A stretch of DNA of 39,838 bases from a bacterium (GCA_043822925.1 JBDRBF010000038.1:1-39838), one strand, 5' to 3'; counted from the stretch's first letter, positions 1 through 39,838 are shown. Numbers and translations: made by a program. Notes: generated by a model from the letters alone, not told the origin.

Positions 1-329
1 TGATCATACGTTAATTCTAAAGCTTTACTTGAGCTTACAATCAAAATAGATGTTACTGGCTTAATAAAAAGATTATTTTCATAGAAGATCGCTTTGGCCC
101 GGCGCCTGAACAAATTGCGCTTGTACGCCTTGCCGGCTCTACCGGGAACGATAATAAGAATTTTGCCGACCAGCTCTTCTGGCTGAACGCCAACTTCTGG
201 CTCTTCAAAGAGCCCAGAAGCCTGAAGCAGCTTAATACCCGGGACCCTAGAAATGCAATGAGCCCGCTGGAAAGCCCAATCGATTTCTCGTTTGGTAAAA
301 AAATACAACTTTCTAAAGCGGGACTTCAT
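1..329 (-). CDS. rnpA: Ribonuclease P protein component (3' end runs off the window start)
   Basis: Manual translation from ATG at 329: MKSRFRKLYFFTKREIDWAF...GKILIIVPGRAGKAYKRNLFRRRAKAIF; RNR-like motif; directly downstream of rpmH. Not in the ORF track. Confidence 0.9.
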   Translation of the reverse strand, partial: MKSRFRKLYFFTKREIDWAFQRAHCISRVPGIKLLQASGLFEEPEVGVQPEELVGKILIIVPGRAGKAYKRNLFRRRAKAIFYENNLFIKPVTSILIVSSSKALELTYD

Positions 330-378
330 TATAACCACTGTGTGCCTATGCACCGATAAATCGGCGCACAAACTCAAA

Positions 379-513
379 TTAAACGGTTAATTTTTTACGA
401 CCTTTAGCACGACGTCTGTTGATGATCTTTTGACCATCTAACGTTGCCATTCTAGCTCTAAACCCGTGTTTACGTTTTCTCTTTAAATTACTTGGACGAT
501 ACGTAACTGACAT
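379..513 (-). CDS. rpmH: 50S ribosomal protein L34
   Basis: Manual translation [44 protein letters not shown] (44 aa), canonical L34. Confidence 0.98.
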
Positions 514-729
514 AAAATCCCTAACTGAAATAAAACGCTATTCAATTCATATAAAACTCTAATAATAGTTCTCAAATTTTAATGTAGAAATCGAAATAAA
601 GCAAGCGTTTATGCACCCAACTTCCCCCCTTCCACAAACAAAACCTACAAACCGTTGAGTTCGCATTGATTACCATTTTAAACTCTGAACCAATCAAATA
701 TAAAACTTTAACCCAAAAAGGAAAAATCT

Positions 730-2124
730 ATGAACAATCTAAGAGCAGCCCGGTCGTACAGCTACATCCTTTGTTTTTTATACCTAACCTGCACAGCCCC
801 CACACTCAAAGCAAATCTCTCACTGCACGTTAAAAGCTTCCAAGCATCACTAAAAACGCTCAAAGAAAAGCTTGTATCACTGGCTCAAAAGCTTAACGAG
901 ATCCAAAAACAACTTACAACCATGCCAGAAATAAACCCCGAAGACCGCAAAAAGCTTACTGGAACTCAAAAATTCCTAGGAATCCCCCAAATTATTATTG
1001 ATTCTAAAGACTGTCCAAATTATGAAAAACTTTTTGAGAAGCTAAGAACATACGGGCCCAATAATCCAAACGCTCCAGGTTTAAACGAAAACGATTTTGA
1101 AGTTTTCACAAACCTAAAAACTCATAAAACTGTCTTAAAAATTCTCTTTAATAATTATATAAAAAAAATCGCATCCAATACCGGTGATTACAAAGATTAC
1201 CCATTTAACTGGTGCAACTGTGAAGATGCTCCAGTGGCAAATAGATTACTCCTCATTCTTTGCCAACTGAACGACATCTCAGAAACATATAAAAATAAAT
1301 CTCAAAAAATAGTCCATACAGCTTTTGCTGAAGGGTTTTGCCTTTTGCAATCCTGGTTTCTCATTAATGCCCTTATAAAAATCGGCTACACAGATCTTTG
1401 TGTAAATATTATAGGGACAACTATCCTAAACGACTTTACCGATAAAGCTGGTTTTACAGGAAAACCATCCAAAGAACAAGTCGCTAAACTTTTGCATGAT
1501 AAGCTCCCAGACAATACAAAAGTAACCATTAAAATTTACGAACACGGGCACGACTATATTTTGGATAAAAACGCGCTAAAAAGTCACAGTTTTGACATAA
1601 TAGACATTGGAGGAATTGACGCTGGACAATCTTTGATAAAAATTAAAGACAATTATTGGAAGTATGGATTACTTACGCTACAAGCAGACTGGATAACTGA
1701 TTCAGGAATACAAACAACCTCTCCCATTGCTCATTTTTATATCTCTCACCACACTCAACCCAATATAGAAATGACACCAGCACGGTATGCACGAAAGCCC
1801 TTCGATAAAATTGACGGCAACCCTATCACCGAAATTTTGACGCAGGCACAAAACGAAAAATTACAATCAAAAGAAGAAATAATTACATGGTTTACAAAAA
1901 GCCAGCGTGAAACCATCAATAACAAAGTAAAAGAAAGCTATCCAACCTGGACCATAGACTTCACGCTTGCAATTAATGCCCAAACAGAATTCCAACAAAT
2001 CGTTGACCTCATGCGCATAAATAATAATGACATTATTATTTATGACGCAAATGACAAAAAAGTAACCAAATGGACCACTGGGTATTCACCTAATAAAGAT
2101 AACGGCTTTTTATTACGCCCTTAA
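730..2124 (+). CDS. Putative secreted protein with N-terminal coiled-coil and possible Rossmann/methyltransferase-like core
   Basis: 464-aa ORF, AAGGA SD, hydrophobic signal-like N-terminus (..TLKA), heptad segment aa 29-62. Confidence 0.75.
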   Translation: MNNLRAARSYSYILCFLYLTCTAPTLKANLSLHVKSFQASLKTLKEKLVSLAQKLNEIQKQLTTMPEINPEDRKKLTGTQKFLGIPQIIIDSKDCPNYEKLFEKLRTYGPNNPNAPGLNENDFEVFTNLKTHKTVLKILFNNYIKKIASNTGDYKDYPFNWCNCEDAPVANRLLLILCQLNDISETYKNKSQKIVHTAFAEGFCLLQSWFLINALIKIGYTDLCVNIIGTTILNDFTDKAGFTGKPSKEQVAKLLHDKLPDNTKVTIKIYEHGHDYILDKNALKSHSFDIIDIGGIDAGQSLIKIKDNYWKYGLLTLQADWITDSGIQTTSPIAHFYISHHTQPNIEMTPARYARKPFDKIDGNPITEILTQAQNEKLQSKEEIITWFTKSQRETINNKVKESYPTWTIDFTLAINAQTEFQQIVDLMRINNNDIIIYDANDKKVTKWTTGYSPNKDNGFLLRP

Positions 2125-2138
2125 TTCACACTAATAAG

Positions 2139-2178
2139 CAAAGCGGGCACGGTTTTGTTTACGTGTGTGCCCGCTTTG
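2139..2178. terminator. Bidirectional intrinsic terminator
   Basis: Inverted repeat CAAAGCGGGCAC / GTGCCCGCTTTG between convergent genes. Confidence 0.75.
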
Positions 2179-2218
2179 TTTAAATCTAAACAGTTTTAAG
2201 CCATCTTATATCTTAACG

Positions 2219-5200
2219 CTATTTTTTTAACACCTTTAACGCAATTTGAGCTATCTGATTAAAGAACTGATCAGGCTTATTAAAATCAATTTGTATTTCT
2301 TGATTTTTTAACTGTTTACCCAGAATTACTGCGTCAAATTTAATAAGTGGCATTTTGCCCTGATAAACCAATTCAGACATCTTAAAATCAAGGCTCGCTT
2401 TTTGTAGCTTAAATATGCCACCAACAGTATTCGTAACATCTTTAGTCGCATCACCAATATCAATAATCCCTTCTTTTGTATTTTGAACAGCTGCTTGAGC
2501 GACTCTCAATGTTTCACGTGCGGTAAATTCAGCAGTTTCCAACGGCACAATACGAGGGTCAAGACCTTCAATCGCACCAGCAATCACTTTAGCCCACTGC
2601 AAAACGCCCATAGCTGCTTTATGAGCACTCCACAATGCTGCAATCTTAGGCCCAAGCCATACCATTGCACCATACGTCCAAAAATTAAGCCCATTAATCT
2701 CTCTTTGCGTATTATCTATCTCAATATTAATCTTATCAACTTCTCGTTGAGCATCTGTAATTCTTCTGCACATTTTTGCTTTATTACCCTGAGCATCATA
2801 CAAAGCCTTAATTTGAGTTTGAAGTTTTGCTACCTCTGATTGTGCCCATACCAAATCTGCATTAGCTTTGTCAAAATCTTTACGCACATTCGCCTGAATA
2901 TCATTAATCTTTTTTATGATTTTTTTTTCAACAAAATCTCTAAAATCATCTTTGAAATCGCCATGAACCACAAAATCTGTTGTTGAAAGTAAATCTTTTC
3001 CAATTGTTTTCATATCAAGTGCAACTTCAACCATACCACCAAACAACGACGTCTTAGTCATAAACTTGAGACCATCTTTATTAAATATCCCTTCTGTCTG
3101 GCTTTCAGTCTTAAAAATACCCCATTTATCGTTACCAACTTTAAGCTTGCCTGAAAGATAAAACTCTTGCTCTAGTGGCGTAAGCTTCATGGAAAAAATA
3201 GGACCGTCATCAGTGGTGCCATATTTTTTGTCCATCCCAGCACCAGTCAACATAAAAAAGTCGCCTATTTTAATCGTCGAAAGAGCGCCTACGGCTTTCA
3301 CACCCCCTTCAAGAGAAAGGGACATATCCACCATGGCAAAGAAATTTTCCGGAGCCTGTGGGTCAAATATCCTAAAGAAATTCGGCATAATAATTTCGCC
3401 CCGGCATGAAATTCCCGGCTCGATATAAATCTCGCCAATTCGAGCCCCCTTTGGACAAAAACGAATCTCGCCCATATACCCAAATTCTGGAATATTATTA
3501 ACCGGAATCATAATGCCCAAATCGTTAGCAAATTTAACAATATCTTTAAGTTTTATCATTTCATGTTTAACTTTGCCCGTTCCAGGGTCTATTACTTGAG
3601 CCCCAGTCTTAGGATCTATTGCTTCTTTATACAGCTCACCAAGTAAAACAAGATCAGCTATATCAGATGTTGCCTTGAGCGCCATACGCGCAATAGCATC
3701 ACCTATCTTAAGCCCTCCAGTAATTCCAAACACTGTTGGCACACCTGACGCTGGAAAAATTTTATAATCAATACCCAGCTCAAGCCCAAGATCAAAAATA
3801 GCCAATTTGTCTCTCTTTAAACGTAATAACGTCGCTATGCCAAGAGGATCAACCCACATGCCCTTCATGCTGGCAGCTAAACTAGCCGTTTGAACTCCCA
3901 TTTGAAACGCGCCAGTAAATTCAAGTAACTGGTCTTGTGGGGTAGGACGGACTCCAATAGAAGCAAGAACACTCGCCGATGGCCCATCACCACTAATACG
4001 AGCAGCCATTCTTTGAATATAAAACGCAGGCCCTTTTGGTATCTCAAAACCCAACTGCATTGGTATATTTACAGTAAGCATAAGATCAGGCAAACTTGTA
4101 CCAATCGACCCAACTATCTGTAAACTTGTTGGCATCTTACTCAGAGTCTGAGCTATTTGCGCCCGCTGTTCTTCGTCTTTAATATTTTTCAAGACAACGT
4201 TTAATAACGGAATATTAGCAACAAGATTTATGCCCTTTTTAATGTCCAAATTAAGCTTTTCATCGCGATAGCTTTTTGTTGAAACAATAAACTGAGCCCC
4301 TGATAGATCAAGTTCATCAAGCGGCGTCCCTTTTGCTGCGGGAATAGCTTCCGAAATTTTCCAGCCCTTAGCTAAATTCGCTGTTACCAATAAAAAGTCA
4401 GGAAATTTATTAATACAAAGTGTCGTCGAGACATTTAACAACGTACCGGTGCCATATAAATACAAAAGCTTTTGCTTCAAATCAAAGCCGAGCCCAACAT
4501 TTTTAATATTCACATCTTCAAGCCCGGGGATCTTTAATTCTTTGAATGGATAAATAGGCTTATCATACCCCAATTTAGCATCAAACGTTACTTGACCGAT
4601 AGAAGATATCGTTAAAGAAGTTGCCACTTTTCCTAAGTCTAATTTAACTGGTAACTGGCTACCAAGTTCTGTAAAATCTGTAGTACTAGCCAACTTTAAC
4701 GTTGGACTTTTAAATAACTTACTCACCTGAATAAGCACATCACGCGTCACAACAGAATCAAGAATTGTTTTTTCAAATTGGGGGATAATAGAAGATAAAC
4801 GTATTTCTCGCACTTTAGCTTCAAGAAACCCATCAGCATTATCTAGCCCAATACTTAATTCAGTATCTTCTTGACCCGATTTAGAAAAAAGTGACGTACG
4901 GACAAATAATCTTTGTGTTTTTAAGCCAAGCGAAAGATATAATTTTTTAAACGTTAACTTTTTCCAAGGCAAAATTGGAATCTCAAGCGGCTGCTCGCCC
5001 AACAAACTAAAAATAAGATCTTGCCCAGGAATAAATTTGTCTAAACTAAACAAATATTTCTTACCAAATAACGAAGCATTACCATGAACTTGCAAACCAA
5101 ACTGAGAAGAAAAAGCAGCCGATGGCGGGGCCAAAACAAGCGCACCAAGTATTAATGGCTGAGGGTCTTTAAGCGCCCCTGTAAAATAATACTTGCCGAC

Positions 5201-5536
5201 ATCAAGATCAAGCGTCCCTTTAAGAATAAACGTACCAATACGCGGGATCGCAATATCAAAAGAAAATTTAGGCTCACCACGTTTCTCTTCAGTAAGCTCT
5301 TCCCAAAATGGCTTTTGAGTTCCAGACGATGCTGATGGAATTGGCTGTGAAATTATTGGCATTGGCGCAGGAGCAGGCGCAAGTGGAACAGAAGCACTAT
5401 CAGGAGCCCCAACATATTCTGCAACACGAGATCCTGTAGCATCTCCAATAATTTCTTGTAAACTAACCGTCCCAATACCAAGAACTATAAAAATCAAGAT
5501 AAAACACAAATACAAGCGAAACGGTACAGACTTCAT
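2219..5536 (-). CDS. Large exported beta-rich protein with C-terminal coiled coil, function unknown
   Basis: 1105-aa ORF, AGGGGAG SD, N-terminal hydrophobic anchor, Pro-rich linker, long amphipathic beta-strand region, helical C-terminus. Confidence 0.8.
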   Translation of the reverse strand: MKSVPFRLYLCFILIFIVLGIGTVSLQEIIGDATGSRVAEYVGAPDSASVPLAPAPAPMPIISQPIPSASSGTQKPFWEELTEEKRGEPKFSFDIAIPRIGTFILKGTLDLDVGKYYFTGALKDPQPLILGALVLAPPSAAFSSQFGLQVHGNASLFGKKYLFSLDKFIPGQDLIFSLLGEQPLEIPILPWKKLTFKKLYLSLGLKTQRLFVRTSLFSKSGQEDTELSIGLDNADGFLEAKVREIRLSSIIPQFEKTILDSVVTRDVLIQVSKLFKSPTLKLASTTDFTELGSQLPVKLDLGKVATSLTISSIGQVTFDAKLGYDKPIYPFKELKIPGLEDVNIKNVGLGFDLKQKLLYLYGTGTLLNVSTTLCINKFPDFLLVTANLAKGWKISEAIPAAKGTPLDELDLSGAQFIVSTKSYRDEKLNLDIKKGINLVANIPLLNVVLKNIKDEEQRAQIAQTLSKMPTSLQIVGSIGTSLPDLMLTVNIPMQLGFEIPKGPAFYIQRMAARISGDGPSASVLASIGVRPTPQDQLLEFTGAFQMGVQTASLAASMKGMWVDPLGIATLLRLKRDKLAIFDLGLELGIDYKIFPASGVPTVFGITGGLKIGDAIARMALKATSDIADLVLLGELYKEAIDPKTGAQVIDPGTGKVKHEMIKLKDIVKFANDLGIMIPVNNIPEFGYMGEIRFCPKGARIGEIYIEPGISCRGEIIMPNFFRIFDPQAPENFFAMVDMSLSLEGGVKAVGALSTIKIGDFFMLTGAGMDKKYGTTDDGPIFSMKLTPLEQEFYLSGKLKVGNDKWGIFKTESQTEGIFNKDGLKFMTKTSLFGGMVEVALDMKTIGKDLLSTTDFVVHGDFKDDFRDFVEKKIIKKINDIQANVRKDFDKANADLVWAQSEVAKLQTQIKALYDAQGNKAKMCRRITDAQREVDKINIEIDNTQREINGLNFWTYGAMVWLGPKIAALWSAHKAAMGVLQWAKVIAGAIEGLDPRIVPLETAEFTARETLRVAQAAVQNTKEGIIDIGDATKDVTNTVGGIFKLQKASLDFKMSELVYQGKMPLIKFDAVILGKQLKNQEIQIDFNKPDQFFNQIAQIALKVLKK

Positions 5537-5676
5537 ACTATCTCCCCTAAAACAAACGATAAATAATTATGCTCATACTTACATATTCACATGTAAGCAT
5601 GTAAGAACGTTTATTTTATTACTGCATAATATGAATCGATAATTCAAGTATTGAGCAATAATTCTGACCACGCTGC

Positions 5677-7062
5677 CTAGCGCGTAAGTATGTGAATAAC
5701 AGTATTAAGCGTCTTTTCACGCAAGACCGCATGCTTAAGCGTTCCCTCATTAAACGGAACGTTTACTTGATCAATTTTTTCGATAACCGGTTTAAAATAC
5801 ACGAACTCTCGCAACTTACTGTTATTAAACAAGTGCAAATAATTCTGGATATCTTTAAAATCAATTTTAACATCTTCTTGATACGCAATTTTATCAATTA
5901 AAAACTCTTCTTTAAGCTGTTTTTCAGCCAAAAGCTCAGTATATAATTCAAAATCTTTTTGCGATTTATAGACCTGATAATCAGGACGTTCTTTGACAGC
6001 TACTAAAATATCTTCTTGGCGCCTTAAAATTAAATGTTTTGGTATTTCAAATCTATGTTTAGATAAGAATATATGAAATAACTCTTCTATAATTGCTTTG
6101 CGCTGAGAAAGATCATCGCGATAAGAAAAAACTTCCATTAACTTATTATGTATCTCTGCTTTATTTTTCAACTTAAACGTAGACTTAAGCACATCGAGAG
6201 ACAAGCAGGAACCTTTTACTATAGATCTAATCGTAATCAAAAAATTATACTGATAACTATCATAATCATACACAGCCTCACTGCCCAGATCTAAACAGTC
6301 AGTAATAAACGCTTGCTGAATAGATTTATTCAAAAAAAGCTCTTGAAACGGGTCAGCTACTTCATATTTTTTTATACGTATCCAAAAAATCCCCGAAACT
6401 TCTTTATCAAGAAACTGGCCAGCTCGATCAACAAGCGTCGACTTCAGGCAAACCCAATCGCTTTCTTCGACAATTTCGCTTTGCTGTTTTTTATCAGAGA
6501 TAATCTCTTTACCCATAAAATTTACAACTTGTTTATCAAGATCTTTGTATTTCTTTCTCTTTGGAGATCTAAAAGAGAAATGCTTCCATTCTTTTAATTC
6601 AAATGGCTCAACGAGCGAAACATTAAAGTGGTACAAAACTCTTCTTTCTGGCGTTACTTCGACATCTTTTAGCCTTGGGTAATTAGATACATGAATTTTA
6701 CGATCAATAATCTCTTCGAACAAATATCCCATAACTTTGTATTTAAAAAGAAAATCTTTTATTTTCTTCTCTATCTCTCCTTTAAAATTGTCCTCTAAAT
6801 ACTCTTGTGGGACTTCTTTTTGACCAAAACCTGAATAGTTTTTTCTTTTAAATAATTCAATTGTTTGCGCATGAACTACAGCAACTAGTTCCGGCTCAAC
6901 AGTGATTGTTATAATAGAAAAACGCGACGAGACATAATTAAGCGTAAACGTTAGAAAACTTTCTTTCTCCCTTTTTTCGGCCTCAGGATAAACTTTCCCC
7001 ATAGACCCCTCAAAAGAAGGCTCCATTATTTGATTTACATCCATGCCCTGTTCTCCCATCAA
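5677..7062 (-). CDS. tig: Trigger factor-like chaperone (divergent); start uncertain
   Basis: Length and domain order: ITITVEPE..GFGQKEVP (GFRxGKVP-like), central FKBP-like region, C-terminal FEIPKHLI..KIAYQEDVKI..LREKTL. Confidence 0.75.
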   Translation of the reverse strand: MMGEQGMDVNQIMEPSFEGSMGKVYPEAEKREKESFLTFTLNYVSSRFSIITITVEPELVAVVHAQTIELFKRKNYSGFGQKEVPQEYLEDNFKGEIEKKIKDFLFKYKVMGYLFEEIIDRKIHVSNYPRLKDVEVTPERRVLYHFNVSLVEPFELKEWKHFSFRSPKRKKYKDLDKQVVNFMGKEIISDKKQQSEIVEESDWVCLKSTLVDRAGQFLDKEVSGIFWIRIKKYEVADPFQELFLNKSIQQAFITDCLDLGSEAVYDYDSYQYNFLITIRSIVKGSCLSLDVLKSTFKLKNKAEIHNKLMEVFSYRDDLSQRKAIIEELFHIFLSKHRFEIPKHLILRRQEDILVAVKERPDYQVYKSQKDFELYTELLAEKQLKEEFLIDKIAYQEDVKIDFKDIQNYLHLFNNSKLREFVYFKPVIEKIDQVNVPFNEGTLKHAVLREKTLNTVIHILTR

Positions 7063-7141
7063 AATTTTACTATTTTGCGTAGAAAGAAACTTGTACTCAC
7101 AAGATCATATAATCAAATAAAAAAGGGGAAGGTCAAGTAAT

Positions 7142-7228
7142 TGGTGCAAGAGGGGGGACTCGAACCCCCATCCTCTTTCGAGGACTGGCTCCTAAGGCCA
7201 GCGTGTCTACCAATTCCACCACTCTTGC
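7142..7228 (-). tRNA. tRNA-Leu(TAG)
   Basis: GCAAGAG acceptor, anticodon arm CTGGC-CTTAGGA-GCCAG, long variable arm, GTTCGAG T-loop, encoded CCA. Confidence 0.97.
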
Positions 7229-7233
7229 GGATA

Positions 7234-7305
7234 TGGGTCGCCAGGGACTCGAACCCTGAACCTGCAGATTAAGAGTCTGTCGCTCTACCATTGAGCTAGC
7301 AACCC
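7234..7305 (-). tRNA. tRNA-Lys(CTT)
   Basis: GGGTTGC/GCGACCC acceptor, anticodon loop CTCTTAA, GTTCGAG T-loop; CCA not encoded. Confidence 0.95.
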
Positions 7306-7384
7306 ACGAAAAAATAATTATTGGCTTAATCTATCAAATTTAACGAATAAAATAAAGATATGCTTTTTCGCGCTCTTTCAAAGC

Positions 7385-8524
7385 CTAACCCAAGCGCTCC
7401 TGCACAAACTTCATAGTAATATCGTACACTTTTTGCCATGGGATAGCTCTAATCGACTGTGACCGTTTTTCTGTTGTCACAATAAAGCTGTTTTTTGTAT
7501 CAAAAGGCGCCCATTCAGGGTTTTTTTGGCGCATAAGAGCAACAACCGGAACCCCAAGAGCACTAGCCAAATGTATAATTGACGTTTCAACAGAAATCAC
7601 TAAGTCGCAACAGGACATTATCGCAGGTAATTGAAAAAAATTTTCTGTAGCCGAACAAACAAATACATCGTTAAAACCAAGCTTTTTAAAAAATATCGTA
7701 ACTGATTCATAATGTTCTGGTGGCGCATTAACAATAAAACTTACATCACGCCACTCATCAGCTTTTTTAATAACTCGAATAATTTCAGCAAAATTTTCCA
7801 GCGGCCAATCACGTTTTTTATTCTTAGCAAATGCATTAACAAAAAATACTTTGCCAAAATTCTTTTGTTTTTTACCAATACCATACTTTAAAAACCGTAA
7901 TTTTGCATATATGGTCCATACTTTAGGAATATCGATATATGGAGCACACTGATCACCAACAAGCCGAACATTAAATAATTGCTCAAACCAATATGCATAT
8001 AAATCAGTTATATGCTTTATCTCTTTTATATTAGGAGAAATAAAAGCATCAAGTTTAGCAAAAATACGTTTTTTGAAGATTTGATACTTCTTTATTTCCG
8101 GCTTAATCCCGACAAGAAAACCTTTCGGGCTAATTTCACGAGCCAAACACGCGAATTCATAAGATCGTAAAGTAGCCAGAGAAACAACTACTGGGTACTG
8201 TTCACTTATTGCCTGTTTAATAGACCGAGCTCGATCTATAGGTGAATAGGTTTGGTCATAAATTTTATTAAAAAACGGGGTCGCGTTAAGCCAATCAGAC
8301 AACGAAAAACTTTTAAATCTACGCCAACGCCAAAAACAAAAAGTTCGACGCCCTTTATCAACCCATACATCAATTTTAATATGTGGATATTGTTGCGCAA
8401 ACGCTTTAAAAAACGTCTGCAAGTAAACATAATCACCTATTGCTAAATGTGGCAAAAAAAGAATTTTGTTACTTTTTTGCAACAGTTCATGGCTAACCAA
8501 TTGAGAAACCATATGATTCTGCAT
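7385..8524 (-). CDS. Glycosyltransferase family 9 (heptosyltransferase-like)
   Basis: HLAIGD N-terminal motif, KRDWPLENF, DLVISVETSIIHLASALGVPVVAL. Confidence 0.88.
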   Translation of the reverse strand: MQNHMVSQLVSHELLQKSNKILFLPHLAIGDYVYLQTFFKAFAQQYPHIKIDVWVDKGRRTFCFWRWRRFKSFSLSDWLNATPFFNKIYDQTYSPIDRARSIKQAISEQYPVVVSLATLRSYEFACLAREISPKGFLVGIKPEIKKYQIFKKRIFAKLDAFISPNIKEIKHITDLYAYWFEQLFNVRLVGDQCAPYIDIPKVWTIYAKLRFLKYGIGKKQKNFGKVFFVNAFAKNKKRDWPLENFAEIIRVIKKADEWRDVSFIVNAPPEHYESVTIFFKKLGFNDVFVCSATENFFQLPAIMSCCDLVISVETSIIHLASALGVPVVALMRQKNPEWAPFDTKNSFIVTTEKRSQSIRAIPWQKVYDITMKFVQERLG

Positions 8525-8527
8525 CTA

Positions 8528-9421
8528 TTATACGATATTTTGAGTTTGTTCTCGTGCTTTTTCAAGTTCCACTTTAACGTCAACGCACACAGAACTTATA
8601 TCGTAATGTGAACACTTAGCCATCGTTGTATTTGTTTCTCTCAAAAGCTCCTGCAACGTAAAATCAAGGCGTTTACCGTTATCTTTTTTCTCATCACTTA
8701 CCAATAACGTTTCAACACTTTTTAAGTGACTCTTGAACCGTGTAATTTCCTCGTGAACATCAACTTTATTAATTGTCGCATAGAGATCTGACAACTGAAG
8801 CTTTGCAACTTCATCACCAGCTTCTACTTGTACCAACTTTTCATCGATATTCTTCTTTACCGTCAGCATTAATTGCTCAGAAAGAATTTGAACCTGCTCA
8901 ATTTTTTCACCACAAATTTGAAAACGTTTTTGCAAATCTTTAGCAAGAGCAGCACCCTCTTCACAACGAGCGTCAATCAAACGGTCAGTTGCCTGATCGA
9001 TCAAATCTAAAATAATCTTTTCTTCATCTTCAGTAAGCTCGCTCTTACTTGCAACAAAAATATTTGGTTGCTGAAAAAGGTCTGACAACGATAGTTCACC
9101 CGCAACATTAAAACGTTCTTTAATTAATTTTGCTGCCCGTAAAAAAGCTTCAACATTTTTCATTGATGGAGTTACCGCCTCAAAAGCTTCATTATCTTCA
9201 GCAAACCGAATAAAAAGATACACACGACCACGGCGCAATTTTTTTTGCAAAATTTGATGAAGTTTAATCTCCAAGCCACTTAACGCACTTGGAACTTTAC
9301 ATACAAGCTCAAAAAACCGAGAATTAATCGATTTCATTTCAATCGTTAACGATACTCGCCCCAGCCCAGAAACATCGATACTTGCCGTTTTTGTACTAAA
9401 CCCTGTCATACTTACAAGCAC
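8528..9421 (-). CDS. yicC: YicC/YloC family endoribonuclease
   Basis: SMTGF start, EMKSINSRF, DVHEEITRF..H, GKRLDFTLQELLRETNT, EKAREQTQNI. Confidence 0.95.
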   Translation of the reverse strand: MLVSMTGFSTKTASIDVSGLGRVSLTIEMKSINSRFFELVCKVPSALSGLEIKLHQILQKKLRRGRVYLFIRFAEDNEAFEAVTPSMKNVEAFLRAAKLIKERFNVAGELSLSDLFQQPNIFVASKSELTEDEEKIILDLIDQATDRLIDARCEEGAALAKDLQKRFQICGEKIEQVQILSEQLMLTVKKNIDEKLVQVEAGDEVAKLQLSDLYATINKVDVHEEITRFKSHLKSVETLLVSDEKKDNGKRLDFTLQELLRETNTTMAKCSHYDISSVCVDVKVELEKAREQTQNIV

Positions 9422-9435
9422 ATTAAGCTCCTTTA

Positions 9436-10152
9436 TTACGCAAGATTCGTATACACATTTTGAACATCTTCAAGATCTTCAAGTGCGCCCAAAAATTTAA
9501 ACACTTTTTCTTCTTGATTTTTATCATCCACATTCACGGTATTTTTAGCTAACCACTCGACAGCCGCATCTTCAACTTTTAACCCAGTTTTTTGAACAGC
9601 CGCTTTAATTACCTCTAAATCATGAGCATCGCATGTAATCGTAAACGAATTATCATGTGATGAAACATCGTCAATATTATAATCAAGCAATTTTTCAAGC
9701 AAATCATCTTCACTCATATTGCCAGTAGCTCTAATAACACCCTTGTGCTCAAACATCCATAAAACAACGCCATTAGCGCCCAAATTACCGCCATGCTTAG
9801 AAAAAACATGCCGAATGTCTGCAACAGATCTATTTTTATTATCGGTCACAACTTCAACGACTACAGCTGTACCAGAAGGGCCATATCCTTCATAGCGTAT
9901 CTCTTCGTAATGGACGCCTTCAAGTTCTCCAGTACCTTTTTTTATTGCTCGTGTGACGTTGTCTATCGGCATATTTACCGAACGAGCTTTTTCCATAAGA
10001 AACCTCAATCGAGGGTTACCGGTAGCATCTCCACCACCTTCACGCGCCGCGATAGTTAATTCTTTTACTAATTTGGTAAAAGTTTTACCTTTTGCTGAAT
10101 CTTCTTTTGCTTTTTTGTGCTTTATATTAGCCCACTTTGAATGCCCAGACAT
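9436..10152 (-). CDS. yebC: YebC/PmpR family protein
   Basis: MSGHSKWANIKHKK, NPRLR, YEGYGPSG, TDNKNR, DLEDVQNVYTN. Confidence 0.97.
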   Translation of the reverse strand: MSGHSKWANIKHKKAKEDSAKGKTFTKLVKELTIAAREGGGDATGNPRLRFLMEKARSVNMPIDNVTRAIKKGTGELEGVHYEEIRYEGYGPSGTAVVVEVVTDNKNRSVADIRHVFSKHGGNLGANGVVLWMFEHKGVIRATGNMSEDDLLEKLLDYNIDDVSSHDNSFTITCDAHDLEVIKAAVQKTGLKVEDAAVEWLAKNTVNVDDKNQEEKVFKFLGALEDLEDVQNVYTNLA

Positions 10153-10262
10153 GTGACTCCTATAATCTTTTTTAAAACACTTTAAAATATGACAAAACTA
10201 TTGCCAATTAATGTACATACTTTAATCCCGTTTGTCGACACACTGGAACTAAAAAATCACGT

Positions 10263-11417
10263 CTATTTTTTGCACACACTATTACCAAAAATTTTTGTAT
10301 AAAATTGCTCAAGCTGAGCCAGTTTTGTATCTTGTAAAAAATTATTGCACACATACGCATATGCGTTTTCACCAAGTTCTTTGGCACGCGCCTGATTATC
10401 AAGCAAATATTCTATCTTTTCAACCAGATCATCACCATTATTATTCTCAAATAATAAACCCGTCTTTTCATGAATAATAATAGTCTGGGCGCCTGTCTTA
10501 TCAGCACAAATTACAGGCTTGCCCATAAGCATCGCTTCTAAACTCACAATCCCAAGAGCTTCTCGCTTGCTTGGCAACGCATGCATATCTGAATTATACA
10601 GTATCGCCGGTGTATCGTCAGTAAATCCAACATAATAAACATAATCTTGAAGCTTCAAATCACAAACAAACTTTTCGAGGATCTTTTTTCGCCGCCCCTG
10701 ACCGACCAATATTAACTGCACAGGCTTATTTTTTTCATACACAAGTTTATGTAACGCTCGAACCAGAAGTACGTGATTTTTATTGGTATTAAAACAAGCT
10801 ATCGTACAAATTATAGGCACATTTTTTATAGCAATATTATATTTTGTCTTAAAAAAATCTTGTCTCGTTTGCCCGCTTTTAGGCACAAAATCCAAAAACT
10901 TACGTTCATCAAAAAACGGCAAAATCATAGCAACATTTTTTAAGCCACATTTGCCTAACGCCTCAACAAGAAAACTACTCACCCCAATAACGCCGCCCAA
11001 CCAACGATACCGACCACAAGAAGTCACAGCCGTATGCCGCGTATGCACGACTTTTACTGGCAAAAAACGCGCAACCATCTTGCACGCCCATAACTCGCGT
11101 GAAAGATTACTATGTATAATTTGTATATTTTTCTCTTTTACCATCCCATACAAATAAAAAAAGAATTTTATATGCGCAAGCCAGGAAATAACCGGCAATT
11201 TAAAATATGGGTATACGTTCGTCGTCAAATAAGATAACCCAAGCGCATCAAGCTTTTGCCTAATTTTACTTTTCTCAGGTATTAATAACGTCACGTCATA
11301 ATCACGTGAACCAAGCAAAGCCTGATACTGGCCAATATTATGCACGGCCATGCCCCCAAAGCCATCACACATATTTAATAAAAGTACCCGTTTTTTATGA
11401 TTTATCATGTCTATCAA
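10263..11417 (-). CDS. Glycosyltransferase family 4
   Basis: GGMAVH, KNH..L, PSKREALGIVSLEAMLMGKPVI (EX7E), TGLLF. Confidence 0.93.
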   Translation of the reverse strand: MIDMINHKKRVLLLNMCDGFGGMAVHNIGQYQALLGSRDYDVTLLIPEKSKIRQKLDALGLSYLTTNVYPYFKLPVISWLAHIKFFFYLYGMVKEKNIQIIHSNLSRELWACKMVARFLPVKVVHTRHTAVTSCGRYRWLGGVIGVSSFLVEALGKCGLKNVAMILPFFDERKFLDFVPKSGQTRQDFFKTKYNIAIKNVPIICTIACFNTNKNHVLLVRALHKLVYEKNKPVQLILVGQGRRKKILEKFVCDLKLQDYVYYVGFTDDTPAILYNSDMHALPSKREALGIVSLEAMLMGKPVICADKTGAQTIIIHEKTGLLFENNNGDDLVEKIEYLLDNQARAKELGENAYAYVCNNFLQDTKLAQLEQFYTKIFGNSVCKK

Positions 11418-11439
11418 GCCCTAATAAAATACGTAAGAT

Positions 11440-11706
11440 TCAAAACAAATCTGCGTGTTTCCCAGTTCTAATTAATATAATTTCTGTTTTTGTTTTTTTA
11501 TAAATCAATAACCAATTAGGTTCAATATGGCATTCCCAATAATCCCTAAATTCACCCTTGAGTTTGTGATTGCGATTTTTTGGAGGCAACGGCTTCTGAT
11601 TCAACAAAAGCTCAATAATAACTTTAAGCTCCCCCATATCTTTACCACGCTTAACAGACATCACAACGTCTTTATTAGATTGCCGTCGATAAATAGGCGC
11701 CAGCAT
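11440..11706 (-). CDS. yafQ: YafQ-family (RelE superfamily) mRNA interferase toxin
   Basis: NHKLKGEF..WECHIEPNWLLIY..RTGKHADLF. Confidence 0.93.
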   Translation of the reverse strand: MLAPIYRRQSNKDVVMSVKRGKDMGELKVIIELLLNQKPLPPKNRNHKLKGEFRDYWECHIEPNWLLIYKKTKTEIILIRTGKHADLF

Positions 11707-11958
11707 TTAGATACCCAATTTTTTAAATAGATCTTTAGCATCTTTAGCTTTTATAAGCCCCTTTTTATTTTCAGTATCTTTGATAGCTCGCAAGGTTTTT
11801 TTATTTGGTTTTTTTGATTTTAATAAATTCTTTTCTATTGATTCAATAACTATTTCTCGCATACTCTTACCAAGAAAATCAGCCATATCCTTAAGCTTCT
11901 TATGGCATTCTTTTGGAATATCTATTGTTATACGAGACAAATCTCTTTTTCCAATCAT
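11707..11958 (-). CDS. Antitoxin (RHH N-terminus, DinJ-like C-terminus)
   Basis: RITIDIPKECHKKLK..SMREIV ribbon-helix-helix; PNKKTLRAIKD..DLFKKLGI; abuts the toxin start. Confidence 0.85.
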   Translation of the reverse strand: MIGKRDLSRITIDIPKECHKKLKDMADFLGKSMREIVIESIEKNLLKSKKPNKKTLRAIKDTENKKGLIKAKDAKDLFKKLGI

Positions 11959-11985
11959 CAGGTTCTCCTCTTACACATTTTTTAT

Positions 11986-12003
11986 ATTGCTAAATCTAAC
12001 AAT
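11986..12003. promoter_or_regulatory. Putative TA autoregulatory operator
   Basis: Imperfect palindrome ATTGCTAAATCTAACAAT between a minus-strand TG-n-TATATT -10 element (about 12008-12016) and the antitoxin SD. Confidence 0.4.
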
Positions 12004-12122
12004 TTAAATAATACCACAAAGACAAAAGCTCAGTCTATTCCATAGTTTTTTCGATAAAACGTCATAAAATAAACGTTTAGCCTCTTTTTATGAAAACATA
12101 CTAAAATTTTTTACAATAAAAA

Positions 12123-12151
12123 TTGACACCCTGAATTATACGTGCTAGTTT
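12123..12151 (+). promoter_or_regulatory. Sigma70-type promoter for the His-tail ORF/orphan/racemase operon
   Basis: TTGACA - 17 bp - TAGTTT with extended -10 TG. Confidence 0.65.
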
Positions 12152-12251
12152 AAGCGTATATTCATGTAAAATATGTTTACCGAATTTTGTGCCAGTATGC
12201 ATAAAACCATATTTTACCAGGACTAGTTAACGATACGAAGGGAAAAACGCC

Positions 12252-12464
12252 ATGCTTATACAAAAGCAAATGCAGCCAGACGCTTACACAAGCGATCTTT
12301 TATGCACGTTCTTGCGCTTTGCAGCATGCCTCACGCAGCAATTTTTTGCCGTTCTTTCTGTTTTATCTCTCAAATCTTCTGTAATTTCTCAAGCCTCAGC
12401 TATTACTATCAAAAATAATCTTTCTATTCATCGACATCATCACCATCATCATATATCCCATTAA
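12252..12464 (+). CDS. Small ORF with C-terminal poly-His (leader peptide, precursor or metal-binding peptide)
   Basis: GAAGGGA SD, 70 aa ending HRHHHHHHISH-stop; downstream of a good promoter. Confidence 0.55.
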   Translation: MLIQKQMQPDAYTSDLLCTFLRFAACLTQQFFAVLSVLSLKSSVISQASAITIKNNLSIHRHHHHHHISH

Positions 12465-12636
12465 TTTTGCCCCATTAATTTGGGCCTAATATATCCGGGA
12501 AAATAACCAATTTCTTAGTACTATATCTAGTTTTAGTTTACGTTTTTTGCACATTTATACGTTTTTAAACGCATTTTTTTGCGCACAAAAAAACACGCAC
12601 GATTTTATTCGTGTGTTTTAAAAAGAAAGATAAACC

Positions 12637-13668
12637 ATGTTTATATTTAAAAATATAACAAAAGTACTTTTTATACTTCTGGGCCTCTTATTTTTGCAAC
12701 AAGCTCAAGCAACACAGAAAGTAACCGTAGATTTTATAAATAACACACAATTCAAGCTCACAGGAGAATCAAAAAAAACGCTATTACCATCATGCAACCT
12801 CCAAGCAAAACAAACAATAAGCAACCTATGCGACCAAATACAAAAGCTTAAAAAGTCTGACCCTCAAATAATAATATGGTACTCAGGACAAGAGGGTCTT
12901 TCTCAACGATGCTCAGACTTTTATAAAGAAAATCTTTTCAAACCAATACAAAAAAATTACAAGCAAGACCAATTTTGCATCTACCCATATGATCTAAGTG
13001 CTTGGAAGGGCCTATCAAAAACAAATATTTCACTTACCAAGACATACTGCAATCGAGAATCAGACATAAACATAACGCCAGTTTTTTCATGTGATTTTTT
13101 TAAATATCTAGAAAAAGCTCAAGACACAGAACTCGAAACACTTCAGGAAATTCTCAAACAAGAGTTTATTTGGCAAAAAAGTACAAAATCGCCTAAAAAC
13201 ACAATAACGCTCAGAGATCTTCAAGAACCATACTCGCCCAAAAGCTTGCAAGACTTACAAGATATAGACACGGCAAAAATCTATTCTGCCCTCCAATATC
13301 TGGAAGGCTTATGGCTCACAAAAACAATACTCAAAAAAAATCTTAACTTTGCCGACAGATCTCAGGAATCTGACGATACGCCCGAGATTAACATTATTTT
13401 TTTACTTCCTAACGACGAACTTGAGTACTATCAATCAAAATTAGAAAATACTATCTCATTCAAATATGACCTAAACAAACTCATAAGCTCTGACACAGAA
13501 CTAAAAAATCAAGATTTCAACCTCACCATTTCATTTCAAAACTTTAGCTACGCATACAGATACACGAAAAGCACAACAACGAATAACCCTTTTTCTCTTA
13601 GACCATACGTACTTTATTCGGGAGAAAAAATAATAGTAACGCCTAAACAAAACCTGGATTTATTATGA
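12637..13668 (+). CDS. Hypothetical protein, possible class Ic aaRS/CDPS-like Rossmann fold, signal-like N-terminus
   Basis: 343-aa ORF; motifs WYSG, YDLSAW, YSALQYLE, LPNDE; ATGA overlap with the racemase. CDS is confident, fold is inference. Confidence 0.7.
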   Translation: MFIFKNITKVLFILLGLLFLQQAQATQKVTVDFINNTQFKLTGESKKTLLPSCNLQAKQTISNLCDQIQKLKKSDPQIIIWYSGQEGLSQRCSDFYKENLFKPIQKNYKQDQFCIYPYDLSAWKGLSKTNISLTKTYCNRESDINITPVFSCDFFKYLEKAQDTELETLQEILKQEFIWQKSTKSPKNTITLRDLQEPYSPKSLQDLQDIDTAKIYSALQYLEGLWLTKTILKKNLNFADRSQESDDTPEINIIFLLPNDELEYYQSKLENTISFKYDLNKLISSDTELKNQDFNLTISFQNFSYAYRYTKSTTTNNPFSLRPYVLYSGEKIIVTPKQNLDLL

Positions 13669-14426
13669 AAAAAATAGGAATCATAGGAGGTGCTGGACCA
13701 GCCGCCAGCGCCCTGCTCTACAAAAAAATAATACAAAGCTGTCAGCAAAATTTTAATTGCTCACGCGATAGCGATTTTCCTGAAATTATACTTATTAACT
13801 ACCCATTTAGTGAGATGCTTTCTGAAAAACATGCTCAAAAATACAAATTTAAAATTCAAAAAGAGCTCCAGTATTGTTTTGATAAACTTAATAGTTACAA
13901 TGCTGACATAACAATTATCGCTTGTAACACACTGCACACATTTTTAGGCAAAATAAATATCGGCAACCTAGAATTAATAGATCTTGCCCAAACAACACTT
14001 AAGTATGCAACACAGCAAAAATTAAAAAAAATATTAATTCTGGGAACAGAGCAAACCGTCCAAACAGGTTTATATACAAATAAAACACTCACATGTGCCC
14101 CCGTTAACTCAGAACAACAAAAAATAGTTTCGGTAATAATCGACAATATTCTTACGGGTGAATTAAAAACGCAAGACGCATTAACACTCACAACTATTAT
14201 TGCCCAGGCAATAACAAACAACAAAGCTGCCCAACCAGAAACAGGGCAAAAAACAAACACACGCTTTGACGGAGTCATACTCGGTTGCACAGAACTATCA
14301 GTTCTTATCGAACAATACACACTCGAGTTACCAGAACAAACACAAAAAAAAATAACAATATTAGATCCACTAGAAATAGTTACTGAAAAACTAACCCAAA
14401 AACTTTACAACATGCGTAAAAAATAA
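13665..14426 (+). CDS. Aspartate/glutamate racemase family amino-acid racemase (RacX/YgeA-like)
   Basis: KIGIIGGAGPAAS, IACNT (C87), ILGT, LGCTEL (C208): both catalytic cysteines present. Confidence 0.93.
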   Translation: MKKIGIIGGAGPAASALLYKKIIQSCQQNFNCSRDSDFPEIILINYPFSEMLSEKHAQKYKFKIQKELQYCFDKLNSYNADITIIACNTLHTFLGKINIGNLELIDLAQTTLKYATQQKLKKILILGTEQTVQTGLYTNKTLTCAPVNSEQQKIVSVIIDNILTGELKTQDALTLTTIIAQAITNNKAAQPETGQKTNTRFDGVILGCTELSVLIEQYTLELPEQTQKKITILDPLEIVTEKLTQKLYNMRKK

Positions 14427-14439
14427 AAGATACTAAAAA

Positions 14440-14475
14440 AAGAGCGAGCCAAACTACAAAATCTGGCTCGCTCTT
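14440..14475. terminator. Bidirectional intrinsic terminator
   Basis: AAGAGCGAGCCA / TGGCTCGCTCTT inverted repeat between convergent ORFs. Confidence 0.8.
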
Positions 14476-14499
14476 AAATTATAAACTTTAAATTTATTT

Positions 14500-15030
14500 T
14501 TAAATTGTTACTGCCATAAATGGCGCAATATGCCGCTGTAATCCAACGGGCAAATTCGTAAGAGCACTTCTGCTTGCACTTATATATCCTGTAAAAAGTT
14601 GGTCATTATCACCAGGACTCCATACAATACCAGTTTTCCAACCTTGCTTAGAATGCTTACACCAATAAAACTTTCCGTTACGCTTTATACGAGCACAATA
14701 TTCGTCGTTAACCAAAACAACCGTAACATCAGTCACTCTTTTATCTTCAGGCAACACAATTGTATCAATCAAAAAAACCTGAACATACGGGACTTCTTTA
14801 TACTGATGCCGGTCCACCTTAAGTGGATGGAAAAAGAAACTTTTTGCTAAAAGCTCATCGAAGTACACGGTTGTTTTTATCATCTTAATATGGTGAATAG
14901 CTGAAAAGAGAGAACATGAAACAAGAGCGGGCAACGTCTTGCCAGCAAAATCAAGAACCCTAAGCTGAGCTGTATTTAATAGAACGACAGGCTTGTTTTC
15001 TATTTTCTTATCACTAACCAAGGCAGCCAA
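14500..15030 (-). CDS. Hypothetical protein (start uncertain, possibly a truncated remnant)
   Basis: 176-aa ORF ending next to the terminator; TTG start with an in-frame TGA three codons upstream and no clear SD. Confidence 0.45.
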   Translation of the reverse strand: MAALVSDKKIENKPVVLLNTAQLRVLDFAGKTLPALVSCSLFSAIHHIKMIKTTVYFDELLAKSFFFHPLKVDRHQYKEVPYVQVFLIDTIVLPEDKRVTDVTVVLVNDEYCARIKRNGKFYWCKHSKQGWKTGIVWSPGDNDQLFTGYISASRSALTNLPVGLQRHIAPFMAVTI

Positions 15031-15182
15031 AGCATATCAAGCAACGATTTTAAGGGCATAAAAAAATTTCAAGAAACAGTCGGCGCCAAATTTATTCAGG
15101 GGATAGTACAGTACACAGGCGATACACCATAAGGGGGTTCTTTAGGTGATTCTTTTATTATCTTATTACTTGGAGGTCTGCT

Positions 15183-16064
15183 ATGAAAAAGCAATTACGT
15201 ACTCTTCTTTTGGCCTGTAGCCTGCCGCTTATGCTGGCAATATCAAATACACCGTCGCTTTACTCTGCAAAAAACACTGAATTCAAAGAGACAATCAAGA
15301 AAACAATCAAACAAGCAATAGATACAGCACAAATAAAAGCAAAACTTTTAAGCGATAAAACCAAAAAGTTTATTGCTCAACATAAAAAAGCAATCACCAT
15401 AACTTTAATCGCCCTCTCTCCACTAGCGGCCTATTTCACTTATAAAGGCGCTGCACACTTATTTGGCCAAAAATCTGATCCAAACGCGCCTTGTGAAAAT
15501 GTATGTGGTTACAAGAATGGCAAACCATATGATCGTTGCACAAAATTTGATTTTTATAAAGAAGGAATAGACGCTACTTCGTTGTTAAAAGATACTAAAT
15601 GCACCACCAACACTAAACCAACCACCTGCTATGAATACGACATACAAAAAAATAACGAATTAAAAGCTCAACAAGACGAAGCCTTAAATCAAATTATAAA
15701 AACATGTCAATCAAGCAAAACAACATGCGAAAAAAATTTTGATAAACACATCGAGAATGTTTCCAATAGTTATTGTCCCAATGCATTGGATTCTAACTAT
15801 GTGTGGAATCAAACAAACAATATGAAAACCAATATAAAAAATCTTGAAAAAATCAAAAATAACATGCTCAACATTGAAAAATGCTCAGAGCAAGCCTGCA
15901 AAAATAGCCAAAACGACGAACTCTGCTACTGCTTAAATAACACAGGCGCACCTGTTACATGGAGAAAACACAAAGAAGCCTCTTATAACTGCAAAAACGA
16001 ATGTTCAAAAGCAACCACCAACGCTAGGAACTGTTATAACAATTGCGAGACACAATACAAGTAA
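15183..16064 (+). CDS. Secreted/membrane-anchored Cys-rich protein
   Basis: GGAGG SD, signal peptide, second hydrophobic segment, 16 Cys in the C-terminal domain. Confidence 0.85.
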   Translation: MKKQLRTLLLACSLPLMLAISNTPSLYSAKNTEFKETIKKTIKQAIDTAQIKAKLLSDKTKKFIAQHKKAITITLIALSPLAAYFTYKGAAHLFGQKSDPNAPCENVCGYKNGKPYDRCTKFDFYKEGIDATSLLKDTKCTTNTKPTTCYEYDIQKNNELKAQQDEALNQIIKTCQSSKTTCEKNFDKHIENVSNSYCPNALDSNYVWNQTNNMKTNIKNLEKIKNNMLNIEKCSEQACKNSQNDELCYCLNNTGAPVTWRKHKEASYNCKNECSKATTNARNCYNNCETQYK

Positions 16065-16076
16065 ATAATTCATTCT

Positions 16077-16117
16077 GATCGGATATGAATGAGCTAGACG
16101 CTCAATCATATCCGATC
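16077..16117 (+). terminator. Stem-loop, probable terminator
   Basis: GATCGGATATGA-A-TGAGC / GCTCA-A-TCATATCCGATC followed by TTGCTTTTT. Confidence 0.65.
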
Positions 16118-16210
16118 TTGCTTTTTAAATACTCACACCGCTACAGGTTTCTTAATTCGCCTCTTTAAAAGCGCAGAATATGCGCTTTTTTTTATTAACA
16201 CATACTTTCT

Positions 16211-16239
16211 TTGACACACATGCGTATTTTATTTATCGT
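16211..16239 (+). promoter_or_regulatory. Sigma70-type promoter for the phospholipase gene
   Basis: TTGACA - 17 bp - TATCGT; supports a start at 16312 rather than 16180. Confidence 0.5.
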
Positions 16240-16311
16240 AAATTAAGCAAAAAACACGCCAGAGAGAAACACGACATAAGCCTGCCCCTTTATAAAAAAA
16301 GAGAGTTAGTT

Positions 16312-17886
16312 ATGTCTATTTCAAACGCAATATCTCAAAAAATTCGTATTCTAAACTTCTTTACACCCAAAATATTGCTTATTTTTCTTACTATTTTCAC
16401 CTTCACGCTTTCTTGCGTATACGGACATATCGGCCAAGAAGAACGCGAATACTTAAACAAACGCAAAGACCTAGTAGCTCAAGCACAAAACCAATACACA
16501 GGCTGCCAATTACAAACACATCCAAAAATTGCTTTTTGTTTCAGTGGTGGTGGCAGCAGGTCTCAAACATGCAGCCTTGGATTCTTACTTGGCGCGGCAA
16601 AAACAGGCCTACAAGAAACAGCAACACACATGGCAGCACTATCAGGTTCAACCTGGAACCTCATCCCCCTCATGACCAGACAAAGCCTCCAAAAAGAAAG
16701 CCTCCTCGATTACAGAACAAATCTACAAAAACGGCTTGAAGCTAAGTATCTTAAAAATCTTAATTTAAAAGAAATATTAAAAAAACTAGCCGTCAAACTC
16801 GCTACCTATGGCACAGTAGAAACTGCCGATATCTGGGGAGCGCTTCTAGCTAATAGATTTATGGGAGACCTAACCCAAGCCGGCCAAACCTATACGCTGG
16901 CATCAATACGAGACCTATTAAACAATACAGATAATCTCCCATTTCCCATCTTTACCGCAATAGTAAAAGACACATTCGATATAATCGGCGAATATGAATG
17001 GTTTGAAATAAACCCTTTTGTTTCTGGATGCCATGACTGGAACCATTTCATCCCAACAGAATCCCTTGGCAGCTATTTTGAAAACAGCAACCTTCTGAAT
17101 AAACGCCCAGAAGAAAGCCTCGGTTTTTTAATGGGAATTTTTGGAAGCCCCTACGATTTAAATATCGGCGACCTGTTCAGACAACTAACCCAATTAATCC
17201 CAGAAACGTTTAAGTACAAATATCTCCTGCTTGGCATTCTAGATCATCTGATAAAAAAATATCACCTTACCGAAACAAACTTCTTACCATCACCAATCGA
17301 TAACCCCACCTATAAATATACAGAATGCCCATACTCAAAAAAATCGATATCTCTCGCTGATGCAGGCATCGATTTTGATTTACCAATAGCTCCCCTACTT
17401 GAACGAAAAGCTGAAATTATCATCTGTTGCGACGCATCTTCAGACGCCACACACTTAGGGTTTCCTGAATTAAAAATGGCTGAACGCTACGCCCGCCTAC
17501 ATAATTACAACTTCCCATCACTCAAATACTATGACCAAATAACAAAGAACATGTTTATATTTAAATATAACGAATACAAAAGAATTACCGATCGCACGAC
17601 GCCCACTATAATTTATATAAGCAATCCAATATCTGAACCGATAACTAAAATGCAGTATTCTAAAGAAGAATTCGATACACTTTGTGATTGCATGCAAAAT
17701 ATAGTTACAAAAAACCAAAACGCTATCGCACACACAATAATAGAAAAAAGCAACCAAGAAAAGACCAACAACTCAAAACATAATTTATGGGATCAAAGAG
17801 AAATCAATACGTATCGAGAAGATACACTAGACATGGCCAAGAAACATAGAGCGTACAGAAAGAAACTCTGGTCACAAAAAGCTTAA
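16312..17886 (+). CDS. cPLA2/lysophospholipase (PLA2_B-like) catalytic domain protein with signal-like N-terminus
   Basis: FSGGGSR oxyanion loop, ALSGSTW nucleophile elbow, LPFPIFTA, WFEINPF, LADAG catalytic Asp, DAS. The ORF track starts at 16180. Confidence 0.88.
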   Translation: MSISNAISQKIRILNFFTPKILLIFLTIFTFTLSCVYGHIGQEEREYLNKRKDLVAQAQNQYTGCQLQTHPKIAFCFSGGGSRSQTCSLGFLLGAAKTGLQETATHMAALSGSTWNLIPLMTRQSLQKESLLDYRTNLQKRLEAKYLKNLNLKEILKKLAVKLATYGTVETADIWGALLANRFMGDLTQAGQTYTLASIRDLLNNTDNLPFPIFTAIVKDTFDIIGEYEWFEINPFVSGCHDWNHFIPTESLGSYFENSNLLNKRPEESLGFLMGIFGSPYDLNIGDLFRQLTQLIPETFKYKYLLLGILDHLIKKYHLTETNFLPSPIDNPTYKYTECPYSKKSISLADAGIDFDLPIAPLLERKAEIIICCDASSDATHLGFPELKMAERYARLHNYNFPSLKYYDQITKNMFIFKYNEYKRITDRTTPTIIYISNPISEPITKMQYSKEEFDTLCDCMQNIVTKNQNAIAHTIIEKSNQEKTNNSKHNLWDQREINTYREDTLDMAKKHRAYRKKLWSQKA

Positions 17887-18971
17887 AACAATATAACGCC
17901 TACGTAAAAATCGGGCATATTGTCAAACTTTTTATTCTCGTTATGTTTTTCTTTCACTCGCTCTTTCAACGCACGAGTAACAAAACCGACCTGATCTTCA
18001 TTATTATCAAGATCATCAAGCTCTCTCTTAACAATTTCAGTTACCTCTTTACTCGTTAGATAGTTCCAAAAAACCCTCGTTGCCACCACAACAAAAGTCA
18101 CATTTTTCCGAGCAATTGAAAAATATTCAGGTACAGGTGAAATCAAAAACTTCTCCCAATTACGCTCATATGCATTCTCCAAATTTTCCCAAAGAATATC
18201 ACTCAACCGACGAACTCCGCCAAAACCATGATACATTTTTCTTTCTGTATCAACAAAACAACGTGTTAATGAAAGCTTCAAATAGTCTTCACCTATTTTA
18301 ATCCCATCTTTTTCATGTACCACATAACCTAAATCATGTATGCGTTTTTGCTCTCTTTTATTTTTAAACACATGCTTCGGCGACATAATATCTTTACCTA
18401 ACCGACGGTGGCAAAATACTTGTACATCTCCAACCCACGCTATATGCACTTTTTCTCTCTCAACCACCACAACACTCGCGCAAGAACCTTCTTGCAGATG
18501 ATCTTGCTGCCCGTCCCCATGAATAATATTCCAGTCAACCGATAAAAAAATATGTTCCAATAACTTTTTACTTATCGTTTTACCAGCAGTCAAACAATCA
18601 TTAATCTTTTTATCCAAAGCCTTGCTCACTAACTCTGATATAGCATCTCTTGCAACAATATTTTCAGAATCTCTTCGCTGGAATCCATCAGTAACAACCA
18701 TATACTGAATATACGTTTGATTACTTCTCTGACAAAATTTACATATCACATGTTGATTGGTACGTTGCTCATGAGTACTAGAAGCATGCCCCATAAACAC
18801 CGATGAAATTTGCCGGACCGATTTTTCACCCTCAGCAACATCCACGCTATTCCAAGGGCACATCGTGCAAACAGTATTAACACTAAAAAAATACACACCT
18901 AAAAACATAAAAATAAATTGTTTACAAAAAAACACATTAATCCTCAAAAAAATAGGCCCAGTAAAAACCAC
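17883..18971 (-). CDS. PP2C/PPM-family phosphatase-like protein, degenerate, signal-like N-terminus
   Basis: VVTDG, GSCASVV, AWVGD, H..EQKRI, LSLTRCFVD, ISPVPE, VVATRVFW. Confidence 0.8.
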   Translation of the reverse strand: MVFTGPIFLRINVFFCKQFIFMFLGVYFFSVNTVCTMCPWNSVDVAEGEKSVRQISSVFMGHASSTHEQRTNQHVICKFCQRSNQTYIQYMVVTDGFQRRDSENIVARDAISELVSKALDKKINDCLTAGKTISKKLLEHIFLSVDWNIIHGDGQQDHLQEGSCASVVVVEREKVHIAWVGDVQVFCHRRLGKDIMSPKHVFKNKREQKRIHDLGYVVHEKDGIKIGEDYLKLSLTRCFVDTERKMYHGFGGVRRLSDILWENLENAYERNWEKFLISPVPEYFSIARKNVTFVVVATRVFWNYLTSKEVTEIVKRELDDLDNNEDQVGFVTRALKERVKEKHNENKKFDNMPDFYVGVILF

Positions 18972-19016
18972 GCCATAAAGCTCTATTAATTTTTTATTAA
19001 AAAGATCAAACCAAAA

Positions 19017-27876: not shown

Positions 27877-28965
27877 ATGCTCATAGATGATTTACGCTTG
27901 CAACTCAAAGAAATAGAACCTGATATCCAAACAATTCTGGCCTGTTATACAAACGCGAATATCGACCAAAAATATGAAACGCTTCATGAGCAAGTACACG
28001 CCGAGAATTTTTGGAAAAACCCGGATCAAATAACGCTATCAAAAGAGTACCAAAGAGTAAGACAGTACAGAACAGAATATATTGACGTCGTAAAAGCATA
28101 TAACGACAACAAAGAACTCATCGAACTCTTTGCTGATAGCGAAGAAGAGCTTAAGCCATTCCAGCAGGACATTCGCGTGCTCTGCAAAAAAATATTAAAA
28201 TTCAAAGTCGCCCTACTGCTTAATAAAGAAGGCGATGCCAATGGCTGCTTTATGAGTATAAACTCAGGCGCCGGTGGAACAGAGTCCCAAGATTGGGCAC
28301 ACATGCTCTTGCGCATGTACCTACGCTTTTGCGAACGCGAAAACTTAAAAGCAGATATTCTCGATTATCAAACCGGCGAAGAAGCAGGAATAAAATCAGC
28401 TACCGTATACATACATAATACAAACGCTACTGGATTATTTCGCTCAGAGGTCGGCATACACAGACTCGTGCGCATTTCACCATTTGACGCCAATAAGCGC
28501 CGGCATACGTCTTTTGTTGCCGTATCAGTAACGCCTGAAGTCGCCGACGAAAAAATCGAGATTAACGATAAAGATTTGCGTATCGACACGTATCGTGCTG
28601 GTGGCGCCGGTGGCCAGCACGTTAACAAAACAGACTCAGCTGTACGCATAACCCACTTGCCAACAAATATCGTTGTACAGTGTCAAAACGAACGCTCACA
28701 AATACAAAACAGAGTAACAGCGCTCAAGATGCTTAAAGCAAAATTAATAGAAAAACAACAAGACGAAAAAGATGCCCTTAAAAAATCAGTCGAAAAGAAA
28801 AAAATCGAATGGGGCTCACAAATTCGTTCATACGTCTTGCACCCGTACAAAATGGTAAAAGATCATAGAACTGAATTTGAATCACCACAACCCGACCTGG
28901 TTCTTGATGGAGAGATAATGCCCTTTATAGAAAGCTTCTTAGTTGCACGAGCAAGCGAAGTATAA
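27877..28965 (+). CDS. prfB: Peptide chain release factor 2 (continuous frame)
   Basis: GAGGTESQDW, HRLVRISPF (SPF), GGAGGQHVNKTDSAVR (GGQ), EWGSQIRSY. Confidence 0.98.
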   Translation: MLIDDLRLQLKEIEPDIQTILACYTNANIDQKYETLHEQVHAENFWKNPDQITLSKEYQRVRQYRTEYIDVVKAYNDNKELIELFADSEEELKPFQQDIRVLCKKILKFKVALLLNKEGDANGCFMSINSGAGGTESQDWAHMLLRMYLRFCERENLKADILDYQTGEEAGIKSATVYIHNTNATGLFRSEVGIHRLVRISPFDANKRRHTSFVAVSVTPEVADEKIEINDKDLRIDTYRAGGAGGQHVNKTDSAVRITHLPTNIVVQCQNERSQIQNRVTALKMLKAKLIEKQQDEKDALKKSVEKKKIEWGSQIRSYVLHPYKMVKDHRTEFESPQPDLVLDGEIMPFIESFLVARASEV

Positions 28966-28991
28966 AAATTTTAGCCAATATTTTATTAAAC

Positions 28992-30062
28992 ATGACATTC
29001 CAAACGATACTAGAAAACACACAAAAACTTATTTGCGCATGCTCGCAGACACTCGTATCACAAGCACAAGAATCTCAGGCCCCATTGGGGAGCCACACAC
29101 AAGCTATGCTTGTGCCAAAAACTCTCCAAAATCCCGACACAATCCCAACAATAGTATTGGGCTTATCTGGCGGGCCAGACTCTGTATTTTTGTTTCATGT
29201 TCTCAAAATATTACACGACCAAAATTATATTAAACTAATGTGCGCACACTTAGACCATGGCTGGAGACCAGAATCTGCCCAAGATGCGCTCTCTTGCGCC
29301 AGTTTATGCATGAAACACAATATCCCAATAACTATCGCAAAACTCGAAAACCTAGGATTTAAACCAAAGTTTAATGGCTCTCAAGAAGATATTGGTCGTA
29401 AATGTCGCCGTTTTTTATTTCAGAAAACGCTCAAAAAAAACAACGCCAACTTTATTGCGCTAGCCCATCATGAACAAGATCAGCAAGAAACATTTTTCTT
29501 ACGCTTATTGCGCGGCAGCAGCTTATCGGGCTTAGTTTGCATGAAAGAAATAGACGACGTCTATATACGCCCCCTGCTTTCTGTAAGCAAAGAATTTATG
29601 TTAGCTTGGTTACATGAAAACAAGATCGCATATCTACAAGATCCATCAAACACCTCAGATAGTTATTTGCGCAACAAAATACGCAAGTACGTAATACCCG
29701 CACTTAATCAATGCGACGAGCGTTTTGATCAAAAATTTGCCAGCACGCTTGCACACCTAAAAACAGAAGAAACTTATTTACATGCGCTTGCATTGCAGGC
29801 TTATGAACAGGTTTTTACACAGGAAAACAATGGGCAATTATCCAAATTTAAAGCTCTAGATAATACGCTGCAAAAAAGAGTACTGCTTGCCTGGCTTATT
29901 AAGAACGAAGTTCAGTTTCACGTAAGCGATAGTTTTTTAAACGAGATTTTACGCTTTTTACTGAATAATCGCGGGGGAGCCCATACAGTACACGCTAACT
30001 GGGCTATTAATAAAAAAAGCGACAGATTTTGGATGAAGCCAATGGTTGAAACCATAGGCTGA
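28992..30062 (+). CDS. tilS: tRNA(Ile)-lysidine synthetase
   Basis: LGLSGGPDS PP-loop, HLDHGWR, AHHEQDQQET, IRPLL, DPSN..YLRNKIR. Confidence 0.96.
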   Translation: MTFQTILENTQKLICACSQTLVSQAQESQAPLGSHTQAMLVPKTLQNPDTIPTIVLGLSGGPDSVFLFHVLKILHDQNYIKLMCAHLDHGWRPESAQDALSCASLCMKHNIPITIAKLENLGFKPKFNGSQEDIGRKCRRFLFQKTLKKNNANFIALAHHEQDQQETFFLRLLRGSSLSGLVCMKEIDDVYIRPLLSVSKEFMLAWLHENKIAYLQDPSNTSDSYLRNKIRKYVIPALNQCDERFDQKFASTLAHLKTEETYLHALALQAYEQVFTQENNGQLSKFKALDNTLQKRVLLAWLIKNEVQFHVSDSFLNEILRFLLNNRGGAHTVHANWAINKKSDRFWMKPMVETIG

Positions 30063-30133
30063 GAACGCGCTCAAAAAACAATATAAAATAAACACATGCT
30101 TTTTGCTTCAAAAACACGTTATAATAAATTCAT

Positions 30134-31384
30134 ATGAAGAAAATAACAAAACCGGTGCAAAATATTCATACGATTTTGGCTAACCAAGACAAGCAAGCGC
30201 ATGAGCGTAAATACTTGTTTTTGTTTCTCCTGATTTCAATTATTATTCACCTATTCATACTTGTCCCTCTTATCACATACAAAACACATCATAATAAACT
30301 CTTGTTTCAGTCCCGGCTCAAAACACTACCCATACAAAACAAACTAGAATTGCCAGCAAGTCTTAAACCACGTAAATCTAATTTTGGCACACCTGTTTTT
30401 TATGAACAAACACCCCAAGACACATCTAAACAAATACCAACTGAACCCACAAAACTTCCAGAACAAAAACAAGAACCAGTAAAAATCGAACCAGAAAAAA
30501 ACGATCTTCCAGCAAGCCTAAAACCCCGCAAATCACAATTTGGCATACCTGATAGTGCACTTGAAATAATTCAACAAACACAAAAAATCCCCAAGCAACT
30601 TCCAGAACCGATACAAAAAGCTCAACGCCCAGAAAAAAAAGAACAAAAAGCACTCAAAGAAATAACACCAAAAATCACGCAAAAAGCAGTTCCGGAGATA
30701 AAAGCTCAAAAAACTACTATCGAGAAATCTGCCATAAACATCGCCAAAACAAACGCTAAACCAGATGGGCACATAAAAGATTTTAAAGAAATTATAAAAG
30801 AGCGACAAAAAGCAGATACTCTAGAAAAAATCGAGACAAAAAAAGCAGGCTCGCAAGACGCAGAAGAAAACCCCTTTACAAGAAAAGCGTGCGCTTCAAA
30901 GATTTTCTCAGGAAAAAACTCAAAAGAAATCGCAGAACAAGATGTCGGGGCCAGCCAGCCAGAACCAAGAAATATCATAGCAATGACCAAAGGGTACATA
31001 GAAAACTTAGAAGCAAAAGGCCAAGACTGGATGGAACGTGAAGGGGATGATAGCAAGCGCCCTTCTTTTGAAGAACTCAAATATATCTCATACAACCAAC
31101 ACATCGCCTGGCAACTTCAATCAGCATGGAAAAGATCTTCACGTAACCACCTAAGCCAAGAACTCCCTAATGGTTATGTAACCATAAAGCTTATAATAGA
31201 TGCTCATGGCAACTTAACCACTGTTGACCTCCTGCAATCAAGCGGCTACGCCGAAATGGACCGCGCTGTCTTAGAAGACTCAAAAAGAGCCAGCCCATTC
31301 CCACCTCTTCCCAAACATTTCAAAACCGAAACCTATGTCTTCTGCGTAAGAGTTCACGTAATCACCCACGACCCTGGGTTCTAA
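30134..31384 (+). CDS. TonB/TolA-family energy transducer
   Basis: TM helix with SxxxH (SIIIH), Pro/Lys/Glu-rich linker, C-terminal IDAHG..QSSG..MDRA..RASPFPPLP. Confidence 0.85.
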   Translation: MKKITKPVQNIHTILANQDKQAHERKYLFLFLLISIIIHLFILVPLITYKTHHNKLLFQSRLKTLPIQNKLELPASLKPRKSNFGTPVFYEQTPQDTSKQIPTEPTKLPEQKQEPVKIEPEKNDLPASLKPRKSQFGIPDSALEIIQQTQKIPKQLPEPIQKAQRPEKKEQKALKEITPKITQKAVPEIKAQKTTIEKSAINIAKTNAKPDGHIKDFKEIIKERQKADTLEKIETKKAGSQDAEENPFTRKACASKIFSGKNSKEIAEQDVGASQPEPRNIIAMTKGYIENLEAKGQDWMEREGDDSKRPSFEELKYISYNQHIAWQLQSAWKRSSRNHLSQELPNGYVTIKLIIDAHGNLTTVDLLQSSGYAEMDRAVLEDSKRASPFPPLPKHFKTETYVFCVRVHVITHDPGF

Positions 31385-31472
31385 TCCGCTATAAGCTTCA
31401 CTTTACGCATCACGCTTGCCTATAATTAATAATGGGCACAGAAGTTTACATATAAATAGGGGTGGGGATATC

Positions 31473-32045
31473 ATGAAAATAAAATTTTTTGTATCAAAAG
31501 TATTTTATATAACTATATGCATCTGTGCGTGCATACTTTGCACAAGCATTAATTTTAATGTTTTTTTACACGCGCATATTTTGTCAAACGTTGACAAAAC
31601 ACCTCCCGTAAAAATGCTGGAAGATTCTTTCTCGCTCAGTTCAACAGCAACATGGAAAGAATTTGCGCTCACCAAATCAAGCCCATTTAAAGATGACAAG
31701 TGGGTATGGATCAGCTCAATCACCGTCAAAAGTAAAGAAGCGCTCAAACTTAAAAAAATTCACGTTCTCTGGCACGGGAAAAAAGGAGAAAAAATAGACG
31801 CGCTCTCAGCATCGCTTTTTAGTAAACGCCGCCAAGATTCATGCGTCACGCCAATAGAAGAAAATTTAGTATGTGATGGAATTTGGGACAAAAAAAAACA
31901 ACGAATTATTTTTAACATAGATAAAAAAGTAGTATCAACAAGCGATTATCACATGGTATTAAGTTTTCCACACAATGTCGAAAAACTATTAAAACGCGGG
32001 AAGTTTGTTCTCTCACAAAAAAAATTACTAAGCATCCTGCCCTAA
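31473..32045 (+). CDS. Exported hypothetical protein
   Basis: GGGG SD before ATG 31473 (the track starts at 31416); hydrophobic N-terminus. Confidence 0.75.
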   Translation: MKIKFFVSKVFYITICICACILCTSINFNVFLHAHILSNVDKTPPVKMLEDSFSLSSTATWKEFALTKSSPFKDDKWVWISSITVKSKEALKLKKIHVLWHGKKGEKIDALSASLFSKRRQDSCVTPIEENLVCDGIWDKKKQRIIFNIDKKVVSTSDYHMVLSFPHNVEKLLKRGKFVLSQKKLLSILP

Positions 32046-32057
32046 AACGCTCCTAAA

Positions 32058-32122
32058 AACGATATTGAGCATAACATGTTGATATTGCTTTAAACAATCA
32101 ACATGTTATGCTCAATATCGTT
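32058..32122. repeat. Perfect 26-bp inverted repeat (13-nt spacer)
   Basis: AACGATATTGAGCATAACATGTTGAT / ATCAACATGTTATGCTCAATATCGTT. Confidence 0.9.
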
Positions 32123-32187
32123 ATAATACGACGCAAGATGAGCAGAATAAAATAACGAAAAAGGGGACAAACGGAACCAAAGGAGTA

Positions 32188-33558
32188 GTGGTGCCAGAAG
32201 TTGTCATTCTTGGAGCGGGACTTACAGGGCTTTCTGCCGCATACCACCTAGAAAAATCAAGTTTTTTTGATTACGCAATTTATGAAAAATGCGATCGCCC
32301 CGGCGGGCTACTGCGCTCTTTTTCTCAAGACGATTTTACGTTTGACTTTACCGGCCATTTATTACACATAAACAATCCTGACATGCGTGCATTTATATCT
32401 AACGTCTTAGGCTTTGAAAACTTACAAATATCACACCGGAATTCAGCTATATACTCACATAACACACATACAAACTTCCCATACCAAATGCACTTGTACG
32501 GGCTGCCTGAAAAAGTAATTTACGAGTGTTTAGATGGTTTTATTAATCGAAAAACACATTATAAAAAGCCACAAAATTTTTATGATTGGGTGCACAAGTA
32601 TTTTGGTGCCGGCTTTGGCAAACACTTTTTCTTCCCATATAACAGTAAAATTCTGGCCTACCCAGTTAAAAAAATTCACCCGTCTTGGACAGGACGCTTT
32701 GTCCCTCAAACAACCCTAAAAGCAATTATACACGGCGCTTTGCGTCAAAAATCTGAACAAAATATTGGCTATAACAGTTCTTTTTATTACCCAAAAACTG
32801 GCGGCATTGAAACACTGATCAAAAATATTATCACAAAACTTAAGACCAAAATTAAAACCAAGCACGAAGCCATAAAAATCGATCTAGAAAATAAGAAAAT
32901 TTATTTCAGTAACGGGCACACAGAAACATATAAATATCTTATTACGACAATACCCCTTAACGAACTTTTACAAAAAACTCACAACTCAGCCAGTACTTTA
33001 TTACAAAACACCGCACACAAGCTTTTGTGCACTTCTGTAATTAATTTTAATCTCGGCTTTGCACAAAAACACATATCAGACAGACACTGGATCTATTACC
33101 CAGAAAAACAAACCCCTTTTTATCGTATTGGTTTCTGGGACCAAATTAGCCAATCTTCTGTACAAAAAAACTGTAGTGCAATATATGGTGAAACATCGTA
33201 TCTTGCTGGAACTAAAACAGATACACAAATTAACAATCTCTTAGAAAAATCAATCAGAAAATCACTCGATATTTTAGCAATACATAAATCAAAAATAATA
33301 ACGCAAAAAATTTTGCACCTAAAACATGCATATGTAATCTATGATGCCTGGCGAGATAAAAACATAACAAAAATACACCAAACACTTTCCAAAAAAAATA
33401 TCTATTCGATTGGCCGTTTTGGTGCTTGGCGCTATTCAAGTATGCAAGAAGATATTCTTGATGGGCAAAATACAACAAATCACATTTTATTATCTTTAAA
33501 TTATAAAAAATACAAGCACCATGATTTTGGTTCACAAAGGGGCACAATAGCACCATAA
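32188..33558 (+). CDS. FAD-dependent oxidoreductase (PPO/UDP-galactopyranose-mutase-like, glycan cluster type)
   Basis: GAGLTGLSAA, GGL.RS, FDFTGH, FYYPKTGG, AYVIYD, SIGRFGAWRY. Confidence 0.88.
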   Translation: MVPEVVILGAGLTGLSAAYHLEKSSFFDYAIYEKCDRPGGLLRSFSQDDFTFDFTGHLLHINNPDMRAFISNVLGFENLQISHRNSAIYSHNTHTNFPYQMHLYGLPEKVIYECLDGFINRKTHYKKPQNFYDWVHKYFGAGFGKHFFFPYNSKILAYPVKKIHPSWTGRFVPQTTLKAIIHGALRQKSEQNIGYNSSFYYPKTGGIETLIKNIITKLKTKIKTKHEAIKIDLENKKIYFSNGHTETYKYLITTIPLNELLQKTHNSASTLLQNTAHKLLCTSVINFNLGFAQKHISDRHWIYYPEKQTPFYRIGFWDQISQSSVQKNCSAIYGETSYLAGTKTDTQINNLLEKSIRKSLDILAIHKSKIITQKILHLKHAYVIYDAWRDKNITKIHQTLSKKNIYSIGRFGAWRYSSMQEDILDGQNTTNHILLSLNYKKYKHHDFGSQRGTIAP

Positions 33559-33583
33559 AAACTGGGAAAAAGGAGATACTGTA

Positions 33584-34480
33584 ATGAAGCATCTTGAAGC
33601 ATTTTATAAAGGCAAAAATATTTTGGTTACCGGAGGCGCCGGATTTATTGGTTCGCACATTGCGCAAGCTCTGGTTGGGCTGGGCGCGCGTGTTACTATT
33701 TTAGATAATTTTTCTGCCGGCAACTTAAGTAATCTATCGTCTGTTTTTACCTACATAAATCTTCAGTATGCCGATATAACCTCTGCTTATAGCTGCTTAC
33801 AAGCAGCAAAAAACAAAGATATCGTATTTCACTTGGCTGCATTTACATCTGTTCCTGGGTCTATAGCCAACCCTGATTTATGCACAAAAATTAACGTACT
33901 AGGCACAAAAAATATACTTGAAGCCTGTAAAGATAGAGGCGTCAAAACGTTTATTTACTCATCAAGCGCTGCTGTTTATGGAAATAAAACAGAAGACTGT
34001 ACAGAAACAGACCCAACAAATCCCCAGTCGCCCTATGCCAGCAGTAAAGTTCTGGGCGAAAAGTTGTGCAAAGAATACTCTGACGCCATGATCGTCAGCA
34101 CTGCATGCCTACGCTATTTTAACGTTTATGGCGACCGCCAAAACCCTAATGGCTCTTATGCTGCTGCTGTAGCCAAATTTAAACATAACTTACTCAACAA
34201 AAAACCAATTACTATTTATGGTGATGGCACTCAAACGCGCGATTTTGTACATGTTTCAGACGTCGTGAAAGCAAATTTAAATATCGCCATGCTGGAAAAC
34301 ATGAAAGGCGATATTTATAATATCGGCTCAGGCAAAAGCATGAATTTGCTCGAACTCATCGAAAAGCTCGAACTCGAACTAAATATAAAAAAAACAGATA
34401 TTACATTTGAATCCCGACGAGCCGGAGATATCGTACACTCGAACGCGAATTGCAGTAAGTATAAAAACCTGGTATTCTAA
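33584..34480 (+). CDS. NAD-dependent sugar epimerase/dehydratase (GalE/WbpP-like SDR)
   Basis: TGGAGFIGSH, HLAA, SSSAAVYG, YASSK, LRYFNVYG, QTRDF. Confidence 0.95.
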   Translation: MKHLEAFYKGKNILVTGGAGFIGSHIAQALVGLGARVTILDNFSAGNLSNLSSVFTYINLQYADITSAYSCLQAAKNKDIVFHLAAFTSVPGSIANPDLCTKINVLGTKNILEACKDRGVKTFIYSSSAAVYGNKTEDCTETDPTNPQSPYASSKVLGEKLCKEYSDAMIVSTACLRYFNVYGDRQNPNGSYAAAVAKFKHNLLNKKPITIYGDGTQTRDFVHVSDVVKANLNIAMLENMKGDIYNIGSGKSMNLLELIEKLELELNIKKTDITFESRRAGDIVHSNANCSKYKNLVF

Positions 34481-34490
34481 CTGTTATTTA

Positions 34491-34577
34491 GCCGAAGTGG
34501 TGAAATTGGTAGACACGCTAGCTTCAGGAGCTAGTCCCGTTAAAAGGATAGGGGTTCGAGTCCCCTCTTCGGCACCA
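34491..34577 (+). tRNA. tRNA-Leu(CAG)
   Basis: GCCGAAG acceptor, CTAGC-TTCAGGA-GCTAG anticodon arm, long variable arm, CCA. Confidence 0.97.
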
Positions 34578-34675
34578 TCTTTCCTCTATCTCTTGCATTT
34601 TAACCCACTCTTTTTCTAGCTTTTAATGTAACAACTCCAAAACAGGTGTGTTAAAAATAAAACCAGGAGAACAGT

Positions 34676-37096
34676 ATGCCCAAACAAAAAAATAAAGCTC
34701 TCATAACCATAATTCTCATAACACTAACGCTCTTTTTTTCTCTATCTCTCAACGCAGATGTTTTTGAAAGCGAAGAAAGCCTCAAAAATTTTCTTACTAA
34801 CAATGGGTTTTTAATTGGCTCAAAAAATATCGACGGCGTACCAATTTTTCAGCTAAAAGTCTTAGTACAAGGCGCCTCCCATTGTGGATATCACGCCATA
34901 AAAAATATTCTTTTTACCAAAGACTTTGTAGATAACCCAATAAAACAAAACCTGGACAAACTTACAAACAAACCAGAATACGATAAATTATTACAAGAAT
35001 GGGATGGCGTACTCAATAGAAGCGATCAAATAATCGGCACAAATTATTATAATACGGTAAAAGCATGGTACAAAATAGGCCCAGACGAAATGCGCTCAGT
35101 CTACGTTCCCGTCATGCTTAAAGATACCCCAAAAAAACAACTTATTGATGCCTATGGAGATTGGTCACAAGAACCTTTTTCAAATTTACTCACAAAAACA
35201 TTACCGTACGATACGCTTACACAAATAAACAAACAATTTTCACGCCTCCAAGCTGAAAAAATAAAAACAGAATACTACGGGGTTGCATTTTCAAGCTCAG
35301 ATAAACATTGGATGGGAATTTCGTTTGTAAAAATAAAAGATAAAAAATATGCATTTTGTTTTGACTCAAATGGAAACCCCAATCAACTGGATCATGCCAT
35401 CGTCAAATTTCTTACAAGCGCATTTGCAATTAATGAAACCGATGGTTTTATTAAAAAATATTTTACAACTCAATTCGGAACCCAAAAAAAGACGCTGATC
35501 CCAGCGCTTATTCAAGAAATTCAAACGCTTGCCGATCTAAAAACAGATAGCAATCCCAACCAAGAAAAGCTTCTCACATTCATGACCGACGCTCCAGGCA
35601 GCCACCCCGCACTTGAGATAATTTCAAAATCACTTAAACCAGACACATATAAACCCCTCAAAGAAATAATAACGGCCGAACTAAACAAAGAAAATAATCT
35701 AACACAACTCAAACAAGCTATTTCCAATCTAAAAAAAACATTTAATGCAGAGAACTGGGAAGTGGCCAGAACAATGAGCCTTTTGGAACTTTTTGAAACA
35801 AACGATGAAAATTTTATCCCGATTTTTCTTGAAGATAGAGTCTTTAGATTGCTCGGAGAGATAGAAAAAAAGCTACAAAACTTACAAGAAATATCGGCTC
35901 AAGCTTTATCAGAAAACATTAAAAAATTTAAAGCAGCCCTTGAAAGCTTAAAAACCAAATTAATAGATCTGGCAACAAAATTAAACGAAACAAAAAAAGG
36001 CTTAAGAGCCCCGCCTGATAAACCAGCACCAACATACAAAAAAAATGAGCCAAGACTTGTATCAAAACGCCTCATGGGAACAGAACTCGTAGCTCAAAAC
36101 ATGACAGAACCAAATCAGCCCCAAAAAATAAACTCGACCAATTTTTATGATGTAAAAGTTTTCACACAATGTGACCCAGGCCCCCTACAAAATATAGGTG
36201 CAAAAAAATTCAGGAATCTCTATGGCTGTGGGTTCCATTCGCTAAAAAATGTACTATTTTTAACGTCAATAATACTAGCCGGCAACACAGAACAGCTAAA
36301 AGCAGAACTCGATTCAGCCCAAACATTTACACACTATTTTGAAGCACCAACGCCATTATTAGCAAATAGGCCAGCGCCTAAAAACCTCCAAGACTGGCAA
36401 TATAAATGGGATGGCGATACAGGAAATAAATCATGGTATTATGTGTGGGAAGAATATCGCAAATCTAAAAACATCCCGGCCCCCGGATTTACGCCACAAA
36501 CATACTTAGACGACCCACCAACACAAGACCATGATCTGGAAAATCTTAAACAAAAAATCATAACTCAAGAAGCGCTTGCGCCGGCAGGCAGCGTCGGTAT
36601 CGCAAAAAACCTAACAATAATCGAATATATAGATGAAAAAAATTACCTAAACACAACGTTATCTGACGCCATAAAATTATTAAAATTGGCCAAAGAATTT
36701 GAAAAACAGGACACAATTATCTTACCATTTCAAATCTCATACACACATAAATATAGCACCAACTGGCAAAGAAATCCCAATATAAACGCGCCACATCCAT
36801 ACGGAAAAACAGGTCGGCATTGGATAGCCGTCGTGATAAACAAATACAATAAAACAACTGAAGTGTTTTTTACAGATTCATGGCGCTACGGCGAATATGT
36901 GCAAAAAAATCTGGCATCAGCCGTACAATTATTTAAGTGGATAGCAGCGCCCGTACAAACAGTACAAGACTATGCCGAGATAGTTGAAAAAGCTCTTGAT
37001 CACGAAGAAAATATACGATATGCAAAAATAACTGAGCATGAATTTAATACATTTAAAACTGACGTAAATGCACTTTATCCAGGAACACTTGCTTAA
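34676..37096 (+). CDS. Secreted protein with two papain-fold (Josephin-like) cysteine protease domains
   Basis: AGGAG SD, signal peptide; duplicated Q..CGxHxxKN / HW / DS motif sets (C70-H211-D230; C518-H715-D734). Confidence 0.8.
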   Translation: MPKQKNKALITIILITLTLFFSLSLNADVFESEESLKNFLTNNGFLIGSKNIDGVPIFQLKVLVQGASHCGYHAIKNILFTKDFVDNPIKQNLDKLTNKPEYDKLLQEWDGVLNRSDQIIGTNYYNTVKAWYKIGPDEMRSVYVPVMLKDTPKKQLIDAYGDWSQEPFSNLLTKTLPYDTLTQINKQFSRLQAEKIKTEYYGVAFSSSDKHWMGISFVKIKDKKYAFCFDSNGNPNQLDHAIVKFLTSAFAINETDGFIKKYFTTQFGTQKKTLIPALIQEIQTLADLKTDSNPNQEKLLTFMTDAPGSHPALEIISKSLKPDTYKPLKEIITAELNKENNLTQLKQAISNLKKTFNAENWEVARTMSLLELFETNDENFIPIFLEDRVFRLLGEIEKKLQNLQEISAQALSENIKKFKAALESLKTKLIDLATKLNETKKGLRAPPDKPAPTYKKNEPRLVSKRLMGTELVAQNMTEPNQPQKINSTNFYDVKVFTQCDPGPLQNIGAKKFRNLYGCGFHSLKNVLFLTSIILAGNTEQLKAELDSAQTFTHYFEAPTPLLANRPAPKNLQDWQYKWDGDTGNKSWYYVWEEYRKSKNIPAPGFTPQTYLDDPPTQDHDLENLKQKIITQEALAPAGSVGIAKNLTIIEYIDEKNYLNTTLSDAIKLLKLAKEFEKQDTIILPFQISYTHKYSTNWQRNPNINAPHPYGKTGRHWIAVVINKYNKTTEVFFTDSWRYGEYVQKNLASAVQLFKWIAAPVQTVQDYAEIVEKALDHEENIRYAKITEHEFNTFKTDVNALYPGTLA

Positions 37097-37116
37097 AGAA
37101 ATTCGAGCCCCCGCTC

Positions 37117-37204
37117 CCGGGAATTCGACTTTTATAACCCGGCAATTCGACTTTTAATGGCCGGGGATTCGACATTTATAACCCGGGAATTCGACTTTTA
37201 CTCT
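37117..37204. repeat. Tandem repeat, 4 x 22 bp (plus one degenerate upstream unit)
   Basis: CCGGGAATTCGACTTTTATAAC / CCGGCAATTCGACTTTTAATGG / CCGGGGATTCGACATTTATAAC / CCGGGAATTCGACTTTTACTCT. Confidence 0.92.
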
Positions 37205-37308
37205 GTAAAAACGAATAATTACATGCTACAGTAAACGATACAGATCGATTAAAGCTTATAATTTTGTAAAATATCATTATTGTCGTTTTTTAGGGGAGAA
37301 ATAATTCT

Positions 37309-38487
37309 ATGTATATTAATCGAATTTTGGAGAAAGATATCCTCGAAGGAGCACGCTACTTCCCAGTGGTCGGAATTCTTGGCCCTCGCCAGTCAGGTAA
37401 GACCACGCTAGCCCAAAAAATATTTGATAAACATAATTACGTGTCCCTTGAAGAAGCTGACAAACGAACAGCTGCCATCGAAGATCCAAGAACTTTTTTG
37501 AAACTTCATCGCAATGAATTTGGATTAATTATTGATGAATTTCAGTACGCACCAGATTTATTATCATACATACAAACAATTGTTGATGCCGAAAAAAAAC
37601 AGGGTTTTTTTATTTTAACCGGTTCTCAAAACTTTTTAATGAACCAATCAATAACCCAATCGCTGGCCGGCAGAATATCACTGCACACACTTTTGCCTCT
37701 CTGCTGCGAAGAACTTTCAAAGCAAAATCTACTCCCAGAAGAAATGGAACCTCTTTTGTTTCAAGGGCTCTACCCAGCTATTTACACAAAAGAAACCCCA
37801 CCATCACGGCTGTATAGCCAATATATCAGCACATACGTAGAACGTGATGTACGCCAGCTCGCGCACGTCGGTGATTTAAACACGTTTCAAACTTTTTTAA
37901 CAATGTGCGCTGAACGAGTTGGTCAACGAGTAAATTTAAGCGAATTTGCACGCGAATGTCGAATAAGTGATCAAACGGTTCGGCGATGGCTCTCTATTTT
38001 AGAAGCGAGTTATGTTGTATTTTTATTACAGCCATACGAAAAAACGTTAAGCAAGCGATTAATAAAAACAGCCAAGCTTTATTTTTATGATCCAGGACTC
38101 GTCTGTCACTTACTTGGATTAAATCAAATCGATTTAGCAACTGATGCAAAACGTGGAAACATTTTTGAATCATTCGTTATTTCTGAGATAATCAAACAAT
38201 TTTACAATCACGGCCATAAGCCGTCAGTATATTTTTGGCAAGATCAAGAAGATCACGAAGTTGACTGTGTCATTGATTTACGCAATCGCGCTATCGCACT
38301 TGAGATTAAGGCAAGCAGAACCATTAACACAAGCTTTTTCAGTGGATTATCACATTGGAAAAAAGCTCTCCCCCAAGATATTACCCCCGAAAGCTACATA
38401 ATTTATGGCGCGAATAAAGAGCATATCTCCGGCCGACAAAACGTAGTTAGTTGGCAGTCAATCACAGACCTAATAAAGATAGAATAA
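37309..38487 (+). CDS. AAA_14 ATPase with HTH and DUF4143 (PD-(D/E)xK-like) domain
   Basis: GPRQSGKTT, IIDEFQ, LTGS, SLAGR, NLSEFARECRISDQTVRRWL, KLYFYDPGL, FESFV, EVD..EIK. Confidence 0.93.
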   Translation: MYINRILEKDILEGARYFPVVGILGPRQSGKTTLAQKIFDKHNYVSLEEADKRTAAIEDPRTFLKLHRNEFGLIIDEFQYAPDLLSYIQTIVDAEKKQGFFILTGSQNFLMNQSITQSLAGRISLHTLLPLCCEELSKQNLLPEEMEPLLFQGLYPAIYTKETPPSRLYSQYISTYVERDVRQLAHVGDLNTFQTFLTMCAERVGQRVNLSEFARECRISDQTVRRWLSILEASYVVFLLQPYEKTLSKRLIKTAKLYFYDPGLVCHLLGLNQIDLATDAKRGNIFESFVISEIIKQFYNHGHKPSVYFWQDQEDHEVDCVIDLRNRAIALEIKASRTINTSFFSGLSHWKKALPQDITPESYIIYGANKEHISGRQNVVSWQSITDLIKIE

Positions 38488-38738
38488 ATAGTAACAAACC
38501 TGTATCACGCTAGGCAAATTTGGGCCCCCATTTTCTTACCTATAAATAATCTTTTCAGCCAGACAAGTCATCTTTAAGCAAAATAAAGACGTTTTTAATA
38601 TTAAAACAAGCAAAAAACGTTTTCTGGCTTGTTTTTTAGCCTAATTATAGCTATAATCACAAATCTCAAACTTAGTCTCTCACGCTAAGATTATATAATT
38701 AAAAGCTATAAAAAAACACATGCAAAAGACAGGATTTT

Positions 38739-39838
38739 ATGAATAAAAGAGATTACTACGAAATTCTTGGGGTTGCCAAAACAGCAACTCCAGACGAAAT
38801 AAAAAAAGCATATCGAAAACTCGCTTTGCAATACCATCCTGATAAGAACCCAGATAACAAAGCAGCAGAAGATAAATTTAAAGAAGCTGCCCAAGCATAC
38901 GAAGTTTTATCAGATGATGCCAAGCGCAAAAAATATGATCAATTTGGTCATTCAGCTATGAATAGTGGCTCAGATTATCACCAATATTCAGACATGAGTG
39001 ATATTTTTGAAAGCTTTGGCGACGTATTTGCAGATATGTTTGGCATGAAATCAGGACAAAAAAAACGCCGCAAAACTGGCGGGCCAGCGCCTCAACGTGG
39101 GCACGATCTAACTCAAAGAATAGAAATTACGCTGCAAGAAGCGTTTCTTGGTTGCAAAAAAGAACTCAAAACCTATCGCTATGATACCTGTGAATCTTGT
39201 AAAGGCTCTGGCTGCAGACCTGGAACAAAAGCTATCGAATGTGTAACCTGTCATGGATCTGGATCTGTACACTATCAACAAGGCTTCTTTATGTACTCCC
39301 AAGCCTGCAGTAAATGCCATGGCCAAGGGTATATTATAGAATCTGCTTGTCCTACGTGTCGCGGTCAATCACGCATACAAAAGCACGAGAGACTCACCGT
39401 TTCTATACCAGCCGGCATTTTTGATTCGGCAGAATTACGCGTCTCAAGTAAAGGTGATGCTGGAACTTTTGGCGGCCCCTCTGGTGACCTATTTCTTGCT
39501 GTTGTGATAACTCCTGACAAAACTTTTTCTCGACGTAATAACGATCTGGTTTTGCCCGTTACACTCACGTACCCACAATTAGTCTTGGGATGTCAAATCG
39601 AAATCGAAAATATCGATGGCGCAAAACTTTTAGTCAAAATTCCAAAAGGCTGCCCAGTTGGCCAAGAACTTGTTCTGGCGGGAAAAGGCTTTCCTGAACT
39701 CAGGAGTACAAGACGCGGTAACTTGATTATTCAAGCACTCTGTGATATTCCTACTAAATTAAACGTAGACACAAAAGAAGCCCTGCTAACTTATTCTGAT
39801 AAGCTGACCAAACAAATGGAAAGCGATGGCGGAATTAC
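38739..39838 (+). CDS. dnaJ: Molecular chaperone DnaJ (runs off the window end)
   Basis: Manual translation [26 protein letters not shown] (HPD); zinc repeats [30 protein letters not shown]. Not in the ORF track. Confidence 0.98.

Follow-up and report, generated by a model that had tools for sequence, protein, structure and literature searches.

A protein family with a predicted tRNA-synthetase-like core, its coupling to an Asp/Glu-type racemase and a possible role in amino-acid acquisition

We analysed a stretch of bacterial DNA of 39,838 nucleotides (GCA_043822925.1, JBDRBF010000038.1:1-39838), hereafter the window, in which the gene for a 343-aa protein is coupled to the gene for a racemase (Table 1). 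A short ORF rich in histidine codons and a promoter-like site lie upstream of this pair, and a toxin-antitoxin module adjoins the locus, as the original prediction had recognised. The promoter hexamers, ORFs, ATGA overlap, cysteine pair and hairpin from which that prediction was built are all present at their coordinates.

Table 1. Features of the locus, with positions counted from the first nucleotide of the window
Feature	Position	Strand	Remarks
YafQ toxin and ParD/RelB-like antitoxin	11440-11958	minus	Pfam matches
Promoter-like site	12123..12151	+	TTGACA, 17-nt spacer ending TGC, TAGTTT; from sequence reading
70-aa ORF ending HRHHHHHHISH	12252..12464	+	8 His in final 11 codons
8-bp hairpin ACGCACGA/UCGUGUGU, then UUUU	12595..12620 (hairpin 12595-12616)	+	RNA folding
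343-aa protein, unnamed family, class I aaRS-like Rossmann fold	12637..13668	+	Family search, model, fold matches
Predicted Sec signal peptide, residues 1-26, MFIFKNITKVLFILLGLLFLQQAQA|TQ	12637..12714	+	Sequence and hydrophobicity heuristic (score 2.77)
Asp/Glu-family PLP-independent racemase, 253 aa	13665..14426	+	PF01177; translational coupling to the 343-aa gene by ATGA overlap
16-bp GC-rich hairpin	14440..14475	.	Between convergent genes; T-run on minus strand

The locus had been read as a self-contained unit, transcribed from one promoter and closed by a terminator. The promoter-like site has a perfect -35 hexamer (TTGACA, 12123-12128), while its -10 hexamer is weak (TAGTTT, 12146-12151, 3/6) and directly preceded by TGC. 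A consensus scan with a threshold of 4/6 per hexamer does not return the site and finds 9 promoter-like sites where 10.9 are expected, so that the promoter is no more than plausible. The unit itself is not confirmed as proposed: a hairpin followed by UUUU (-11.1 kcal/mol, 17 nt 5' of the start codon of the 343-aa gene) separates the His-rich ORF from that gene, in a region (12400-12640) with a folding z of -3.0. Nor is the second hairpin confirmed as a terminator of the pair; its T-run serves the convergent gene, and the plus strand has an A-run before the hairpin only. Rfam searches of 11900-14700 gave a sub-threshold L20_leader-like match on the minus strand over this second hairpin, and a miRNA match; both were rejected. 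By tblastn, 11960-12640 holds no remnant of an ABC transporter or M15 gene.

The racemase matches PF01177 over positions 1-209 of 211 (2e-17, 64.1 bits against a cut-off of 31) and does not reach the curated cut-off of any named subfamily, TIGR00035 asp_race (86.1 bits against 93.1) and CuyB (85.2 against 190) included. It aligns over its full length with 1JFL, the aspartate racemase of P. horikoshii (E 7.8e-16), apart from a 15-25-residue insertion at about residues 185-201. Cys87 (ACNTLH) and Cys208 (GCTE) align with the cysteine pair of 1JFL, and Cys87 with the alanine of its mutant entry 2DX7. Both catalytic cysteines and the coupling by an ATGA, which had been proposed for this gene, are thus confirmed. 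The nearest named homologues of the racemase are from the Babeliales and the Chlamydiota, both obligately intracellular lineages.

The 343-aa protein had been called an orphan, a description that did not survive the family searches. A word-indexed search found 7 relatives, and an exhaustive search at E<=1e-3 returned 215 cluster representatives, that is, at least 215 clusters at 50% identity. The protein has no match in Pfam or NCBIfam, neither of which has a model for the family, and 80 members run against Pfam at E<=1 gave scattered single matches only. A full-text search of the open-access literature found no published description of the family. Metagenomes were searched with a 9-sequence alignment as query; viral contigs contained no relative of the protein, and a scan of genome contigs with the single 343-aa sequence produced one 24-residue match, which was spurious. 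The protein carries the family motifs WYxGxxGL, YDLxAW, DTxxxYSALQYLEG and FLLPxxExxYY. Across an alignment of 80 sequences W123, E223 and E261 are invariant, D119, D211, Y216, Q220, Y221, Y264 and Y265 reach a conservation of 90% or more, and the only serines in conserved columns are S182 and S217. The pattern Y[SA]x[hydrophobic]Q[YF][LIV]E is carried by 131 of 152 members; Y216xxxQ220xxE223 lies on the helix after the insertion.

The N-terminus of the protein is K-rich, then hydrophobic, and then has an AQA segment, features from which a hydrophobicity heuristic predicts a Sec signal peptide and hence export. A signal-peptide-like N-terminus occurs in 17 of the 124 members that bear WYxGxxG, concentrated among the nearest relatives, and the cytoplasmic homologues start at the conserved strand just after this region. 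All racemase-linked members fall within one clade of predicted exported proteins (11 rows, support 96/94). The named members of the family are Chlamydiota, and cytoplasmic relatives, at least some of them from the Chlamydiota, carry HisRS, GNAT or M15 domains as fusion partners. The HisRS fusion arose at least twice independently and is found in both domain orders (P0165 and P0166 against P0204), while P0207 keeps little beyond the anticodon-binding domain and P0267 carries the M15 fusion. A search with the family alignment found no longer fused forms, which is weak evidence. In the cytoplasmic clade, fusion to HisRS and GNAT points to tRNA-linked chemistry, which a binding or processing role outside the cytoplasm leaves unexplained. 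The fusions to HisRS also lend substance to the possible histidine link raised in the original prediction, having been found after that remark and independently of it.

The AlphaFold model of the 343-aa protein (pLDDT 87.5, pTM 0.88) resembles the core of a tRNA synthetase. In a structural search that did not use Foldseek, 44 of the 50 best matches (Z 7.4-4.5) are 33 class I aaRS, 8 cyclodipeptide synthase (CDPS) structures (Z 6.8-5.1) and 3 aaRS-like ligases (MshC, BshC, PyrN); human mini-TyrRS (1N3L, Z 7.4, 178 residues aligned) and mitochondrial TyrRS (2PID, Z 7.2) lead the list, and a lower-confidence model gave the same picture. The similarity is a moderate one, and the best Z of 7.4 falls in the range rated common. 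Foldseek found no match at E<=1e-3 with the better model; with the first model, searched against the PDB, a schlafen match (E 6e-4, TM 0.12) was rejected, and TyrRS and CDPS rows followed at E about 0.01. Comparison with TyrRS and TrpRS profiles by hhalign gave nothing (probability 0.05-0.08%), a search of PDB sequences with the family profile returned no synthetase (best E 0.18), and the ESM Atlas yielded nothing of use, with a best feature score of 0.75 and a poor model of its own for the protein (pLDDT 0.32).

The HIGH and KMSKS motifs are not conserved in the family, no His or Lys standing in the invariant or 90% columns of the 80 sequences, whereas the TyrRS of the same genome shows HLGH and KMSKS. 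The two proteins nevertheless share an order of residues: G84, D119 and Y216xxxQ220xxE223 of the 343-aa protein, spaced by 35 and 97 residues, recall G51, D86 and Y181xxxQ185xxD188 of the TyrRS, spaced by 35 and 95. Because hhalign found nothing, this correspondence is an interpretive reading and not an alignment.

The class I aaRS/CDPS-like label given to the protein from its sequence holds at the level of the fold, but not as CDPS membership. PF16715, the CDPS family, matches 0 of 80 members even at E<=1, and has no match in the genome that carries the window, whereas the control in B. subtilis does match. In CDPS catalysis a conserved serine nucleophile forms the aminoacyl-enzyme, as set out in PMC4159871. 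The sole candidate here is S83, equated with the CDPS serine by its position after strand 1 and not by residue-level superposition; at this position 18 of 124 members have Ser, 51 Ile, 14 Val and 12 Glu. Such data weigh against the proposal that the protein is a CDPS-like former of peptide bonds, dependent on aminoacyl-tRNA, which together with the racemase would make a small D-amino-acid peptide, possibly with histidine. The place of CDPS among the best fold matches, the CDPS size of the domain and the absence of ATP motifs agree with it, as do the HisRS fusions in both orders, the anticodon-binding remnant, and the M15 dipeptidase that is fused in one family member and adjacent in another locus; canonical CDPS genes are, moreover, known from intracellular bacteria, chlamydiae among them (PMC2922099 and PMC4159871). 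A protein with a signal peptide, however, would not be expected to encounter aminoacyl-tRNA in the cytoplasm of the bacterium, and such a peptide is predicted for the whole clade; tailoring or export genes of the kind found in CDPS clusters do not lie nearby. We therefore regard this proposal as very unlikely.

We compared gene neighbourhoods over 13 other informative loci of the family. The racemase follows the family gene in three of them: directly, with codons overlapping or abutting, in G152 and L039, and after an overlapping gene for an M15 D-Ala-D-Ala-type dipeptidase, next to the family gene, in L040. The linkage of the two genes thus recurs in other genomes, as the original prediction requires, although most family loci have no racemase. 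Across the phylum (261 genomes) the family is present in 9, the racemase in 10 and both in 2, and both genes are accessory. Of the 10 genomes with the racemase, 8 lack the family, and in these the racemase gene stands beside others, such as those for a D-2-hydroxyacid dehydrogenase or a YbaK-type editing domain. These distributions would suit a pair with no joint function, in which D-Asp or D-Glu from the racemase would go to the cell wall or general metabolism and the 343-aa protein would sit in the envelope in an unrelated role, upstream by chance. Against this, the pair with overlapping or abutting codons is found in two genera (G000 and G152) and two metagenome contigs, and candidate further pairs stand on contigs of equal size (P0002 with P0010, P0008 with P0049). 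As both genes are rare, repeated chance adjacency is very unlikely, and independence of the two proteins appears doubtful to us.

The commonest neighbour of the family is an ArtJ-like ABC importer of basic amino acids, with genes for SBP_bac_3, a permease and an ABC ATPase, in 7 of the 13 loci (G155, G152, G064, G053, G216, L037 and L040). Its binding protein is closest to Chlamydia arginine-binding ArtJ structures (6e-29), and the importer is of the Lys/Arg/Orn/His type. No transporter gene adjoins the pair within the window; the ArtJ-like operon of this genome is encoded elsewhere, on contigs C73 and C51. We know of no Asp/Glu-type racemase that acts on basic amino acids, and the racemase therefore fits such an importer badly. 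The two proteins are also predicted to reside in different compartments, the racemase in the cytoplasm and the 343-aa protein outside it.

Export could instead mean that the 343-aa protein is an effector directed at the aminoacyl-tRNA, tRNA or amino-acid pools of a host, with the racemase a mere metabolic neighbour. Its predicted signal peptide would be joined to a fold suited to an aminoacyl-adenylate or the CCA end of tRNA, and the tRNA-linked fusions of the cytoplasmic clade and the intracellular lineages of the named homologues of both proteins are in keeping with such a role. Further effector-like genes lie in the window, such as one for a eukaryote-type PLA2_B lysophospholipase (16180-17886). 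A Sec signal alone, however, reaches the periplasm only, and the frequent operon linkage to an inner-membrane importer suggests a periplasmic job; that viral contigs hold no homologue is a weak and partly relevant point on the same side. An effector role is, in our estimation, quite unlikely.

The 70-aa ORF carries a run of six His near its end, and the 1.52-Mb genome, read in six frames, has no other run of that length or longer, against an iid expectation of 0.0008. The run stands 3 codons ahead of the stop and 172 nt 5' of the 343-aa gene. It is a (CAT)n-like simple repeat, and such repeats can arise by slippage. The ORF has no Pfam or NCBIfam match; an identical sequence is present in one independent metagenome contig, and there is no significant homologue among 34 other genomes of the organism's family (best E 0.008). 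In the related operons of G152 and L040 ABC genes lie upstream instead, with no His-rich ORF, so that the anticipated co-occurrence of such an ORF with the pair is not seen in relatives.

With a hairpin and U4 between it and the 343-aa gene, the ORF could belong to a histidine-specific unit, as a leader that reports the charging of His-tRNA(His) and governs whether transcription passes the hairpin; histidine would then be supplied by the proteins encoded downstream. The repeated HisRS fusions and an importer type that includes histidine are consistent with this, and the genome has one canonical hisS and no match to histidinol dehydrogenase (92% completeness). The ORF is long for a leader, however, and its stop lies 130 nt from the hairpin. 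Constrained folding found no antiterminator under any ribosome mask tried: whether a ribosome covers the His codons, covers the stop codon or is not there at all, the hairpin is predicted, and blocking of the 3' arm leaves the 5' arm nothing else to pair with. Neither His_leader nor T-box of Rfam matches at E<=1 in 11900-14700. An upstream ORF with regulatory codons is thus in place, whereas an exclusive antiterminator and conservation in relatives, both expected of a His leader, are lacking; slippage offers another origin for the repeat. We judge histidine-specific control unlikely.

Altogether, we lean, tentatively, towards reading the 343-aa protein and the racemase as an accessory module by which a small-genome bacterium acquires amino acids. 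This bacterium is probably of the Babeliales type, intracellular and auxotrophic for histidine. The 343-aa domain would have diverged far from a class Ic (TyrRS-like) synthetase core and lost its ATP motifs, while keeping an acidic pocket lined by Tyr and Trp. We place D119, Y216, Q220, E223 and E261 in this pocket and infer that it holds an amino acid or an aminoacyl compound by the alpha-amino group. Outside the cytoplasm the protein may bind an amino acid, possibly basic or in the D-form, or, if it has catalytic activity, release one. The ArtJ-like importer encoded elsewhere in the genome would take this amino acid up, with flux directed inward, and the cytoplasmic two-Cys racemase would then interconvert its D and L forms. 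Several results speak against the module, among them these: 10 of the 13 other loci have no racemase, only 2 of 261 genomes hold both genes while the racemase is often alone, and no importer adjoins the pair in the window. Between the two pathways originally suggested, amino-acid scavenging nonetheless fits better than biosynthesis of a D-amino-acid peptide, for which support is weak.

A bolder form of the acquisition reading brings in histidine. A TyrRS-derived family without ATP motifs might act on aminoacyl esters or amino acids, particularly histidine or His-tRNA(His); its cytoplasmic relatives have HisRS, in either domain order, an anticodon-binding remnant, GNAT or M15 as fusion partners, and in this phylum export of the protein and its links with importers of basic amino acids and with a racemase would serve to harvest host amino acids, while the His-codon ORF here would sense histidine and gate expression. 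Taken as a whole this scheme is improbable, and we offer it as speculation.

Class I synthetase cores have been re-used before, in CDPS and in the ligases MshC and BshC, and each re-use revealed new chemistry. The family bears on how intracellular bacteria obtain and handle amino acids, D-forms included. Should the domain act on aminoacyl-tRNA or aminoacyl esters, it would open a new branch of tRNA-linked enzymology; a mere binding protein would still be a new type of periplasmic amino-acid receptor. The HisRS fusions and the operons with importer, racemase and dipeptidase provide concrete hypotheses that can be tested cheaply.

Among known systems, the CDPS enzymes (AlbC, YvmC, Rv2275) share with the 343-aa protein a single-domain, class Ic-derived Rossmann fold of about 230-280 residues without ATP motifs, a helical insertion at the CP1 position and an occurrence in intracellular bacteria (PMC2922099). 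The family differs from them in having neither a PF16715 match nor a conserved serine nucleophile, and apparently in its helix motif YxxxQxxE, where AlbC has Y178 and E182, on one helix, to position the alpha-amino group (PMC4159871). The clade of the window is, in addition, predicted to be exported, and its neighbours are an importer, a racemase and an M15 peptidase instead of tailoring enzymes. TyrRS and TrpRS provide the best fold matches, and G, D and YxxxQxx[D/E] follow one another at nearly equal distances in the 343-aa protein and the TyrRS of its own genome; the 343-aa protein nevertheless has no HIGH or KMSKS, no anticodon-binding domain and no profile similarity to them, and its clade appears to be exported. 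The racemase resembles 1JFL along its full length, with PF01177 and both catalytic cysteines in common, and departs from it in the insertion and in scoring below the asp_race cut-off.

The enterobacterial hisL attenuator leader has about 16 codons. The window resembles it in having a short ORF that ends in a run of His codons, then a hairpin and a U-run before structural genes; it differs in the 70 codons of its ORF, the distance from stop to hairpin, the missing antiterminator and Rfam match, and the want of conservation. Finally, the ddp operon of E. coli and PcgL of Salmonella salvage D-amino acids of the cell wall by means of a D-Ala-D-Ala dipeptidase and an ABC importer. The importer found with the family is of the ArtJ-like amino-acid type and not the dipeptide type, ddp has no synthetase-like protein, and the pair in the window has neither dipeptidase nor importer beside it. 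The likeness is closest in L040, where an exported M15 dipeptidase, ABC genes, a racemase and the family gene are joined in one overlapping string.

The features behind the original prediction of a new, self-contained operon (promoter hexamers, three ORFs, an ATGA overlap, a 3' hairpin and a neighbouring toxin-antitoxin pair) are all found in the sequence, and that observation was largely right. The operon itself is not established, since the promoter-like site at 12123 is absent from the output of a consensus scan, which shows no excess of such sites (9 against 10.9 expected), and a further hairpin lies inside the proposed unit. The 3' hairpin does exist as the putative terminator; however, its T-run is on the minus strand. 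An Rfam L20 leader match over this hairpin (14430-14581, minus strand; 29.3 bits where the gathering score is 58.7; E 0.0046) falls short of the threshold and is most likely due to chance. In an independent groundwater metagenome contig we observed a 1-nt deletion at 12107 and a G>T change at 12156, neither of which touches a hexamer of the promoter-like site; the contig is otherwise identical.

Features of the window around the 343-aa gene
Feature	Position	Strand	Remarks
YafQ-family toxin and ParD/RelB-like antitoxin	11440-11958	-	YafQ match 9.9e-29; directly upstream of, and divergent from, the His ORF
Promoter-like site	12123 (TTGACA)	+	17-nt spacer ending TGC, then TAGTTT; read from sequence
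His ORF, 70 aa	12252-12464	+	ends HRHHHHHHISH
Second hairpin, 8 bp	12595-12616		-11.1 kcal/mol, then UUUU; between His ORF and 343-aa gene
343-aa ORF	12637-13668	+
253-aa ORF (racemase)	13665-14426	+	ATGA overlap with 343-aa ORF
16-bp hairpin	14440-14475
176-aa protein	14500-15030	-
293-aa protein	15183-16064	+	cysteine-rich, signal-like N-terminus
568-aa protein	16180-17886	+	eukaryote-type lysophospholipase/cPLA2 catalytic domain (PF01735 PLA2_B, 4.5e-24)

The window corresponds to contig C38, and its genome comprises 1.52 Mb in 86 contigs (92% complete, about 35% G+C), the phylum genomes listed ranging from 0.8 to 1.8 Mb. GC skew is negative over the whole window (-0.05 to -0.40), which encodes six tRNAs, two tRNA-Ala and two tRNA-Leu among them. 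The organism is probably of the Babeliales type, an intracellular group. The 568-aa protein resembles the effectors that intracellular bacteria direct at their hosts. The 293-aa and 176-aa proteins, encoded on opposite strands, have no match in Pfam or NCBIfam.

The 253-aa protein is, as proposed, a racemase with both catalytic cysteines: it matches PF01177 (2e-17) and aligns over its full length with the P. horikoshii aspartate racemase 1JFL, whose catalytic pair corresponds to Cys87 and Cys208. It scores under the curated cut-offs of every named subfamily, and its nearest named homologues come from Babeliales and Chlamydiota assemblies. In a genome of another genus (G007, locus L075, 915-1307), a racemase homologue adjoins a stand-alone YbaK-type aminoacyl-tRNA editing domain (PF04073, 6.5e-27), a second, independent hint that this racemase type is tied to aminoacyl-tRNA quality control.

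The 343-aa protein was described as an orphan, which it is not: a word-indexed search returned 7 relatives and an exhaustive one 215 representatives at E<=1e-3, 118 of them at E<=1e-10. No member has a meaningful Pfam match, full-text literature searches gave no description of it, and the family appears to be undescribed. In an alignment of 80 members W123, E223 and E261 are invariant, and the motifs WYxGxxGL, YDLxAW, DTxxxYSALQYLEG and FLLPxxExxYY stand out. The first motif is present in 124 members. A signal-peptide-like N-terminus is seen in 17 of these, including the window protein (MFIFKNITKVLFILLGLLFLQQAQA followed by TQ); in them, position 83 is mostly Ser, Gly or Thr, and GL is mostly followed by Ser or Thr. 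In the remaining 107 nothing precedes the first conserved strand, and GL is followed by Lys or Arg in 70 of these 107. A 37-row tree resolves an exported clade that contains the window protein (11 rows, support 96/94), another exported clade, made up of tandem paralogues (100/100), and a cytoplasmic clade (95/92). The paralogue pairs of the second, divergent clade (280-400 aa; loci L024, L025, L026 and L028 of genomes G069, G064, G053 and G186) follow, in two of these four genomes, an ABC importer of the kind that adjoins other family genes.

Linkage between the family and the racemase was borne out in part. Of 261 genomes in the phylum, 9 carry the family, 10 the racemase and 2 both (the window's genome and G152). 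A racemase lies downstream of the family gene in 3/13 other informative loci (8 genomic and 5 metagenomic, leaving out two metagenome loci that duplicate genome loci and a 1.2-kb contig without flanks). The two genes share an ATGA overlap in G152 and their codons abut in L039, while in L040 (4421-9421) an ArtJ-like binding protein, a permease, the family protein, an exported M15 D-Ala-D-Ala-type dipeptidase, the racemase and a threonine-aldolase-like beta-eliminating lyase follow one another with overlapping stops and starts. Every racemase-linked tree row falls in the window protein's clade. Two further pairs of homologues, one of each gene, come from contigs of equal length and are candidates for the same linkage.

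The commonest neighbour of the family gene is an amino-acid ABC importer (7/13 loci). ABC_tran (5), SBP_bac_3 (4) and BPD_transp_1 (4) are the top Pfam families among the 73 neighbour ORFs of 10 loci, to which G152 and L040 add two further importer loci. The importer's binding protein is closest to Chlamydia arginine-binding ArtJ structures (6e-29) and to a Lys/Arg/Orn subfamily model, under that model's cut-off. The orthologous importer of the window's own genome, split across two contig ends (C73:13927-14388 and C51:1-1012), has no family gene behind it, unlike in relatives; in the window, family gene and racemase stand alone behind their own upstream region. The 343-aa protein is predicted to be exported, and its conserved partners are an importer and a racemase, joined in one locus by a D-Ala-D-Ala-type dipeptidase. 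This predicted export and these partners favour amino-acid acquisition, which we propose tentatively, over the biosynthesis of a D-amino-acid-containing peptide, the other pathway originally envisaged, which we consider very improbable.

Fusions were sought by scanning against Pfam the ten longest of 152 members in hand (150 listed from the exhaustive search and two from the word-indexed one), and eight carry an added domain. In P0165 and P0166 the family domain precedes a HisRS-like enzyme of full length, which scores 223-225 bits with TIGR00442, while in P0204 it follows a HisRS that exceeds the equivalog cut-off (309.7 vs 286.75); as the two architectures occupy separate places in the tree, HisRS fusion arose at least twice. 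P0207 retains little but an anticodon-binding domain, P0208, P0214 and P0219 have gained a RimJ/RimL-type GNAT and P0267 an M15 dipeptidase, P0207's cluster and P0267 itself carrying the names Chlamydiota and Anoxychlamydiales. The common themes of these partners are amino acids, D-amino acids and tRNA(His), and it is mainly because of them that a tRNA-linked activity of the cytoplasmic clade should not be dismissed. The value of the finding lies in an apparently undescribed family and its fusions to HisRS.

The same fusions make it attractive to see the His ORF as a histidine-sensing leader, together with its run of at least six His, the only one in any frame of the genome, its identical copy in the groundwater contig, and a single canonical hisS alongside no match for histidinol dehydrogenase in this 92% complete genome. 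However, the 12595-12616 hairpin survives folding with a ribosome on the His codons, with one on the stop codon and with none, no antiterminator appears, the ORF is long, and Rfam gives no leader or T-box match. The ORF is also missing from related operons and has no homologue among 34 related genomes; a leader role is therefore unlikely.

With an AlphaFold model of the 343-aa protein (80-sequence alignment; pLDDT 87.5, pTM 0.88), Foldseek gave no significant match, its best-probability rows being TyrRS. The best 50 rows of an exhaustive structural search comprise 33 class I synthetases (TyrRS, TrpRS, ArgRS, GlnRS, CysRS, MetRS, GluRS and LysRS-I), 8 cyclodipeptide synthases (CDPS), MshC, BshC, a PyrN domain and 6 unrelated entries, and a lower-confidence model gave the same picture. 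The top match is 1N3L (Z 7.4, 178 residues, rmsd 4.1); as the tool cautions that such Z values are common, the evidence lies in the near-uniform identity of the matches and not in their strength. The aaRS/CDPS-like label holds for the fold but not for membership: the protein is not a CDPS, because it has no PF16715 match and the nucleophile-like position is serine in only 18/124 members. Profile comparison with TyrRS and TrpRS of this phylum found nothing, and no HIGH or KMSKS equivalents are conserved in the 80-member alignment. By eye, G84, D119 and Y216xxxQ220xxE223 (35 and 97 residues apart) mirror the order and spacing of three elements of the TyrRS encoded in this genome, G51, D86 and Y181xxxQ185xxD188 (35 and 95 apart); these TyrRS residues hold the amino group and hydroxyl of the substrate. 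For CDPS, the review PMC4159871 gives Y178 and E182 this same role. Altogether, the fold matches, the lack of HIGH/KMSKS, the TyrRS-like residue order and spacing and the CDPS parallel lead us to read the modelled domain as a putative synthetase-derived amino-acid pocket without ATP chemistry.
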